A DNA stretch of 64,000 bases, from the IMG/VR virus record IMGVR_UViG_3300045988_074170. One strand, written 5' to 3'. The notes under the pieces were generated by a model. The model did no database searches. It was not told where the DNA came from and saw only the letters and a list, made by a program, of their open reading frames with translations. A program made the position numbers and the translations under genes. This document shows positions 1 through 64,000 of the stretch, in pieces. Each line of letters opens with the position of its first letter. Positions within the stretch are counted from its first letter, which is position 1. This DNA comes from a virus.

Positions 1-98
1 GTTCTTTTGCAAGAAGATTAGGGTCAGCAACGGCACTTACTGAAGCCGTGCCCCCCCCCCCCAGACTCGGGAGTGATAGTAAGAAAATCTTTCTTCAT
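1..98 (-). CDS. 5' end of an MKKDF-family gene (paralog of 4091..4755) that runs off the left edge; the frame is broken at a G12 run
   Basis: The ATG at 98..96 reads MKKDFLTITPESGGGG and then HGFSKCRC-stop at 26..24. The frame reached by dropping one G of the run at 51..62 reads GGGGTASVSAVADPNLLAKE and stays open to position 1. This aligns with GGTTQVSVVADPN at the 4091..4755 locus. Confidence 0.45.
51..62 (-). repeat. Homopolymer C12 on the plus strand (G12 in the sense strand) inside the 5' end of a coding region
   Basis: Counted directly: c at 51..62, flanked by g50 and a63. Confidence 0.95.
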
Positions 99-225
99 AA
101 TTTTACTTTTAATGATTGAAACGAAATTATTTATGCTATTGACGTCAATTATAGCCGATTTAGGAAGTTATAAGTATGCCCCGAACAAATTGTCCGGAGC
201 ACACCTTTGATTGCCGTGTAGAGCC

Positions 226-1491
226 TTATAAGATGACCGCAAGGCTTGATACCACGTCATCGAAGTAATCCATTTGTGTGATACTTGCTTTATCACCGAA
301 ATACTTCTTGAGTTTCTTTTCAACATACGCACCAGCCGGAATAGCCATAATGGGCGAAGTAATGCGTACAGGGTAACGAACGACACACGTATATTCTCGA
401 CCCTCTTCTTCATTGACCGTATAGGAAACAAGGAAGTGAGGAGTGGCGAGGTCGGCTGGCTTCATATTCTGGTCAAGAATGTGAGCCGTTGCGAGTTTCT
501 CACCGTTCAGGAAAGACAGGTACTCCCAATAGAGAGGCTCAATCTCACAATTCCCTTTGATGAACTTCTGAGCCAACTCCATAAGATATTTCACGGCATC
601 TTTGTTGCTTAGTCCTACCGGAATGATGAATTCGTTGATGTACAAGAACGGTTCTTCACGCTTGTCATTTCTGTCGAGCGGATATACTGCACAGGCTATA
701 CGAGCCAGACCAAGTTCCTTCGGGTCAGTATCGTCTTTCACGACACGATATCCCGGAATAGGACAGTCAATGAATTCACGGGTGTCCTCAGGATTGTCCG
801 GACTGTCAAGTTCACCGACTGCGCTCAATACCTGTTCACCACGAACCAGAGCCGGAACCCAAGCGGTGCGGTCTTCGTTCTCATCGCTGATGCGAGCCCA
901 AATCATTTTCTCCTCAGGAAGTTTTTCCTCGGAGTCAGGCTGAAACAGGTTTCCTTCCGGAGTCTTGACGTACTGTTCAATCTCCTTGTCGGTCATTCCC
1001 TGCGGGTTGAGTTCGTGAACCAATGTAACTCCTAACAGTTCCCAGCCCATACCGTCTGGCTCTGCGTTCATGGCTTTCTTGAAGTCCTGAATCAGATTGT
1101 CTGTGAGCAATGCGGGTGCGGGTAACAAGTAGGATTTTCGAATGATACGTGTGCCGCACTGACCTACCTTTCCAAACTTGCCTTCGTAGATGTAAATCTT
1201 CTTTTCCTCAAGAGACTGAGGCTGATACGGCTTTACGCCTGACAATTTCTTCGAACGACATGCCTGACATTCATCATCGCAAACGGTTGAGGTGAAACAA
1301 TAGTTCGGATACTGTTTAGATGTTGAAACAGCGTGAAGAGGTGTGCCTCCTACATGACCAATCTTAAGATACGACAAACAAAGGTCATACATCAAGTCGG
1401 CATTGGTTTCTTCTGTAACGTTTACAGGCATTTGAAACTCCTGCGGTTTGCCGTCTGGGTCGGCATAGATAAAGTTATAAACTACTTTCAT
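226..1491 (-). CDS. hypothetical protein (421 aa)
   Basis: Long ORF co-oriented with its neighbours. It contains a Cys cluster (CFTSTVCDDECQAC). I recognise no family. Confidence 0.7.
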   Translation of the reverse strand: MKVVYNFIYADPDGKPQEFQMPVNVTEETNADLMYDLCLSYLKIGHVGGTPLHAVSTSKQYPNYCFTSTVCDDECQACRSKKLSGVKPYQPQSLEEKKIYIYEGKFGKVGQCGTRIIRKSYLLPAPALLTDNLIQDFKKAMNAEPDGMGWELLGVTLVHELNPQGMTDKEIEQYVKTPEGNLFQPDSEEKLPEEKMIWARISDENEDRTAWVPALVRGEQVLSAVGELDSPDNPEDTREFIDCPIPGYRVVKDDTDPKELGLARIACAVYPLDRNDKREEPFLYINEFIIPVGLSNKDAVKYLMELAQKFIKGNCEIEPLYWEYLSFLNGEKLATAHILDQNMKPADLATPHFLVSYTVNEEEGREYTCVVRYPVRITSPIMAIPAGAYVEKKLKKYFGDKASITQMDYFDDVVSSLAVIL

Positions 1492-1516
1492 AATCGGAAA
1501 TGAATTTAGATTGTTG

Positions 1517-1921
1517 TTAAATTTGGATTGAATAAACCGGAGTATCGAACATCGATATCTTTCCGGGAACGAGTTTCTTCTGTTTCATGTCAGGAACTTG
1601 AAACATGACAGGAGTTGCATGATGTTCCGGTACGTGCTTGAACCGTTCGAAATACAACTCAATAGCATTGAGAGTTGTGATGGCTGAGACCTGTGCCATT
1701 TCAGCCTCCTCTTTTGAACCATACAGGGACGAGAACAGCCTTTCACCTGTAACTAATAAGATAGAGAAGCGAAACTTCCCCTTGGGAGCTGTTAGAGCGT
1801 GAACCTCGCTGACTTCTTTGATGTTCTCAACTCGGTAGGCTTTCTGAACCTCTACGAGTTCTTCACGTTTGGCGGCAGCTTCCTCTTGTGGTGTGACCCA
1901 TGATTTAATGAATATGAACAT
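1517..1921 (-). CDS. hypothetical protein (134 aa)
   Basis: ORF tightly packed in the minus-strand gene array. Confidence 0.6.
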   Translation of the reverse strand: MFIFIKSWVTPQEEAAAKREELVEVQKAYRVENIKEVSEVHALTAPKGKFRFSILLVTGERLFSSLYGSKEEAEMAQVSAITTLNAIELYFERFKHVPEHHATPVMFQVPDMKQKKLVPGKISMFDTPVYSIQI

Positions 1922-1953
1922 AACTTTCGATTTTAAATTACAATGAAATAACG

Positions 1954-2310
1954 CTATTCGACTGGACTGTCACCAGTAATCTCGTAAATCTTTCCATCTA
2001 CCTGTTTGTAGGGAGTGAGGTCATCTGTTACCTGTATAAGTTCACATGGCTTATCGTTGAAGTAAACGGCTTTCGTAGACCAATCTTCCAAGTTTCTGAT
2101 GTAGATATAAGCCACGATATCTTTACTGATATACCACTGAATCTTGCATACAAAATCTTTGTAATGGTTGAAGAAATTATACCACGTTACAATGTTCCAG
2201 AACAGTTCTTCTTCCCCAGCATCCTTAAAAGACACATACTGAGCAGGGAAGATGAGGTGGCTGTACCACCACCTCATGAACCAACCTAATTTATTCTTCC
2301 TCTTTTGCAT
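1954..2310 (-). CDS. hypothetical protein (118 aa)
   Basis: ORF overlaps the upstream gene by 20 nt, as expected for operon packing. Confidence 0.55.
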   Translation of the reverse strand: MQKRKNKLGWFMRWWYSHLIFPAQYVSFKDAGEEELFWNIVTWYNFFNHYKDFVCKIQWYISKDIVAYIYIRNLEDWSTKAVYFNDKPCELIQVTDDLTPYKQVDGKIYEITGDSPVE

Positions 2311-2923
2311 TCTTGAGAGCCTCCTTTAAGTCAGGTTTCAATGTCGCACGAATATTCTCGATAGTGTCACACAGGTTCGACGCAGGTTTCTTAGCATCGT
2401 CGTTCTTTTCATCCCAATCAGAAGTAATGATATCCATATAGATAAGATACGCTTCGGGGAACTCTTCCTGAAGTCTGGTGGGAGTGAACCGTGTCATCTT
2501 CATGAGACACTTCAGACGCTTCTCCATGTGATAGCGGTCTCTCTCAACAATGAGATATTCCTTTACCAAAGAAGCGATACTGTCATTATCCTTGAGTTTA
2601 CCGATGTATGATTTAACATTTTCGTATTCATAAGGTATATCACAGGAAAATTTCAGGCGAATGTAGATAGTACGGCTTCCCCAATCTTCCGGGAACCATC
2701 CCTTCGGCAAGTTATAGGAGGAGAGCGTCGCTTCGTTACAGCGAAGGAAGAACTCCTCATGTGCTTTGAAACAAGCCAGAACGTCCTCAGGCGTCTTTTC
2801 GATAAACCGTTTCTCGATAGCTTCATTGAGCTTTTCCCGGAGAGCGTCGAGCTTCTCTTTGTAGTTCAAATTTGCCAGCCGTGTGGCAATCGTCAATCTG
2901 GTGTCTTCTACAATTACTGCCAT
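2291..2923 (-). CDS. hypothetical protein (210 aa)
   Basis: ORF in the minus-strand array. No recognisable motif. Confidence 0.6.
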   Translation of the reverse strand: MAVIVEDTRLTIATRLANLNYKEKLDALREKLNEAIEKRFIEKTPEDVLACFKAHEEFFLRCNEATLSSYNLPKGWFPEDWGSRTIYIRLKFSCDIPYEYENVKSYIGKLKDNDSIASLVKEYLIVERDRYHMEKRLKCLMKMTRFTPTRLQEEFPEAYLIYMDIITSDWDEKNDDAKKPASNLCDTIENIRATLKPDLKEALKNAKEEE

Positions 2924-2929
2924 GTCGTT

Positions 2930-3688
2930 CTACTTTTTAGGGTTCATATTCAAAATTTTTGCTTTCGGTTGAGGAGCCTGTTCTGGCTCGTGAGGGACTT
3001 CCCACAGCATAGGCACGTATGTGAACTGCTCCTGTGGTTCAGGGTTCGCTTCCATAAGGAATACCACTTTGTCGGTTGCTTCGCTCTCTGTAAGGTTCTG
3101 TAAGGGATTATCGTCCTTATCCTTTACAACTTCACCATCCGACAGGCGAATGACCTTAAATAGAGGCTCAGGGAGTTCCATGTTGGTGAACTCTGTGACG
3201 TCGAGATAATCACACCCGAAGTTCTCAGCCGTCTTGAGGTCGCTGTCGCTGAACTGTCCTTCCAGACCAGAGGCATCCCCTATCATTAGACAGTCTTCTT
3301 TGGAGATTGTGATACCTGTATTGTGAGTGAACTCAGCCAGCATGTCCTCAAGCATTCCCGGATTGGGTTTACGTTTCGGATGCTTCTTGTCATTGTAGGG
3401 ACAGAACTGTCCGGCAACAAGCGTATTCAAACCGATGTACGATTGAAGGCACGCAATGACGTAGATGAATTTCGGTTGGAACATAGCGGGATGAACGCGT
3501 CCCAGTTCAATTCCACCCTGATTAGATACGATGAGAACAGCCTGTGGATGAAGTTTCTTGAGTTGCGCAAAAACCTCCATTTTCAGTTTCATGTCCCAGA
3601 CTCCTTCCGGGAACGTTTTGCCGGATTCGGTATCGATGAGCGTACCGTCCATGTCGATGAAGATGACTTTCTTCTTTGTAATGTCCAT
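2930..3688 (-). CDS. HAD-IIIA polynucleotide 3'-phosphatase-like protein (PNKP phosphatase domain) with a C-terminal extension
   Basis: Motifs FIDMDGTLIDT (DxDxT), VSNQGGI, KPNPGML and IGDASGLEGQFSDSDLKTAENFG match the DNA/RNA 3'-phosphatase branch of the HAD family. Confidence 0.7.
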   Translation of the reverse strand: MDITKKKVIFIDMDGTLIDTESGKTFPEGVWDMKLKMEVFAQLKKLHPQAVLIVSNQGGIELGRVHPAMFQPKFIYVIACLQSYIGLNTLVAGQFCPYNDKKHPKRKPNPGMLEDMLAEFTHNTGITISKEDCLMIGDASGLEGQFSDSDLKTAENFGCDYLDVTEFTNMELPEPLFKVIRLSDGEVVKDKDDNPLQNLTESEATDKVVFLMEANPEPQEQFTYVPMLWEVPHEPEQAPQPKAKILNMNPKK

Positions 3689-3740
3689 AATCTTTTGTTT
3701 AAAATGTTTGATAATTATACGTGGAATCCGAGGAGTTCGA

Positions 3741-3983
3741 TTAGAACTCCACGAATATTAATCTTTCTTTTCTTCCTGGCTCTGTCACCCACATATGGGT
3801 TGAACCGAAGCCGTAAACGAAACAGGAATTGAAGGAAACAGGGAAACGCTCCTGTATGAGTTTCATACACGCACGGAGTTCGTTTTCGTTTTCACAAGAT
3901 GTGATAGCGTTTAGGATTTCAGCGAAGATTTCAACTGAACGGCTACTCGTGTTTAATAATACTGATTCGACTGTTGCTTTCAT
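3741..3983 (-). CDS. hypothetical protein (80 aa)
   Basis: ORF lies directly downstream of promoter module 4013..4043. Confidence 0.55.
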   Translation of the reverse strand: MKATVESVLLNTSSRSVEIFAEILNAITSCENENELRACMKLIQERFPVSFNSCFVYGFGSTHMWVTEPGRKERLIFVEF

Positions 3984-4012
3984 GACTTTATTGTTTTAAT
4001 TGATTGACGCAA

Positions 4013-4043
4013 CAAAGGTAGTGGGTAAATTCGAATATCCAAA
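4013..4043 (-). promoter_or_regulatory. Bacteroidota-type promoter (TTTG-N19-TACCTTTG)
   Basis: In the sense strand, TTTG is at 4043..4040, followed by a 19-nt spacer and TACCTTTG at 4020..4013. The ATG at 3983 lies downstream. Confidence 0.7.
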
Positions 4044-4068
4044 GAAAATCCCCGAATTTCTTCGGGGA
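4041..4068 (-). terminator. intrinsic terminator hairpin plus T-tract, fused to the next promoter
   Basis: The stem tccccgaa/ttcgggga spans 4049..4068 with a 4-nt loop. The sense strand continues TTTTCTTTG. Confidence 0.6.
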
Positions 4069-4090
4069 AGTTCCAAGAATTTTTATTTGG

Positions 4091-4755
4091 CTATGTAAAA
4101 TCGAACTCTGCAACGCATACATACTCACCTTGGTTCTGTGGGTTTCCAAGATAGAATCTGACGTATTGAAGTACGTGATATTCAGGAGAAAACTTATTTT
4201 TATCAGCCATTCTCAAATAATGAGCCGTAAAGCCTGAGATTCCAACGTTTTCGGGGTTACTCTGGACAATGTCAGAATAAAATTTGGTTTCGGCTCCAGG
4301 TTTACTCTTGTAGATAGTTTCCATAAAAACACCATTGTTCCACGGCTCTGGCCATACGTCTTCAAAAGAATCAGCCAGTAGAAGAGCACCCCTTGTCACC
4401 CAATAAGTGTCTGAGGTTTCGGATACGGATGGGAGTTTTGCGTTCATTTTTACAGAAAGATAACTGACCCCACGTTCGTAGCCATTGTCATTCCGGACTG
4501 AAGTCGTTGAAAACCCTGTTGCATTGAACGAAAGTGTTACAGTTCCATTTCAATTGTCACTAAGTGAAGTGAGCCCCACGACAGGCATAAGCGGTATGCT
4601 ATCTTGATTAACGGTTATCGCTCGTGATACCCCCTCCCCAGCGGAGAAGTTCAGTGTCGTTGAGCGAGACTGAAATGCTGAATTGGGGTCAGCAACCACG
4701 CTCACTTGGGTCGTCCCCCATTATCAGGGGAAACAGTAATGAAATCCTTTTTCAT
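4091..4755 (-). pseudogene. MKKDF-family gene, interrupted by a frame change at a G5 run and an in-frame TGA; either a pseudogene or a recoded gene
   Basis: The ATG at 4755 reads MKKDFITVSPDNGGRPK-stop. The frame one base back, from the G run at 4715..4719, reads GTTQVSVVADPNSAFQSRSTTLNFSAGEGVSRAITVNQDS...SLSDN. It then meets TGA at 4552..4550 and continues in the same frame, without further stops, through NGTVTLSFNATG... into the ORF-track ORF 4091..4447. Confidence 0.55.
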
Positions 4756-4842
4756 TGTCTTGAATTTTAAATTGTTACTAAATACCTCAACGGCTGCGCA
4801 ACCGCTGATGTTTATTCACTGTCACGTGACTGATATAATACG

Positions 4843-5142
4843 TTATTTCTTCCGTCGATGAGTTTTTCGAGCCTTGTTTTTCTTCCTGTCCTTGCGGATT
4901 TGCTTTTCGCTCCTACCACTTTTCGAGCTTCCCTTTCCGAACCGTACAGGCTCGCACCATTCGATGTTGGGAATCTCAGGTCGTGACTGAATAGTGTACA
5001 CCCTATCTTCGAATTGAGGAGTATCAATAGGAGAGTAATCCTTGTCGAGTTCCACAATTTTAACATTCGCTTCCTTAGCCATTCTGAGAACCTCCGTAGG
5101 AAGTGCTCCTGTTCCGGCTCCGATGATACCTATCTTATTCAT
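4843..5142 (-). CDS. hypothetical protein with a basic C-terminal tail (99 aa)
   Basis: ORF with the tail KQIRKDRKKNKARKTHRRKK. It overlaps the upstream gene by 8 nt. Confidence 0.5.
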   Translation of the reverse strand: MNKIGIIGAGTGALPTEVLRMAKEANVKIVELDKDYSPIDTPQFEDRVYTIQSRPEIPNIEWCEPVRFGKGSSKSGRSEKQIRKDRKKNKARKTHRRKK

Positions 5143-5629
5143 TCTCTATACTTATTACAACTCCATTCAGCATATCACTTACCACTAAATTCCCTCCCGT
5201 AATTTTGTCTGAGAGTTTATTACGTGACAGCGTCAAACCTCTCTCAAATGCGAGCGAGCGGATACGTTCACACATCTTTCGGGGGATTGTATTATCCTTG
5301 GAGTTGGTTATCGTTATAAGAACCCAAAAGAAGTCTCCGTGGTCGGTCGCTGAAATTGAATATTCAGTTTCGTCATTGAGGACGGTTCGTGAGTATTGAT
5401 ATTCCTTTCCGCTGTATTCAGAAGTAGCAACACGAGTTTCAAGACCTTCCTTCTGAGCAAGTTCCTTGATTGATACTTCCAAATCCTTTGGATGAAGAGC
5501 GTTCAATCTGTTCTGATACTCGGTGATAGAACTCACCGACAGTTCTATGAGTGTGTCATGACTGACACGTGTGCCGCACCCTGTAAGTAGGAGTGCAAAC
5601 ACGGCTGTAATAATCATCAATCTTTTCAT
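5135..5629 (-). CDS. putative lipoprotein
   Basis: The N-terminus MKRLMIITAVFALLLTGCGT has a signal peptide and a lipobox Cys. Confidence 0.6.
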   Translation of the reverse strand: MKRLMIITAVFALLLTGCGTRVSHDTLIELSVSSITEYQNRLNALHPKDLEVSIKELAQKEGLETRVATSEYSGKEYQYSRTVLNDETEYSISATDHGDFFWVLITITNSKDNTIPRKMCERIRSLAFERGLTLSRNKLSDKITGGNLVVSDMLNGVVISIENE

Positions 5630-6003
5630 ATCTGATAAATTTCTTCGTTCAACATTTTTCTATCAAAGGGGTTGGCGTCAATCTTAACATTCTGCCTGTC
5701 AAACTGTCGTAGGAAAGCAGAAATCTCCCTAATGCTTCTTTGGTCGAGGTCAACGAATTTAATATAGTCCGTCTTTCCACCCTGTAAGGACACGACAGCC
5801 CATGAGCCTGAATGGTGATGAACATCGACCGAAACATCGATGTTCCCCAGAAGTTTTCTGATACGTTCAACACGAACCTCAGCCAAAGAGGTCGCACATT
5901 TCTGGCGATGAATTAACCCTTCCAAGTCCCTCTCCAACGCTTTCATCCTTTGAAAATCTTCCTTGAATAAGTATAGGAACAGTTTCCTCAATAGTTTCTT
6001 CAT
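5626..6003 (-). CDS. hypothetical protein (125 aa)
   Basis: ORF with ATGA-type 4-nt overlaps to both neighbours. Confidence 0.55.
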   Translation of the reverse strand: MKKLLRKLFLYLFKEDFQRMKALERDLEGLIHRQKCATSLAEVRVERIRKLLGNIDVSVDVHHHSGSWAVVSLQGGKTDYIKFVDLDQRSIREISAFLRQFDRQNVKIDANPFDRKMLNEEIYQI

Positions 6004-6761
6004 GATTCTTTCTTGGTTTTATTGTTTACACCGTACCCAAACAGGGCATAATCACATTTACAGGGGTCTAACGGATAGACATTACGGCAATTCGTAGTAA
6101 GTTCAAGCACTGTATTCATGCTATCACCTTTGCCCGTTATGAGACCCAATTGACGACCAACGGTTGCGACGTGAGTGTCAAGCGGAATGAGTAGGGACGA
6201 CTGGGGAATGAAACTCCAGATACCTAAATCCACAGGACTGTTTCGACGGCACATCCATCGTAGGAACATATTCAACCGCTTACAGGCAGACTTCGAATCC
6301 TGGGGGATACCTTTCACTCCAGGGAACAGGCTTATCAGTGCATCGAGATAATCTGTGGCTCCCATCGTACGAGTATAGTTCTTAGACAGAGCCTCTTCCA
6401 TATCTTCGTTGTTATCGTAAATCTCCTTGAGCGCACGACACAGGTCAGCGAAGTCCTTTTCCTTGAAGAAACGGTACAGAGGTTCCTCCGAGTCAATGTA
6501 CTTTCGCCAACCCATGTTCTTGATATACATATAGGGAGTCAGACGTTCCATTTCCTTACATAGTTTCTCACAGGTAGAGAGAATGGCTTTCCGATTCCCA
6601 TACGCTAACCAAGCAGCGATGAAGCCAACTATCTCCTGAGAACACTTGTATCCGAACCGTCTGGGGAACTGTACAGGGTCGTCAGTGATGAATTCAGGCT
6701 TCTCGTACTGCTCAGCCAGTTTCATGACTTGATGTCTTAATTTGTCGCTGATTGCTATCAT
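6000..6761 (-). CDS. TIGR02757/DUF2400-like protein with a helix-hairpin-helix-type motif
   Basis: FITDDPVQFPRRF lies near the N-terminus, and LIPLDTHVATVGRQLGLI resembles the HhH segment of EndoIII-type glycosylases. The family call is from memory. Confidence 0.5.
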   Translation of the reverse strand: MIAISDKLRHQVMKLAEQYEKPEFITDDPVQFPRRFGYKCSQEIVGFIAAWLAYGNRKAILSTCEKLCKEMERLTPYMYIKNMGWRKYIDSEEPLYRFFKEKDFADLCRALKEIYDNNEDMEEALSKNYTRTMGATDYLDALISLFPGVKGIPQDSKSACKRLNMFLRWMCRRNSPVDLGIWSFIPQSSLLIPLDTHVATVGRQLGLITGKGDSMNTVLELTTNCRNVYPLDPCKCDYALFGYGVNNKTKKES

Positions 6762-7207
6762 ACCTTGTTAGTTTCTTCGATTTTACACAGGAACGTGGCA
6801 CTCTTAAAGGTATCACCGTCCATAAAGTATTCAGCCATTTCATCAAGAACATCTTTATAGGAAGTTATCTTGAAGTCCGCTGCCTTCTGAGGAGTCATCT
6901 TTTCGAAGACCTTTGCCCAATCACGACGGAGAACCCACGTGTCGCTCTTCTCATTCTGTACTATCACACGAGTTTCTGACTCAGGAATTCTTCTGAACCC
7001 TATCAGCCAACCCTCGCGGAACGTGTACTGTCGTTTGTCAGTCCCGAATACCACATTGGCGTGAGCACCGTACTTCACCATCTTCTTAGTGTCAATAACA
7101 CCAAACCAACGATGAATAAAATCCACGTGAACAAAGGTATCCATCGGACCACTCTTGTACTTGATTTCAGGAGATACATACTCCAACTGCTTTACATTTC
7201 TATCCAT
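6758..7207 (-). CDS. hypothetical protein (149 aa)
   Basis: ORF with a 4-nt overlap to the downstream gene. Confidence 0.55.
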   Translation of the reverse strand: MDRNVKQLEYVSPEIKYKSGPMDTFVHVDFIHRWFGVIDTKKMVKYGAHANVVFGTDKRQYTFREGWLIGFRRIPESETRVIVQNEKSDTWVLRRDWAKVFEKMTPQKAADFKITSYKDVLDEMAEYFMDGDTFKSATFLCKIEETNKV

Positions 7208-7219
7208 AACTATCTATAT

Positions 7220-7633
7220 TTAATTGGTTTCATACTCAGCCAAAGCCTTGAGGCACTCTTCATGACCCTCGCGACAGGCAGCGTCCATGATATATTCCAT
7301 GTTTTCGTACTCCGGACATTCTCGAGTCGCTGCACCTGTTACATCAACGTAAAGTGTCCCGTCTTCATCGCATTCGACAATGAACCATCCGTTATTGTAC
7401 ATTACATAACCATCCTCGTAGATAGTTTGAATGAGTGTGCGTCCGTCTTTCATTGTAGAGGAAGCCAATTCATAGGGATTTGTGATTGTACCCTGTTCGG
7501 CTTGATTGATACGAGCCATAGCCACGAGGCAAACCTTTGCTAACTGTCGACGGTCTTTGATGTTATCAACATAGCGATGAGTCCCTACTGGCTTGCTGAA
7601 GTCTAAATTTTTGTAGTATCTTGAACCTTTCAT
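7220..7633 (-). CDS. hypothetical protein (137 aa)
   Basis: ORF downstream of promoter module 7660..7690. Confidence 0.55.
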   Translation of the reverse strand: MKGSRYYKNLDFSKPVGTHRYVDNIKDRRQLAKVCLVAMARINQAEQGTITNPYELASSTMKDGRTLIQTIYEDGYVMYNNGWFIVECDEDGTLYVDVTGAATRECPEYENMEYIMDAACREGHEECLKALAEYETN

Positions 7634-7659
7634 GACGTAACTTGTTTGATTTGACTGAG

Positions 7660-7690
7660 CAAATATACGTCCATTTATCGAATATCCAAG
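7660..7690 (-). promoter_or_regulatory. Bacteroidota-type promoter (CTTG-N19-TATATTTG)
   Basis: The -7 box TATATTTG is at 7667..7660. The -33 box is imperfect (CTTG at 7690..7687), with a 19-nt spacer. Confidence 0.55.
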
Positions 7691-7712
7691 GAGTTCATCC
7701 GGAAAATCTTCA

Positions 7713-7892
7713 TTATTTCTTCCGATTTTTCCTCAATTCGGCTCTGCGTTCTCTTCTACGAGCCTTTCCGTCCTGAATTTTTAGGGAAGATGAACCTGTT
7801 ATTCTGTATATCTCGGATTGAGTCTTACTGATTACGTGTTCACAGAATCCCGACAGGGTGACTGTGCTATCCTTATCCATTCTTGCGTTCAT
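7713..7892 (-). CDS. small basic protein (59 aa), below the ORF-track cutoff
   Basis: From the ATG at 7892 it reads MNARMDKDSTVTLSGFCEHVISKTQSEIYRITGSSSLKIQDGKARRRERRAELRKNRKK and stops at TAA 7715..7713. It fills an otherwise empty gap. Confidence 0.3.
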   Translation of the reverse strand: MNARMDKDSTVTLSGFCEHVISKTQSEIYRITGSSSLKIQDGKARRRERRAELRKNRKK

Positions 7893-7991
7893 ATTAGACG
7901 ATTTAAGCGATTATAACTATACGGGGAATAAAATGTACCAGCCAACAGGGGTAAATCTCGTAGAGCGACCACCAGTGGCTCCTATGAATAA

Positions 7992-8026
7992 GGAAAGAGG
8001 CAACCCGTTACAGGCAACCTCTTTCC
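7992..8026 (-). terminator. hairpin downstream of the HU gene
   Basis: 9-bp stem ggaaagagg/cctctttcc with a 17-nt loop. The following T-tract is weak. Confidence 0.35.
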
Positions 8027-8062
8027 AATCATGACTAAAACAAAAATCACATCCTCACGGAC

Positions 8063-8356
8063 TTATTTCTTTTTACCTTTCTTCGGTTCAACAACCACTT
8101 TCACGGTCTTAGAAGCCTTGAAAGCAAGTGTGTGAGACTCGGGAACGTTCATAGGTTTCTGAGTCAACGGGTTCGTGCCTGTTTTAGCAGGGTTGACTTT
8201 CTGTTTGAACTTTCCGAAAGGTAGGCTGATTTCGTCACCGTCCTCAACACAGGTCTTGACAATCACCGGATTCAGTGCGTCGATTACTTTCTCGGTGTCT
8301 CTCTGGCTCATACCAGCCTCTTTGGCAACTGCTGCCACGAATTCTGACTTTCTCAT
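8063..8356 (-). CDS. HU/IHF-family DNA-binding protein with a Lys-rich tail
   Basis: MRKSEFVAAVAKEAGMSQRDTEKVIDAL...FGKFKQKVNPAKTGTNPLTQKPMNVPESHTLAFKASK is a typical HU fold sequence. The tail is EPKKGKKK. Confidence 0.85.
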   Translation of the reverse strand: MRKSEFVAAVAKEAGMSQRDTEKVIDALNPVIVKTCVEDGDEISLPFGKFKQKVNPAKTGTNPLTQKPMNVPESHTLAFKASKTVKVVVEPKKGKKK

Positions 8357-8363
8357 TTCTTTT

Positions 8364-8396
8364 TAAATTTAGTGAATAATTGTTTCTATTTTCAAA
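8364..8396 (-). promoter_or_regulatory. candidate promoter for the HU gene (TTTG-N21-TAAATTTA)
   Basis: In the sense strand, TTTG is at 8396..8393, followed by a 21-nt spacer and TAAATTTA at 8371..8364. The ATG is at 8356. Confidence 0.45.
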
Positions 8397-8457
8397 CGTG
8401 TTATAATAACGTCGTTTTTCGGTTGATAGTTTTTATCATTCCCTTTGGACTCCCGGA

Positions 8458-8991
8458 TTATCGGTAATCCTGATTGAATACAGCGGATAAATTCTTTCCG
8501 TTTGCGCCCACCATCCCAAGGAAGCGATATGCGAGATTGATTAGGAACGCTCTGTCTTTGTTGCGCTGATACGTTATCTTCTTGCGAATGACAGACATCA
8601 CCTTTGCGAACTTGATTCCGCTGTCGAGTGTAACATACTCGTGACTGAACTCGCTCACCACCCATACGTTGATGATAACGTCTCCCCACTGAAAGAGATA
8701 CGGCTTATGCTTCCATGTCACTTTGTCCATACGACGTTCAGCGTTGGAGAGATAATCCTCATGCTCCTTCATCTGATACATCGATTGTTTCTGAGAGTCC
8801 GACAGTAACTTGAAGATACTCTGTTCCTGTTCGGGTGTACATTTGACTTCCATGTCGATGTCGTGAGGTTCAGCCGTTTCCATACCCAACTCGTGAAGAG
8901 CGAGTGAACCCACAATCAAGAAGTCCATACCGTGTGCGTCAAGCACTGATTTACGAAAGCCGTCCAAGGCTGTTTTAATTCTTGTTTCCAT
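8458..8991 (-). CDS. possible minimal nucleotidyltransferase-fold protein
   Basis: DFLIVGSLALHELGMETAEPHDIDMEV resembles the G[SG]-x(n)-DxD signature of pol-beta-type NTases. The call is weak. Confidence 0.35.
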   Translation of the reverse strand: METRIKTALDGFRKSVLDAHGMDFLIVGSLALHELGMETAEPHDIDMEVKCTPEQEQSIFKLLSDSQKQSMYQMKEHEDYLSNAERRMDKVTWKHKPYLFQWGDVIINVWVVSEFSHEYVTLDSGIKFAKVMSVIRKKITYQRNKDRAFLINLAYRFLGMVGANGKNLSAVFNQDYR

Positions 8992-9040
8992 ACGAAATTA
9001 TTTGTTGATGTTAAAGATACGTGATTTCTCCGGAGTCAGG

Positions 9041-9607
9041 TTACAGTCCTCGAGACTGAATTATCGCTTTAAGACGACTGCTATATCCCTTCTTCTCCGC
9101 ATAAACTTTGTCTAAATAGGCGAAATATTCGTCCTTTGTGAGCCGTCGGGCAAATGTACTCTGCCATATAGCATAGTCGGCTATACACTCCCGCCACGAG
9201 TTGAAACGGGCATGACCTAACATAGTTCCGACAGCCAGAGTGGGACGGCTTCCGGGAACTTTCATTCCCAGACAGTTGTACCCCTCTACAAACAGTTTAG
9301 AAGTGAAGCCTCCGGACTCCTCAATACATTGCGCCATGACGATGTCCGGATGGTCAATCCTCAACTTGAAGATATAATCATACACCTCGTCAAAGAGCGT
9401 TTCGGGTACAGGCTCCACAGCCTGTTCTTCAGCAACCTCACAACCAAACGCTGGCTGAGATGGTACGGGTTCTGTCGCATCACACGACCGTATCACAAGA
9501 ATGATTAGAATTGACAGCAAAAGAACCGCAAGCCCACGCCACATTCTTTTGAGATACTTCTGTTTAGGCATATTTCCGCCTGGATAGATTGTTTCTGTTT
9601 CCAGCAT
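9041..9607 (-). CDS. glucosaminidase-domain cell-wall hydrolase (probable endolysin) with an N-terminal membrane anchor
   Basis: The TM segment is GLAVLLLSILIILVI. IVMAQCIEESGGFTSKLFVEGYNCLGMK resembles the mannosyl-glycoprotein endo-beta-N-acetylglucosaminidase motif. An alternative start is at 9571. Confidence 0.65.
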   Translation of the reverse strand: MLETETIYPGGNMPKQKYLKRMWRGLAVLLLSILIILVIRSCDATEPVPSQPAFGCEVAEEQAVEPVPETLFDEVYDYIFKLRIDHPDIVMAQCIEESGGFTSKLFVEGYNCLGMKVPGSRPTLAVGTMLGHARFNSWRECIADYAIWQSTFARRLTKDEYFAYLDKVYAEKKGYSSRLKAIIQSRGL

Positions 9608-9623
9608 AACTTCTCATTTTGGT

Positions 9624-9725
9624 TTATAATAATAGAAAAACTCCTATCATGAGAAGAGCCAAGATACAGCCTAACAGCATAGCACCCATGCACATCACAA
9701 AGGCAATGATAAGAGCGTTCTTCAC
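9624..9725 (-). CDS. possible 33-aa hydrophobic peptide upstream of the lysin (GTG start)
   Basis: The ORF reads (V/M)KNALIIAFVMCMGAMLLGCILALLMIGVFLLL and is a single TM-like segment. The start codon is uncertain. Confidence 0.2.
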   Translation of the reverse strand: MKNALIIAFVMCMGAMLLGCILALLMIGVFLLL

Positions 9726-9796
9726 TCTTCCCCTGTAATACGAACGACACGCTCGACAGGCTGCTTCATTCACGCACATACATTTCCGGCATCTTC

Positions 9797-10261
9797 TCAT
9801 GATGGTATTCTTTTTATAGTGTGACCATATTCACCCCAGATTGTCTCGAGAACTTTCAGAGCGAACTGTTCTTGTAATTTCTTCTCTTTCTCAATATCCG
9901 TTGACAGCCTGTACTGCTCACGATGTTGTTCATTCCATCCAAGCGTGTCAGCAAAGACCTTGAACGCTGGTTCGGTGAAATAGGAACAGACACTCACATG
10001 ACGACCAAACCTTGTATCGTCAGCCACTATAATCTCCCAACAGTATTTGTCAGACACACGTAGATACTCAGCAGCGTCGCCAAGTAAGCCTTCTCCAAGT
10101 TTCGGGAGGACGTGTATCTGACGAGTATGTCCGGGGGTGAACACTTCCTGAAGTTTTAACAGGTAGTTTCCCGCTGACTTCACAGGCGAGTCAAACTGCT
10201 CAATCGCCTTTTGAATGTTTCTCCATGTCCCGTAGGACAGACCGTTCATATTCACCATCAT
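9797..10261 (-). CDS. hypothetical protein (154 aa)
   Basis: ORF in the array. Confidence 0.55.
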   Translation of the reverse strand: MMVNMNGLSYGTWRNIQKAIEQFDSPVKSAGNYLLKLQEVFTPGHTRQIHVLPKLGEGLLGDAAEYLRVSDKYCWEIIVADDTRFGRHVSVCSYFTEPAFKVFADTLGWNEQHREQYRLSTDIEKEKKLQEQFALKVLETIWGEYGHTIKRIPS

Positions 10262-10279
10262 AATCTATTTTCCTTTCTA

Positions 10280-10771
10280 TTAATCGAGTTCGTTTACAAC
10301 TAAATCCTCAGGGTCGAATAAGGACGGATATTCATCCATACCCTGCTTAACATCAAACGTGAAGTCCAACTCATACGTCTCATCGATGACGCAGAACTGC
10401 TGAGCGATTTTGCTCCACCTGATGACATTCTTCGGCAACCACGCTACTCCCAACTCTTTATTCATCACTCGCCAAGCCTTATCCGTACAGTGAGTGACGG
10501 CAGCAGTACGCATACGTCCTTCGTGTAGGAAGCGCACAAGACCGCTTCGGAACGTGTACCTGCGCATATAAGGTCTTTCGGGTGGTAGTTGTGGGGTGAT
10601 AGGAGCCTCTTTTGGCGTCTCTACGACCGTTTCAGTGGGAAGGTCTGATAAGTGTCCGCGAAGGGATACATTCCCTCCCTCAAGAAACTCTATTGAGTCG
10701 TAGATTACTTGTTTGACAGTGCCGTCACTGAACGTAACGGTCACTGGCTTATTATTCTGATTGATTTCCAT
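10280..10771 (-). CDS. hypothetical protein (163 aa)
   Basis: ORF in the array. Confidence 0.55.
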   Translation of the reverse strand: MEINQNNKPVTVTFSDGTVKQVIYDSIEFLEGGNVSLRGHLSDLPTETVVETPKEAPITPQLPPERPYMRRYTFRSGLVRFLHEGRMRTAAVTHCTDKAWRVMNKELGVAWLPKNVIRWSKIAQQFCVIDETYELDFTFDVKQGMDEYPSLFDPEDLVVNELD

Positions 10772-10778
10772 ATCGGGA

Positions 10779-11096
10779 TTATTTTGAAATGTACATACTA
10801 TTCAGCGGAGACTCTATCATGCGATACAGTACGAGCGTCCCTGTCTCAACGCATTTAATCATGATATCCCACACGAAACGAGGCTGTCCAAGTATAGGAG
10901 GATATTCATTAGCGATTATCTCGTAATGATTTTCGCTCCCTACAAACCATTCACCTCTTTCAGTGAGGTCAATAATTGTTTGCATTTGCATTTGCGCTTT
11001 TCTCAGCGAAGTAATTGAAAACGCCACGTCAGCGATACCCCAAACCCCATTTATTTGTTGGGCGGTGATGATGTTGTAAACTGATTTCTGTCCCAT
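10779..11096 (-). CDS. hypothetical protein (105 aa; start trimmed)
   Basis: The ORF-track start at 11150 lies inside the promoter module. The next ATG, at 11096 (MGQKSVYN), is downstream of the -7 box. Confidence 0.5.
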   Translation of the reverse strand: MGQKSVYNIITAQQINGVWGIADVAFSITSLRKAQMQMQTIIDLTERGEWFVGSENHYEIIANEYPPILGQPRFVWDIMIKCVETGTLVLYRMIESPLNSMYISK

Positions 11097-11125
11097 AACC
11101 AAATGATTTAAATTGTTTGACGGAA

Positions 11126-11156
11126 CAAATATAGTGGCATTATTTGACATTCCAAA
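11126..11156 (-). promoter_or_regulatory. Bacteroidota-type promoter (TTTG-N19-TATATTTG)
   Basis: -33 TTTG at 11156..11153; -7 TATATTTG at 11133..11126. Confidence 0.65.
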
Positions 11157-11362
11157 GAGTTTCCCGATAAATTCGTCAAAATTTTTCCAAACAGGCTACT
11201 GGGGTCGGCTTATACGAGTGATTTTATTCTTCCGACGCTCGTACCGTTCATTCCTGATGAACATTCTGTTCTCGTGAAGAGCCTCAACTTTGGCTCTCCA
11301 GTAATCCCTTTCAGCCGTGATACGGTTGATTAACCGTATCATCAGCATGGCTTTATTTACTT

Positions 11363-11797
11363 TCATAAGACTTCAATGATTTGTTCAATGTGAAACTTCC
11401 TGACCTTCCCCTCTTCCAAGTCCTTCCCGGACAGGTGCTGCCCTCGTCTTTCGTCTATCTTTATCACACGATAGGCTCTTTTAGGAAGTACCATCCGTCC
11501 GGGAATATGTTTGTCAGGCATACCAAACTCTTCGAAACATACTCTAACAGTATCCCCGACCTTTACCCTGTCACACATTTCCTCGAAACTCTTGAAGTCG
11601 AACACAGGGGTTCCGGCTTCTGAATGGTTTAGGAACTTCGTCAACTCGTCACGGAGGTTTCTCACCTCTCCCATGGACATCACCTGAAAGAACGATGCCG
11701 TCGTTCCGTCGGTGATTCCTACTTTCACGGTTCGCCCATACTTATCAGGCTCTTCCGTCTGAATGATTGGTTTCAATGTCTTCATCTTTATCTTCAT
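11363..11797 (-). CDS. hypothetical protein (144 aa)
   Basis: ORF that overlaps the 3' end of the upstream gene. Confidence 0.5.
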   Translation of the reverse strand: MKIKMKTLKPIIQTEEPDKYGRTVKVGITDGTTASFFQVMSMGEVRNLRDELTKFLNHSEAGTPVFDFKSFEEMCDRVKVGDTVRVCFEEFGMPDKHIPGRMVLPKRAYRVIKIDERRGQHLSGKDLEEGKVRKFHIEQIIEVL

Positions 11798-11984
11798 TTA
11801 TAAACTGTTTCATAAACGGACAATCATCTCCACAGGGGTAAACCGTACCATCACCTCCTGGGTCTTGCCACGTAGGTAAGGCACGCAAGTCGGCTGTGCA
11901 ACACGTTTGACCATCTCCGAGGAGAGTAGTATTGAAATGCTCACAAGTTCTTCTGTGCGCTTCTATTTGTTCTTTCGTCTTCAT
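11745..11984 (-). CDS. small Cys-rich protein (start trimmed to the ATG at 11984)
   Basis: Reads MKTKEQIEAHRRTCEHFNTTLLGDGQTCCTADL...CGDDCPFM. The ORF-track start at 11993 is a GTG. Confidence 0.5.
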   Translation of the reverse strand: MKTKEQIEAHRRTCEHFNTTLLGDGQTCCTADLRALPTWQDPGGDGTVYPCGDDCPFMKQFINEDKDEDIETNHSDGRA

Positions 11985-12024
11985 GACCACCACTGATTTT
12001 TAACAACTTTCATATAATAGTTTC

Positions 12025-12750
12025 TTACGACATCTGGACTGGCGTTGGCATAGAACGCTGGAGAATCGCAGAAGTTATCGAAGAACGGCTTGGTAATCCC
12101 CCCCCCCTGCGGAACTCCGCTTCTATCAGGTTCTCGAACCGTCCTTGGGCTTCCACCCACTGTACTTCCTTGGGTACAGGCTCAACCGCAATCTTTCGTA
12201 GGAGCACATTCAGCAAGTCTTCAGGGTCGAAGATGTTGAGTCCCTCAAGATACTCCGTGAGATTTAAGCCTGTTGGGATTTCGTCCTTGAAACAATGCGT
12301 AGGGATTTTTGCGTTTCTGATTGAATCAATCTTCGTGTCCCACGTCGACTTGTTAAGTTCTATCCATTCACGTTCATCAGGACGAGTGTCGTAGATTGTG
12401 AAGTATCTGTCCCGCTCGTTCTCGTTCGGGTAAATCATCAGATACGACATCCCGAGGTTGTCGAACACTTCACGTGCCTTCGGGTGCATAGCACACACGA
12501 CAATCTGACCTCGCTCAATAGCCTCAACACAGAACCGAGCATAGTTTTCAGGGAAGTCAGGATTAACGATGCCTTTCTTCTTGTCGGTGTAATACTGTTT
12601 CGAGAAGAACCCGTCAATGAATGTAGGGTGAATCATCGTAAGATATGTCTTGCCGATACCAGGATATCCGCACACCGCATTAATCTTACCATCAAGGAAC
12701 GCTCGACGTATCGCCAAGCGGTTCTCCGTCATTGTTACAGGCTTGTCCAT
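12025..12750 (-). CDS. P-loop NTPase; the C-terminus is uncertain because of an internal G10 run
   Basis: Walker A is CGYPGIGKTY. The G10 run at 12098..12107 lies in the codons for RRGGG. See the finding on the alternative frame that ends in an ATGA overlap at 11984..11981. Confidence 0.6.
   Translation of the reverse strand: MDKPVTMTENRLAIRRAFLDGKINAVCGYPGIGKTYLTMIHPTFIDGFFSKQYYTDKKKGIVNPDFPENYARFCVEAIERGQIVVCAMHPKAREVFDNLGMSYLMIYPNENERDRYFTIYDTRPDEREWIELNKSTWDTKIDSIRNAKIPTHCFKDEIPTGLNLTEYLEGLNIFDPEDLLNVLLRKIAVEPVPKEVQWVEAQGRFENLIEAEFRRGGGLPSRSSITSAILQRSMPTPVQMS
12098..12107 (-). repeat. Homopolymer C10 on the plus strand (G10 in the sense strand) inside a coding region
   Basis: Counted directly: c at 12098..12107. 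Confidence 0.95.
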
Positions 12751-12755
12751 GACTC

Positions 12756-12989
12756 CTAAATTTTCTTCTGAAGTTTCAGCCGTGTAATAGCGTCCTTGCG
12801 GGAGTAAGCCATAATCGTATGACCTTTCACAGTGAACTCCCTCAACTCACGAACAACGGGTTTCGGCTTCCGTTGATTATCATTACGTCGAACCCCTGTA
12901 TTGCGTCGAGGAGTTCTGAATGGGTCACTCGATTGTGCTGCCGCCATCATCAGAGCGGTCATCAGCAACATTCTTTTCATTCTTGCCAT
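12756..12989 (-). CDS. small secreted basic protein
   Basis: MARMKRMLLMTALMMAAAQS looks like a signal peptide. Confidence 0.5.
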   Translation of the reverse strand: MARMKRMLLMTALMMAAAQSSDPFRTPRRNTGVRRNDNQRKPKPVVRELREFTVKGHTIMAYSRKDAITRLKLQKKI

Positions 12990-13131
12990 AATCGTCTTTG
13001 ATTTTTATATAGTTTCTACATCTATAATATCGTATCTTGTCTCGACAGTAACCGCCATAGGCACAGGTCTCACAGAGCGCAACCTTTCCTTCACGGTTCT
13101 TACCATATAGGGAAGTGTCCTCTTCGTTCAT
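12925..13131 (-). CDS. possible small Cys-rich protein (68 aa)
   Basis: The ATG at 13131 forms an ATGA overlap with the stop of 13128..13328. It reads MNEEDTSLYGKNREGKVALCETCAYGGYCRDKIRYYRC. It overlaps the next gene by 65 nt, so the call is uncertain. Confidence 0.3.
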   Translation of the reverse strand: MNEEDTSLYGKNREGKVALCETCAYGGYCRDKIRYYRCRNYIKIKDDYGKNEKNVADDRSDDGGSTIE

Positions 13132-13328
13132 GGTTTCACTCGTCTGAGATAAATACCTTCTCCCTGCGGGAGTTTTCCATGCTCTCTGATATAGTTGTCT
13201 CGATGCTTTATGCAAAGGTCGCTGCGACAAGCGCAGACCGACCCCTCGAAGCAACACGGGTAACAAGATGGGTTCTTCTGACCCAAGCGTATTTCGTACC
13301 CATCCTCTATGGTGATTAGTTTGCTCAT
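13128..13328 (-). CDS. small Cys-rich (zinc-binding-like) protein
   Basis: Contains CYPCCFEGSVCACRSDLC. It is more protein-like than the overlapping alternative frame. Confidence 0.45.
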   Translation of the reverse strand: MSKLITIEDGYEIRLGQKNPSCYPCCFEGSVCACRSDLCIKHRDNYIREHGKLPQGEGIYLRRVKP

Positions 13329-13430
13329 GATATATTGGATTAATCATTCTCGATGTCTATATTCGAATAAACGTAGTGCCCCCAGTATCAGAAGCACTGC
13401 GAATGTCAGGATTTCCTTCATGACTGAGCC

Positions 13431-14099
13431 TTATTTAGTTCCCAGAGCCTTGTTAGCTCTTTCGATTTTACGCTTCAGAGAAGCGATACGGTGGCGGATA
13501 GCCTTGGCGTCTTCCTTTGACAGTTTAGCGAACTCCTCAGCATTAGCAACCAGAGCTTCTTTCTCAGCCAGTTCAGCGGAGTAGGTAGAGAGGCGAGCCT
13601 CAGCGTCACCAACACGGGGAGCGGACTTCTTTTCACCCTCTACAGAGGCTTTCTTTTCCTGTTTGGGAGCCTTGTCAGCCTTTGCCTTCTTATTGGCTTT
13701 AGAGGCTTCTCTGACCTCCTCTTCGCTCTTTAACGGCTGGGCTGGCTTAATAAGTTCAGCGGTATTCTTTGCGATTTCAGCCTGACGACGACGTTCTTCA
13801 CGTTCTGCCTTTTCTTCTTCACGGTGACGAGCCTCAATAGCAGCGTCGCGGAGGCCAGTATAGATGATGTAGAAGCGGTGATAAGCGTCGAACAGTTCTT
13901 TCTTGCTGTTGGCTTCGGTGTACTCCTGAGGTGAGAACAGGCTGTTAAGACCTTTGATAGCAGCACAGATGTCATTGATAGCAGCGACCATGTTAGGTTT
14001 GCTGATGTACTTCATTGCCTTCTTTTCGTTAAGCATATCTTCGTTAATTACGAAAGAAGTTACATTCTCGGAAGCGATGTTGTTTACAGTTGTCTTCAT
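13431..14099 (-). CDS. Lys/Glu/Ala-rich coiled-coil protein (start trimmed)
   Basis: The ORF-track start at 14126 reads through the conserved TGTCAAA leader. The ATG at 14099 (MKTTVNN) is preceded by the AAATTAGAATT box. The C-terminal half contains KANKKAKADKAPKQEKKAS. Confidence 0.6.
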   Translation of the reverse strand: MKTTVNNIASENVTSFVINEDMLNEKKAMKYISKPNMVAAINDICAAIKGLNSLFSPQEYTEANSKKELFDAYHRFYIIYTGLRDAAIEARHREEEKAEREERRRQAEIAKNTAELIKPAQPLKSEEEVREASKANKKAKADKAPKQEKKASVEGEKKSAPRVGDAEARLSTYSAELAEKEALVANAEEFAKLSKEDAKAIRHRIASLKRKIERANKALGTK

Positions 14100-14147
14100 A
14101 ATTCTAATTTTTAATTTGTTTGACATTGTTGATTTAATTTGACATTA

Positions 14148-14178
14148 CAAATGTAGTGGTTTCAATTGAATCAGCAAA
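14148..14178 (-). promoter_or_regulatory. Bacteroidota-type promoter (TTTG-N19-TACATTTG)
   Basis: -33 at 14178..14175; -7 at 14155..14148. Confidence 0.7.
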
Positions 14179-14207
14179 GAATTTATCCGGAAATTCTTCA
14201 AAAATTT

Positions 14208-14519
14208 TCAAGATTTTTCTGAAATCGTCTCTACGCTCCACTTAAACCGCTCCGGATAAAACTGGGCATTGTAACGAACTTCCTGGAACGGGTGCTTGTC
14301 AGCCAGAATCTTCAGGGTCTCTTCGAGGAACTTCTTAGGAATACCTATATGAGTATCATCGATAGGAGTAACCACACGTTTCGGGAGCCACCTGCTAAAG
14401 TAGAACTCCTTTCCCTCACCGCATATAGGGTGTCCGGGATGTTCGACTATCCAAAACGTCACGCAGTATTTCACAGCCTTGTCGGTCTCACCGACCTTTC
14501 TTACAGTCAGAGTTCTCAT
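14208..14519 (-). CDS. hypothetical protein (103 aa)
   Basis: ORF with a 4-nt overlap to the upstream gene. Confidence 0.55.
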   Translation of the reverse strand: MRTLTVRKVGETDKAVKYCVTFWIVEHPGHPICGEGKEFYFSRWLPKRVVTPIDDTHIGIPKKFLEETLKILADKHPFQEVRYNAQFYPERFKWSVETISEKS

Positions 14520-14809
14520 AGCTTAATCTTTTGAGTAATATGAAGTTCCCCACTATATCCTCTTGCTTTGAGTTCCTCCATAAGTTGTCGGGGAGTAAAC
14601 TTTGCCAACTCAGGATTCGAATAAACAGGATGAATCTTCAGAGGGCGATTCGCTGACTGTTCGTTCTTTTGATTTTGCCTTCTCTTCTTACGCTGTTCAC
14701 TTCTGCACGCTCCACAGGTAGAGTCATGCCCATCCGCATACTGGGGATGCTTGTGAAATTCATTGATTGGTTTAATTGCATGACACGTTTTACATCCTTT
14801 TGTTTCCAT
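14516..14809 (-). CDS. zinc-ribbon protein
   Basis: CKTCHAIKPINEF...DSTCGACRSE forms two CxxC pairs. Confidence 0.5.
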   Translation of the reverse strand: METKGCKTCHAIKPINEFHKHPQYADGHDSTCGACRSEQRKKRRQNQKNEQSANRPLKIHPVYSNPELAKFTPRQLMEELKARGYSGELHITQKIKL

Positions 14810-14825
14810 ATTATCTTAGTTTTAA

Positions 14826-15023
14826 TTATCCCCATATTACATAGTTCAAAAATCTTACCACACCGTCCCACCATTCGAAGAACAGTTTCAACCCCCACAG
14901 GATTAGGAACACGAACACGGCTATCCAGAACCGCTGCCACCACACCCTGTATTTCTTTACTAAATTCTTTCTTCCGAAGCGTCCCCAGAAGAAGTTCATG
15001 ATTGCCCAAATTACTCTTTCCAT
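14826..15023 (-). CDS. small membrane protein (65 aa)
   Basis: W-rich sequence with the hydrophobic segment FWIAVFVFLILWGLKLFF. Confidence 0.45.
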   Translation of the reverse strand: MERVIWAIMNFFWGRFGRKNLVKKYRVWWQRFWIAVFVFLILWGLKLFFEWWDGVVRFLNYVIWG

Positions 15024-15036
15024 GATTATTTGTCTT

Positions 15037-15324
15037 TTAAAGTGTTATATTATTTTCAACGGCTGCAACAGCCAATATCCATGATTGCTTGTCACTGATG
15101 AACGCAACTTTCTTTCCGTAGGGGTTCATCGTCTTGTCGACTGTTTCGGCTATCTTAGCAGCGAAGCCGTCTGTCGCCTGTACTTTACTGATGAACTGTC
15201 CGAGGGCATTGAAAGCGATGTCGAAATAGGAGTTGTTATTCCAGCGGTCTGTATCCGCTAAACTCTTAATCTCATTGGCTATTGACTGAGCCTGTTTGTA
15301 TTCTGATGAACCTTTCTGTAACAT
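15037..15324 (-). CDS. hypothetical protein (95 aa)
   Basis: ORF downstream of promoter 15356..15386. Confidence 0.55.
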   Translation of the reverse strand: MLQKGSSEYKQAQSIANEIKSLADTDRWNNNSYFDIAFNALGQFISKVQATDGFAAKIAETVDKTMNPYGKKVAFISDKQSWILAVAAVENNITL

Positions 15325-15355
15325 GATTTGTCCTCCTTGATTTAATTTGACGCTA

Positions 15356-15386
15356 CAAATATACTGTATTCATTTGATATATCAAT
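15356..15386 (-). promoter_or_regulatory. Bacteroidota-type promoter (ATTG-N19-TATATTTG)
   Basis: -7 TATATTTG at 15363..15356. The -33 box is imperfect (ATTG at 15386..15383). Confidence 0.6.
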
Positions 15387-15412
15387 GAAAATCCCCGGAA
15401 AATTCCGGGGAT
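15384..15412 (-). terminator. intrinsic terminator hairpin fused to a promoter
   Basis: Stem atccccgg/ccggggat at 15391..15412. The sense strand continues TTTTCATTG. Confidence 0.6.
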
Positions 15413-15422
15413 TCCTCAAGAT

Positions 15423-16202
15423 TTATTTCTTTAATTGTTTGAGATGAGCTATGTAACGAGTGTGAAGGCATTGTATATTATAGCCACCAGCCAGGATACA
15501 ACTCGTTTTAAAGATGTATCGAGCGTCTTCAGTACGTATCACCCACTCGCCTACATAGTTTCCCTGCTGACCTCTAAAAGAGATGAGGTCGAACGATTGT
15601 ATCTTGTCTTTGATAGGAGTGAGTTTCTTCTCTACCTGTAATTTCAGTTTCGCAGTAGCCTGTTCGATTGTGAGCCGTACCTCTTGGTCACGCTTTGCGT
15701 AGAACTTCTCACGAGACTCGCAGTAGAAGTGAATGCTCAGAACTCCTGAAGCCTGTATTTCCTTGTTACGAATGTATTCCGGCTGGCGGTCGTAACGTAC
15801 TCCAGGAGTGGGTACCATTTCGTCCTCATGAGTGTAACCGCATAGACTGTAATAGGTACGACGGACAGCGGTTTGGTAGATGTGATTGAGTGAGCGAGGG
15901 AAGGACTCTTCATTCTTTTCGAGTTGTTTCGTAGCCTCAGCCACAGCGTCCTCGCGAGATTGATGTTGGCTTACATATTCGCCTGACAGGATTTTCTCGT
16001 ACAGGTTTTTATAAGAAACATAATCACGAATGACTCTTGAGATATTGTTAGCGTACCATTTAGAAGACTGACAGGTTCTTTTCGCTTCCTCGTTACGTTC
16101 CCAACCCTGTTCCCAGAACTTTTCGATAGAGGCTTGAAGTTCGTCAAGTGTCACTTGAGCCGTGGCGAGAACCTCTTGTTGGATTTGACTGATTGTTTTC
16201 AT
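15423..16202 (-). CDS. hypothetical protein (259 aa; start trimmed)
   Basis: The ORF-track start at 16244 lies in the promoter leader. The ATG at 16202 reads MKTISQIQQE. Confidence 0.6.
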   Translation of the reverse strand: MKTISQIQQEVLATAQVTLDELQASIEKFWEQGWERNEEAKRTCQSSKWYANNISRVIRDYVSYKNLYEKILSGEYVSQHQSREDAVAEATKQLEKNEESFPRSLNHIYQTAVRRTYYSLCGYTHEDEMVPTPGVRYDRQPEYIRNKEIQASGVLSIHFYCESREKFYAKRDQEVRLTIEQATAKLKLQVEKKLTPIKDKIQSFDLISFRGQQGNYVGEWVIRTEDARYIFKTSCILAGGYNIQCLHTRYIAHLKQLKK

Positions 16203-16231
16203 ACTGTTATTTCCTTTATTGATTGACAGTA

Positions 16232-16262
16232 CAAATATAGTCATTCCAGATGACTCAGCAAT
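16232..16262 (-). promoter_or_regulatory. Bacteroidota-type promoter (ATTG-N19-TATATTTG)
   Basis: -7 at 16239..16232; -33-like ATTG at 16262..16259. Confidence 0.6.
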
Positions 16263-16296
16263 GAACCATCCGGAATTTTCTTGAAGAATTCTTCGA

Positions 16297-16776
16297 TTAT
16301 TCTCTTAGAAGTTGTATGAGATATCCATCAGCACACGACCTGTTTCCTTTTTCATCCCTTACTTCAAGGCTGAACGGGTTGACTGAACAGCGGAGTTCGT
16401 TTACAGAGTTCTGAAGAGCAGCCATAACCGCTTCACAAATCTTTTCGGCTTTGCTATCGAGACGGCTTTCGTTCTTACCAGCACCACGTGAAGTATAGCC
16501 ACGGAACTGAATGAACTTGAACTTCCCGTCAGACACGAGATGAAGACTCAGACGACCACGATTAGAGGCTTTCTCTTTGTCAGGACGGTTCATAGTGAAT
16601 GAGTCGATTGTCAGGTGTAACTTCGCTAATACAGGTTCCAAGTCATTGATGATTTGTTGAGCGACTACTCCATTAGAAGCAAACTCCTGTAACATACGAT
16701 TGAGGTTCGACATCTCTTTTTCTATCTCTGAACTGTACTGATTGAAGTTTTCGTTAAAATCTTGTGACGTTTTCAT
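16297..16776 (-). CDS. hypothetical protein (start trimmed; alternative start at 16803)
   Basis: The ORF-track start at 16914 reads through the whole promoter module. The ATG at 16776 reads MKTSQDFNEN. Confidence 0.55.
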   Translation of the reverse strand: MKTSQDFNENFNQYSSEIEKEMSNLNRMLQEFASNGVVAQQIINDLEPVLAKLHLTIDSFTMNRPDKEKASNRGRLSLHLVSDGKFKFIQFRGYTSRGAGKNESRLDSKAEKICEAVMAALQNSVNELRCSVNPFSLEVRDEKGNRSCADGYLIQLLRE

Positions 16777-16822
16777 ATCCTTATTTGTTTTAATATTTGA
16801 CATTTGATTTACTTTGATGACA

Positions 16823-16853
16823 CAAAGGTAGTGGATTCTGATGAATCCGCAAA
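16823..16853 (-). promoter_or_regulatory. Bacteroidota-type promoter (TTTG-N19-TACCTTTG)
   Basis: -33 at 16853..16850; -7 at 16830..16823. Confidence 0.7.
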
Positions 16854-16914
16854 GAGTTTCTCCAACTTTCTTCAGATTTTCCTCAAGATTTTCGATTTTC
16901 CCCCTGTTCCACAC

Positions 16915-17804
16915 CTGTCCACAAAGTTAGGAACTGAAGTTACAGTCTGTAATTTTACACGTTCAAACAGGTTTCAATCTATTACGAACTTTTTCATGTT
17001 TTATTTCAATCCGTTTCTGCTATTCCGGAGCATAGTTTCAAACTATAAGTTAGGAACGTTTCTATGACGCGTCATCGCCCGTCATCACACACGTAACATC
17101 ATCACCCCACAGCAAGTTACACACGAAAACACACCCTATGACACACCCTGTTATTCCTGCACCGAATTTCCCGGAGTAGATGCAACCAAACGTCCGTGTC
17201 TTGGTGGAGAGGTTTTAGTGGCTGTTTTTAGTCGTTTACAGCGTCAGAACCGTCAGTCTCGTGATAACGGATAGTGAGGCATACGATATCGTCCCAAATG
17301 ACAGCCACGGAGTCCTTGGTGTGGAGTAGGAACAGTCATCGGACACGGTTCTTCGGGGTTGAGTCGCGCAGGATTCTGGCGCAGGAGAGTGTTGCAGTCC
17401 GGATTCGAAATACCCTGAACCTCCAACCACCCACTCCAATAACCCCACTGACCAACCCATACCACACCCCAATAACACCCAGCCTCAGCCATACCCCTCA
17501 CCTCAATACCCACCATACTCCATACACCATATAGACCTATATAGGGAGGCTCTATACCCATCAGTGATTATCACCCCTACTTTCTATTTTGGTAGGTACA
17601 ATCCTATCACCAACCTGATTCCTATTCCTATACCACTCTATTAGGAGCTAACCATATTGAGGCTCAGAGTTATACCATTGATTATGTGGACGTCCCTGTA
17701 CGAGACGTCCAGAGGGATGTAACAAGCCATCACCACTGACTCATCACATCCCTCTGACATTTGTCCAGAACCCGAAGTCGATTATCGACAACCGTTCATT
17801 GAAT
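16915..17804. other. ORF-poor region of about 0.9 kb with a G-depleted tract, palindromes and short repeats; function unknown
   Basis: There is no convincing ORF. The tract 17411..17535 has about 5 G in about 125 nt. Palindromes are atgacgcgtcat (17064..17075) and cctatatagg (17536..17545). A hairpin lies at 17687..17711. The 11-mer aagttaggaac occurs at 16924..16934 and again at 17047..17057. Confidence 0.6.
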
Positions 17805-18083
17805 CTATCGAGGCGACTGTCTCTTCCTCTGTATCACATCACACTTCTCTTCGCTACCTGTTTCTTCCTTATTGATGTTCATCGTTTCTTCATTGACAAT
17901 CAGGCTGCTCACCTCTGTATCTATTTCGTACAGGTAAATGGTCGTGCCGTCTTGATTGACAGCCAACTCGCCCTCGTCCTCATCAAGAAACACTTCCGAG
18001 ATTTCCCCAACGAATCCTGGGGTCAAATCCATCAGGCTATCGCCCTCATGAATTTCTTTTCCGGCTGAATCTTTGTAAATCAT
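17805..18083 (-). CDS. hypothetical acidic protein (92 aa)
   Basis: ORF in the array. Confidence 0.5.
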   Translation of the reverse strand: MIYKDSAGKEIHEGDSLMDLTPGFVGEISEVFLDEDEGELAVNQDGTTIYLYEIDTEVSSLIVNEETMNINKEETGSEEKCDVIQRKRQSPR

Positions 18084-18179
18084 AATCGTCTTTCCTTTCT
18101 ATCTTTTAAATGAAGCGTCATACGGTCGTTCTAACAAACTTTTGCCACCCGTGCTGACACCTCATTCAAATTGTTACTG

Positions 18180-18596
18180 TTATTCGCTTATAGGAAGCAA
18201 GAACACCTTATCGAAGTTCTTTATTACTGACATTGACGTAACGTCGCTATCGACTAATATCTTTCCGTTCTTAATTTCCCTGACAGTATAGAGAGTCCCA
18301 TACACGTTCTTCACCGTTTTAAACGTGCCCCCGACTTTCAACTCTTCCAACTTGACTTCCTTATACTCCGAGCCATCACCAAGGCACAGAACTTCCTGGT
18401 CTTTACTGTTCACCTTTACACAGTGAGGACAAGCATGACAGGCTGAACTCCCTATCTTGCAGCCTCCGTGAATGTTGCAGTCAGGCTGCAATTGGTTCCC
18501 TTCGAACCAAAACTTCATCTTTAACATACTACCAACATCTTTGAAATTACTCAATTTCTTGCCACATCTCGAACACTTTTGATAAGTCCCAGTCAC
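18180..18596 (-). CDS. Cys-rich zinc-ribbon protein (138 aa)
   Basis: Contains CSRCGKK...CNIHGGCKIGSSACHACPHC. Confidence 0.55.
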   Translation of the reverse strand: MTGTYQKCSRCGKKLSNFKDVGSMLKMKFWFEGNQLQPDCNIHGGCKIGSSACHACPHCVKVNSKDQEVLCLGDGSEYKEVKLEELKVGGTFKTVKNVYGTLYTVREIKNGKILVDSDVTSMSVIKNFDKVFLLPISE

Positions 18597-18762
18597 CCAA
18601 TGACCGCTCTTTCGCTTCTTTCCCCCCTTTACGGCTTAAACTAAATTGCGCACCTCGGCAACGTTCTTCCATGACTGTTACAGGCTTATGCCCAAACCAT
18701 TCGCAGAGCTTACTGTTCCACTTCTTGATTAGGGATTTTTGAATCTTCTTCCACTTCTTCAT
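18547..18762 (-). CDS. possible small basic protein bridging the 18597..18709 gap
   Basis: ORF taken from an internal Met (MKKWKKIQKSLIKKWNSKLCEWFGHK...). It overlaps both neighbours, so the call is weak. Confidence 0.25.
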   Translation of the reverse strand: MKKWKKIQKSLIKKWNSKLCEWFGHKPVTVMEERCRGAQFSLSRKGGKEAKERSLGDWDLSKVFEMWQEIE

Positions 18763-19057
18763 ACGTTGCGTTGAATCGTTTTTCAGACATGATAAATAAC
18801 TCTCCCGTTTCGTCCGTGAACACCATATCCCCACGGGATACCCACTTTATTTCACAGTCGCCTATGGCTTCAATATAACACTCTTCACGGTTCGTGAACT
18901 GTTGGTCAATATAGTAGTCGTTGGCTTTCAACTTCTCTACCACTTCGCTGAATGTATCATCGCTCAACTGAACGATGTCAAACATTCCTGAAACTTTCGC
19001 TTTAAACTTCTTTTTCATTCTTCTCTGGTTTTTGATGTTTAAAATACTTTTCGCCAA
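18710..19057 (-). CDS. hypothetical protein (115 aa)
   Basis: ORF in the array. Confidence 0.5.
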   Translation of the reverse strand: MAKSILNIKNQRRMKKKFKAKVSGMFDIVQLSDDTFSEVVEKLKANDYYIDQQFTNREECYIEAIGDCEIKWVSRGDMVFTDETGELFIMSEKRFNATYEEVEEDSKIPNQEVEQ

Positions 19058-19292
19058 ATACCTTGTTTATCCCGCCACCAACCATGAAGCCACCTGCACA
19101 CAATAGGAACACTCCCAATTCGTTTAAATTTGTCTTGATGTACCCGTTGGTCACGACGTCCCAAATAAGACAGAAGCACACCACTAAACCAATGATGGCT
19201 CCTATAATTACGGACAGCAGCAAGGCAAACGATTTACTGCTGTCCAATGTCCCTGACTTAACAAGAGACCTGAAATAACTTGTCATTCTCAT
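19002..19292 (-). CDS. membrane protein with two predicted TM segments
   Basis: Hydrophobic segments are FALLLSVIIGAIIGLVVCFCLIW and LGVFLLCAGGFMVGGGI. Confidence 0.5.
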   Translation of the reverse strand: MRMTSYFRSLVKSGTLDSSKSFALLLSVIIGAIIGLVVCFCLIWDVVTNGYIKTNLNELGVFLLCAGGFMVGGGINKVFGEKYFKHQKPEKNEKEV

Positions 19293-19322
19293 ACCTGTAT
19301 AGCGTTATGACGAACTCCTCTT

Positions 19323-19934
19323 TTATTTATGAAGGACGTCATCGTATGCCTGCAACTCTATAAGTTCAATAAGGTCTCGCTTCGCTCTATGCATAGCGTT
19401 CTTGACCTGTTGAAGAGTGAACCCCAGTTCATCAGCCATTTCTTCGTAGGTGAAGTCATCAAAGAACCGCATCTGAATAACCCGTCTTGATGTCGACGGC
19501 ATCTTCTGCATGACGCTCTTTACATATTCTATTCGCTGATTGAACGACAGGGATTCTTCAGGTGTACGGCTGTCGTCTATTACTTGTAACGTAGGTCGGT
19601 CATCCTCGGTATCGTCGAACCCCTCATCAATGCTGACGATATTCACTCGGTTCTTCTTACGACAATAGTCTATCGCACAGTTCCTACCGATACGAACTAA
19701 CCACGCACTCAATTGATAGTCTGGTTGAAAGCGTTCCAACCTCTCGAAAGCCTTTTCGAATGTTTCCATTACGATGTCGGCTGTTAAATCTTTGTCATTG
19801 ATAATCTCACCAATCTGTATAGTGAGGATAACATTGTACTTCTTGAATATCGTTGTAAAGGCATCCTGGTCTCCACATAAGGCTCTTTGAACCAGACCGA
19901 AGTCCTTCTCGCGATGTGATGTTTTCTTTCTCAT
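19323..19934 (-). CDS. sigma-70 family (ECF-like) RNA polymerase sigma factor (start trimmed)
   Basis: The region 2-like segment is SAWLVRIGRNCAIDYCRKK. The region 4 HTH-like segment is MRFFDDFTYEEMADELGFTLQQVKNAMHRAKRDL. The ATG at 19934 reads MRKKTSH. Confidence 0.8.
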   Translation of the reverse strand: MRKKTSHREKDFGLVQRALCGDQDAFTTIFKKYNVILTIQIGEIINDKDLTADIVMETFEKAFERLERFQPDYQLSAWLVRIGRNCAIDYCRKKNRVNIVSIDEGFDDTEDDRPTLQVIDDSRTPEESLSFNQRIEYVKSVMQKMPSTSRRVIQMRFFDDFTYEEMADELGFTLQQVKNAMHRAKRDLIELIELQAYDDVLHK

Positions 19935-19960
19935 GATTACACTTGTTTGATTTACGGAAG

Positions 19961-19991
19961 CAAATATATGTATAAAGATTGACATATCAAA
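19961..19991 (-). promoter_or_regulatory. Bacteroidota-type promoter (TTTG-N19-TATATTTG)
   Basis: -33 at 19991..19988; -7 at 19968..19961. Confidence 0.7.
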
Positions 19992-20016
19992 AGAAATCCC
20001 CGATTATTTTCGGGGA
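19989..20016 (-). terminator. intrinsic terminator hairpin fused to a promoter
   Basis: Stem tccccga/tcgggga at 19997..20016. The sense strand continues TTTCTTTT. Confidence 0.55.
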
Positions 20017-20021
20017 AATCA

Positions 20022-20624
20022 TTAATCGTCGTCTTCGTCGTCGTTTGCCTCTCCTATTTGTTTGTAGAAGGATTTGTTCTTACAGGCTGCTGCCATCATG
20101 TTTATTGCTAATATATCTTCCATTGTGAGGTCACTGTCTTTCTTCTTTGACCGCTGGGCTTCATACTCATCACAGGTCTCCGAAGGATACATCTTGAATT
20201 TATTGTAGTAGGCTATCTGGAACAGTTCTCTCATGCGTTTACGTTCAGCCAGATAGTTCTTTCTGTGCCATTCCCATAACTGACTGAATTCAATGTATTC
20301 AGCACGGGTGAACTTACATTTCACTATCTTCTTACGACCTCTCTTCCACAGTTCAACTTCCTGGAGATAGCGTTCAGTCGTTCCATATATACTGACGTAC
20401 AACTGTAAGAACAGTTTCTGGACTGATGTTCTCATCTCGAACTCATACCACTGTTTCTCTTCTTCATCGAGTTTTGACTCATCAATACCGTATTTCTCGC
20501 ACAAGGCAGACAATAGGATTTTTGCGTTTGTGGCTTCACCACCCACTCCTCTTTCGGCAAGAGCCTGTAATTTACGTATCTTAAGCAAGATACCAGTCGG
20601 GACGGATTGTTCTTTGAATTCCAT
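20022..20624 (-). CDS. DUF2786-like protein
   Basis: The N-terminal segment LLKIRKLQALAERGVGGEATNAKILLSALCEKYGI resembles the DUF2786 helix pair. The C-terminus is acidic (NDDEDDD). Confidence 0.45.
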   Translation of the reverse strand: MEFKEQSVPTGILLKIRKLQALAERGVGGEATNAKILLSALCEKYGIDESKLDEEEKQWYEFEMRTSVQKLFLQLYVSIYGTTERYLQEVELWKRGRKKIVKCKFTRAEYIEFSQLWEWHRKNYLAERKRMRELFQIAYYNKFKMYPSETCDEYEAQRSKKKDSDLTMEDILAINMMAAACKNKSFYKQIGEANDDEDDD

Positions 20625-20652
20625 ATTACATTGTTTTATTGATTTGATTGCA

Positions 20653-20683
20653 CAAATGTAGTGGTTCAGATTGAGATATCAAA
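20653..20683 (-). promoter_or_regulatory. Bacteroidota-type promoter (TTTG-N19-TACATTTG)
   Basis: -33 at 20683..20680; -7 at 20660..20653. Confidence 0.7.
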
Positions 20684-20702
20684 GAGTTTCCTCGGGAATT
20701 CT

Positions 20703-20740
20703 TCAAAATAAATTGAGCCGAACTTCCCAGTCCGGCTCAA
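20703..20740 (-). terminator. intrinsic terminator
   Basis: 8-bp stem ttgagccg/cggctcaa at 20713..20740. The sense strand continues TTTATTTTG. Confidence 0.5.
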
Positions 20741-20796
20741 CCTCGCAATATTTAAGTGCAATCCAACGGCAGATTTACCGCATTATTATAACGTGA

Positions 20797-21339
20797 TTAT
20801 ACCTGTTTCATCACATTCGTGAAGAATACGAATGTCGGGTATGGGCTTCCCGAATTAGCGATAACACGATGTTTCACAAACCCATTTTCTAACAGGAACT
20901 TCGCAAGACTCTTAGAGGCTTCCATATATCCGTAATTGATATCATGCGCAAGCCGTCTATCCGCCTGAAACGCTTTCTCGAGCGTGCCCTGTCTATATAC
21001 CTGATGCCTTAACTCAATTTGCTGCGAAAGCCAATCATGTCCGGCAACTATTCCGGCACCAAGGAAATCCTCAACTGGAAGGAACGGTAAACGATACAGT
21101 TCCGTTGGAATCATTCCTGGTATAGTGATAGCACTATCCCCGTGCCAAGCCGTGTCATGAACCTTTTTCACGAATGGCTCAATGGTTTCTTTCATGACCT
21201 TGTAATCGTCATAGAGTCCTCTACGACCATCTTCCCAGCCTTCCTTATAAACAGGCTCCAACGCTTTAACACTAAACAATAGACGGAACGCCATCTTCAT
21301 ACGTTCCCACACACTTCTGTTTCTTGGTTCATCTTTCAT
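20797..21339 (-). CDS. hypothetical protein (180 aa)
   Basis: ORF preceded by the AAATAATTTCGTAGAT box. Confidence 0.55.
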   Translation of the reverse strand: MKDEPRNRSVWERMKMAFRLLFSVKALEPVYKEGWEDGRRGLYDDYKVMKETIEPFVKKVHDTAWHGDSAITIPGMIPTELYRLPFLPVEDFLGAGIVAGHDWLSQQIELRHQVYRQGTLEKAFQADRRLAHDINYGYMEASKSLAKFLLENGFVKHRVIANSGSPYPTFVFFTNVMKQV

Positions 21340-21383
21340 ATCTACGAAATTATTTGTGAGGGAGCGTGAACCCCCTCTGGTTA

Positions 21384-21698
21384 TTAGTTATCATTTCCAA
21401 ACAGTTGTTGCTCAACTTTGAAGCCTCTTCTCCAAGTCTTATTCTGACGACCGCATATGCAATTATACGTTTCCCGAAAGAACAGGGTTAAATCATCATC
21501 TTTGACATCTTCCTTACAAAACCCGTCAAACCATGCCCAGATGTTAGGACGGTACTCAATACCAATCTCTATCTTCATGAAGTCAGGATTAGGAACTTTA
21601 TCGGTTTCCCAACGTCTGATAGTCGGGTCCCACTTGTTTACTTCGAACCGTAAACCTTTACTCTCAGCAGCCTGTTTTAATTCTATTAAAGTCTTCAT
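21384..21698 (-). CDS. hypothetical protein (104 aa; start trimmed)
   Basis: The ATG at 21698 (MKTLIELKQ) lies downstream of promoter 21729..21759. Confidence 0.55.
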   Translation of the reverse strand: MKTLIELKQAAESKGLRFEVNKWDPTIRRWETDKVPNPDFMKIEIGIEYRPNIWAWFDGFCKEDVKDDDLTLFFRETYNCICGRQNKTWRRGFKVEQQLFGNDN

Positions 21699-21728
21699 AT
21701 TATTCCGTTGATTTATTGTTTGACGCAA

Positions 21729-21759
21729 CAAAGTTAGTCATTCTTTTGATATATCCAAT
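21729..21759 (-). promoter_or_regulatory. Bacteroidota-type promoter (ATTG-N19-TAACTTTG)
   Basis: -7 at 21736..21729; -33-like ATTG at 21759..21756. Confidence 0.6.
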
Positions 21760-21859
21760 GATTTATCCGGAATATTCTTAGATTTTCCTAAAGATTTTAT
21801 TCTTTGTACCTTTGTAATCGTTATATAACTGTTTATAAACTCTTTAATATTAAAGGAAA

Positions 21860-22345
21860 ATGATTAAGACTGGTTTAACTGAAGAGGAACTCGAACGTAG
21901 TGCCCTCTTGCTGAATGGTTTACTTGCTGACCACTTCACGCTTATGCTGAAGACTTGGCAGTTTCATTGGAATGTCGTAGGAGACTCGTTTGGTTCCTAT
22001 CACGAGGCTATGCTGAAACTCTACGAAGAAGAAATTGAACGTGTTGATGATGTTGCTGAACGTGTCCGTGCTCTGGGTAAACGTCCGTTGGGTTCTATGG
22101 AAGCAATGTTACAGAACAACCACATCAAGGAATTCGGTATGAGCGAAGCCGTTCCACAGGCTCTTGACATGTGGAAAATCATTCGTGACGACTGGGACAA
22201 GTTGATACGCTCTATCAGAGACATTCACAAACAAATCCCCGAGAATGACCTCGCCACTCTTAACTTCCTTGAGGACATGATTGAAAGCATGGAAAAGGAA
22301 GCGTGGATGGTTCGTTCTTACAATGTTACTCCGACAGGTATTTAG
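21860..22345 (+). CDS. dps: Dps-family ferritin-like DNA-protection protein
   Basis: LLNGLLADHFTLMLKTWQFHWNVVGDSFGSYHEAMLKLYEEEIERVDDVAERVRALG matches the Dps ferroxidase-site region. It is the only convincing plus-strand gene. Confidence 0.85.
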   Translation: MIKTGLTEEELERSALLLNGLLADHFTLMLKTWQFHWNVVGDSFGSYHEAMLKLYEEEIERVDDVAERVRALGKRPLGSMEAMLQNNHIKEFGMSEAVPQALDMWKIIRDDWDKLIRSIRDIHKQIPENDLATLNFLEDMIESMEKEAWMVRSYNVTPTGI

Positions 22346-22371
22346 AAGCCTGTACACGGGTAAACAAAACA

Positions 22372-22402
22372 GGGTGAGTCTTTCGGCTCACCCTTTCTTT
22401 TT
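22372..22402 (+). terminator. intrinsic terminator, apparently bidirectional
   Basis: Stem gggtgag/ctcaccc at 22372..22393, followed by tttcttttt. On the minus strand the hairpin is followed by TGTTTTGTTT. Confidence 0.75.
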
Positions 22403-22546
22403 ACGAATATCGAACTGTTCCTGATACTCTCAATGTATCTCCCGGAGATATTGTTATAGCTGAAAATCTAACTTCTTGTTGAGAAGTAAATGTTCCCTTG
22501 ACTAAGGTCTTCCCATTTAACGTGATGTCAAAAAGTCTTTTTGCAT
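22401..22546 (-). CDS. third MKKDF-type mini-gene; the frame is broken at a T5 run
   Basis: The ATG at 22546 reads MQKDFLTSR-stop. The frame one base back reads DITLNGKTLVKGTFTSQQEVRFSAITISPGDTLRVSGTVRYS and stops at TAA 22403..22401, next to the terminator. That frame has no start codon of its own. Confidence 0.3.
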
Positions 22547-22576
22547 AATCTTTGAAATTAAATTGTTAAACGAAAT

Positions 22577-22918
22577 TTATTTATGATTGCTTCGAAGCCT
22601 TATGTATTTCCACCACGCATAATGCTTACGAGTCTTGAGATAGTCAAGGTTCTCATCATTATTGTGAGCCTCTTCCTCAAGACTGATATCGTGATATGCA
22701 CAGTTCTGTTTCTTATGAAACAGCCTGATAAGTAGGTACTCAACCCCATACCACAGGTAGAAGAACACCCAGAGCATCTCCTTCATTTGAGCCGTGTGTA
22801 TCGACTCGTGCGTGATTGTTGACTCCAGTAACTGTTTACGCTTGGTAAACAGTATTCCGAAGAAGTTCAACGTATGATAACTCCCGAACGGGAACCATGT
22901 GTTATAAACTATTTTCAT
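22577..22918 (-). CDS. small HExxH (zinc-metallopeptidase-like) membrane-associated protein
   Basis: HESIH motif plus the hydrophobic stretch LWVFFYLWYGVEYLLIRLF. Confidence 0.45.
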   Translation of the reverse strand: MKIVYNTWFPFGSYHTLNFFGILFTKRKQLLESTITHESIHTAQMKEMLWVFFYLWYGVEYLLIRLFHKKQNCAYHDISLEEEAHNNDENLDYLKTRKHYAWWKYIRLRSNHK

Positions 22919-24393
22919 TCTTGATTTCCTTTCTTCTTTGCTTCGCGACGTGCTTTCCGTCTTTCACGTCTCGCTGCGGCTTCTGCTTCCGCTTTGTTTA
23001 CATTTACCTCACCCTCTTCTTTTTGTGCCTTGTGACGAGCAATAGACTCTCCTATCGCACCCTTTACACGCATATTCTTCTTCTGCTTGTAATGCTTGTT
23101 AAGATTGTAGTCTATTTCGAACTCACCTTTCGGCTCTTCGGGTTCATCAGGCTCCGGAGCCAATACCATACCATTCTCCTTGAGGCTCATATCCTTGTCG
23201 TCAGGTGTAACAGGGTTGGCACGGTTGTCTTCCTGTGCCTTCGCTGCCTTCATTGACTTCAATCGTAGGAGCATATTCTTACGAGTTGTTTCGGCTGTGG
23301 TTTGCTTCTCAGGTTCCTTCTCATCAATGATTTCCGTGATAGGGGTAAACTCCTGAACGAACTCTTTAGAGGAACGCTCTATCTGGTCCCAGTCGTATTG
23401 TTTAATCAGTGCTGACGGCAACTGTACCTGTTCACCATCCATCAAGTTACCATTGAACCCGTTGAACTTCGCATACCATGATGACGCCAACTGTGATATC
23501 AACACGGTCGGATTCAACCCTACCTTTGCAGCCGTCAAGCCCACTACCAACGCATTGATAGACATCTGCTTCATGACTGTCATTACGTTGGTCTCAGCGT
23601 GAAGTGTGGCGTTGATATCAATACGACCATCAACGGTCATCTTGATTTCGTTCCCCTTAACTTCCTTGCGAGCCTGTTCAATGATACGGAGTATAAGGTT
23701 ACAGTAATCGACGTTACTTCCCCCTGCTGCCCTATTCTTGATTTCAACCTCTACCAACATTTGATTAAGGACTTCAAGACGACCTGTTTCAGTGGCTATA
23801 CGAAAATCCTTATTCTGCAACACATACTCGGCTCGACGTCTGGTAATCAAGTCTCGGTTCTCAACGTAAAACTTCTTCAGTTCTTCCTCAGGAACCTTAA
23901 TCTTGTATTCCTTCGCCATAACCTTGCTGACATCGGTAACGGTATAGAATTTCCCAAAGAGTTCCATTATCGTGCCTGTATAGTCGACAATGTTACGAGG
24001 CTTCCGGGAACGGACTCCCATGGCTTTATTCAGTTCCAACACGGCTCGTTGATAGGCTCTGTCTAACTGTAAGTATTGAAGACGCTTGGCGTTGGCTGAA
24101 CGAACAGCCGTAATGTCCCCACCGTGCGTCTTGACAACTGCCCCCACGTTCACCGTCTGTTGGAAGTCTATATTGATTGTTTTCTCTTCCTCTGTACCCT
24201 CGTTAAGAACGAGGTCAAAATATCGTTTAGGAGAAAGGTCTCGTTCTTCTTTCGCAAGTTCCGCAATAATGTATAAATCTTGAACATCTTGGCTTGCTTC
24301 TGAAATATAATCAGGAAAGCCATTTCTAATTCTATTTATATCCTCTTCAGAAATTTCTTTTTTCTTCGGAGATATCTTTTTCTTATTTTCCAT
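22915..24393 (-). CDS. hypothetical protein (492 aa; start trimmed to the ATG at 24393)
   Basis: Long ORF starting MENKKKISPKKKE. Both termini are basic. No family is recognised. Confidence 0.65.
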   Translation of the reverse strand: MENKKKISPKKKEISEEDINRIRNGFPDYISEASQDVQDLYIIAELAKEERDLSPKRYFDLVLNEGTEEEKTINIDFQQTVNVGAVVKTHGGDITAVRSANAKRLQYLQLDRAYQRAVLELNKAMGVRSRKPRNIVDYTGTIMELFGKFYTVTDVSKVMAKEYKIKVPEEELKKFYVENRDLITRRRAEYVLQNKDFRIATETGRLEVLNQMLVEVEIKNRAAGGSNVDYCNLILRIIEQARKEVKGNEIKMTVDGRIDINATLHAETNVMTVMKQMSINALVVGLTAAKVGLNPTVLISQLASSWYAKFNGFNGNLMDGEQVQLPSALIKQYDWDQIERSSKEFVQEFTPITEIIDEKEPEKQTTAETTRKNMLLRLKSMKAAKAQEDNRANPVTPDDKDMSLKENGMVLAPEPDEPEEPKGEFEIDYNLNKHYKQKKNMRVKGAIGESIARHKAQKEEGEVNVNKAEAEAAARRERRKARREAKKKGNQE

Positions 24394-25159
24394 TTTGATA
24401 ATTCCAAATAAAACCTTTATATGGGATACCATTTCGAATATGTTTTCTTACGCATTTCTTTGACACGGAAAGTTCTTTCTTAATATCTTCTATATTAGAA
24501 AATACTTTAATAACTTCACCTTTTAAAGAAAATTGAACTATTGGAGGAATGCCTTTCGAATCAAGCATCTTTCTCTTAGACTCACTGGACATTTTCTTTC
24601 CATAAAAAGGATTCTTCTCCCCAATTCTTGACAAAGAAATTTTTCTTTTAGTTTCTTCAGAATGTTTACGATGTAAACCGATTTCACGAAGTTTATTTCG
24701 AGTTTCTAAAGAAGGAACATTTCCTAAACTATTTTTATTTCCTCTTAAAGATATTGAAAGTTTTCGCCTATGTTCTTCAGACAATTTCTTTCCTTTGTGA
24801 AGCCTTGAAATCTTTTGTTTAGTTTCTTCGGAACGTTCAGCTCCTAATGCCCCCTCCCCACCCCACGTTGAATTATATCCATTTCGTTTGGTATCAAATT
24901 TCCTAATAAGTCGCATTTCGATGAAATCAAGTTTAGCTTTCAGTTCCTTTTTAGTAGGAGTAGAAACTGTCAGAACCTCTTCAACAAGGAAGTTCTCCTC
25001 ACCATACTTTCGTATGGCTCGGTGGAACTTGTGGTCGGAGCCTCGTTGGGCAGAATAAATATGCCCTACCATTCTGCGTTTCACAGAATGAACAGTTTGC
25101 CCAAAATACATTTTCCCGTTGAGCAAACAAGTAACGCAATAAATTCTTCCTTTCAACAT
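24383..25159 (-). mobile_element. free-standing GIY-YIG homing endonuclease (copy A)
   Basis: MLKGRIYCVTCLLNGKMYFGQT...RRMVGH...FHRAIRKYG...YNSTWGGEG is followed by repeated K-x-S-EE-x-R-K-x-S modules (NUMOD-like). The ORF-track start at 25210 is a TTG. Confidence 0.8.
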
Positions 25160-25217
25160 TCTTTTAACGATGAAAGTGGCTGGTTCTTTACGCCAGCCAC
25201 CCCTGTTCAACTTTCTG

Positions 25218-25754
25218 CTACTTCTTCTTTCCTTTGGCTTGAGCTTTCGCTTCTTCCTTTGGTTTATCGGCTTCCTTTTTAGGAACTGCCTCAGCAGGTT
25301 TCTTGGCGACAGCCGTTGTCGGCTTCTTCTCCATTACAACCACGCCAGTGAACTTTGTCTTCTCAGTCTTAACAACTTCATGACTCGGAGACTCCTCATC
25401 ACCTACTCCGTCCGCAACGGTAATCGCTGCCTCAGGACTTTCAGCACGAACCAAAATGAAGAACGGTTCTTTCACCACTTTACCCTTGTCGTTCTCGCTG
25501 AGAAGTTCAATCTTAACTTTGTAGAACGGGTCTTCATCAGCACAGCCGTCTGTCTTTTCAACACGCTGTATCTTTGACGGTTGAATCTTAGGAATAGAGA
25601 AGTCCTCTCCCTTGAATTGTTTGTTCATGAACTCCGTCACACGAGCCTCGGCTTCGGTGTAACTTTCAACTTGGAACAGCCACAGTTCCTTGACGGTCTT
25701 ATACGCATTGCGCTCGGTGACTGTCAACCGTTTTGTTCTTACTTCGAAAAACAT
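25218..25754 (-). CDS. hypothetical protein with a Lys/Ala/Pro-rich tail (possibly DUF4494-like)
   Basis: The ORF tail is KKPTTAVAKKPAEAVPKKEADKPKEEAKAQAKGKKK. Confidence 0.55.
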   Translation of the reverse strand: MFFEVRTKRLTVTERNAYKTVKELWLFQVESYTEAEARVTEFMNKQFKGEDFSIPKIQPSKIQRVEKTDGCADEDPFYKVKIELLSENDKGKVVKEPFFILVRAESPEAAITVADGVGDEESPSHEVVKTEKTKFTGVVVMEKKPTTAVAKKPAEAVPKKEADKPKEEAKAQAKGKKK

Positions 25755-25773
25755 AATCGTCTCTATTTAATGA

Positions 25774-25998
25774 TTAATAATCGTCATCCTCGTTCTTATT
25801 TCGCGAGAACAGCGTGATGTCTTTAATATCAACGTACCACCACTCGGTTCGGGTTGCACATTTGAACCTGTCGGGGAACTCGGCTCGTTTCGGATACGTA
25901 TCCAGTACGACGCACAAAGTGTTTTCTTTGAATTGATGACCGCTGTTATTATGGCGGATGCGTACAATGTCCCCTCTTCGGATTTGTTTCTGACTCAT
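25774..25998 (-). CDS. hypothetical protein (74 aa)
   Basis: ORF immediately downstream of the chaperonin gene. It is not GroES-like. Confidence 0.5.
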   Translation of the reverse strand: MSQKQIRRGDIVRIRHNNSGHQFKENTLCVVLDTYPKRAEFPDRFKCATRTEWWYVDIKDITLFSRNKNEDDDY

Positions 25999-26003
25999 AG
26001 TAT

Positions 26004-27623
26004 CTACTTTTTATTTGGTTCATCATTTGCGGACATAGCACAAGACGTATTCAGGAACTGAATAGCGACTGAAACAGAGTTTTCCAGGGACACTCTTGAC
26101 ACTTTCGCAGGGTCAATGATTCCTGCCTCAAACATATCTTCTATCTTCTCAGTAACAGGGTTGAAGCCTTTCCACCACATCGGGTCGTCGTTGTTTGTCA
26201 AGTCGACTTCGATACGGGTTGCGTTCACAGAAGCATTTTCACACAACTGATTGAACGGAGCCATCAACGCTTGAGCCACTACATTCCAACCGATAATGAA
26301 GTCAGGATGCTCCTCGTGAAGTGAAGGCATATTGCGTAGGTGGTCTGACGCTCTCAACTGTACCGTACCACCTCCGGGAACGTATCCCTCTTCCAACGCT
26401 GCCCGAGTTGCGGCAATAGCGTCGTCAACACGGTCTTTTCGCTCCTTCATCTCTACCTCACTGTCCGCACCTACATAAACGACGGCTGCTCCTCCTGTAA
26501 GTTTCGAAATACGTTCACGATACTTCTCTTGGTCGTAAGAGTTCGTATTCTCCTCCATTAGATGTTTAATAGCCTCTACTCTGGTATTTATATCGGCTTC
26601 CGTACCAACACCTCCTACGAGGATTGTACGATTAGTAGAAACGACTGTGCGTTCACACTCGCCCAGCCAGTCTGTACCGAGTTGGTCAAGCGGACGTCCA
26701 AACTCATCGCCTACCACCTTTGCACCTACCTTAACAGACAAGTCCTCTATCATGTCCTTCTGGATTTGACCATATCCGGGAGCCTTTACGAAACAGGCTT
26801 TTAACCCGTTCTGCTGCTGAATGTTTGTCACAAGAAACTTGATAACGTCATTAGACGCATTAGGAGCAACGATAAGAACGCTGCGTTTCGCTGAATAAAC
26901 TGTCTGAATGATAGGAAGGATTTCCTGGGGATAGTTGATGTTCTGTCCGAAGATGAGAATGTACGGCTTATCAAGCACGCATTCTATACGCTCTGGGTCT
27001 GTAACGAAATACGGGTTCACCAAGCCTTTCTCCCACTGAAAACCTGTGGTCACTTCAACTGTGGTTTCATTTCCCTTGCTGCTTTCCTCAACTGTAATCA
27101 CTCCGTCGTTTCCTACCTTTCCGATAGCCTCCGAAATGATACAACCAACCTCCAAATCACCGTTTGCGCTGATAGTGGCAATCTGATTTACACGGTCGAA
27201 CTCTGTCTCACCAATTTCCTTCGCCATCGCTTTGATGAACGAAACGGCTTCTGAACGAGCAGCCTCCATTCCTTCCTTGAAACGCTGTGGATTCTTGACA
27301 TTAGGAAGAACATTCATTCCCTCTTTAATGAGCGCACGGGTGAGGATTGTGGCTGTGGTTGTACCGTCACCAGCCTCGTCACAGGTCTTTGCCGCAACAG
27401 TCTTAACGAGCGTTGCTCCCATACGTTTCATCGGGTCGTCGGTATCGTACGCACGGGCAACAGTTACACCATCTTTCGTGATGTGAGGAATGCCATACCC
27501 TTTGTCAATGATTACTGAATGTCCCTTCGGACCGAGAGTAGAAGATACTGCATTAGCGAGTTCATCAATTCCTTCGAAAAGAGCCTCTTGAGCAGATTTG
27601 TTGAATAAAATCTTTACATTCAT
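26004..27623 (-). CDS. groEL: GroEL-type (group I) chaperonin
   Basis: Motifs are AAKTCDEAGDGTTTATILTRAL (ATP site) and GGAAVVYVGADSEVEMKERKDRVDDAIAATRAALEEGYVPGGG. There is no GGM tail. Confidence 0.9.
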   Translation of the reverse strand: MNVKILFNKSAQEALFEGIDELANAVSSTLGPKGHSVIIDKGYGIPHITKDGVTVARAYDTDDPMKRMGATLVKTVAAKTCDEAGDGTTTATILTRALIKEGMNVLPNVKNPQRFKEGMEAARSEAVSFIKAMAKEIGETEFDRVNQIATISANGDLEVGCIISEAIGKVGNDGVITVEESSKGNETTVEVTTGFQWEKGLVNPYFVTDPERIECVLDKPYILIFGQNINYPQEILPIIQTVYSAKRSVLIVAPNASNDVIKFLVTNIQQQNGLKACFVKAPGYGQIQKDMIEDLSVKVGAKVVGDEFGRPLDQLGTDWLGECERTVVSTNRTILVGGVGTEADINTRVEAIKHLMEENTNSYDQEKYRERISKLTGGAAVVYVGADSEVEMKERKDRVDDAIAATRAALEEGYVPGGGTVQLRASDHLRNMPSLHEEHPDFIIGWNVVAQALMAPFNQLCENASVNATRIEVDLTNNDDPMWWKGFNPVTEKIEDMFEAGIIDPAKVSRVSLENSVSVAIQFLNTSCAMSANDEPNKK

Positions 27624-27644
27624 ATTTATTACACTTAATCGATT

Positions 27645-27691
27645 TTTATTTAAAAACGCCCAGTCCCGGAGTCAGGTTCCGAAGACTGGGC
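27645..27691 (-). terminator. intrinsic terminator after the RNR gene
   Basis: 8-bp stem gcccagtc/gactgggc at 27658..27691. The sense strand continues GTTTTTAAATAAAAAT. Confidence 0.65.
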
Positions 27692-27702
27692 AATTTCTTG
27701 AT

Positions 27703-30700
27703 TTATTTCTTCGGTCGCTGTGGTATTTCGCACGCACCTCCGGCACAGGCTGTCGCAATTTCACTTCCAGCCTGTTTAAGCGGTTCTTCCCATACGATGT
27801 TATCGTAGGAAACAGGCTTCATTCGACAGATGGCTTGCCACTTGTGGTATGCGTTCACGTGCTTCAAACAGTACGATGTCTTCTGACGGTCGCCTTCCAT
27901 ATACTTGTCGGCAAACGAATTGAAGCGACGCACCCAATCCAACCGTCTTTCAACACGTCGTTTCAGGTAGTCAATAACACAGTTCACGTCTGAGAAACAG
28001 ATACCGTCAATGTCAACGAGGAAACGTCCGTCCTTAATATTCTCAACAACGAAGTCGGCTATCTGTTTGTCGTTGATTGTAAGCAACTGTGGAGCCAACC
28101 CCATCGCTGCGTTACAGGCTTCCCAAACATCTTTGAACACGTCATTCGCATCAACGATAAGACCGCTCGACAGAATTGCTCCTGCTCCGTAGCGTTCCGC
28201 CAACTCAACCTCGTCAAGAACTTCGGTGTACGGTGCTTGAGGATAGTCCAAATCACCGAATGATGATAACAGGCTGATACCACCAAACTGGTCACGATGT
28301 TCCCACAGGAACTCCCGTACTTCATCCCATTCATCTGGGCGAACTGTACAGGTATTTGACACGTTCATTCGAAGTTTCGGATTGTCAAGTGTAGAAGGAT
28401 GAGTCAGGTTCGTACCGTACTCAATCCAGTTCTGTTTCGTTAAGAGAACATATTTCAGGAATTCAATTGCTGTCAGGTTCTGTTTCAGCAACGCTCCTTC
28501 GGGAAGTGTAACAGGGAAAGCGATAACCTTTTCACGGTCAGGAGCCCAAACGCTCGCTTCTACCATATCCGGATTGACACGTTCCCACTCTTGAACAGCC
28601 TGTTCAGTATCCGCAGCCTGAATGTGACGAATGTAGTGACGAGCGTGTCCGGCAGTTATTCCTGACAAGGTTCCAAGGAGTTGTGAACTGTTCCCAGACG
28701 GCTTCACAACTGTACACCGTGCAGCCTCGTTGATACCTATCATTCGTGCAATCTTCTTGTTGGTCTCTACAACGATTTGAGCACCACGCTTCTGTACTTC
28801 TGGGTCGAACAGGATAGCAGGGTTCTCACAGAGACCCGTAATGCCCACACCGATAAGAGCGTCCCGCTCGGCTATCAACTGTGACCATTTCTCAAGCACA
28901 CGGAAATTCGTGTAACCAGCCTGCAGGGTACAGATAACAGAAGCAGCTTCGCACGCATCGTAGAAGTCTTGCTCGCTCTGAACTTTTCCCCCGTTGATTT
29001 CCGCTAAATTACAGAATCCCCATCCTGAATGCGTAACTCCATCTTCGTCTTTAATTTGAGGGAACATTCCCACCTCGCCACAATTATGAACTAAAACTCC
29101 AGTACAATTTTCATAATTTTCATCACCTTTTGTAATGATATAAAAATTATGATTATCTTCCACAGTTAAATCATAAACAGGCTCTACACCACAAGCGACA
29201 ACAGATTCAACCCTAACAGAAATTTCTATTGATTCCTTCTCAGGCTTGATATATTCCCTTTCGTCAACTTCTTCAATATAAGGTTGTCCAGAAAGAACTA
29301 AATTTCTTAAGTTTTCAATCTTTCCACCAAACCTATTCTTGGACAAATTTTTAGGAAAACGACTGTCTAATTTATTGCAATTTGCACAAGAAATATATCC
29401 ACCGTTCTCATGAACTTTCTTGGCAATTTCATATAACTCTTTATTTGTTAACCCCTTGTATCTTCCGTTCTTTTCAAGAGTTGTAGAAATTGACATATTA
29501 TGAGAATATGCTTTCACATCTTTTCTTCTAAACATCGGGTTATTTTCACCTAATCTTTCAGAAGCTGATTTTTCTTGATGTTTCCCCCTTTCAAGCAAAT
29601 GTAAGTTTTCAATAAAATCTCCTTTGCCATTTTCAATGTGGTCAATATCAAACCCTTCAGGAACATCCCCATTAAAATATTCCCAAATCATTCGGTATTG
29701 ACGCGCATACCCATTACTTCGAGAACAAATTGTCCGATATTTTTCTTTTATCGTAAAGAAAGGTTGAAGTTCTTTCCCAACACACTTACATGCTTCCAAA
29801 TAAGTTCCATCTTTCAAAGCAAGTTTATGATTTGGGGTGCACTTAAATTTCGTTCCGTCCGAAAGTGTTACTTCAACAACTTCCTTATCACCTGTTTTAA
29901 ATGCTATTGCCTTTTTAATTTCAGGTTTCCATCTTTTCGAATTGCGTCCAGCTTTGTCAACCCACTTTCCAGAATACACGGGAAATTCTTTTACATTTTC
30001 CGCCAATTCTTTTATAGAAACGGCATTCCTTCCATCAGCAACCGCCACAAGAGTTTCCCCCGTAAAACAAGGATTATATACAAAGTCTGTCTTATCAATG
30101 AACACGAATCCAGGCTCCCCATACAATTTCGTGAATTCAAATATTGAATCAAATGTTTCCTTTGGGGTATCCGGAAGAATAGCAGCGGAATTATTACTTC
30201 GACAAAGTTCTGGCATCGTTGAAATCCAATTTCCTGTCTTACAAGAAGCCATTTCAGCATCATCAGCATCAAAGATACTTATCATCGCTGAACGTCGAAC
30301 TCCCCCTGTAACGACGCTATTCGCACAGATACAGATAAGATAGTGAAGTTCAAACGGTCTCAATTTCCGTCCTTTAATACGTGTAATGATGTGGTGGCAC
30401 TTCTCTATCGCCTGACGCAACGGTTCGGGTCCAGGAGCCTTGAATCCCCCTCTGATGTATGCACCTTTCGGGCGGATTGCTGAATAGTCAAACTCAATGT
30501 CCGCACCACCATAATAGTAAGCGGTCATCATCTTACCAACAGCCTCTGCCCACCCCTCAATCGTATCAGGTATCACGAATTTCTCAGCCTGTTTCGAGTT
30601 ATCAAATCCTTTGGGCACAGGAAGTCTATCCGTGTGAATGTGCTGAACGCTGTAACCTGTCCCAGCACCACAGAGCAACAGATACATGATTTCCTCGAAT

Positions 30701-31032
30701 ACGCATACACGGTCGACATAGGTAGAGGAACAGTTATAGAAGCGAGCGTGTTTCTCTAACATCAATTCCCCACCATACTGTAATGCACGCTGGGCTCCCA
30801 ATACACGCTGCTCAGAATACAGGCTGTATGCATGAGCAAACATCTTACTGAACTCAGCCTCATCCTCAGGCTTTAATCTACCGGAATAGCGTTTCAAGTG
30901 CATATCCATTACTCTGTTCACGGCATCCTGCCATGTTTCCTTTTTCCCATCATGGGTTTGGGAATACTTGCTCAAAAACACGTACTCCCCGACCACTGGT
31001 CGACTGTCCTTTTCAATCATGTTTCTCTTCAA
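27703..31032 (-). CDS. nrdJ: class II (adenosylcobalamin-type) ribonucleotide reductase interrupted by an intein
   Basis: The exteins join as ...DFVYNP + CGEVGMF, restoring the NPCGE catalytic motif. The C-terminal redox pair is CAGGAC. Confidence 0.85.
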   Translation of the reverse strand: MKRNMIEKDSRPVVGEYVFLSKYSQTHDGKKETWQDAVNRVMDMHLKRYSGRLKPEDEAEFSKMFAHAYSLYSEQRVLGAQRALQYGGELMLEKHARFYNCSSTYVDRVCVFEEIMYLLLCGAGTGYSVQHIHTDRLPVPKGFDNSKQAEKFVIPDTIEGWAEAVGKMMTAYYYGGADIEFDYSAIRPKGAYIRGGFKAPGPEPLRQAIEKCHHIITRIKGRKLRPFELHYLICICANSVVTGGVRRSAMISIFDADDAEMASCKTGNWISTMPELCRSNNSAAILPDTPKETFDSIFEFTKLYGEPGFVFIDKTDFVYNPCFTGETLVAVADGRNAVSIKELAENVKEFPVYSGKWVDKAGRNSKRWKPEIKKAIAFKTGDKEVVEVTLSDGTKFKCTPNHKLALKDGTYLEACKCVGKELQPFFTIKEKYRTICSRSNGYARQYRMIWEYFNGDVPEGFDIDHIENGKGDFIENLHLLERGKHQEKSASERLGENNPMFRRKDVKAYSHNMSISTTLEKNGRYKGLTNKELYEIAKKVHENGGYISCANCNKLDSRFPKNLSKNRFGGKIENLRNLVLSGQPYIEEVDEREYIKPEKESIEISVRVESVVACGVEPVYDLTVEDNHNFYIITKGDENYENCTGVLVHNCGEVGMFPQIKDEDGVTHSGWGFCNLAEINGGKVQSEQDFYDACEAASVICTLQAGYTNFRVLEKWSQLIAERDALIGVGITGLCENPAILFDPEVQKRGAQIVVETNKKIARMIGINEAARCTVVKPSGNSSQLLGTLSGITAGHARHYIRHIQAADTEQAVQEWERVNPDMVEASVWAPDREKVIAFPVTLPEGALLKQNLTAIEFLKYVLLTKQNWIEYGTNLTHPSTLDNPKLRMNVSNTCTVRPDEWDEVREFLWEHRDQFGGISLLSSFGDLDYPQAPYTEVLDEVELAERYGAGAILSSGLIVDANDVFKDVWEACNAAMGLAPQLLTINDKQIADFVVENIKDGRFLVDIDGICFSDVNCVIDYLKRRVERRLDWVRRFNSFADKYMEGDRQKTSYCLKHVNAYHKWQAICRMKPVSYDNIVWEEPLKQAGSEIATACAGGACEIPQRPKK
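29083..30069 (-). mobile_element. intein (329 aa) with an HNH-type endonuclease insert, in the RNR active-site motif
   Basis: The intein starts CFTGETLVAVADG (Cys codon 30069..30067) and ends GVLVHN (Asn codon 29085..29083). The +1 residue is Cys. Internally it carries DIDHIENGKGDFIENLHLLERGKH. Confidence 0.85.
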
Positions 31033-31462
31033 TTTTCTTGGTTCTCTTTTTACGAACTGTTTTGGGCTTCGGTGCGGGTTCTTCCTTGCGTTCTGCTATA
31101 ATGCAGCACGGCATCGACGAACCCAGCGTCAAAGCGAGCACGTCAGGGGTTCCCAACGCTTTGTCTTTCGCTCTGGCTTCCGAAACAATAGACGCAAATA
31201 TACTACTTTCTACTTCAAGATACAAGGGTTGAGGTCGGTACGTGTTCTCATTCCCGGATTCCTGCTTCGCCATTTCAATGCGAACCCGTTCAGCCTGGAA
31301 ATGAGTTTCAAGAATTTCTTTCGTAGGTAGAAATCCTGCGAAAGCCTTAATCTTCTTGCACGCCAACAGGCAGACTTTCACTGACTGTTTACCACCCTCG
31401 TACACTTGATGAGGAACCATCAGATACAGGTCGATTGGGGTCTGTTTCTTTACTTCTTCCAT
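31013..31462 (-). CDS. hypothetical protein with a basic tail (149 aa)
   Basis: ORF with the tail PKPKTVRKKRTKKIEEKHD. Confidence 0.55.
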   Translation of the reverse strand: MEEVKKQTPIDLYLMVPHQVYEGGKQSVKVCLLACKKIKAFAGFLPTKEILETHFQAERVRIEMAKQESGNENTYRPQPLYLEVESSIFASIVSEARAKDKALGTPDVLALTLGSSMPCCIIAERKEEPAPKPKTVRKKRTKKIEEKHD

Positions 31463-31474
31463 AATTCAAATTAT

Positions 31475-33979
31475 TTAACAATATATTAAACTCTTTCTCG
31501 CACGTGTTATAGCCACGAATTGGAGACACTTTTCAGCATATAAAGCCAGTTCAGTTGTCGCATACTTACTTGGTAGGAGTTCCGGCTGAAGAAAGAATAT
31601 TCTGTCTGCTTCCAACCCCTTACTTTTGTGAATGGTCGACAGCGTGATACCACGACTGGCGTTCTCTACAAATATATCGTAAATCCGGGAGCGCACGGTT
31701 TCCAAATCACCGAAATATTCGTACAGGCTCAACAAAACATTCACTTTCTCATTCAACTTGTCGTATGCCTCACACTTGGTTGGACTCTTAACTCCCTTCT
31801 TCTGCAACTTACTTATCATGTTCTCAAGAACCTGTTCAAGCCCCCATACGTCCTCGACGCTGTCTATGAGCGATACAAGTTCATCACCGAATTCCTTCCC
31901 AAGAATTGTGCACTTCTTCCCCTGCCGTAACAGGGTGATGAAAGCGTCAACCAACGGAGCGTTATTCCGGCACAGAATGAAATCCCCTTCCTGAGCGTCC
32001 TTAAATGTACCGTCCCCAACGAACCCTTTAACCGCTCCAGGAGCAGCCACTATACCATCGGGGAACACTTTACAGGCTTCGGCAACTATATCCTGGGCAC
32101 AACGATATGTCATTGACAGAGGCAACGTCACTGTATTAGGAGCATTCTTGATAGCCTGTAACGAGTCAAGATTACTCCCCATGAATGAATAGATTGACTG
32201 CTTTTCATCCCCTACTGCTATCAGGCGACCTCGTGGCGTCTTGCACATCTTCACGACCTCGAACTGTAATGGGCTGATATCCTGACACTCGTCAAGCATA
32301 ACGACATTGTACTGTTTGAAGTCTTCCCGATGAACGTATTGAGTCGCATAATATAACATATCGGTAAAGTCCATAGGGAGTTTCCCTCCCCCACCTTTTA
32401 GGAAGTAATTATCGGCAATCCTTTTGTTAAGCATACGGAGCTCTATTGCTCTCTTAGCGAGTTCTTCGTCAGCGTCCTCACCGTACCTCTCCCCCAATGC
32501 TATTATTGCCTCTATATCGTCTGGTACGAGGTTAAATCTCATGAGGTCATAGAGCCTACATACTTTCATTATTATTCCGGGAATGCGCTTCGGGTGAACC
32601 CCTTTGAATTCCATCTTCTCTTTCGCCAGATTGAAATTCTTTGAATCACTCAGGCTGAAATTCAGGCTGAATGCTTTGCACAGGGACGACAGCGCACAGG
32701 AGTGAAGTGTCTGAGCCTTTACAGTTCTTGGAAGCCTCTGCCCAAGTTCTTCAGCTATTGACTTATTGAAAGCCAAGAAGATTGAACTCTTTATAGGAGG
32801 AGTCATCTCCGCTAACTTGCACAGGGTGAATGTCTTCCCAGAATTATGAGTAATAGTAAAATCCCCTAATAGATATCTATTATCCCCATCAACAGTAAAA
32901 CCAAACCACGCACCCTTTCCAATAGGTTTTAAAGAAAATCCAGTGTGAAGCACATCTTTTATTTGTTTTCTCTTACTTGCCTTTTTTCGTGAAAGAATGT
33001 TAGGAATAATCTCTGTATGACCCGAAATCCCTATTCTAAAATAATATGCTTCAAAATTTCTTGATTTAATTGTTGAACGTTTCCATTTATAAGACGGATA
33101 TAACCCTAATGAACGAACTAAGTAAACAATTCCCTCTCCCAAGGACTCCCATTTCGTTGAAATTGAAAAACAACATCCATCACTTTTCTTATATCCATCG
33201 CCATCAATAAGTCCAGCAAGAAGTCTTAATCTGTTCTCCACTGAATTAATCAGATAATTTTGAGGAATGAAAACATTTCCCAATTCATCAATGCATTTCT
33301 TAAATTCCTCCCTAAAAATATTTTTAGAACCGCACCCCACAAATCTTACCTGAACACAATTTTCACTATCATCTTTTATTTTGCATTCAATTCCTTTTGG
33401 AAGAGGATAAGATAAAAGATAATCAATAATATCTGAATCCTGTTTACATATACTAAAATATGGATTTCCTTTGTGCTTCGTTCCTTCTGCAAGCCATAAC
33501 CCTAACAAATAAGGGTCAATAGGGATGGTTTCCTCCTTAAATTCGACACCTGTTCTGACAAGTTTTAAATGACCAATTTCGCCATTATTTTTCTGAAATT
33601 TTAAAATTTCTTTAATATGTTTGTCAACTATATCAGAAGTCTTTGCCGAATTATATAGCCTCATTGAACGAGTAATATATTGGTCATGAACAGTAAAAAT
33701 ATGCTCATCATTACATATCCATTTTTCACCCTTTTTCGGAGAAACTTCATACAAATTAGAAATTCCGCTATCAATTTTCAAAACATTTCTTGGGCAAGAA
33801 TCTGGTCCCATTAATACGTCTCCAACGCAAATTTCTTGAGACAATTTTGTTGAACCATCAAACATTAAAACCTTGACATCTTTTCCAAGACATCCAGCCG
33901 TTGCGCTGACGAAAATGTTCCTGTTCGTACTTTGGTATTCGTCAACTATCGCCTGTTTATATTCGTCCAATTTCGCCAT
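31475..33979 (-). CDS. UvrD/PcrA-family (SF1) helicase interrupted by an intein in the Walker A motif
   Basis: The exteins join as SATAG + SGKTFTL. Other motifs are VVMLDECQDISPLQ, TIHKSKGLEADRIF and VAITRARKSL. Confidence 0.85.
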   Translation of the reverse strand: MAKLDEYKQAIVDEYQSTNRNIFVSATAGCLGKDVKVLMFDGSTKLSQEICVGDVLMGPDSCPRNVLKIDSGISNLYEVSPKKGEKWICNDEHIFTVHDQYITRSMRLYNSAKTSDIVDKHIKEILKFQKNNGEIGHLKLVRTGVEFKEETIPIDPYLLGLWLAEGTKHKGNPYFSICKQDSDIIDYLLSYPLPKGIECKIKDDSENCVQVRFVGCGSKNIFREEFKKCIDELGNVFIPQNYLINSVENRLRLLAGLIDGDGYKKSDGCCFSISTKWESLGEGIVYLVRSLGLYPSYKWKRSTIKSRNFEAYYFRIGISGHTEIIPNILSRKKASKRKQIKDVLHTGFSLKPIGKGAWFGFTVDGDNRYLLGDFTITHNSGKTFTLCKLAEMTPPIKSSIFLAFNKSIAEELGQRLPRTVKAQTLHSCALSSLCKAFSLNFSLSDSKNFNLAKEKMEFKGVHPKRIPGIIMKVCRLYDLMRFNLVPDDIEAIIALGERYGEDADEELAKRAIELRMLNKRIADNYFLKGGGGKLPMDFTDMLYYATQYVHREDFKQYNVVMLDECQDISPLQFEVVKMCKTPRGRLIAVGDEKQSIYSFMGSNLDSLQAIKNAPNTVTLPLSMTYRCAQDIVAEACKVFPDGIVAAPGAVKGFVGDGTFKDAQEGDFILCRNNAPLVDAFITLLRQGKKCTILGKEFGDELVSLIDSVEDVWGLEQVLENMISKLQKKGVKSPTKCEAYDKLNEKVNVLLSLYEYFGDLETVRSRIYDIFVENASRGITLSTIHKSKGLEADRIFFLQPELLPSKYATTELALYAEKCLQFVAITRARKSLIYC
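32843..33892 (-). mobile_element. intein (350 aa) with a LAGLIDADG homing endonuclease domain
   Basis: The intein starts CLGKDVKVLMFDG (Cys codon 33892..33890) and ends FTITHN (Asn codon 32845..32843). The +1 residue is Ser. The LAGLIDADG blocks are LLGLWLAEGT and LLAGLIDGDGY. Confidence 0.85.
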
Positions 33980-33980
33980 A

Positions 33981-34691
33981 CTAAATCGTTTCTATTTGTA
34001 GTTTAACATCCAATTTTCCACTGTAATAAGCGTCGAACAGAGCCGTTCCGTTCAGTCTGTCGAACAATTCTTCTTCGGTCGCATAGTAACAGTCTCCTAA
34101 TAGAAGAATGTCTCCCATCTTATTCAATTCTTCGTACCTTTCGGTCTTCTCAATAAACACAACATCAGAACCCTCATGGTGGAACCAACTGAACCCCTCA
34201 AGAGGCTTGTCCTGAACGTAACTGTCTTGCGTCTTATAATTCGCCAGAGCGTCCGCACAGGCATTACCGTAAACCAACGGGTCGGACAGGTCTTTCCCGT
34301 GTCCGTTGATGTGTGATATATCGAACACCATCTTTCGACGGCTTTCAATTTCTTTCAGGATTTCTTTCCAAAGTTCAGGATTCTTAACTCCCCACCACCC
34401 GTTGGCTCGCCATTGTGAAAGTAGGGACTTCTTGAAGGCATTCACCACGAACTCGCTGTCGGCTACGACATGAACCTTTGTATAGACGTCTGGGTCTATC
34501 ATCTGTATCGCTGCCAGCAACGCTTTCATCTCCATACGGGAGGTCGTCGTGTTCCAGAAGCCTCTTCTCAGGTGTATCTCCTGATTTCCATAAGGAATGT
34601 ACACCCCAAACCCACCTAATTTCCTGTCGCTTTTTGCATTACAACTTCCGTCGGTGAATATTGTTATATTAATCCTCTCTTTTGGAACCAT
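33981..34691 (-). CDS. rnhA: RNase H (type 1) with a C-terminal extension
   Basis: Motifs are ITIFTDGSC, SRMEMKALLAAI, VVADSEFVVNAF, INGHGK and NACADALAN. The ORF-track start at 34700 is a TTG; the ATG is at 34691. Confidence 0.8.
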   Translation of the reverse strand: MVPKERINITIFTDGSCNAKSDRKLGGFGVYIPYGNQEIHLRRGFWNTTTSRMEMKALLAAIQMIDPDVYTKVHVVADSEFVVNAFKKSLLSQWRANGWWGVKNPELWKEILKEIESRRKMVFDISHINGHGKDLSDPLVYGNACADALANYKTQDSYVQDKPLEGFSWFHHEGSDVVFIEKTERYEELNKMGDILLLGDCYYATEEELFDRLNGTALFDAYYSGKLDVKLQIETI

Positions 34692-34692
34692 A

Positions 34693-34863
34693 TCACTCAA
34701 CCTTTCTTATCTTTAAGCCGTGTATGGTTTGCCACCCCTGTAACCGAAGAGCGTCCTCAACCTTGTCCGCACTGACAGCCATAACAAATTCCGACTGTTG
34801 CTTAATTTGTCCTTTACGTTCTTTCGTACCGAAGAACTTTGCTTTGAATTGAATTTTGTCCAT
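34693..34863 (-). CDS. small protein (56 aa), below the ORF-track cutoff
   Basis: From the ATG at 34863 it reads MDKIQFKAKFFGTKERKGQIKQQSEFVMAVSADKVEDALRLQGWQTIHGLKIRKVE. Its TGA at 34695..34693 abuts the RNase H start. Confidence 0.4.
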   Translation of the reverse strand: MDKIQFKAKFFGTKERKGQIKQQSEFVMAVSADKVEDALRLQGWQTIHGLKIRKVE

Positions 34864-34920
34864 TGTTATCACTAAATTATTTGATAATTACATAACGGCT
34901 CCCGATGGCTCGAGTTTCCG

Positions 34921-36579
34921 TCATTTCAGATGTTTCTGTAAGAATTTCCTTGCCAACAGTTCGTTCTCGCTTTGCCCCTTGTTCACCACCCCTGTTATAA
35001 GGCTCTTATCCTTAACGGTTTCCCTCATTTCGACGTCTATTGTGTCTGGTGATAATAGGTAGGTGATATTTATACTATTCTTTTGCCCCATTCGCTCAAG
35101 ACGACTGTTCGTTTGTTCCAGGTCGGTTGACTTGTCAGGAAGTTCAATGTAGAAGAGGTTCGAGCAGTTGTCCTGAAGACCGTCTGTACCTGTGCCAGCC
35201 GACTGAATGTTCGCAAAGAGCAACCGATGTTTCCTCTGTGAAAACTCGTTCACAATTTGTTGTTTCTTATCAGCCGAGACTCCACCCTGTATTATCGGAG
35301 CCTTAAAGTATTTCGCCAGTTCCTGGAGCGGTTCACGGTGCACACCGAAGACCACCAACTGTTCGTCTTCATTCGCCTCTAACCAATCCTTGATGTATGA
35401 TTGCATGAACGGCAACTTCCCTTTCACCGACAGGGATTTCAACGTGTTAATCATTACAAGATGAGGAGCGTTCACGGCATTGTTTGCCTTCTCGATATCT
35501 ATCTTCTCGAGATACGCTAACAGGTCTGACTCGGCTCGCCTGTACTCCTTGAGATTCACAATAGGAACGTCAACTGTTTGCTCTACCAACGGTGGGAGCT
35601 CGGTGAGGACGTCTCGCTTATTTCGTCTAATATAGCCTCCCATTCGTAACAGTTCATGAAGTTCCTCAAGATTACTGAACCCACTAAAATCGAAGCCATA
35701 TGGCGTTTGCTTCGCATTGCAATACCTGTACTTAAAGTCGAGGTCGGCTCCGAATATATCTTCGAACCGTCTAATTATCTTGAACGGCTGTATCAGGTCA
35801 GACGGCTTATTTTGAATCAATGTACCTGTCAATCCCCATACGTGCTGAATTCGTTTAGCAATCTTCTTTGCCATCTTTGTGCGAAGAGCCTTTTCACTCT
35901 TCAGGAAGTGTATCTCATCCATAGCACAGGATGCCCAATACTTTCGTAACAGTTCCTTGAACTTTGCAGTCGGTTTCTCCATGTTACGTTCTCCGAGCAC
36001 ATCATAGTTGATGATGACAACATCGTTGTTCCACACTTCGGTGTCAAACTTTCGTTTGCGCTCAATCACACCTATCTTTCGATTGGGGTTCCATTTCTCC
36101 CACTCCTTCTTCCAGTTGTACTTCACAGACGCTGGAGTAATAATTAGAGTTGGGAAAGCATCCATTAACTCAATTGTAATAATCGTTTGACCTGTCTTAC
36201 CAAGACCGCACCCGTCCCCATTGATACAGTTCCCATGATTAATCATATACGCAACCCCCTCACACTGATAGGGACGAGGCACACGTTTCAGCCCAATTTC
36301 CTTACAGGCTTGAGCGACTTCCTCTGGAGTTATCACTTCTGGAGGCTCTTGATAAGCTATAACATTCGGAGAGGGAACGTAGTTCATCCCCTCTTTAAAT
36401 CCGTTCGCTTCCAGCCACTTCTTTAGTGGAGCCAATGTCGTTAATTGAATTGGGACGTACCATTCCCTGTTCTGAGGATTGTATCCCGCACCAGCAAACT
36501 TCTTTACAGCCGTAACCAATTCTGGGTCATACCTAAACCCGACGTAAATATAATTTCCGTCACTGTACCAATATCTCAT
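34921..36579 (-). CDS. SNF2-family (SF2) helicase/translocase
   Basis: Motifs are PRPYQCEGVAYM, DGCGLGKTGQTI, AMDEIHFLKS and SAGTGTDGLQ. Confidence 0.8.
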   Translation of the reverse strand: MRYWYSDGNYIYVGFRYDPELVTAVKKFAGAGYNPQNREWYVPIQLTTLAPLKKWLEANGFKEGMNYVPSPNVIAYQEPPEVITPEEVAQACKEIGLKRVPRPYQCEGVAYMINHGNCINGDGCGLGKTGQTIITIELMDAFPTLIITPASVKYNWKKEWEKWNPNRKIGVIERKRKFDTEVWNNDVVIINYDVLGERNMEKPTAKFKELLRKYWASCAMDEIHFLKSEKALRTKMAKKIAKRIQHVWGLTGTLIQNKPSDLIQPFKIIRRFEDIFGADLDFKYRYCNAKQTPYGFDFSGFSNLEELHELLRMGGYIRRNKRDVLTELPPLVEQTVDVPIVNLKEYRRAESDLLAYLEKIDIEKANNAVNAPHLVMINTLKSLSVKGKLPFMQSYIKDWLEANEDEQLVVFGVHREPLQELAKYFKAPIIQGGVSADKKQQIVNEFSQRKHRLLFANIQSAGTGTDGLQDNCSNLFYIELPDKSTDLEQTNSRLERMGQKNSINITYLLSPDTIDVEMRETVKDKSLITGVVNKGQSENELLARKFLQKHLK

Positions 36580-38533
36580 TCTCGAAATCTTTTCTCGAAA
36601 TTATTTTAATTCCATATTCTGACGCTTTTTTCATTTTAGATGACGAACTATTCATGTCGGCTGTTACCAACAGATATAAATCTTTTGATACTCCGTTTGA
36701 TACCGTATATCCAAACTGAGGAAGCATCTTTTCAAGTTCTTTATCCCGAAAACCTGTTAAACATACCTTTTTGAACCCCCCTTCCGGAGTTTCAACTTTC
36801 GGAGACTGAACATAAGTAATAACGATTCTTTTATCCTTTCCCCTCGAAAGATACGTTTTTAACCCCTTTACGAAAGTCAAAGCCAGCACCTCACCTATTC
36901 CCGGAATGAGTTCACATTCGTGCTTTAAAGCGACCGCAGACTCCGCAGTGAGCGCATAACTGTTTGGGTCTCGAAGCCTCTCAACCGTTTCCTCATTCAA
37001 GCCGTCTAAGATTTTCTGGCAGGTCGCCTCGGCAATCTTTCCGTCAAATACATTTATGGCTGTTAGGTAACGAGCCAACGGTACTCCGGCAAGAACCTTT
37101 TCAATCTGACTTGAAACGGTCTTCCCCTTTGACTTCCCTAACAGGTTCTGGAACTCCGCAACGTGTGACTCAAGAATTGTGTCTATCGTCTTATAGCCGT
37201 GTCCATACAAACGACGTATCGTAGGCTCTTCAAACTGTTCGCAACCCATCGTGCGGAAGAAATACACCATACCAGAAATTACTCTTTCCTTGCACGACTC
37301 ATTTGAGCATACAAGGTCAACGTGCGTTTCGTTCCATTTGAGCGGTTCACCACAGGACGGACAAATAACAAGGTCGTCCATCATATCGGTGTACGCATTC
37401 TCGTTATACTCAATCGTCTTCAAGTGTTTAGGGATAACGTCTCCACCACGTGTTACTTCGATGAACGCTCCCTCACAGATATGCTGGTCAATCAGGTAGG
37501 CTGCATTATACGCTGTGGCTCGTGATACGGTTGCTCCGTTAATCTCAACAGGTTCAATGATGATTACAGGGTTCAGAACACCTGTCTTCCCTATTCCCTT
37601 TTCTATACTGATGACCTTTGTCTGATACACGTCGCACCACTCTTCCTTCTTGAACGCAATAGCATAGGCGGGATTTCCGTTAGGAAGCCGTCCGAGTTGT
37701 TCGCGGACGCTTTCCTCATCGACTTCTATCACCACGCCATCAATCTTGTATTCAGCGTCAAACCTGTCATGAAGTTCCTCATCAAGCAACAGGTTCATTT
37801 CTTCATCGTCGAGTTCCATTATCTCTTCAATCAAGAAACTGACATACGGAGTAACATTATGGAACGTTCTTTTCAATTCTTCGAGAACGCTTGACTTGTC
37901 GCCTGTAAGGTCAGAGCCATAACGCACGAAGTCCACGTTTGCCAAGAAGCGGTTGTTCCAGCCGTCCGGAGAGTTGAATATTCCGGCAACCATATTACGA
38001 GCGTTCTTATAGGCGAAGTCGGCTTGGTTGTCCTTGAGGTGGGCAAAGGTCTTCTTTTTAATGATAGCCTCGCCCCACGTATGCATGAGGTGTGGCTCCG
38101 GATGCTCGCCCTCACCATTGAACATACGGCCGAAGTGTTTCGTTGACAACTGTCCTTCTACACCATCACCACGAGTCCACGCTCTCTTATCGTCTTCATC
38201 AACGACAAGGCTTATTCCGTCAAATTTAGGAGTGGCGACAATCTCCTTACAACCTGCCGCAAGCATCTTCTGTAACCATTTGCGGAAGTCCTTGATTGTC
38301 TTGATTTTTTCGAGGCTGTACATAGGGACAGGCAACGGCTCCATACGGTCGATGGCTTCCTCTACGATACCTTTCTTGAAAAACTCATCCTCAGGACTGT
38401 TCTCCCTGAGAGTTTCGACCATGTGGTCATACTCAACATCTGACACTTGAGGATTGCCCTCGCGATAAGCCTTATTCAGAGCGATAAGTTCTTCTCTCAG
38501 GCTGTTAATCTTTTCTTGTTTCATCTTTGCCAT
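36560..38533 (-). CDS. ligA: NAD-dependent DNA ligase
   Basis: The adenylation motif is EYKIDGVVIEV. The zinc finger is CPSCGEPLKW...CSNESC. HhH and BRCT-like regions occupy the C-terminal part. Confidence 0.9.
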   Translation of the reverse strand: MAKMKQEKINSLREELIALNKAYREGNPQVSDVEYDHMVETLRENSPEDEFFKKGIVEEAIDRMEPLPVPMYSLEKIKTIKDFRKWLQKMLAAGCKEIVATPKFDGISLVVDEDDKRAWTRGDGVEGQLSTKHFGRMFNGEGEHPEPHLMHTWGEAIIKKKTFAHLKDNQADFAYKNARNMVAGIFNSPDGWNNRFLANVDFVRYGSDLTGDKSSVLEELKRTFHNVTPYVSFLIEEIMELDDEEMNLLLDEELHDRFDAEYKIDGVVIEVDEESVREQLGRLPNGNPAYAIAFKKEEWCDVYQTKVISIEKGIGKTGVLNPVIIIEPVEINGATVSRATAYNAAYLIDQHICEGAFIEVTRGGDVIPKHLKTIEYNENAYTDMMDDLVICPSCGEPLKWNETHVDLVCSNESCKERVISGMVYFFRTMGCEQFEEPTIRRLYGHGYKTIDTILESHVAEFQNLLGKSKGKTVSSQIEKVLAGVPLARYLTAINVFDGKIAEATCQKILDGLNEETVERLRDPNSYALTAESAVALKHECELIPGIGEVLALTFVKGLKTYLSRGKDKRIVITYVQSPKVETPEGGFKKVCLTGFRDKELEKMLPQFGYTVSNGVSKDLYLLVTADMNSSSSKMKKASEYGIKIISRKDFENEILVQ

Positions 38534-38559
38534 AACGAAATTATTTAATTTAGGAAATT

Positions 38560-38592
38560 CTTTAATAAAAACAGGGGGAACGAATCCCCTGT
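38560..38592 (-). terminator. intrinsic terminator upstream of the ligase gene
   Basis: Stem acagggg/cccctgt at 38571..38592. The sense strand continues TTTTTATTAAAG. Confidence 0.55.
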
Positions 38593-38683
38593 GAATTATC
38601 TTACCAATTAATTTTCTTTATATAAGCTCCCCAACCATGACCAGTAGCACCTTGAAAACCGCTTGACAAGCAAACAATTTGGT

Positions 38684-39004
38684 CTATCTTAACATTGTAA
38701 TGAGCAACTTCTGTATGGTCGGCTTTGCCTGACTTCCCAAATTTACAAATGACTGTGATTCTTTCGCCTTCACCATTATAGGCAGAGAACTTAGTATTGT
38801 CTCACCGTTATAGTGTTTTTCGTTTTCATTGATGAAAATTTCGTGACCCTGTACTTCAATGCCTGTAAGTTCAACATCAGCATATTCAGAAACGTATTCT
38901 CTCTTAGTTCTCTTTGTCGGCTTTCCGTTACGCATAATGGGTACATCTTGAAATTTATCACCAACAAACAATTTAGCAACGATTGTATTACCTGTTCTTT
39001 TCAT
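38684..39004 (-). CDS. hypothetical protein (106 aa)
   Basis: ORF downstream of promoter 39033..39063. Confidence 0.55.
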   Translation of the reverse strand: MKRTGNTIVAKLFVGDKFQDVPIMRNGKPTKRTKREYVSEYADVELTGIEVQGHEIFINENEKHYNGETILSSLPIMVKAKESQSFVNLGSQAKPTIQKLLITMLR

Positions 39005-39032
39005 AATTCCTTGTTTTTTAATTTTGACACTA

Positions 39033-39063
39033 CAAAGGTAGTGGAATCTGATGATATTCCAAA
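39033..39063 (-). promoter_or_regulatory. Bacteroidota-type promoter (TTTG-N19-TACCTTTG)
   Basis: -33 at 39063..39060; -7 at 39040..39033. Confidence 0.7.
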
Positions 39064-39081
39064 GAGTTTCCCCGAAATTCT

Positions 39082-39312
39082 TTAATATTTTTCAAATTCT
39101 TCCGCTGTTAAACTTAAACAGCCAACCCACGCACGAGTTTCGCTCTCCGTGTGAGCTTCAATACGTTCTATAATTTTACCGCCTTTAGACTTTACCCGTA
39201 ATCTCGGATATTTTGTATAATCATAAGCGATTTCGTCAATTTCATCTACAAGAAATAGAGGTTGACCTCCATTCAATTTCTTTTGTACTTCGTCTCTTGA
39301 TGACTTTTTCAT
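39082..39312 (-). CDS. small protein (76 aa) coupled to the RelA/SpoT-like gene
   Basis: ORF with an ATGA overlap to 39309..40007. Confidence 0.5.
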   Translation of the reverse strand: MKKSSRDEVQKKLNGGQPLFLVDEIDEIAYDYTKYPRLRVKSKGGKIIERIEAHTESETRAWVGCLSLTAEEFEKY

Positions 39313-40007
39313 AACTTAATATTTCTCACTTCGTTATAATACTTTTCACTTTCCTTAATTAGAACTACTGCCTCACCGCTTGTTTTCGGTAACACACGTA
39401 TTCTTTCATAAATTTCATGACCACGTCCCGGAGCTACTCCTGACTTCCTACATTTTTCAAACAGTTCCTCGCCTAACAAAGTTTTCGAAATTTCGGGTTT
39501 TTCCTTACCGAAAATCATTTGAGGGGTGTTTACCTGTATTTCACCAACAAGACCGTTGCCAAACTCTATATTTAGAATATGACCTGAATATCCAGCAAAG
39601 TTTTCAGGAGTCTGAACCTTATGTCTAACAACCTTAAACTCACCTTTCAGCTCAAAAAGAATTTCATCCAATTTAGATGCTTCAACAATGAACGTGTTTC
39701 TAATTAAGTCCTTCAGCTTTGAAACAGAAGTTCCCTCAAGTAAAATTTTTCGCTTAACACTCTCAACTGATTTTAAACTAACAGACGTAACTCGTATCCC
39801 AAACTTATTCGCAAAACCATAGGAAGCCTTCTGAAAAGAATTTACATTCGGAATAACCTTTTGGCTGAAATAATTCTTAATCTCGACAACCTCGTCAACC
39901 TTTTGAACGCCATATCTTTGTCCAACTCTGTGTAAACGACGATTTTCAGGTGTGTCCTTATACACACCTGAACGAGACTTTAATAGTTGAAATTCAATTA
40001 AGTTCAT
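39309..40007 (-). CDS. RelA/SpoT-like nucleotidyltransferase (small alarmone synthetase-like)
   Basis: SLKSVESVKRKI, LKDLIRNTFIV and GYSGHILNIEFGNGLVGEIQVNTPQM match the synthetase-domain pattern (RxKxxxS, DxxR, GY..H, EIQxxT). Confidence 0.6.
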   Translation of the reverse strand: MNLIEFQLLKSRSGVYKDTPENRRLHRVGQRYGVQKVDEVVEIKNYFSQKVIPNVNSFQKASYGFANKFGIRVTSVSLKSVESVKRKILLEGTSVSKLKDLIRNTFIVEASKLDEILFELKGEFKVVRHKVQTPENFAGYSGHILNIEFGNGLVGEIQVNTPQMIFGKEKPEISKTLLGEELFEKCRKSGVAPGRGHEIYERIRVLPKTSGEAVVLIKESEKYYNEVRNIKL

Positions 40008-40416
40008 GATTTAAAATTGAAAGAGCAACAGAATATTTCTCACGATTATACACCTTTCCTCTATTGGGGTCAGTATTATCAGCAATATCATATTTCTTAA
40101 CATTAATCGCCAAACAGTTTTTACTGCCCCTAATTTTTCGAATGTAATCAAAATAGGGAACGCTTTTATCGTGATTTAATAATTCCAATGCTTGAATAAT
40201 ACAATCGTTATTTGTCACCTCTCGTTTTATATCCTCAACCGTATAATGAGTGTCCTCAAGAACATCATGTAGCAACGCAACAATCTTTTCATCGTCAGTG
40301 AGTGCCATATAAGACACTCTTACAGGGTGTAAGAAATATTGCACACCGCTTTTATCAACTTGTCCCTCATGGGCTTTTTGAGCGAACTGTAATGCTTTAT
40401 AAACTTCTTTTTTCAT
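39994..40416 (-). CDS. HD-domain (p)ppGpp-hydrolase-like protein (small alarmone hydrolase type; start trimmed)
   Basis: ALQFAQKAHEGQVDKSGVQYFLHPVRVSYMAL...IVALLHDVLEDT is the SpoT/Mesh1 hydrolase signature. The ATG is at 40416. Confidence 0.75.
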   Translation of the reverse strand: MKKEVYKALQFAQKAHEGQVDKSGVQYFLHPVRVSYMALTDDEKIVALLHDVLEDTHYTVEDIKREVTNNDCIIQALELLNHDKSVPYFDYIRKIRGSKNCLAINVKKYDIADNTDPNRGKVYNREKYSVALSILNHELN

Positions 40417-40439
40417 ACACTTGTTTTTATTTGACGCTA

Positions 40440-40470
40440 CAAATGTAGTCAAAGAAATTGGAAGAACAAA
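40440..40470 (-). promoter_or_regulatory. Bacteroidota-type promoter (TTTG-N19-TACATTTG)
   Basis: -33 at 40470..40467; -7 at 40447..40440. Confidence 0.7.
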
Positions 40471-40518
40471 GAAATTTCAGGAATATTCGACGGGATTCCG
40501 AATATTCCTTTAAAATTT

Positions 40519-41133
40519 TTACTCTTCCATCATGTTATGATATAGGTCAAGGCGAATTTTCGCATAAGCTGCTTCGACATTTGTAAATGCCCTTTGATTG
40601 TTTGCACCCTGTTCATTGTATATTTCGGATTCAATAACTTTTGCAACCTGCTCAACCCATTTTGGATTTGTATAAGAAGACAATTTTTTGCCATGGTAGG
40701 AAAAACAGTCGAATTTTGAATTTCGGTCTTCATGAAGATTTGTTAAAAGCTGTCGAATTTTCTTTGCTGTGGCTTCTTTGTCCGAAATATGATTCTCTTC
40801 CCGAACCTTCTTAATTATCCGGCAAACCCTTTCAATTGCAAGGTCGAAAGCCATATTAGTAACAGTCTTAATTCGTAGCTGCGTTTCCGGAACTAGGCTC
40901 TCGGATATAACACTAAGCTGGATATTTTGATTCCTTGTTTCTGTCAGTAGTTCCTTAAAAGTTTCTCGCTGGGAATTCATAGTGTCGTTTATCACCTTCA
41001 TGAACCAACGGAAGAAAGTTACCCACATCAGTGCTGACAGCACCAAAAAGAATCCGGCTGTAATAGCCATCATTCCGAAATCTCCAATGCTCTTTCCTGT
41101 CTCGATAGCAGGATTAATCATGTCTGTACCCAT
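40519..41133 (-). CDS. membrane-anchored protein (204 aa)
   Basis: The N-terminal TM segment is FGMMAITAGFFLVLSALMWVTFF. Confidence 0.55.
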   Translation of the reverse strand: MGTDMINPAIETGKSIGDFGMMAITAGFFLVLSALMWVTFFRWFMKVINDTMNSQRETFKELLTETRNQNIQLSVISESLVPETQLRIKTVTNMAFDLAIERVCRIIKKVREENHISDKEATAKKIRQLLTNLHEDRNSKFDCFSYHGKKLSSYTNPKWVEQVAKVIESEIYNEQGANNQRAFTNVEAAYAKIRLDLYHNMMEE

Positions 41134-41185
41134 CGTTATTCCTTGATTTTGTTAAAGTTTTCACTCGTTGTTATCTTTATTGGTA

Positions 41186-41193
41186 CAAAGATA
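41186..41193 (-). promoter_or_regulatory. possible -7 box (TATCTTTG) without a clear -33 box
   Basis: TATCTTTG lies 52 nt upstream of the ATG at 41133. Confidence 0.3.
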
Positions 41194-41213
41194 ATAATTC
41201 AAAATGAAAGTCT

Positions 41214-41552
41214 CTAACCTTGGTTCAAGGACACTTTGGTAATCCAGAAGTAATTATCCGTTCCAAACTTGAAATCCTCTTTGTGAACTGACTGAATTCG
41301 CTCACGAAGCCTCTGTTCCGTCATTCCACTGGCGAAGTTATGCCCGATGTTTGCGAGTAGCGGTGTAACCTCTTGAGCGTCCCGTACTTCATTGTATCGA
41401 CATTCACGTGTCTTCAACCGTACTTCCGGAGCAACGTAGGCTCGGAACTCACCCATGATTTCCACAACGAGTATCTTACAGTCACAATTCATTACAAGTC
41501 CCCGACAAGCGTCAAGGAACTCTTTCTTAGCAGCGTTATTTTCCATAACCAA
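41214..41552 (-). CDS. hypothetical protein (112 aa)
   Basis: ORF in the array. Confidence 0.5.
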   Translation of the reverse strand: MVMENNAAKKEFLDACRGLVMNCDCKILVVEIMGEFRAYVAPEVRLKTRECRYNEVRDAQEVTPLLANIGHNFASGMTEQRLRERIQSVHKEDFKFGTDNYFWITKVSLNQG

Positions 41553-41880
41553 TCATTTTTTCTATTGCATTCTTCTTTCGTTGTTCTTTCTCATCAGCAG
41601 CACCACGCTTCAGTTCCCTGTCAAACCGCTGGCGAAGTATCTCCTTCTTTTTGTCGTCAGGCAGTCCCTTAAAGACGCCAACGCTGAACTCTGGTATAGT
41701 GCTCTCAACTTCTGCGAAAACCATCTGTTCGCGACAGTTAGAACACTCATACGGCTTCCCCACAATAGTAGGAACCATCTTCTTGAGTTCTTTACTGTAC
41801 TTCATCACGTATTTTCCCGGAGTAAACGCCACGCCATGAAGTTCACAGGCTTCATTCGGGCAGCACAATACATATTTCAT
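41536..41880 (-). CDS. zinc-ribbon protein (114 aa)
   Basis: Contains CCPNEACELHG...CSNCREQ. Confidence 0.5.
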   Translation of the reverse strand: MKYVLCCPNEACELHGVAFTPGKYVMKYSKELKKMVPTIVGKPYECSNCREQMVFAEVESTIPEFSVGVFKGLPDDKKKEILRQRFDRELKRGAADEKEQRKKNAIEKMIGYGK

Positions 41881-42374
41881 AGATAATGCCTCCTCCCATA
41901 TTCAGCGATTAATAAACTGTCAGTCAAGTTGTCATCGGCTTTCGCACAGTTCTCCGTCCGACGTAAATCCTGTCGGGGGAACAACCGCTTCGCTGCAAGC
42001 ACTGACATCACTTTCTTGTCGGGGTTCGGCTTGATGCCCTCGTACATTTCTTTCTGCCACTTCTTAGGAGTCACCAACACTATCCTTAATCCACACATGA
42101 TGAACCCCATTCGGAGCGCATAACATACTCCCCCAAAAGTGAATGTAGCACCTGCAGCGGAACGTGGCAGAGCGTGAACATCCTCTATCACGACAACCGT
42201 GTTATTGATGTCACACTCTTCCGATATCTGAATAATCAATTCTGACAGTTCATGCAGGTCAAGTTCCTTCCCTACCTTTGGCATCGGATAGTGCTTGATA
42301 CCTGTACTTTTCATCACCGTGATGAACCCCTGTTTTCCTGGGTCTACTCCGATAACTGTTTGCTTCTTTTCCAT
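41877..42374 (-). CDS. RuvC-like Holliday junction resolvase
   Basis: VIGVDPGKQGFITV and VVVIEDVHALPRSAAGATFTFGGVCYAL indicate an RNase H-fold resolvase. Confidence 0.7.
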   Translation of the reverse strand: MEKKQTVIGVDPGKQGFITVMKSTGIKHYPMPKVGKELDLHELSELIIQISEECDINNTVVVIEDVHALPRSAAGATFTFGGVCYALRMGFIMCGLRIVLVTPKKWQKEMYEGIKPNPDKKVMSVLAAKRLFPRQDLRRTENCAKADDNLTDSLLIAEYGRRHYL

Positions 42375-42375
42375 A

Positions 42376-44376
42376 TTATTCTATATAACTGTAACCGTTT
42401 TCCTTCACGACGGTGAGAGTGGTTACACCAGCACGAATATTCATGACGTGACTGATTACATATACAGGATGATGAACGTCGCTCATTGACTCAAGTAGAA
42501 GAGCCAAGCCCAACGGGTCTGTTCCCTCAAGAACCTCATCAATCATTAGGAAGTGAAGTCCTCCCCATTGGTTCGTTCCGTTAATCATTTCCTGAAATGC
42601 TTGTATCAAAGCCATTTCAATTCTTGCTCTCTCGCCTCCGCTAAACGACCAGAATGATTTATATTCGCCCTCGCCATTGATGACTGATACAGTTATCTCC
42701 TCCTTGATTTTCCCTTTCGCATTACGCTTGAACCCGTCTATTGACAGGCGAAGTTCTGAACGCTGCTTCTGTAAGGACATATTCGCGAAGTTCTGAATTA
42801 TCCGTAACTGCTCACAAGCAAGGCTCATCTTGAACTCCTTGAAACGCAACCCCCACTGTACCATGTCTGATACCTGTTTCTCGCAATCCCCGTATTCCTT
42901 GTTTGCCTTTTCGAGTTTCTTTTTCGTCAGGGCAACAAGACCTTCCAGTTCGGCTTCCTTGGTTTCCATTTCAGCCTGTTCAGCCTTTTCAAGTTGTTCA
43001 ACCAACTGTTCGCTCTCACTGTTACAACGTGATTGAATCCCTTCTTGATGCTTGATATCTTCTTGGTAGGAGGATATCATTTGGTTGCTTCGGGTTATCT
43101 CCCCACGGATTTTTGTTATCTCTGCTTGAACCTCACGAATGGCTCTGACTGTACCCTGTTCCTGAACACGTATCTTCATGAACTTGTCGTCGTACTTTTT
43201 CACCCGTTCCTCAAACGAGTTGAGTTCTTCCAACGCTGTTTTCGCAAGGTTTTCCTGGGTCTCGGCTTCCTTCTTCTGTTTTTCAATCCTCTTCCGAGTA
43301 TTAGGAACATCAACCGTTTCATCTGATGTCACGAACTCCGTTCCACACTTCGGGCACTTTACAGTCCCTTTCAGGATAGCCGTGAGGCGGTTGGCTTCGG
43401 CAGTGTACTGTGAGGACAGTTCCTGTGCTGCTTTACGCTTCTTCCTCGCTGCCTCTACCTTTGTATCAGTCGAAGAACGTTCTTTCGTTAGAGAGTCATA
43501 TTGAGCCTTATAGTCAATCGCTTCTAATCCCTCTAACTTCTTAGAGGCTTCAGCAACTTTCTTCTGGTTGTCCTTGATACTCTGTTCAGCCAACTTGATA
43601 GCCGTCCTGGAATTCTCAATCTTCTTTTCCGCTCCGTCGTACTCCTGTATGACAGCGTCAATTCGTTCGTTTATACGCTCTATAAGCGATTGTCGTTCCT
43701 CCTCAAGATTACGTTCTCGCTCCGCAGCCAACTGTCCTGTATAGACGCTCAATTCACCCTCTATCGTGTGAACCTTTGCCTCGGCAGCTTGTTGCTTTTC
43801 CTGTAACGGCTTAATCTTCTCTTTAATTACATTGTCCGCATCATCTAACTGTTCAGCTTTGATGAAGCGGTTGATGAGTGAAAGTTTGTCCGTATTAGAG
43901 GAACTCACAAATGATTTGAAGTTCTCTTTATTCAGAATATAGAAACTCTTCAGGTCTTCCGCTGAAATACCTATCCATTTCAGGATGTAAGCGTTTCCAT
44001 CGTTTACGGTTGCAAACTGTACCGAACCCTCTTCTTCATTGAGCATAAGCTCCAACGTCGCTGAACCTTTCTGTCTGAGAGTCCGGTGTATGTTCAGCGT
44101 CTGTTTCCTTATCGGGCAGTAAATGTCAAGCCAAATGTCAGCTTCCTCCTCTCCCCACAAAATCAAGTCTCTGTCAAGAGTCTGTTTTTTCAAGGAGTTT
44201 GCCAGGATTGCATACGCAATCCCAGCCTCCATTGTGCTCTTCCCTGCTCCGTTTGTTTCCTTTGATTCAATCTCAGTCAAGTTCTTTCCCTTGATTAAGA
44301 CAGGCTCGTTCAGGAATTTATGTTTCAACTCCTTGAACGATAAGAAATTCTTCAAACGTAAATAGGTCAGTTCCAT
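42376..44376 (-). CDS. Rad50/SbcC-like recombination ATPase
   Basis: Walker A is TNGAGKST. A long coiled coil carries a CxxC hook (VKCPKCGTEF). The signature motif is SFSGGERARIEMAL and Walker B is HFLMIDEVLEG. Confidence 0.85.
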   Translation of the reverse strand: MELTYLRLKNFLSFKELKHKFLNEPVLIKGKNLTEIESKETNGAGKSTMEAGIAYAILANSLKKQTLDRDLILWGEEEADIWLDIYCPIRKQTLNIHRTLRQKGSATLELMLNEEEGSVQFATVNDGNAYILKWIGISAEDLKSFYILNKENFKSFVSSSNTDKLSLINRFIKAEQLDDADNVIKEKIKPLQEKQQAAEAKVHTIEGELSVYTGQLAAERERNLEEERQSLIERINERIDAVIQEYDGAEKKIENSRTAIKLAEQSIKDNQKKVAEASKKLEGLEAIDYKAQYDSLTKERSSTDTKVEAARKKRKAAQELSSQYTAEANRLTAILKGTVKCPKCGTEFVTSDETVDVPNTRKRIEKQKKEAETQENLAKTALEELNSFEERVKKYDDKFMKIRVQEQGTVRAIREVQAEITKIRGEITRSNQMISSYQEDIKHQEGIQSRCNSESEQLVEQLEKAEQAEMETKEAELEGLVALTKKKLEKANKEYGDCEKQVSDMVQWGLRFKEFKMSLACEQLRIIQNFANMSLQKQRSELRLSIDGFKRNAKGKIKEEITVSVINGEGEYKSFWSFSGGERARIEMALIQAFQEMINGTNQWGGLHFLMIDEVLEGTDPLGLALLLESMSDVHHPVYVISHVMNIRAGVTTLTVVKENGYSYIE

Positions 44377-44377
44377 A

Positions 44378-45340
44378 CTAAATTGTTTGGGTGATTAATT
44401 CTTCAAGTTCTTCAGCAAGGTCAGGGTCATTCAAGATAACCTCTCTTGCCTTTTCAGCTCCCTGTGCAAGTGTCTTTCCTTTGTACTTAAAGAACGACCC
44501 TGCCTTCTCAATAACGTTTCGTTCGACGCCAACTGATAACAGCTCTGAAGCCTTATCAATTCCCTCACCGAAGCGAATGTCGAACTCGGCTTTCCTGAAC
44601 GGAGGCGCAACCTTATTCTTCTCAACTTTCACCTTGATGTGGTTAGCGGTTTCTTCACCACGGTCTCCAACTGTACCCGACTTCGCAATGTCCAACACCT
44701 GTGAAGAGTAGAAGCCAAGAGCCTTTCCTCCCGGAGTCGTCTTCGGTGAACCGTACACCACGCCAATCTTGTCACGATACTGATTGATGAAGATAACCAA
44801 CTGTTGGTTCAGTTTAATATCACCAATCAATCCGGGAAGCCACGTAGCCATAAGCCGAGCCAGCACGCCCATCTTAGCATCACCCACATCGGCTTCCAAA
44901 TAACATTTAGGGAACATTGCCGCCACCGAGTCCATCACGATTGCTCCGATTGCTTTCGACTTAACAGCCTCTCTCATGATTTCGAAACATTCTTCCGCAA
45001 CTCCTGGCTGGCACAGAATAAACATCTCCGGAGATATGTTCACCCCCAGTGCTTCTACATAATCCATGTCAATTGCGTTTTCACGGTCTATGTAGAGAAC
45101 CGCTTTGCCTGTCTGTTCCTGTATGTTCTTACAGGCTGTCAGAGCCAACGTAGTCTTTCCCGAAGACTCGTAGCCACGCAATTCAATGATACGACCCATC
45201 GCATAACCGCCACCAAGTGCCAAGTCGAGCGACAGGCTTCCTGACGATACGAACTCTACTCCTTGAGTATTGTTTCCCGCCACAACTTCTTTGCCGAACT
45301 TCTTTTGTAGGGAGTTCACCAAATCTTCTACTCCTGCCAT
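44378..45340 (-). CDS. recA: RecA-family recombinase
   Basis: SGSLSLDLALGGGYAMGRIIELRGYESSGKTTLAL, IGAIVMDSVAAM, and the loop region GSPKTTPGGKALGFYSS. Confidence 0.9.
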   Translation of the reverse strand: MAGVEDLVNSLQKKFGKEVVAGNNTQGVEFVSSGSLSLDLALGGGYAMGRIIELRGYESSGKTTLALTACKNIQEQTGKAVLYIDRENAIDMDYVEALGVNISPEMFILCQPGVAEECFEIMREAVKSKAIGAIVMDSVAAMFPKCYLEADVGDAKMGVLARLMATWLPGLIGDIKLNQQLVIFINQYRDKIGVVYGSPKTTPGGKALGFYSSQVLDIAKSGTVGDRGEETANHIKVKVEKNKVAPPFRKAEFDIRFGEGIDKASELLSVGVERNVIEKAGSFFKYKGKTLAQGAEKAREVILNDPDLAEELEELITQTI

Positions 45341-46362
45341 TGCATTACTTCTTTTAATAGTTTATATCCTTCATCATATTCGTAGCCTTTTTCATCGCAA
45401 AATGCTTTGAACTTTTCGGCTATATCTGTTCCGGACAGTTCCTGAACCACTTCGGCTTCCTCAGCCTCCGTGACTTCGACATCCGTGTACTTTGCTTTCA
45501 CTGAGATACCGTGTTCGGTGAAGACTTTTTTGTTGACAGCCTTAACAGCCTGTTGGTCTCCCACAAGTGTTATCCGAACGTTGACGCCATCTGTGTTCGT
45601 TTTAGCGAGTTTTAATATCTCTTCCTTTGAGGTCTTAAGGACATCAACTTTTATTTCCTTATACGGAACAAATTGAGCCTTTACGAACTCGAAGGACGTA
45701 TCGCTGTACAATACCGTGAATCCCTTCTCCTCATCTTCCCCGAAGTTATTCTGACGGGTACTCGGTAGGTGAAACACGTTGGCTCCTGGTTGCTGAGCGT
45801 CATGATAGTGCCCTAACATCACCTTTCCATATTTCTTGAACAGGTTCAGCGGGATACGGTTGTTCACTACCTTTCCATCGTTATTGATAGAACCCTGTAC
45901 GGCTGTATGACTGAATAAGATTGATTTCTTTGAATGAGGAGTAGGAAGCTCCCCAAACTTCTCAAGCCAAATATCCTGACTGTAAAATGGAACAAAATGA
46001 CATTCCACACCCTGTATCTCAATAGTCGTAGGAACTTCAAACAGGTTGAATCCTGGGTGATATCTGTACTGGGTCAAGAAACTTTCGTCAGACTCATAAT
46101 CCGTCTTGTCATGGTTTCCAGGAATACAATAGATTGTTATGCCGGATGCGCTGTACAGTTCAATCATCTCTGTTAGACAGGTGAGAAGTTCCTGACGTTG
46201 GCTTAGTCTGGAGTCGAATATGTCACCGAGCCAAATTACGACCGAGACCCCCATCCGTTGAGCTAATGCTATTTCCTGTTCCGCTATATCAAGCAGTTCG
46301 ACAGCATTCGACTCCTGAAGATGTTTGTCTGTACTAATTATTGCGATTGGTTCTTTATTCAT
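45328..46362 (-). CDS. Mre11/SbcD-like nuclease
   Basis: Calcineurin-like phosphoesterase motifs are ISTDKH, LGDIFD, GNHD and GHYH. Confidence 0.8.
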   Translation of the reverse strand: MNKEPIAIISTDKHLQESNAVELLDIAEQEIALAQRMGVSVVIWLGDIFDSRLSQRQELLTCLTEMIELYSASGITIYCIPGNHDKTDYESDESFLTQYRYHPGFNLFEVPTTIEIQGVECHFVPFYSQDIWLEKFGELPTPHSKKSILFSHTAVQGSINNDGKVVNNRIPLNLFKKYGKVMLGHYHDAQQPGANVFHLPSTRQNNFGEDEEKGFTVLYSDTSFEFVKAQFVPYKEIKVDVLKTSKEEILKLAKTNTDGVNVRITLVGDQQAVKAVNKKVFTEHGISVKAKYTDVEVTEAEEAEVVQELSGTDIAEKFKAFCDEKGYEYDEGYKLLKEVMQWQE

Positions 46363-46425
46363 TGTCGAAATATTTAAAATGAAAGTCCAAGTGTATAACG
46401 CTTGGACTCTCTTTCTGTACCTGAA

Positions 46426-47871
46426 TCAAATGTTACTTTTTCTTCGCACGCGCATAGCACGGATACGGTCAATGGCACTTTGACCAGATGCGCTACCAGC
46501 GTCGGCTGGAGCTTTTACTCCGGAAGCCGGAGTTTCATCTTCTGGTTCGGGGTCGGGTTCATCACCACCGTCATTGTCCCCAGCGTACTCTTCACCACCA
46601 TCGGAATCACCGTCATCAGAACCATCCCATCCGGGAACGTGTTCAATATCGTATCCGAGGTCTTCGTGTTTCAGAGCCAACTGATAAGCCTCTTCAAGTT
46701 CTTCACCCTCAAGCTCCAACTCTTCGTATCCTTCGCCGTACTGGCGAATGAACTCTTCGTTGACAACTTTCAGTTTCTCTTCCGGAGTAGGTTCAGCAGG
46801 TTTCTTCTTCGCTGCGGCTTTCTTCGGTGCAGGAACCGAAGCCTTGGCTGTCGGTGCTTTCTTAGAAGCAGGAGCTGCAGCAGGTTTCTTTTCCTCTTCG
46901 CTCGGGCCGAAAGGTAAGTCATCAGCACCAGACGGTTTGTCGCCTGTCTTTTCTTCTACCATTTCCTGAAGTTGTTCAATCATGTCAAGGAAGTCATCCT
47001 GTGCGAAAATCTGATACTGGTTAGCATCGTCGAAACGCTTCAGACCGTCAAGAGCATAATCGAAGTCTCTTTTCGTATAGCAGTCCACGTACAGTTTCTG
47101 AAGGCTGGGGAGACCGTCAAGTTCTTCCAATACCTTGTCAGGAACAGCGTTCTTGTCGAAGTAGTCTTCCCAAGTCTGACCCATTTTCAACGGCAACGAT
47201 TTCAGTGTTTCTACTGTCTTGTTATTGTCGTCTTTTTCACGACTCCATTGAATAGGGAAGCCAGTTGACGGGTCGCTGAACATATCCACAGCAGCGGTGT
47301 CGTTCTGGGCACAAAGGTCAGCAGACTCTTTGTTCAGTGCTTCCATCTGTTTCGGTTTCAGGCTGTCTCGCCAAATCTTTCCTTCGATGAGCGCATAATA
47401 CACGTATTCCAATTGAGGACGAATTCCCGGAACCCACGTACCGTTCTTTCCACCCATACGATAACCCGTAATCGGGTTCAGGAAGCGAGCACGTTCTTCT
47501 TTGTCCTGGAACTGTTCAGCCTGTTCGTAGACACGCTTGATGTACTCTTCGATGATGTCGTACGGATAACCACCGTGAAGCGTCGCCAAGAAGATTTTCT
47601 TGTTTGAGATTTTCTTCCCGATAACTTTTCCTTCCTTGTCCTTTTCGTCGACTTCACACTTGAGCATCGCTGTCAGCATAGGCACGTAGGGAGAGTCTCC
47701 TGGTTCGTGTGCCGGAAGAACACGTTTCACGGTGATACCGTCTCTTTGTTTCCAGAATTGTGCATAATCACCTTTACCACCAAAATAGGTGTCGAACTGT
47801 TTGGTTTGCTGAACCGTCTCACTAACAGTTGAGAGCGGTGCTGCCTTCCATTTACTTCTGTCTAATGGCAT
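46426..47871 (-). CDS. possible gp32-like ssDNA-binding protein with a low-complexity basic and acidic C-terminal region
   Basis: DGITVKRVLPAHEPGDSPYVPML resembles the T4 gp32 segment AVIRFLPSKNDEQAPFAIL. The basic tract is KKPAAAPASKKAPTAKASVPAPKKAAAKKKP and the acidic tract is DGSDDGDSDGGEEYAGDNDGGDEPDPEPEDE. Its position in the recombination module fits. Confidence 0.4.
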   Translation of the reverse strand: MPLDRSKWKAAPLSTVSETVQQTKQFDTYFGGKGDYAQFWKQRDGITVKRVLPAHEPGDSPYVPMLTAMLKCEVDEKDKEGKVIGKKISNKKIFLATLHGGYPYDIIEEYIKRVYEQAEQFQDKEERARFLNPITGYRMGGKNGTWVPGIRPQLEYVYYALIEGKIWRDSLKPKQMEALNKESADLCAQNDTAAVDMFSDPSTGFPIQWSREKDDNNKTVETLKSLPLKMGQTWEDYFDKNAVPDKVLEELDGLPSLQKLYVDCYTKRDFDYALDGLKRFDDANQYQIFAQDDFLDMIEQLQEMVEEKTGDKPSGADDLPFGPSEEEKKPAAAPASKKAPTAKASVPAPKKAAAKKKPAEPTPEEKLKVVNEEFIRQYGEGYEELELEGEELEEAYQLALKHEDLGYDIEHVPGWDGSDDGDSDGGEEYAGDNDGGDEPDPEPEDETPASGVKAPADAGSASGQSAIDRIRAMRVRRKSNI

Positions 47872-47898
47872 AATACTAAATTTTTAAAATGTTGATAA

Positions 47899-48225
47899 TT
47901 ATCTGTTTTCCTTCACTATTCGTGTAACGTCTTCGAGGAACTTCTGTTCGTAACTCTTAATAGATTCCATCAGTTCGATGATGTCCTCAGCCTCTTGTCC
48001 GGCACATTTGTTGGCGATTGACTGTAATGCTCTCGGGAGCGTACAACCATAAGCCATGTCATCCATTTTTCCATTAGGATGGCGAGGACTGTCAGACTTC
48101 TTTAATTGGTAAACGTCATAACTTGATGCGTGACTTTCAACTGGTTTCAGGTAGAATCCGTCTGTGACTTTGATGTAACCTTTGAATTCTTCTACTGCGC
48201 TGGATTGAACTGTTTTCTTTGCCAT
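47899..48225 (-). CDS. hypothetical protein (108 aa)
   Basis: ORF downstream of promoter 48266..48296. Confidence 0.55.
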   Translation of the reverse strand: MAKKTVQSSAVEEFKGYIKVTDGFYLKPVESHASSYDVYQLKKSDSPRHPNGKMDDMAYGCTLPRALQSIANKCAGQEAEDIIELMESIKSYEQKFLEDVTRIVKENR

Positions 48226-48265
48226 AATTCTAATTATTTGAATGTTTAACTTAAATTTGATGATA

Positions 48266-48296
48266 CAAAGGTAATGGAATCATTCGAATTATCAAA
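48266..48296 (-). promoter_or_regulatory. Bacteroidota-type promoter (TTTG-N19-TACCTTTG)
   Basis: -33 at 48296..48293; -7 at 48273..48266. Confidence 0.7.
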
Positions 48297-48324
48297 GAAG
48301 TTCCCCGAAAATTCTTCGAAAAAT

Positions 48325-48873
48325 TTATTTGAACCCTGCTTTCTTGATAAAGAAACTGTTTACTTTACCCTCTACCAATTCCCCGAGGAACTCCGTTGGG
48401 GTGACAGGTTTAAGGAGATTGTTCAGTTTCTTAGACTTGTCCTGAACCGCCCACTGAAGTGCGTCAAGAACACTGAAATTCTTCTGAGCGTCAATATACG
48501 CAATACAGAGATTCTGATAGTCTTCGTCAAGTAGGAGAGCCTCGTCAAGAGCCTTTTCCGACAACTTGATTTCCTCAACTTCCCCGTCTTCCAAAGCCAA
48601 CGTGAACTTTCCGCCATTACGGTTCGCCTCGCGACGCCATTCCTTCTTTGTCTGGGCTTCGTAAACCTCTTTCTCGAGTTTACATTCCGCGACTTTCTTT
48701 TCGGCTTCAGCACGGAGCAACCCTACTTTGTTCAGGAGCGCACTGACTGTAACCGCTTCACCATATAAATTGCTGTACTCAATAGAAGTGAGTTTATCAA
48801 TGTCAACCGTGTCCTCAAATCCATTTGTTTGTAATGTCACTGGGACATCATTGAAATGCACAAGAATGTTCAT
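48325..48873 (-). CDS. hypothetical protein (182 aa)
   Basis: ORF directly downstream of the polymerase gene. Confidence 0.55.
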   Translation of the reverse strand: MNILVHFNDVPVTLQTNGFEDTVDIDKLTSIEYSNLYGEAVTVSALLNKVGLLRAEAEKKVAECKLEKEVYEAQTKKEWRREANRNGGKFTLALEDGEVEEIKLSEKALDEALLLDEDYQNLCIAYIDAQKNFSVLDALQWAVQDKSKKLNNLLKPVTPTEFLGELVEGKVNSFFIKKAGFK

Positions 48874-48900
48874 AATTTTCTTCCTTTTATCTTAGTAAAT

Positions 48901-51900
48901 TTATAACGTCAAAGTAACGATATTCGACTCGAAACAGGCTCTCAGCGTGTTCACCTCTTTACGGTTGTCGTAGGAAAGGATACCATTGATGAGTATCAGG
49001 TTCGCTCTTCCGCACGATAACAGGGGTTCCAACTGTTCGTATTCCTGCTGGAATATCACAATTTCGATGAACTCGTAGTTCTCCTCTAATATCAAACGAC
49101 ACATCGTATCCCCCTTGCGGGTCTTCTTAATCTCCATTTCAGCGATGAACCCAGCCAACACGACGTACCCGTTATTCGGCTTCACTTCCGTGTCGTGACA
49201 CTCCTCAAGAGTAGCATATTCGTAGGCATCAGGGAACTCCCCAGCGAACCTGTCATATATTTTCTGGTAATCAAAGAACGCCAGTCCGGATACTTTCTTT
49301 TGTAGGAGTGCCCACCACCACGCGTCATTGGCGTGGAAGTCGGCTCCAACTAATACAGGGTCATCTTCCTTGACATTTCCCTTCGTTGTTCCGAGGAAGT
49401 GTACAAACAGGTCTATTCGTTCCTGGGGTTTCTTTACCCCCTCAAGACTGTCGAACGCTCCTGCCAATATCAAGTTTCTGATGATACGACTGTTCACTGC
49501 TGAACCCTTCCATTTATGTCGGGTGATAAAGTCGTCTAATGACCAATATTGACCGTTCTCTGTGCGTTCCTTTATAATCTGGGTTGCAGCCTTTTCTGCG
49601 ACCTGTTTGACTCCTGTAATTGACCAATACAAGGCTTTCTCTTTGAAGTTGATAACAACATCGGTATCCGATATATTGATATCCACAGGACGTACCGTAC
49701 AGACTCCCGTTTTATTGATTTCCGCAATATAGCGTGAATAGTCAGACTCCATCGCATATTTAAACGCCACCGACCAATACTCAATAGGATAGTGAACCTT
49801 TATCCACTGAGAGATATAGCCTGTAATTGCATAGGCAGCAGCGTGGCTTCGGTTGAACAGGTACGTCGAAGCCTTATCAATAGCGTCCCACACCTTTTCG
49901 GAGTATTCCTGGGTGACGTTATAGTTGTCCCGATAGTAAGGAATAAACCGTTCTTTGTACTGCTGGAGAGCCTCGTATTTCTTCTTCACCATCGCTTTAC
50001 GAACGTCATCGGCTTCCACCAACGACAGCCCACCCAACTCACGACAGAGTTGCATGATTTGTTCCTGATAGGCAAATACTCCATACGTGTTATTCAGTAT
50101 CTTGTCCGTTCCGGTGAAATACTCAACCTCCTTCTGACCCTCTTTACGGGAGACGTACTCGTTATGGAAGTTGTTCTCCATTGCTCCTGGGCGATACAAT
50201 GAAATAGCAGCGATAAGGTCTTCAATATTGTCTGGCTTCATCTGACGACAATAACCTGTCAATCCGGAACTACCAAAGTGGAAGTTATCCTCGTTCCAAC
50301 CATTCTTGAAATACCTGTACACCTCTGGGTCATCCAACGGCACACTGAAGATGTCTAAATCCACACCCTCGTGCTCCTTCACCAGCCGAACCATGTCCTG
50401 GAACTTGTCGAACTGTTTCACACCCAGCACGTCCTCTTTTAGGAAGCCAGCAGCATCCATCTCACCACCTTCCCACTCGGTTACATACTCCTCGCCATTC
50501 TTACGAATAGGAACCCAATGAAACATATCGTGTTCCTCTGGGAATACCATCATCGCACAGGCATGAATTGACTGAGCCTTTGGTGCGGGCATTATCAGCA
50601 TCACTTCATTGATGAGGTCGGAATGTTCAACGACAAAGTTCTTCACTCGTGAATGAGCACAGGCTATCTTGAACAGGTCTTCAGGCTTCCTGTCCTTGAC
50701 GTCAAACACTTTCATCATTTCGTTCGTTTCCTGGAAGTCCAACCCGTACACACGAGCCATATCCTTGATGGCTGCTCGTAACTGTAATGCGCTGTAAGTT
50801 CCCACGGAACACACCTGTTTCCAGCCGTACCGTTCTTCCATGTATTTCTTCACACGGGGACGGTCTTCACCAGGATAGTCGCAGTCAATATCAGGGAGTG
50901 ATACCTTAACACGTCCTGCGTTCAAGAAACGCTCAAAGAGTAGGTCGTATCGCATTGGGTCTAACTTGGTAATCCCCAACAGGTAGGAGACAAGACAACC
51001 ACCAGCCGAACCACGACTGATACCCGTCATTATACCGTTACGATGGCACCAGTTGATAATGTCCCAAGTAATTAGGAAGTAGTCAATTGCTTCCCCTAAC
51101 TTTATAACACCCACCTCTCGGTCTATTCGTTCCATAATGACCTTTTCACCCCAATCCTCAATGAGGTCTGGGTGACGCTCAAGACCGTCGGCTATAAGAG
51201 ACCAAAAGAGGTCTTCATTTGTTTCGAACTGTTTTGCCTCTTCCTTTGTCATCTTATAGTGAGGCAAGTGTCTCTTCTTTACGTCGATGACAAAGGTTAT
51301 CGCCTCAGCAATGTTTTCGAGGAATTCCAACCCTTCCATGAAACGGCTGTACACGTCCATGAACCCTTCTTCGGTATCCGGAAACATTTGAGCCAACTCA
51401 ACAAACAGTTGGTCGTTCGATTTAAAGTATTGATTATCGCTCTCGTAGGCAGTTGTTCCACCAATACTATGTAGGCGAGGTCTGATACAACTGTACTCCT
51501 CGTCAAGATACCACGCATCAACCGACGGAACGGGTAACAGGTTCTTGTCCTTGAAGAATTTCTTCAGGTTCGTCAGATACCATTCGTCACGGTTATCATC
51601 TACATATTCGCATGGGTCTAACTGATAAACGGCAGCGTCTATATGCAAGTCTTTCAACTTGTCGTAATCCGTTGTCTTCGGGTCAAGAAACATAATCAAA
51701 TCATCGTTGTTAGTGGTGATTTTATTGAAATCCTCAAGACCGATGTACTTCGGATTGTCACAGTTGATGAACTTGTTTATAGTAAGGAGGTCTCGCCAAC
51801 CCTTGTCGTTCCTTGCGTACACCTTAACAGTGAAGCGGAAATCCCGAGGCTGGTCATATACCACACACTCCATACCAATCACGCTCTTGATGTCGTTCTT

Positions 51901-52401
51901 CTGGCATTCCGCTTGGAACTTCAACGCTCCGGCAAGTGAATTCTTTTCACAGATACCCAACGTCTTCACTCCAAGAAACTTTGCCTTCTTACACCAGTCG
52001 GCATACGTTCCCGTCCCGGACATCATTTCATATTGACCATGAACTCCCAAGAATACAGGGGTTTCAATTTCCTGTTTCGCCTGACCGATATATTTCAGCC
52101 GTGTGAGTTTCACGTCATTCTCTTTACCTTTGGCGAGCATATAATACACTCCTCCAAAACTGAATGCGTAGAAGTCACATGATGTTTCGACGGATTCCTC
52201 TCCCGAGCCTTTACGCTTCGGGTCGGCAGGAATACCAACAAAGTTGAACCCGTCATCAAACAGTGCACCGTCATACGCTGGCTGATACAATTCAAAGGTC
52301 TTCCCTCCTATCTCGACCACATAGTCAGAAATAGGAGCGAAGTCCATTAAATTCTTCTCAAGATATTCTTTGAATTTATCCATTGATTTTCTGCTTAACA
52401 A
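48901..52401 (-). CDS. dnaE: DNA polymerase III alpha-subunit-type (family C, DnaE-like) polymerase
   Basis: An N-terminal PHP region is followed by GSAGGCLVSYLLGIT, LPDIDCDY and FNRSHAAAYA. The ORF is 1166 aa and uninterrupted. Confidence 0.9.
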   Translation of the reverse strand: MLSRKSMDKFKEYLEKNLMDFAPISDYVVEIGGKTFELYQPAYDGALFDDGFNFVGIPADPKRKGSGEESVETSCDFYAFSFGGVYYMLAKGKENDVKLTRLKYIGQAKQEIETPVFLGVHGQYEMMSGTGTYADWCKKAKFLGVKTLGICEKNSLAGALKFQAECQKNDIKSVIGMECVVYDQPRDFRFTVKVYARNDKGWRDLLTINKFINCDNPKYIGLEDFNKITTNNDDLIMFLDPKTTDYDKLKDLHIDAAVYQLDPCEYVDDNRDEWYLTNLKKFFKDKNLLPVPSVDAWYLDEEYSCIRPRLHSIGGTTAYESDNQYFKSNDQLFVELAQMFPDTEEGFMDVYSRFMEGLEFLENIAEAITFVIDVKKRHLPHYKMTKEEAKQFETNEDLFWSLIADGLERHPDLIEDWGEKVIMERIDREVGVIKLGEAIDYFLITWDIINWCHRNGIMTGISRGSAGGCLVSYLLGITKLDPMRYDLLFERFLNAGRVKVSLPDIDCDYPGEDRPRVKKYMEERYGWKQVCSVGTYSALQLRAAIKDMARVYGLDFQETNEMMKVFDVKDRKPEDLFKIACAHSRVKNFVVEHSDLINEVMLIMPAPKAQSIHACAMMVFPEEHDMFHWVPIRKNGEEYVTEWEGGEMDAAGFLKEDVLGVKQFDKFQDMVRLVKEHEGVDLDIFSVPLDDPEVYRYFKNGWNEDNFHFGSSGLTGYCRQMKPDNIEDLIAAISLYRPGAMENNFHNEYVSRKEGQKEVEYFTGTDKILNNTYGVFAYQEQIMQLCRELGGLSLVEADDVRKAMVKKKYEALQQYKERFIPYYRDNYNVTQEYSEKVWDAIDKASTYLFNRSHAAAYAITGYISQWIKVHYPIEYWSVAFKYAMESDYSRYIAEINKTGVCTVRPVDINISDTDVVINFKEKALYWSITGVKQVAEKAATQIIKERTENGQYWSLDDFITRHKWKGSAVNSRIIRNLILAGAFDSLEGVKKPQERIDLFVHFLGTTKGNVKEDDPVLVGADFHANDAWWWALLQKKVSGLAFFDYQKIYDRFAGEFPDAYEYATLEECHDTEVKPNNGYVVLAGFIAEMEIKKTRKGDTMCRLILEENYEFIEIVIFQQEYEQLEPLLSCGRANLILINGILSYDNRKEVNTLRACFESNIVTLTL

Positions 52402-53023
52402 GTTCCGTTATATCGTCACCATCCTTACAACCCAACGACAGGAAGTATTGAGCAAACTTCTCGCTGACATGGTCATTCAATTCATAGGAGTCCGAATGAT
52501 AATCACAGAAGTATATCTGAACTTCTTTACCTGTCGCCTCGGCAACCTTGAAGATAGCCTCAGCCTCACAGTCGAAACGCAATGAGCCAAACACGATATC
52601 GCACATAAGAGCGTCTTCTTCAGACATCTTTGCCCAACTGTTCGTAACAGCGTTTGCCGTCCAACGTGCCCATACGTCTTCTCCAGCCAATGACTTGAGA
52701 TATTCGCCTGTACGCCGTAACAGTTCACGACCCTCAACCCGTACCGAGTCAAGAATATTAGGAGACTCTTCTTGAGGCTTGAACGGTAACAAGATGTCGC
52801 TGCTCAACTGTTTCCACTTCGCATACGCTTCACCCGTACAGTCAATCTTCTTTGATTCCCCTGTAAAGATGTTCATCAACGTCTGGCGAATTCCTTCACT
52901 GAAATCTCCCATAATCATGGGTCGTTCTTCACACGCAGCACCAACCATAAGTGCTTCTGCTTGGTACGATTTACCGGAGCCAATAACCCCTACCAAGCCA
53001 TATATCTTTCCTTTAAGGCTCAT
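52376..53023 (-). CDS. P-loop deoxynucleoside-monophosphate-kinase-like protein
   Basis: Walker A is GVIGSGKSYQAEAL. The size and layout resemble the phage T4 gp1 type. Assignment relies partly on context. Confidence 0.5.
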   Translation of the reverse strand: MSLKGKIYGLVGVIGSGKSYQAEALMVGAACEERPMIMGDFSEGIRQTLMNIFTGESKKIDCTGEAYAKWKQLSSDILLPFKPQEESPNILDSVRVEGRELLRRTGEYLKSLAGEDVWARWTANAVTNSWAKMSEEDALMCDIVFGSLRFDCEAEAIFKVAEATGKEVQIYFCDYHSDSYELNDHVSEKFAQYFLSLGCKDGDDITELVKQKING

Positions 53024-53552
53024 ATTGATTCATGAATTTTTGAATGCTCTTGAAGAGTTTCCAGCCGTCCGTGTACTTCTCCAACAGTTGTTCGCAGTTT
53101 GTGATACAAGTCAATAACTTCTTGGACGTGTTTCCCAGAGCCTGTTCGCTCTTACAGAATATCCATAAGTCCAAATAATCACAGGTCTTGAAAAGACGGT
53201 ACTGGAGGTCAGTCATTGTCTTCTTAATTTCTTCATCGGAATACGGCAACAGGTTCACGTCGCCATAACAGATTTCGTATTCAATGATATCCCATGCCGC
53301 AGCCGTGTTCTCATTGAATTTCTTTACGCACGCATTGAGGTCGCCTGTAACACTTTCCACGTAGTCGTGGAGTAACACCTTGTCAAACACGTTGATGTCG
53401 TAAGCAACGTCCTCTTCTGAGGCAAACCAACGAAATAACATGCCTACCACCAACCCATGCTCCAAGAGGTTGTACCCCCTGTGATGGGGGGTATTAGGCA
53501 ACCTCTGGATGTCTTTCATCCCTAACAGGATGTCAATCTTCTTGAAATTCAT
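53013..53552 (-). CDS. HD-domain 5'-deoxynucleotidase (YfbR-like)
   Basis: RLPNTPHHRGYNLLEHGLVVGML, LLHDYVESVTGDLNACVKKF and TCDYLDLWIFCKSEQALGN are collinear with the E. coli YfbR motifs. Confidence 0.7.
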   Translation of the reverse strand: MNFKKIDILLGMKDIQRLPNTPHHRGYNLLEHGLVVGMLFRWFASEEDVAYDINVFDKVLLHDYVESVTGDLNACVKKFNENTAAAWDIIEYEICYGDVNLLPYSDEEIKKTMTDLQYRLFKTCDYLDLWIFCKSEQALGNTSKKLLTCITNCEQLLEKYTDGWKLFKSIQKFMNQYEP

Positions 53553-53584
53553 AACTAAATTGTCTTTATTTTAGTGGATAATTC

Positions 53585-54703
53585 TTATCCGATGAACAGT
53601 TCGTTCAGTAACGGGTTCCGGAACTCTACCAACTGTTTTGTCCAATAACGGAAGATAACCTTTGCCCAGTCAGAGAACATCTCATCTTCAAACTTTTCAA
53701 TATCCGCACGCAATAACTCGAAGTCCTGTTCTGTACGGTTTTCACTGTTACGACAGTTTTCTTCGAACTGGCTCAACTGAGCGATAAGCGCATCGAACTC
53801 CTCTAAAGTTTTAAACGTCGTCTTATAGGAAAAGTTTACTCCGGAAGGATACGAATTTGGGTCTCTTTTAGCGATTTCTTCAGCCAACGGAATGAAGTCC
53901 TTATAGACATGAAGATTGTCTGCCTTGTGGTAATATTTCCCGACAGGCACGCCCACTATCGCTGCGACGTACTCCTGCATCAATGTAAAGTTGAACACGT
54001 TCACCGCACTGAACCCCCAGATAAGGTCATTCGAACGGATATCCACGTAACAGTTCATCTTTCCATTCACTATCATGAAGTGGATTGAACGGGTACACGG
54101 TGTATCCTTTGTGAGGAGCAATGGAGCCTTTTCCCCGTCCTCTTCATTCTGATTGAAGTTGTCAGAGATAGGGTCGTGAATTGTGATAACCGCTTCACGG
54201 GTATCGATGTCCTGCTTGAACTTTTCAATGACGAACCGTAATTGGTCAGTCACGTTCTGGTACAGTCCGGGAGCCTTCAATTTTGAATAACGACCGTTTT
54301 CGTCTGCTTTACCGTTCTTATACTGTCGCGGAAGTAACTTTCCGGACAATGTTACCATCGAATCAAAATTGTCCCCGTAACGACGTATTCTGGGTCCATA
54401 TCCCGCTCTCATGAACTTCCCATCATCTGAAAAGTTTACAAGGTTCTTCACGTAGGAAGCAGGCATCTCAAGACTGTTATCCCCACGAGCCAACCACAGG
54501 GACTCAATCCACCCCAATGTTTTGTTCCATTTACGCTCCGGAACACGAACATAGCGGTCGGTCGGATTAGTTATCTCAATGAGGACGGCTCCAGGGAACT
54601 CACGACATTCGAACCCTCTTCGGGTAACGTCAATCCCTTTATCCATCAATTCCTTACAAAGTAGCACCAGCGCACTACTCAAATTTTCTGCTTGAAAATA
54701 CAT
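53585..54703 (-). CDS. thymidylate-synthase-fold enzyme, uracil-specific (ThyA or dUMP hydroxymethylase)
   Basis: DTPCTRSIHFMIVNGKMNCYVDIRSNDLIWGFSAVNVFNFTLMQEY...ADNLHVY aligns with E. coli PPCHAFFQFYV...QRSCDVFLGLPFNIASY...GDTHLY. The Asn equivalent to N177 is retained rather than replaced by Asp, which points to dUMP rather than dCMP as substrate. Confidence 0.75.
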   Translation of the reverse strand: MYFQAENLSSALVLLCKELMDKGIDVTRRGFECREFPGAVLIEITNPTDRYVRVPERKWNKTLGWIESLWLARGDNSLEMPASYVKNLVNFSDDGKFMRAGYGPRIRRYGDNFDSMVTLSGKLLPRQYKNGKADENGRYSKLKAPGLYQNVTDQLRFVIEKFKQDIDTREAVITIHDPISDNFNQNEEDGEKAPLLLTKDTPCTRSIHFMIVNGKMNCYVDIRSNDLIWGFSAVNVFNFTLMQEYVAAIVGVPVGKYYHKADNLHVYKDFIPLAEEIAKRDPNSYPSGVNFSYKTTFKTLEEFDALIAQLSQFEENCRNSENRTEQDFELLRADIEKFEDEMFSDWAKVIFRYWTKQLVEFRNPLLNELFIG

Positions 54704-54717
54704 AAGTCTTTCTTGAT

Positions 54718-55752
54718 TTAATCGATTAATAATTCTCCTGGCTTGGGCAACTTAGCATTCCACTTCGGGGGGAATACGAACTCAATCTTCTTCGGACTCT
54801 TTTCGTAGGTGTGCTTGATACGTTCATTTCTACCTTTGTTGAAAGACGCTCCTAATCCCTTTGCAAACTTCGATGTTTCACAGAAACAGTTCTGAAGATT
54901 TGTAAGAGTAGGAACAGGCTCCCACGGTAACGGGTTCCACTTCATACCTGTCTTTTCGCAGAAGTCACCCATCAGCCTTTCAAAGTTGTCGTGAACCCAC
55001 TTGATAGTGCCCACATAGTCATAACGCTTTCCGGACGCTCCGTCAAATGTCCAACCGATACCTTTCAGCGACCCTGGACCAGTGATGACAAAATCGTTTT
55101 CCGAAAAGTTAAACAGGGGTGAATAATTCAGGTCAATGCAATATTGCTGAGCCGTGAAGTCCCCGTAGATTTTCATATTCCTGAAAACCCAATACAAGTC
55201 CTCAAAGGTCTTCGCCTCTAAGAAGTCATACAAGTGTCCGTTCTGAAAGATTTCATCTTCGAAGATACGAAAGTGGGCACGATGCTTGCTCATCCCTGTA
55301 ATATGTTTATATTCGGGATATTGATAGAAGAAGCAGTTCACGATGTAGGCATTACCATATATCGTGTCTCCGCCATCAACAACCTTGTCAAGAAACTTCG
55401 CTATGTTTTCCAAGCCTGTTTCGTAGGTGATGTCCCCGAACTCCTTTTCCAACAAATCCCACGTTTCGTTCTTATTGAAATGCTTGAAAAGCAATATGCG
55501 AAAGAACATATCCTCTGGTTCATACTGTTTGCCATTGTAAATTACACGGCTCAACAGGTATTGGCTGACCCTATCCAAGCATCTATAAACATTGGTGAAC
55601 TTGAATCCCCGAAGTATTTCATCGTCTGTCCATGGTCCAACCTGTCCATTGTACTTTTTCCAGAAAATGTTTTGTCTTTCGCATATCCAATACAAAAACC
55701 AATTAAATGTTTCTAATGGAACTGGCTTAAACGATTTTATATCTTTTCCCAT
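54718..55752 (-). CDS. aGPT-Pplase-like protein (alpha-glutamyl/putrescinyl-thymine pyrophosphorylase family candidate)
   Basis: The N-terminal segment ERQNIFWKKYNGQVGPWTDDEILRGFKFTNVYRCLDRVSQYL matches my recollection of the PWT-D-x-IL...F-x-NV-[YF]-R-x-x-DR signature. This is not verified by a search. Confidence 0.5.
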   Translation of the reverse strand: MGKDIKSFKPVPLETFNWFLYWICERQNIFWKKYNGQVGPWTDDEILRGFKFTNVYRCLDRVSQYLLSRVIYNGKQYEPEDMFFRILLFKHFNKNETWDLLEKEFGDITYETGLENIAKFLDKVVDGGDTIYGNAYIVNCFFYQYPEYKHITGMSKHRAHFRIFEDEIFQNGHLYDFLEAKTFEDLYWVFRNMKIYGDFTAQQYCIDLNYSPLFNFSENDFVITGPGSLKGIGWTFDGASGKRYDYVGTIKWVHDNFERLMGDFCEKTGMKWNPLPWEPVPTLTNLQNCFCETSKFAKGLGASFNKGRNERIKHTYEKSPKKIEFVFPPKWNAKLPKPGELLID

Positions 55753-56521
55753 TCGTTAATTCTCTTGATTTTATAAATTTACATAAAGATTTCCGGCACA
55801 CCCCTAAAGATTCTTTAGCAATTCCAATTGAATCAAAAGTCCTCAAAATTTCCCCTGAGTCAGAAATTTCAATCACTCTTTTAGAACGTTCCCGTTTAAA
55901 ATCTTCAGAATGATGCTTACCATAAAAAGGATTCTTTTCTCCTAATTTTGATTTAGAAAGATTTAACTTGTGAGTTTCAGAAAATTTCCTTCCCTTCCTT
56001 GCTAAAGACATTTTCAAACGAACCTCTACAGAGGCTTTCTTTCCTAAATGTGCTTTAGAAATACGCTTTCGACCCTCTTCGGTTAAATAACACTTTCCTC
56101 TTCTACTTTCCGCAGATTTTCTTATTGATTCTTTTGATGGATGATAACCCTTTCGAGCTAAAGACATATTTCTACGACCTTCTTCTGAAACTTTCCAAGA
56201 CGCACCCAATGTGCCTTCACCACCATCCGTCGTATTGTACCCGTTGCGTCGGGTGTCGTACTTCTGAATGAAGTGTCTCTCAAGGAAGTCAAGCTTCGCT
56301 TTAAGAGCCTGTAAAGAGGAAGCCTCAACCGATATGACTTCCTCTATTGTGAAGTTCTTGGAACCGTACTTTCGAATCGCTCTATGAAACTTGAGAGCGG
56401 AACCGTTGTTAGCGGAAACAACATGCTGGCGCCACCGTGCCTCAATCGACCTAACAGTTTGCCCAAAATACGGCTTTCCATTCTTTAGGCAAGTGACGCA
56501 ATATATTATCCCGCGCTCCAT
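55727..56521 (-). mobile_element. free-standing GIY-YIG homing endonuclease (copy B)
   Basis: MERGIIYCVTCLKNGKPYFGQT, FHRAIRKYG and YNTTDGGEG, followed by repeated basic NUMOD-like modules. Confidence 0.8.
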
Positions 56522-57258
56522 TATTTACCTTTCTCAAACGTTTCAAAAGAGTTTCTTTCAATGTAGTCCGACGCTTCACAGAAAGCCACGAACTCTTCAC
56601 ATAGTTCTGACAGCCCAAAGAAATTGAAAATATGAACACCCAAGTCCCAGACCGGAGCGTCATACGGTTGGTCGTGAAGAACCACACAACCGCCAGCCTC
56701 ATTCACCTCTTCTCCCTCTCTTTGAGCCTTTTCGAAGTCGTGCATAAAGGTTCTGTGCTTTCGCCACATGCAATCTCCCTTAGGAGACTCGCCAGACCTG
56801 TATGCTATCCGAGCACAATACTCATCCCATTGGTCGTCACGGTAATCATACCTGACATGGAGAATGTTCGTAAACTCACTCTCTCCGCATAAATCCAAGG
56901 GACGCAATCGCCATGATACAGTTGTTCCTGCACCATCAATCAAAACTCCATGCCCTGCCTTAGACGTTTCCTTCAAGAAGTAGGATAGACCCTCAGCCTT
57001 GCACAGTCGCGACGTCATACTGTCGTAACCTTGCCAGCGTCGGATACCGCCATTCTCATAGAATTTCCCAACGAAAACCATATTGAAGTCCTCGGAGTAA
57101 ACCCCGACTTCCTTTTCCTTTCCGTCAAGTGTCTTAAACTTGTATGGGCGGAGTTTCATACCTAATGATTCGAAGAACTCGAGGAAGAGGTAAACCCTTG
57201 TAGATTTACCGCTCCCCGAGATGCCTTTAACCAATACTATGGATTCCCCGTCAACCAT
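56521..57258 (-). CDS. P-loop kinase (candidate 5-hydroxymethyl-dU DNA kinase, by context)
   Basis: Walker A is VKGISGSGKST. The only element separating it from the aGPT-Pplase-like gene is a homing endonuclease. Confidence 0.45.
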   Translation of the reverse strand: MVDGESIVLVKGISGSGKSTRVYLFLEFFESLGMKLRPYKFKTLDGKEKEVGVYSEDFNMVFVGKFYENGGIRRWQGYDSMTSRLCKAEGLSYFLKETSKAGHGVLIDGAGTTVSWRLRPLDLCGESEFTNILHVRYDYRDDQWDEYCARIAYRSGESPKGDCMWRKHRTFMHDFEKAQREGEEVNEAGGCVVLHDQPYDAPVWDLGVHIFNFFGLSELCEEFVAFCEASDYIERNSFETFEKGK

Positions 57259-57978
57259 TTACTTCTTCTTTGGAGTTTTCTTTGCGGGTGCAGGTTTGGC
57301 GTCCTCAGCCAGTTCCAACGCTGTTACACGTTTCTTGATAGGCTTGTCGTCACCGAACTTGACCATACACTTTTCTTTTCCGTCTCCGGACTTGTACAGG
57401 CGAGTGATTTCACCAACAGCGTCCTCGCCTTTCAGGATAACTTTCGAACCTACTTTCAGTCCCGGAATTTCTTCCGATTCTTCGAGGTTCTGACGTTTTG
57501 TTTCACGAGGAGTCTTGTCGGCTTTCGCTGACTTCTTTTCCTTCATAGACTTGTCTGATTTAGACGGAGTCTTGCGGTTTTTCTGACGTTCCTCGTACTC
57601 TGCCTCAGCCTTTGCCAAGCGTTCTTCCTCTTCCGGAGTCAGTTGTTCTTCTGACTGATAGGTAGAGTTGCGTTTGTTCTGACGTTTCATTGCTGCTTCG
57701 GGTGAACCGTCTTCAGGGTCGGGGTCTTCAGCAGCCTCTTCTTTCGCAGCTTTCTTAGGAGCAGCCTTTTTGTCAGCTTTCTTTTCAGCGACTTTCTTGG
57801 CTGGAGCTTTCTTAGGAGCTTCCTCTTCTTGAGCGGTTTCGCCACCTAATTTGTCAAGGAACTCTTGAGCTACCTTAACTTCCAATTCACTTGAATTTTC
57901 ATCATTGATGATTTCTTCGAGCTTTTCAGCATCGAACTTTCTGTACTTCATCCGAAGTGCTAATGCATTACTTGCCAT
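57259..57978 (-). CDS. histone-H1-like Lys/Ala/Glu-rich protein with a small C-terminal globular domain
   Basis: Contains APKKAPAKKVAEKKADKKAAPKKAAKEE and ends PAPAKKTPKKK. The C-terminal segment is GLKVGSKVILKGEDAVGEITRLYKSGDGKEKCMVKFGD. Confidence 0.6.
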   Translation of the reverse strand: MASNALALRMKYRKFDAEKLEEIINDENSSELEVKVAQEFLDKLGGETAQEEEAPKKAPAKKVAEKKADKKAAPKKAAKEEAAEDPDPEDGSPEAAMKRQNKRNSTYQSEEQLTPEEEERLAKAEAEYEERQKNRKTPSKSDKSMKEKKSAKADKTPRETKRQNLEESEEIPGLKVGSKVILKGEDAVGEITRLYKSGDGKEKCMVKFGDDKPIKKRVTALELAEDAKPAPAKKTPKKK

Positions 57979-58041
57979 AATCGTTTTTACTTTTAATTAT
58001 TAAAATTGTTTTTCTGTGATGTTTTATCACTTATCTCGCTA

Positions 58042-58049
58042 CAAATATA
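58042..58049 (-). promoter_or_regulatory. -7 box TATATTTG; the -33 box is unclear
   Basis: TATATTTG lies 64 nt upstream of the ATG at 57978. Confidence 0.4.
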
Positions 58050-58096
58050 ACTGGAAATTTTCGAAAAGGTTTAATTTTCTCCCCGAAAAATCGAAA

Positions 58097-58297
58097 TTAT
58101 TTTTTGCCGGAATGACCAAATCCACCCGCACCTCTCTCAGTGTCAGTGAGTTCTTCGACTGAAGAAACTTCGACAACTTCCTCGACTTTTGCATACGGAG
58201 CAAAGACGATTTGGGCAATTCTGTCACCATTCTCGATTGTTTGTGGTTCTGTCGACAGGTTAATCAACGGAACACCTACTTCCCCACGATAATCCAT
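58097..58297 (-). CDS. dut: dUTPase C-terminal part (exon 2 or separate C-fragment)
   Basis: (M)[14 protein letters not shown]...GDRIAQIVF...[11 protein letters not shown] carries dUTPase motifs 3 (second half), 4 and 5. Confidence 0.8.
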
Positions 58298-58385
58298 TTA
58301 ATTTTGGAGATTGTTAATCTAACAGGCTCTTTATCCTGCTATTTCTTTGCTTTATTTTGTTATATGCAAAGTTCAGACTATATCT

Positions 58386-59084
58386 TCACTTTCTTTTGAA
58401 AGGCAGGACACTCGTGTCAGCATTACTGTCCTCAACCTTACTTGTTTGGACTCGGCTGTTAGTCGTTGAACCTTCAAGAACATTACTGTTCATGCTTGGC
58501 TGCTGATTGCCCACTTCTGGGTTTTCCAGCAATTCACCCTGTTTTAAGACGCCAATTATTCTGCCTGTTTTATTGTCTCTAATAATTGTCTTTTCAAAAT
58601 TATGAATTGTCGTATGCTCTCCGCGAGTTAAAACTTCAAGATTTTCTAATCGATTGTCAGTCTTATCTTCATTTATATGATGAACATCGTAACAATCTTT
58701 CAAAACTATCCAGCCACATATATTTTCAAACAGTTCTTTAGAAAACTTGTCATAGTTTCTTTCAATGATTAATCTGTGTTTCAATATATAAGTTGCCTTC
58801 CCTCTATCTCGAATTTTACCACCTTTAGGATGTCCAGGAACATTTTCCATTATATAACCTGCTGAATTTATCTTTTCATCATGCTTATAGGAACTATTCA
58901 ACTCCCCTGTCAATCCAAACTGATGGTTCCCCTCACCCGTCATATATCTTGAACGTAAAATCTTTCCACATTCTTTTGAGCATGAAACTCCATGAATTTG
59001 ACGTTTAAGTCTTGACGGCTTTACCCACATTTTAACTCCACAAATTGAACATTGACAATTTGGTTCTCTATCAAATTTTCCCAT
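58386..59084 (-). mobile_element. HNH homing endonuclease inserted within the dUTPase gene
   Basis: HHINEDKTDNRLENLEVLTRGEHTTIH is preceded by an N-terminal Cys-rich region (CQCSICG...CSKECG). The ATG is at 59084; the ORF-track start at 59147 is a TTG. Confidence 0.8.
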
Positions 59085-59143
59085 ACCATTTATATTTATC
59101 GGCACAAAGTTAGTCAACTTTAATAAAGAACCATAGACTCTTA

Positions 59144-59416
59144 TCAAGCAGTCATTAAAAGTCCAGCGTCTATCGTTCCGGGAGCATTGATTACGGTCAG
59201 ACCCTGTTTAACAGCGCAACCGCTGCGAGGTCTAACCTGACCCTCGTACCCCTGTTCGATTTCCATGTACAAACCAGTAGGAATGATTTTACGCTCCATA
59301 GGAGCCAACGTGATTGAACCCTCGGGAAGATAAGCACGCAAGTCCATACCCGAACTGTCTGGAGTTTTGTACTCCGGCAGAGCATTTGTGCTCTTGTTTA
59401 CGATTTTTAATTTCAT
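59144..59416 (-). CDS. dut: dUTPase N-terminal part (exon 1 or separate N-fragment)
   Basis: SSGMDLRAY, RPRSGCAVKQGLTV and NAPGTIDA carry motifs 1, 2 and the first half of motif 3. This is followed by a non-conserved GLLMTA-stop. Confidence 0.8.
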   Translation of the reverse strand: MKLKIVNKSTNALPEYKTPDSSGMDLRAYLPEGSITLAPMERKIIPTGLYMEIEQGYEGQVRPRSGCAVKQGLTVINAPGTIDAGLLMTA

Positions 59417-59440
59417 ACTGTAAATGATTAAAATGAAATG

Positions 59441-59932
59441 TTACAACCAATCAAAATTGTTTATAATTGTGATGTCATTATATTTAACGAGAAAATCACC
59501 TTTCGAGCCTCGAATTTTGACTTCCTCCTTAGCAGGATTGTTGCTTACGACCTCCATTATCGTCCCTTTGTACAGGACTTTGGTATCCCTGTAAAGGATG
59601 TACCAACGGTCATAATTTCCCTGAACTCTTCTCTGTTCTTCGTCTTTGTACTGAAACGCTGGAAGACCTTTCTTTCCCCAGAAATTCTTTTCGACGAACT
59701 CCGCCACATTATATCCAGGAGTGAAAATACTGTCGACGTTGAATTTCACACTCAACTCAATAATCTTCAACCGCTTCTTCTTAGCAATATCCGCTGCGAC
59801 TGACGCATACGTTCCATTACGGTATATAGAGGAACGTAATTTGTGAGTCAGATACTCCAATTGAAGCCGTGTCAAAAACTGTCTGTGGCGCAGTCCTTTG
59901 TCCTCACAGGTTTCTTCTCTTACTTTGTCCAT
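59441..59932 (-). CDS. hypothetical protein (163 aa)
   Basis: ORF in the array. Confidence 0.55.
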   Translation of the reverse strand: MDKVREETCEDKGLRHRQFLTRLQLEYLTHKLRSSIYRNGTYASVAADIAKKKRLKIIELSVKFNVDSIFTPGYNVAEFVEKNFWGKKGLPAFQYKDEEQRRVQGNYDRWYILYRDTKVLYKGTIMEVVSNNPAKEEVKIRGSKGDFLVKYNDITIINNFDWL

Positions 59933-59946
59933 AATTACTCAAATTT

Positions 59947-60657
59947 TTATTTCCATAAATATCCTCGATAAGGCAAACCATCCTCAAGTCTTTTCCTTAA
60001 AGTATGCCCATTCAATTTCAGTTCTCGTTTGATATCAATTATAGTATTCCATTCTTTAATAAATATTCCACCCTTCGAATATTGAAATACTTTTCTACAA
60101 TTATTTTGATACCCAGGTTTTCCCGAATTCGCTTCTGATATTTTTCTTTTTGTTTCTTCTGAATGATGTTTTCCATATAATGGATGATTCTTTCCAGAAA
60201 GTTTATGATTTCCGAAATTCGAATTTAATTCCCCAATTCGTAATTTAGCAGCATCGCTCATTCTTTTCAAAGTCTCATCCGAAAATTTTCTACCTTTCAA
60301 GGCTTTGCTGATTTTAGCAAGTGATTCTTCAGAAAGATTTACTAAACCATCCCCACCATCTGTCGAATTATACCCGTCAATCTTAGTGTTGAACCGCTTT
60401 ATAAGCCTCATTTCAGCGTAGTCAAGTTTCCTCTTGAGAGCATCCTTCGTAGGAGCCTCCACGAACATCACCTCTTCGACCAGGAAGTTCTCCTCACCAT
60501 ACTTTCGTATGGCTCGGTGGAACTTGTGGTCGGAGCCTCGCTGAGAAGAACGAACATGCCGTCTCCAACGACTCCTTATAGAGAGCATCGTTTGCCCGAA
60601 GTACAGTTTCCCAGTGGGCAGACAGGTGACGCAATATATGAAGCCTTTCTGAATCAT
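59947..60657 (-). mobile_element. free-standing GIY-YIG homing endonuclease (copy C)
   Basis: MIQKGFIYCVTCLPTGKLYFGQT, FHRAIRKYGEENF and YNSTDGGDG. It shares a 59-nt identical block with copy A. Confidence 0.8.
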
Positions 60658-61688
60658 AACTTTCCCAAATAAAAATTTAACGGGTCTTCAACATTTTTCA
60701 AAACATCTTCAAGTTCTTCAATTGAAATATTTCCGGGGTCTACTCCTGGAGTTCTAATTGCTGCAACCCAAACTGAATCAAACAAATCCCTCATTCTCAA
60801 GGCTGCTTCTTTACTTTCTTTTATTGTTCCATAGTCGTACAAAAGAATTATATTCTTCACTTTCTTTTTCAAAAGCATATCAATTTGTCCCCGACCAATA
60901 GAATTCCCAAAAGTAAAGCAACATTTCAGCCAATCCTTTTCTGTTAAGTTCAAAAGATTTGAAATTCCTACATAATCAAAAATCCCTTCAACCAAAATAA
61001 CCGTTTCAGTCCTTCCCTCTATCAACTCATCGCAACCCCCTAACAGGTCTTGAAAGTTATTCTCGGAGTTCCTGTAACGTAACACCAAGTCAGCCTCGTG
61101 ACGCTTGTATGCCTCAAGATTTTCTTTGTGCCATTCCTTTGAATACCTACTGCGTGCCCACCACGCCACACACACACCATTGACTTTCATCTTAAAGATG
61201 ATGAAGTTCTTCAACTTCGCTTCCAACGGTGTATTGGTATAGGAAGGCTCGAACTCCGCATAGTGTTCAGGTCGGAACCCACGATTATTCAGGTACTCAT
61301 CATCCACAAGTGGTTTCAGCCGTAACGGAAGAGTAACAGGCTTTAATTCCTCTTCCTGTACCTGTTCCGCATCACCCTCCATCCACTTCGATGTCTCCCC
61401 CTGAATATCACCTATCTTCGGACAGTTCTCAAGTTCATTCGGCTTGACTGTATAGGAGCGTTTCGCGAGGTCTGTTCTACCAAGTTTCTTGAGGAACTCA
61501 TAGACGGACACTTTACGAGGACACTTCCAACAGTGGAACGTTGCCACGCCATTCATGTTGAAGATGATACCCCACTTCCCTGCTTTTCCGCAGAAAGGAC
61601 AGTCCATATCCTTATTCGTGAGCCACCCCTGTGAACCAAATGGCGTGAGATTAAAATCAGCGATTATCTGTTCCTTATCGTACCGCAT
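60654..61688 (-). CDS. DnaG-like primase (zinc finger plus Toprim; start trimmed)
   Basis: The zinc finger is CPFCGKAGKW...HCWKCPRK. Toprim-like segments are TVILVEGIFDYVG and IILLYDYG. The ATG at 61688 is preceded by AAATAATTTCGTT. Confidence 0.7.
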   Translation of the reverse strand: MRYDKEQIIADFNLTPFGSQGWLTNKDMDCPFCGKAGKWGIIFNMNGVATFHCWKCPRKVSVYEFLKKLGRTDLAKRSYTVKPNELENCPKIGDIQGETSKWMEGDAEQVQEEELKPVTLPLRLKPLVDDEYLNNRGFRPEHYAEFEPSYTNTPLEAKLKNFIIFKMKVNGVCVAWWARSRYSKEWHKENLEAYKRHEADLVLRYRNSENNFQDLLGGCDELIEGRTETVILVEGIFDYVGISNLLNLTEKDWLKCCFTFGNSIGRGQIDMLLKKKVKNIILLYDYGTIKESKEAALRMRDLFDSVWVAAIRTPGVDPGNISIEELEDVLKNVEDPLNFYLGKL

Positions 61689-61695
61689 AACGAAA

Positions 61696-63339
61696 TTATT
61701 TCTTGCGAGGTACAGGCTTCCTCGTTGTCTTCGGAGTTTCCTGCACACCCTTGTTTGCTAAATATTCCTTGAGCGACTGTTTAGTCTGTCGCTTATTCAA
61801 CGTCTCTTGTGGCTCCTGCGCAGCCGTTTCACCCTCGCCAACTACCTTTGTTCCGTACACTCCTGGTGCTATCTCTACTCGCTCCTTCTTCTCCCCAACG
61901 GCTGCTTCTCCGTTACCTTTACGGCTGCGACGGCTCTCAAGCCTGTCAAGAGCCGACATATCCAACACCTGCTCAACGATTGTTGAACGTGATATATCGT
62001 AGAAGAAGCCGTTCTCGTAATTAGTAGGGATTCGAATGATGATACCATTGTTTCGGTAGTTTCGTAACTTATCACAATAGATACGAGCCATGTTCTGTTT
62101 GCCCTCTTCAATTGTAATGTTACCTGTAAACACGAACGAGAATGGCTTGATAAGTGTGCGGTCACCCTCTGTATTCTGGCGAGTGATTACCCGTGTCGGG
62201 TCGTTCCATACTTCAATAGGAACGTCTCCCGTCTGGGTCGCTGTAATTACGGCACAGTCGTATTTCTTCGCGATATCCTTTAATCGCTGGGCACACTTCT
62301 GTAACCTGTATTTGATGAAGTTCGGGTCGAAGTCAATCTTCTTATTTTCTCCTGTCAATAACAGGTCAATAGAGTCGACTGTGACCAAGTCAGGATAATA
62401 CCCATACTCTTTTTTATAGTCCTCTATCGCAGCCACCAAGTCGGCTATCGTCATGTCCATCATCTCTTCAGAAGCGTACACGTCAATATCACTGTTCACC
62501 GTTTGCGCCCTCTTGATGAGTGCGGAGATACGTTGTCGGGTCTCATCGCTGACATCACCCCTCATGATTTTCGCATAGGTAGTGTTCGCCAACATTTGGT
62601 CAAACTTAACAACCGCCTCATCACGACCACCCTCTAACTGAAAGTGAAGACAATGATTGTGGGCGATTGATGTATTGTACCAAGAGAAGTATTTAAGAGC
62701 CGTGGATTTACCAACACCGGAACGCATGATGAGTAAGACGGTATCCTGGCGAGGAATTCCCCCATCAGTAATTTCGTCAATCGTTGATATTCCTGTCGGT
62801 ATCTTTGCCCGACGTGTTTCATCCTCGGCTTTCATTTGTGCCGTTCCTATGTTCCGATAGAAATCCCTGTACACCCGTACAAACTTCCCTCGGAACTTGT
62901 CTAAGGAAAAAGCGTTTATTTCCGCCATTCTTTTCTCAAGAAGAAGCATCGCTTCCTCTGGCTTCCCTTCATTATACATATCCGACACTTCGTGCTGAGT
63001 AGCAACAAACGTCTGGCGTCTAATAAAGGTTTCCAATTGCCGTGTCATGGGTTCTACCTCTGGAAGTTTAATTCCCTTGACCTCAGCAATCTTCTTTGAA
63101 ACTTCCTCGTTGTTAGGGAAGGTCATTTCCACCATACCGAATGTCGCCAGATTACCCGTTTTCTTCATCGTATCTGCCAACACTTTCAGCATCGCTTTAC
63201 ACCCTCCCAATTCTCGGGGGAAGTTACTTAAATCAAGATTATCTACCACCAACTCCGCAAACTGTTTATTCGCAAAAGCCAACCTCAACATTTCCTCTAC
63301 AAAGTTAGGTGATAGAATAGCATCAACTTTTTTGCCCAT
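61696..63339 (-). CDS. DnaB-like replicative helicase
   Basis: IPTGISTIDEITDGGIPRQDTVLLIMRSGVGKSTAL contains Walker A. DLVTVDSIDLL is Walker B-like. Confidence 0.75.
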   Translation of the reverse strand: MGKKVDAILSPNFVEEMLRLAFANKQFAELVVDNLDLSNFPRELGGCKAMLKVLADTMKKTGNLATFGMVEMTFPNNEEVSKKIAEVKGIKLPEVEPMTRQLETFIRRQTFVATQHEVSDMYNEGKPEEAMLLLEKRMAEINAFSLDKFRGKFVRVYRDFYRNIGTAQMKAEDETRRAKIPTGISTIDEITDGGIPRQDTVLLIMRSGVGKSTALKYFSWYNTSIAHNHCLHFQLEGGRDEAVVKFDQMLANTTYAKIMRGDVSDETRQRISALIKRAQTVNSDIDVYASEEMMDMTIADLVAAIEDYKKEYGYYPDLVTVDSIDLLLTGENKKIDFDPNFIKYRLQKCAQRLKDIAKKYDCAVITATQTGDVPIEVWNDPTRVITRQNTEGDRTLIKPFSFVFTGNITIEEGKQNMARIYCDKLRNYRNNGIIIRIPTNYENGFFYDISRSTIVEQVLDMSALDRLESRRSRKGNGEAAVGEKKERVEIAPGVYGTKVVGEGETAAQEPQETLNKRQTKQSLKEYLANKGVQETPKTTRKPVPRKK

Positions 63340-63349
63340 ACTAAATTAT

Positions 63350-64000
63350 TTAAACTGCGTCAATTTTTATCATTACAGTGCTCTCTCGTAACTTGTTAAT
63401 CGCCATGAAAGAGGAAGACACGGTATCATCGTGCCCACTGATACTCTCAAGAGTTCCCTTATCGCTGCGGAACGCAACCGAGTTGAACTCCCCAAACATC
63501 TGGTCAATCTTAGCAGCCGTGTCAGGATGATACGGGCACTTGATTACACCTCTCTCAAATAACGCTGCAAGTGATGCCCACCCTGTTCTCAGGTCTTTCT
63601 TATTCCCGGAAGTCGTCGTGAACGGTGTAATATTCTTGATACCCATCTGAACGCACATATCCGCCAATATACTTTGGAAGCCGTTGTTTTCCACGACTAT
63701 CTCGTTTGGCTTGAACACCCTGTTCAGTAGGTCAATCTTCTGTATCTGTTCATTATGAGATAATCCCTTTTCCCGGAATATGTATAGGAGATAATAATTC
63801 CCCTGGACATCCTTCCCCCAAACTGTATAACAAGTATAGTCGGCTCCCACATTTCCTGAGACAGCGAAGTCACAACCCATGACCACCCTCTGTAACTTGA
63901 TAGGAAACGACTCTATGTTATCAACGAGCCTGACGTTTTCCATCCCGATTGTACTCCTCTTTAATATCTCCCAAGGGAAGATTGTACTGTCGTCGGAAAT
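63350..64000 (-). CDS. terL: terminase large subunit, C-terminal nuclease part (the gene continues beyond the right edge)
   Basis: VVMGCDFAVSG..ADYTCYTVW, IVVENNGFQ and GHDDTVSS follow the RNase H-like terminase nuclease pattern. The frame stays open from 63943 up to position 64000. Confidence 0.7.
   Translation of the reverse strand: MSDDSTIFPWEILKRSTIGMENVRLVDNIESFPIKLQRVVMGCDFAVSGNVGADYTCYTVWGKDVQGNYYLLYIFREKGLSHNEQIQKIDLLNRVFKPNEIVVENNGFQSILADMCVQMGIKNITPFTTTSGNKKDLRTGWASLAALFERGVIKCPYHPDTAAKIDQMFGEFNSVAFRSDKGTLESISGHDDTVSSSFMAINKLRESTVMIKIDAV

Follow-up and report, generated by a model that had tools for sequence, protein, structure and literature searches.

A probable mobile IA-type group I intron, with an HNH endonuclease gene in loop L1, interrupting the dUTPase of an uncultured Bacteroidota gut phage

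The window analysed is a stretch of 64,000 nt from the IMG/VR record IMGVR_UViG_3300045988_074170. The part studied here, 58097..59416, carries its genes on the minus strand, on which all features described below are located. Three open reading frames (ORFs) are found in this part. The first (59416..59144) ends with NAPGTIDA-GLLMTA and a stop codon, the last (58297..58097) starts with M-DYRGEVGV, and the ORF between them (58386..59084) matches the Pfam family HNH_3 (PF13392) with 33.5 bits at a cut-off of 24.8. The preliminary description had read them as the N-terminal and C-terminal halves of a dUTPase on both sides of an HNH endonuclease gene; this reading and its coordinates for all three ORFs agree with the ORF list, the sequence and the Pfam match.

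The joined halves give a protein of 149 residues that matches PF00692 over its full length (E 3e-28; positions 4-129 of the 129 in the profile); in other words, joining does restore a canonical dUTPase with motif 3, as had been proposed. The gene is interrupted within this motif by 870 nt (59164..58295), and the break separates the codons for Ala and Asp in G-T-I-D-A/D-Y-R-G-E. Exon 1 (59165..59416) encodes the first two motifs and the N-terminal half of motif 3, and ends with GGA ACG ATA GAC GCU. Exon 2 (58097..58294) starts with GAU UAU CGU GGG and encodes what remains of motif 3, followed by motifs 4 and 5 with the stop codon (58099..58097). Both assignments are based on the ORF list, the Pfam match of the joined protein and the intron-less alleles, with which exon 1 is collinear up to 59165. 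In the reading frame of exon 1, a UGA stop (59144..59146) follows after six codons of the inserted sequence. By analogy with the td intron of T4, this stop might prevent ribosomes that translate exon 1 from running on into the body of the intron.

The intron-less dUTPase alleles were found on eight IMG/VR contigs (L080-L087) and show 95-97% amino acid identity to the window. They align up to 59164/59165 and pick up again at 58294, at a single position of the locus. The uncertainty of one base at the junction is caused by the fact that the intron and exon 2 both start with G. Since these alleles are collinear at 59165/58294, the split in the window is not a chance feature. Presence and absence of the intron form an exact polymorphism between phages that are otherwise 90-97% identical, with synonymous differences around the insertion site at -10, -7 and +3. 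The intron-bearing allele is present on many contigs: the HNH protein cluster P0001 occurs on 55, and two contigs, L044 and L045, hardly differ from the window.

The inserted sequence starts with G59164 and ends with G58295, the terminal omega-G. The base in front of it, 59165, is T and closes GACGCT, whereas G58295 is the third base of an ATG. These two bases had been pointed out before as the U and G required of a group I intron, and all 24 sequences compared have both the U·G pair of the 5' splice site and the intron-final G, with G58295 invariant. The Rfam model RF00028 matches 58606..58357 with 64.4 bits; its gathering score is 50, and the E value for the entire window is 4.9e-14. Together with the P1/P10 pairing described below and the intron-less alleles, this match confirms the intron boundaries 59164..58295 exactly as they had been suggested.

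A doubt about this intron had been that only about 170 nt lie outside the endonuclease ORF, too little for a ribozyme. The count is right (80 + 91 = 171 of the 870 nt), but the doubt fails, because it wrongly assumed that the ribozyme must sit outside the ORF. The ribozyme core overlaps the 3' end of the HNH ORF (its last ~150-170 nt) and then runs on to the 3' splice site. The catalytic RNA was missed earlier because of this overlap, and a search confined to the sequence outside intron ORFs fails here. A covariance-model search, as had been proposed for P3-P9 in 59164..59085 and 58385..58295, does give a group I intron match, at 58606..58357 and overlapping the ORF.

It should be mentioned that the first ~40 positions of the RF00028 alignment (58606..58567) fit ORF sequence and not the true P1. 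Their assignment as P1/P2 was rejected, because the ORF-less relatives have only 23 nt from the 5' splice site to P3 and because the guide lies elsewhere: the co-varying guide at 58553..58548 is an insertion in the Rfam alignment. Of 12 related loci, eight reach the threshold of RF00028, the ORF-less L036 among them, and the model fails to detect the homologous introns in crAssphage and cr1_1 and at four IMG/VR loci. The one group I model in Rfam finds just part of this intron family.

The internal guide sequence, 5'-AUAAUU-GGCGUC-3' (58548..58559), was located by pairing and covariation. Its GGCGUC (58553..58548) pairs with GACGCU at the end of exon 1 (59170..59165) to form P1, with the wobble pair U59165·G58553. 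Its AUAAUU (58559..58554) pairs with GAUUAU of exon 2 to form P10, which has six pairs in the window. Pairs were counted on 24 distinct related introns, as ORF-deleted constructs. P1 is paired in 100% of the cells, and three of its six pairs co-vary. In P10, exon-2 position +2 (A/G) co-varies with the guide (U/C). P10 is paired in 73% of the cells overall, because in the introns at a second site (site B), located 7 nt upstream, the pairing register differs by one base. At the site of the window intron (site A), GACGCU is combined with the guide GGCGUC or GGUGUC, GACUCU with GGAGUC, and GACUAU with GUAGUC; at site B, the exon/guide pairings are AACGAU/GUCGUU, GACGAU/GUCGUC, CACGAU/GUCGUG and AACGGU/GCCGUU. 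For every combination, the solution with all six P1 pairs restores motif 3.

The ribozyme core (58322..58541) was defined from the RNAalifold consensus, the pair counts and the mapping of alignment columns to the window. RNAalifold finds P3 (58541..58535/58410..58404), P4 (58531..58526/58506..58501), P5 (58521..58518/58513..58510), P6 (58500..58498/58472..58470), P6a (58491..58487/58482..58478), P7.1 (58458..58455/58421..58418), P7.2 (58451..58447/58432..58428), P8 (58402..58399/58392..58389), P9 (58371..58366/58350..58345, the 3' strand moved one base by eye) and P9.1 (58339..58335/58326..58322). P7 (58466..58460/58380..58375) was added by hand; all its cells are paired (100%), its bulged base is present, and one pair (118-225) changes between A-U and G-C in perfect step. 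P7.1 and P7.2 lie at 58458..58418 and 58451..58428, in the segment that separates P7 from the 3' strand of P3, and eight of their nine pairs are changed on both sides. These two helices place the intron in class IA, an assignment that stops at IA and does not extend to IA2. The same helix names have been applied to a group IA intron (PMC2248736).

Over the 24 introns, 94.5% of the pair cells hold standard pairs, compared with 32-43% when the partners are slid, and 36 of the 67 pairs, including pairs of P1, P7 and P10, carry changes in both partners. The pairs reach a covariation score of 0.428; slid partners do not exceed 0.099, and none of 500 shuffles equalled the score. These compensatory changes across the family show long-term selection on the intron RNA. 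We are highly confident that 59164..58295 is a mobile IA-type group I intron, with P7.1/P7.2 and without P2, that interrupts the dUTPase of an uncultured Bacteroidota gut phage. We infer that the dUTPase RNA of the window phage is spliced; the predicted junction is GACGCU/GAUUAU, with CCCGGAACGATAGACGCT followed directly by GATTATCGTGGGGAAG. An exact search of IMG/VR DNA with the spliced-junction 21-mer gave no match.

As splicing is deduced from the sequence, and the endonuclease ORFs of some relatives (L064, L003 and L018) are degraded, the insertion might have inactivated the dUTPase, leaving an intron that no longer splices between decaying exons. This is very improbable. Both exons are intact and in frame, all five motifs are present, and the protein retains its high identity to the uninterrupted alleles. 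No core helix of the window ribozyme is broken, and loss of the P1 or P7 pairing, to be expected in a decaying intron, is not seen. In addition, the wide distribution of the intron-bearing allele and the long-term selection on the RNA argue against a dead gene.

The preliminary description had also considered that the halves are translated separately, from the N-terminal half with its stop at 59146..59144 and the C-terminal half with its start ATG at 58297, and assembled without splicing. The arrangement resembles that of Aeromonas phage Aeh1, in which nrdA, likewise an essential gene of nucleotide metabolism, is present as two ORFs flanking the HNH-type endonuclease gene mobE. In Aeh1, there is no intron RNA, the NrdA halves are separate polypeptides, and mobE is free-standing. 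The window, in contrast, has a complete, strongly co-varying ribozyme between the halves, with P1 and P10 aligning the exons; its guide co-varies with both exon ends, and only splicing accounts for that. The interruption cuts right through motif 3, at its middle, and ORF-less versions of 251 nt interrupt the dUTPase likewise. The stop of the N-terminal half and the in-frame ATG right at the break do exist, and the intron-final triplet is ATG, TTG or GTG in 17 of the 18 site-A introns (ATG in 12). To call the ATG a coincidence is thus too strong. However, in the relatives inserted 7 nt upstream, the intron-final UUG does not share the frame of exon 2, so that an RNA-level constraint seems the likelier reason for the conserved terminal U-G and start-type triplet. 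Expression as a split gene is not needed to explain the locus and has very little chance of being correct.

The HNH ORF of the intron (58386..59084; ATG at 59084, stop codon 58388..58386) encodes 232 residues and was characterized by Pfam, its homologues, AlphaFold2 and Foldseek. It is assigned to loop L1, because the ORF-less L036, with an intron of 251 nt, has a P1 loop of 11 nt and no P2; another ORF-less intron (L047) is 282 nt long. In total, 364 homologues of the protein were found, and the start MGKFDREPNC is common to the close ones. Residues H135, H136, N148, H157 and H161, as expected for a beta-beta-alpha metal finger, are invariant among 45 homologues, and the HNH region was modelled at pLDDT >90. 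The top PDB fold match of the model in Foldseek is I-HmuI (1u3e), with a probability of 0.98 but an E value of 0.06 and 22% identity over 95 columns, and a sequence search of the protein against the PDB gave no match. I-HmuI, I-HmuII, I-BasI and I-TwoI of Bacillus and Staphylococcus phages are HNH nicking endonucleases encoded in group I introns; the HNH protein here has in common with them its type and its location in a phage group I intron. Besides this weak similarity, the window protein differs in its N-terminal region of Cys-rich repeats, and neither a NUMOD nor a helix-turn-helix C-terminal module was detected in it.

According to the pLDDT values, residues 1-184 are ordered and residues 185-232 (~48 residues) form a disordered tail; the ordered protein stops at the border of L1 and P3. 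The last ~58 codons (from I176, 58559 onward) double as P10 partner, guide, J1/3 and ribozyme core. The predicted tail thus appears to be a by-product of the ribozyme sequence, a consequence of the frame running into the core. A functional C-terminal domain made from this tail is unsupported: the tail is predicted to be disordered, the stop position varies (+87 to +225 nt after the start of P3 in dUTPase introns and +21 to +231 nt lineage-wide), and frame-breaking indels occur in L012 and L060. Upstream of the gene, TAACTTTG (59105..59112), which starts 28 nt 5' of the ATG (59112 to 59084), matches TAnnTTTG, the -7 promoter consensus of Bacteroidota. This motif is present within the first 110 nt in 8 of 18 distinct dUTPase introns, compared with 0.09 expected per 110 nt. 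It is possible that TAACTTTG is an internal promoter of the endonuclease gene.

Loop L1 of this ribozyme lineage holds unrelated endonuclease families, all of which enter the core in one frame. Three structurally unrelated groups, namely HNH_3 with classic HNH, GIY-YIG, and LAGLIDADG, share the frame K-Q-G-E-L-L-E, in introns with different host genes and different guide sequences. Any other frame would readily meet a stop in J1/3 or P3. That the read-through was selected, and is not accidental, seems rather unlikely at present. If it were, translating ribosomes would unfold P3-P8, and each pre-mRNA would either be spliced to give dUTPase or yield endonuclease, so that a switch between benefit to the host and spread of the element would be built in. 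Alternatively, the ribozyme-coded tail might itself be functional. Core indels in multiples of three were considered as a sign of selection and set aside, as three of five length changes in frame are too few.

The intron has known counterparts. At this very site, crAssphage (Carjivirus communis, BK010471) already has an annotated homologous intron, in gp34 ('contains intron insertion'), and a homologous HNH gene, gp35; both also occur in cr1_1, cr50_1 and CrAssphage LMMB and have been described (PMC7551546). The window intron is a further example of this kind. It agrees with the crAssphage group in the host gene and the insertion site in motif 3, in the homologous HNH_3 endonuclease (38-41% amino acid identity by tblastn), in the ribozyme core (77-83% nucleotide identity) and in the frame by which the ORF enters the core. 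The carrier phage differs, and so do the guides: GGCGUC in the window, GUAGUC in crAssphage and GGAGUC in cr1_1. The crAssphage annotation mentions the intron; the ribozyme, the position of the ORF in L1 and the overlap are undescribed in the searchable literature. For group I introns with ORFs in their P1 loop, a literature search yielded no precedent of direct use.

The T4 introns in td, nrdB and nrdD (sunY) are group IA2 introns with I-Tev endonucleases, inserted at conserved catalytic motifs of nucleotide-metabolism genes. They have an early stop in the frame of exon 1, and their presence varies between close relatives. The window intron shares these features, with the class taken as IA (P7.1/P7.2) and with a homing endonuclease of another type. 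In contrast, the T4 endonuclease genes, of the GIY-YIG or other types, are located in the P6 or P9 loops and mostly outside the core, whereas the gene in the window is of the HNH type, lies in L1 and overlaps the guide and P3-P8. The window intron also lacks P2.

A mechanism can be proposed from these pairings. Upon folding of the transcript, GGCGUC would pair with the last six bases of exon 1 (P1), with the U·G pair marking the cleavage site, and the neighbouring AUAAUU would pair with the first six bases of exon 2 (P10). A free guanosine bound at P7 would then start two transesterifications, by which GACGCU is joined to GAUUAU. Splicing would restore the dUTPase of 149 residues with five complete motifs. 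The I-HmuI-like homing endonuclease gene in L1, whose frame continues through the guide and P3 to P8, probably provides mobility: the enzyme presumably cuts or nicks intron-less dUTPase alleles of co-infecting phages, and repair would copy the intron in. Translation of the endonuclease across P3-P8 should hinder folding of the ribozyme on the same RNA.

In 24 kb of the window, the ribozyme core is the only region with nucleotide similarity to GenBank phages, which fits a horizontally moving element. The SNF2 helicase of the window is nearest to phages of the Cellulophaga phiST and Tenacibaculum Larrie type (37-39% amino acid identity), not to Crassvirales. The label "crAss-like", which the first nucleotide hits to crAssphage records had suggested, was dropped for the window phage, as the intron alone matches crAssphage. 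Site-B dUTPase introns are found on two contigs of 345-393 kb (L065 and L071), which resemble gut Bacteroides jumbo phages in size; in those phages, 37 of 76 predicted group I introns were confirmed as spliced by metatranscriptomes (PMC12880540). As judged from these comparisons, the data show that a single intron lineage has moved among unrelated groups of gut phages via dUTPase motif 3: the crAss-like Intestiviridae and Suoliviridae, the contigs of 345-393 kb, and the phiST-like window phage.

The understanding of group I intron function in general is unchanged by this intron. Its family, whose guides have been retuned to match local codon usage as well as a second site at a distance of 7 nt, offers a clean natural data set on intron retargeting. 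For annotation of this phage, the two dUTPase ORFs with the "hypothetical" or HNH ORF in the middle should be read as one spliced gene and an intron-encoded homing endonuclease, and its dUTPase should not be counted as broken or missing.

Three ORFs lie consecutively on the minus strand of the window: the dUTPase N half (59416..59144), which ends in NAPGTIDA followed by GLLMTA-stop, an HNH ORF (59084..58386; HNH_3 match in Pfam), and the dUTPase C half (58297..58097), which starts with M-DYRGEVGV. The T of GACGCT is base 59165 and the G of ATG is base 58295; the coordinates in the preliminary description all agree with the sequence and the ORF list. Joining of exon 1 (59416..59165) to exon 2 (58294..58097) gives a dUTPase of 149 residues with a full-profile Pfam dUTPase match (E 3e-28). 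The intervening segment, 59164..58295, is 870 nt long.

A structure search, as had been suggested at the outset, gave a single Rfam hit in the window: the group I intron model (RF00028) matched at 58606..58357 on the minus strand with 64.4 bits (E 4.9e-14 for the whole window; gathering score, 50). The match starts in the 3′ portion of the HNH ORF and extends beyond the ORF end. It had been doubted that the approximately 170 nt outside the HNH ORF could hold a ribozyme core. The figure is correct (171 of the 870 nt), but the ribozyme overlaps the ORF, so the objection on size falls. The single general Rfam model is a leaky detector for this ribozyme lineage: it gave scores of 54-73 bits to the window as well as to 8 of 12 further relatives, was silent on the homologous introns of crAssphage (L001) and cr1_1 (L002), both at 2900..3260, even at E up to 1, and reported no intron in L006, L020, L025, and L064. 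The missed introns have cores 77-83% identical to that of the window, with all helices in common.

The helices were examined in an alignment of 24 distinct ORF-deleted constructs of related introns, each composed of exon-1 bases -8 to -1, three intron bases, the region that starts 20 nt ahead of P3 and runs to the 3′ splice site, and eight bases of exon 2. The RNAalifold consensus contained P1, P3, P4, P5, P6, P6a, P7.1, P7.2, P8, P9, and P9.1; of its 56 pairs, 33 showed compensatory changes. With P7 and P10 added manually, both-sided changes were observed in 36 of 67 pairs. Standard pairs filled 94.5% of the cells, compared with 32-43% when the 3′ partners were slid by 1-3 columns; the covariation score was 0.428 (at most 0.099 for slid partners), and the observed pairing values were reached in 0 of 500 shuffles. 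In P7, one base is bulged, and the two sides of one pair change together without exception between A-U and G-C (11 versus 13 sequences). Window coordinates were mapped for every helix. The presence of P7.1 and P7.2 places the intron in subgroup IA. P2 is absent: the spacer between the guide sequence and P3 is UUAAAA only.

The guide, a hexamer at a fixed distance upstream of P3 (GGCGUC, 58553..58548), pairs at six of six positions with the last six exon-1 bases in every dUTPase locus, and the join predicted from this pairing restores G-x-(I/V/L)-D-x-(D/G)-Y-R-G-E in each of them. The pairing tracks the codon usage of exon 1: the end GACGCU is accompanied by GGCGUC or GGUGUC, GACUCU by GGAGUC, and GACUAU by GUAGUC. 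Other introns (L006, L008, L011, L028, L034, L039, L065, and L071) are inserted 7 nt upstream of the window's site, within the Ile codon (ACG AU/A GAY GCN; slash, insertion point). Their ribozymes are of the window's lineage, but the guide has been retuned: the exon-1 ends AACGAU, GACGAU, CACGAU, and AACGGU face the guides GUCGUU, GUCGUC, GUCGUG, and GCCGUU, respectively. Directly 5′ of the window's guide, AUAAUU (58559..58554) pairs with the first six exon-2 bases, GAUUAU, to form P10. P10 co-varies (exon GAU with guide ..AAUU; exon GGU with guide ..AACU), and its register is shifted by one base in the introns at the upstream site. Such alignment of both exon ends by one guide, exactly at the motif-3 junction, is the hallmark of a functional group I intron, and the RNA of the window intron would probably be spliced.

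The 3′ end of the intron bears on the alternative that the two dUTPase halves are separate polypeptides. At the window's site, 17 of 18 introns end in ATG, TTG, or GTG, which counts in favor of this alternative; however, the introns 7 nt upstream have the terminal UUG in a different frame from exon 2, and conservation of the U preceding the terminal G in 22 of 24 sequences suggests a constraint at the RNA level. A guide tracking both exon ends would, moreover, have no role in a gene in pieces, which seems very improbable. Of the two readings in the preliminary description, the group I intron is thus strengthened by the Rfam match, guide pairing, and covariation, and two polypeptides are disfavored.

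The intron reading is further supported by an insertion polymorphism. When IMG/VR was searched with the spliced protein, an uninterrupted dUTPase, 95-97% identical, was recovered from eight contigs (L080-L087). Their DNA is collinear with the window up to 59164/59165 and resumes at 58294, at one locus position. This means that the 870 nt are an insertion polymorphism with clean borders, present in some and absent from other closely related phages. Motif 3 reads ACC ATT GAC GCT GAC TAT in the intron-less alleles and ACG ATA GAC GCT/GAT TAT in the window, in which the T at +3 is the base completing P10. The exact spliced-junction 21-mer was absent from IMG/VR DNA. Simple inactivation of the dUTPase by the insertion is hardly credible: both exons and the helices of the window ribozyme are intact, and the intron-bearing allele recurs on many contigs. 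The group I intron and the HNH homing endonuclease that it carries are real and well supported, the ribozyme, the guide, the polymorphism, and the endonuclease fold being evident at the sequence level.

The position of the endonuclease gene is seen from ORF-less relatives. The 251-nt intron of L036 has a P1 hairpin, GACGCU/AGACUUUAAUUGGUGUC, with an 11-nt loop, and P3 follows immediately. (This contig also carries a RAGATH-1 hammerhead ribozyme at 10962..11041 on the plus strand; 71.7 bits, gathering score 56.3.) The loop is 44 nt in L047, and decayed ORF remnants are found in L064 and L018. The corresponding loop of the window is 611 nt and contains the HNH gene, which is therefore in L1. Its frame stays open across the P10 partner, then the guide, J1/3, and P3-P8, and closes at the stop UGA (58388..58386), which follows P8 and precedes the 3′ strand of P7; in the relatives' dUTPase introns, the ORF stops +87 to +225 nt from the P3 start. 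An AlphaFold2 model (45 homologues) is confident for residues 1-184, with pLDDT below 50 from 185 to the end. This pattern indicates that the ordered protein ends at the L1/P3 border and that the disordered tail is incidental to the ribozyme sequence encoding it; the amino-acid conservation of the tail (KQGELLE..NQQPS..EGSTTNSR) is a reflection of RNA conservation. The top PDB fold match of the model is I-HmuI, an intron-encoded nicking endonuclease, with a probability of 0.98 but an E of 0.06; the HNH protein sequence itself had no match in the PDB. In-frame TGA/TAG codons occur amid otherwise conserved sequence in the HNH ORFs of L006, L011, and L028, which carry introns at the upstream site; either phage stop-codon recoding or decay of the endonuclease genes would account for them.

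The stop in the exon-1 frame (59146..59144), six codons into the intron, would keep ribosomes out of the intron. TAACTTTG (59112..59105) might be an internal Bacteroidota-type promoter; its start is 28 nt upstream of the HNH start codon (ATG, 59084). Of 18 distinct dUTPase introns, 8 contain TAnnTTTG, which we take to be the Bacteroidota promoter consensus, within their initial 110 nt, versus 0.09 expected per 110 nt.

Endonuclease genes in L1 enter the core in one common frame (K-Q-G-E-L-L-E...) in six or seven independent cases identified with Pfam: HNH_3 at both dUTPase sites, GIY-YIG in L004, L029/L069/L074, and L062, LAGLIDADG_2 in the L010 group, and classic HNH in L019. The sole exceptions, L056 and L059, have L1 ORFs ending before the core. 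The two alternative frames hit ready stops, UAA in J1/3 and UGA in GGGUGA. Given independent insertions and equally likely frames, the bias has p of approximately 0.02. This bias underlies the rather unlikely reading that read-through of the L1 gene into the core is selected.

Neighboring insertions were also found. A GIY-YIG + NUMOD3 endonuclease ORF (236 aa; 59947..60657, minus strand; Pfam) is just upstream of the dUTPase region. Window segment 60697..59956 is retained in L084-L086 and replaced by approximately 40 nt in L080-L083 and L087, which indicates that this ORF is a free-standing mobile endonuclease gene. Its paralogue is a second GIY-YIG-like ORF (264 aa; 55727..56521, minus strand): segment 56531..55692 is only approximately 60 nt in L080-L084 and L086, and a related GIY-YIG gene is present there in L085 and L087. 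In L083, 2463..3253 is 97.7% identical to window 59955..59164 over 792 bp, with flanks only 73-75% identical. This patch spans the GIY-YIG insertion point to the intron insertion point: it is a mosaic with a mobile-element site at either end, the outcome that endonuclease-driven gene conversion would be expected to leave. The HNH enzyme would presumably cut intron-less alleles.

When the region and the surrounding 24 kb were compared with GenBank phages by megablast, only the ribozyme core matched, with 78-83% identity to crAssphage (Carjivirus communis BK010471) and uncultured phage cr1_1; more sensitive blastn added cr50_1 and CrAssphage LMMB as full-length matches. In BK010471, the dUTPase gp34 is a two-piece join annotated "contains intron insertion" and gp35 is annotated "putative intron-encoded HNH endonuclease"; cr1_1 has the three-ORF layout of the window, and both dUTPases are broken at the window's motif-3 position. 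The crAssphage dUTPase split has been described in a study of crAssphage gene evolution, according to which some contigs only have it (PMC7551546). Sensitive blastn also showed resemblance of P3-P6 to introns in S-PM2 psbA and in phages of Bacillus, Staphylococcus, Campylobacter, and Flavobacterium. A 19-mer taken from P3-P4 has exact matches in 77 IMG/VR loci, approximately half of which have the dUTPase C half approximately 240 nt downstream. By eye, from flanking exon translations, the lineage also interrupts apparent capsid, ribonucleotide reductase, polymerase, tape measure, and ATPase genes.

As a module for replication and nucleotide metabolism, the window encodes a DnaB-like helicase, a SNF2 helicase, an NAD ligase, thymidylate synthase, and a UvrD/SF1-type helicase ORF with an intein (834 aa; 31475..33979, minus strand; Hint and LAGLIDADG homing-endonuclease domains at residues ~30-331, ahead of the helicase domains). 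It also encodes a GroEL/Cpn60-type chaperonin (539 aa; 26004..27623, minus strand; Pfam Cpn60_TCP1, E 2e-65). The SNF2 helicase is nearest to those of Tenacibaculum and Cellulophaga phages (37-39% amino-acid identity). The carrier is a phage of Bacteroidota; a crAss-like affiliation is not demonstrable. In gut Bacteroides jumbo phages, metatranscriptomes confirmed splicing for 37 of 76 predicted group I introns (PMC12880540), and high intron loads are recorded in crAss-like phages (PMC7886860). The window intron is ordinary in kind, with a homologue already annotated in crAssphage, but the carrier here is a different phage lineage. The intron is unusual in having its ORF in L1, in the length over which ORF and ribozyme overlap, in the absence of P2, and in the retargeting at two sites separated by 7 nt. 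The intron lineage is found in Intestiviridae, Suoliviridae, 345-393 kb contigs (L065 and L071), and the window phage, and this distribution points to horizontal spread via the conserved motif-3 target.
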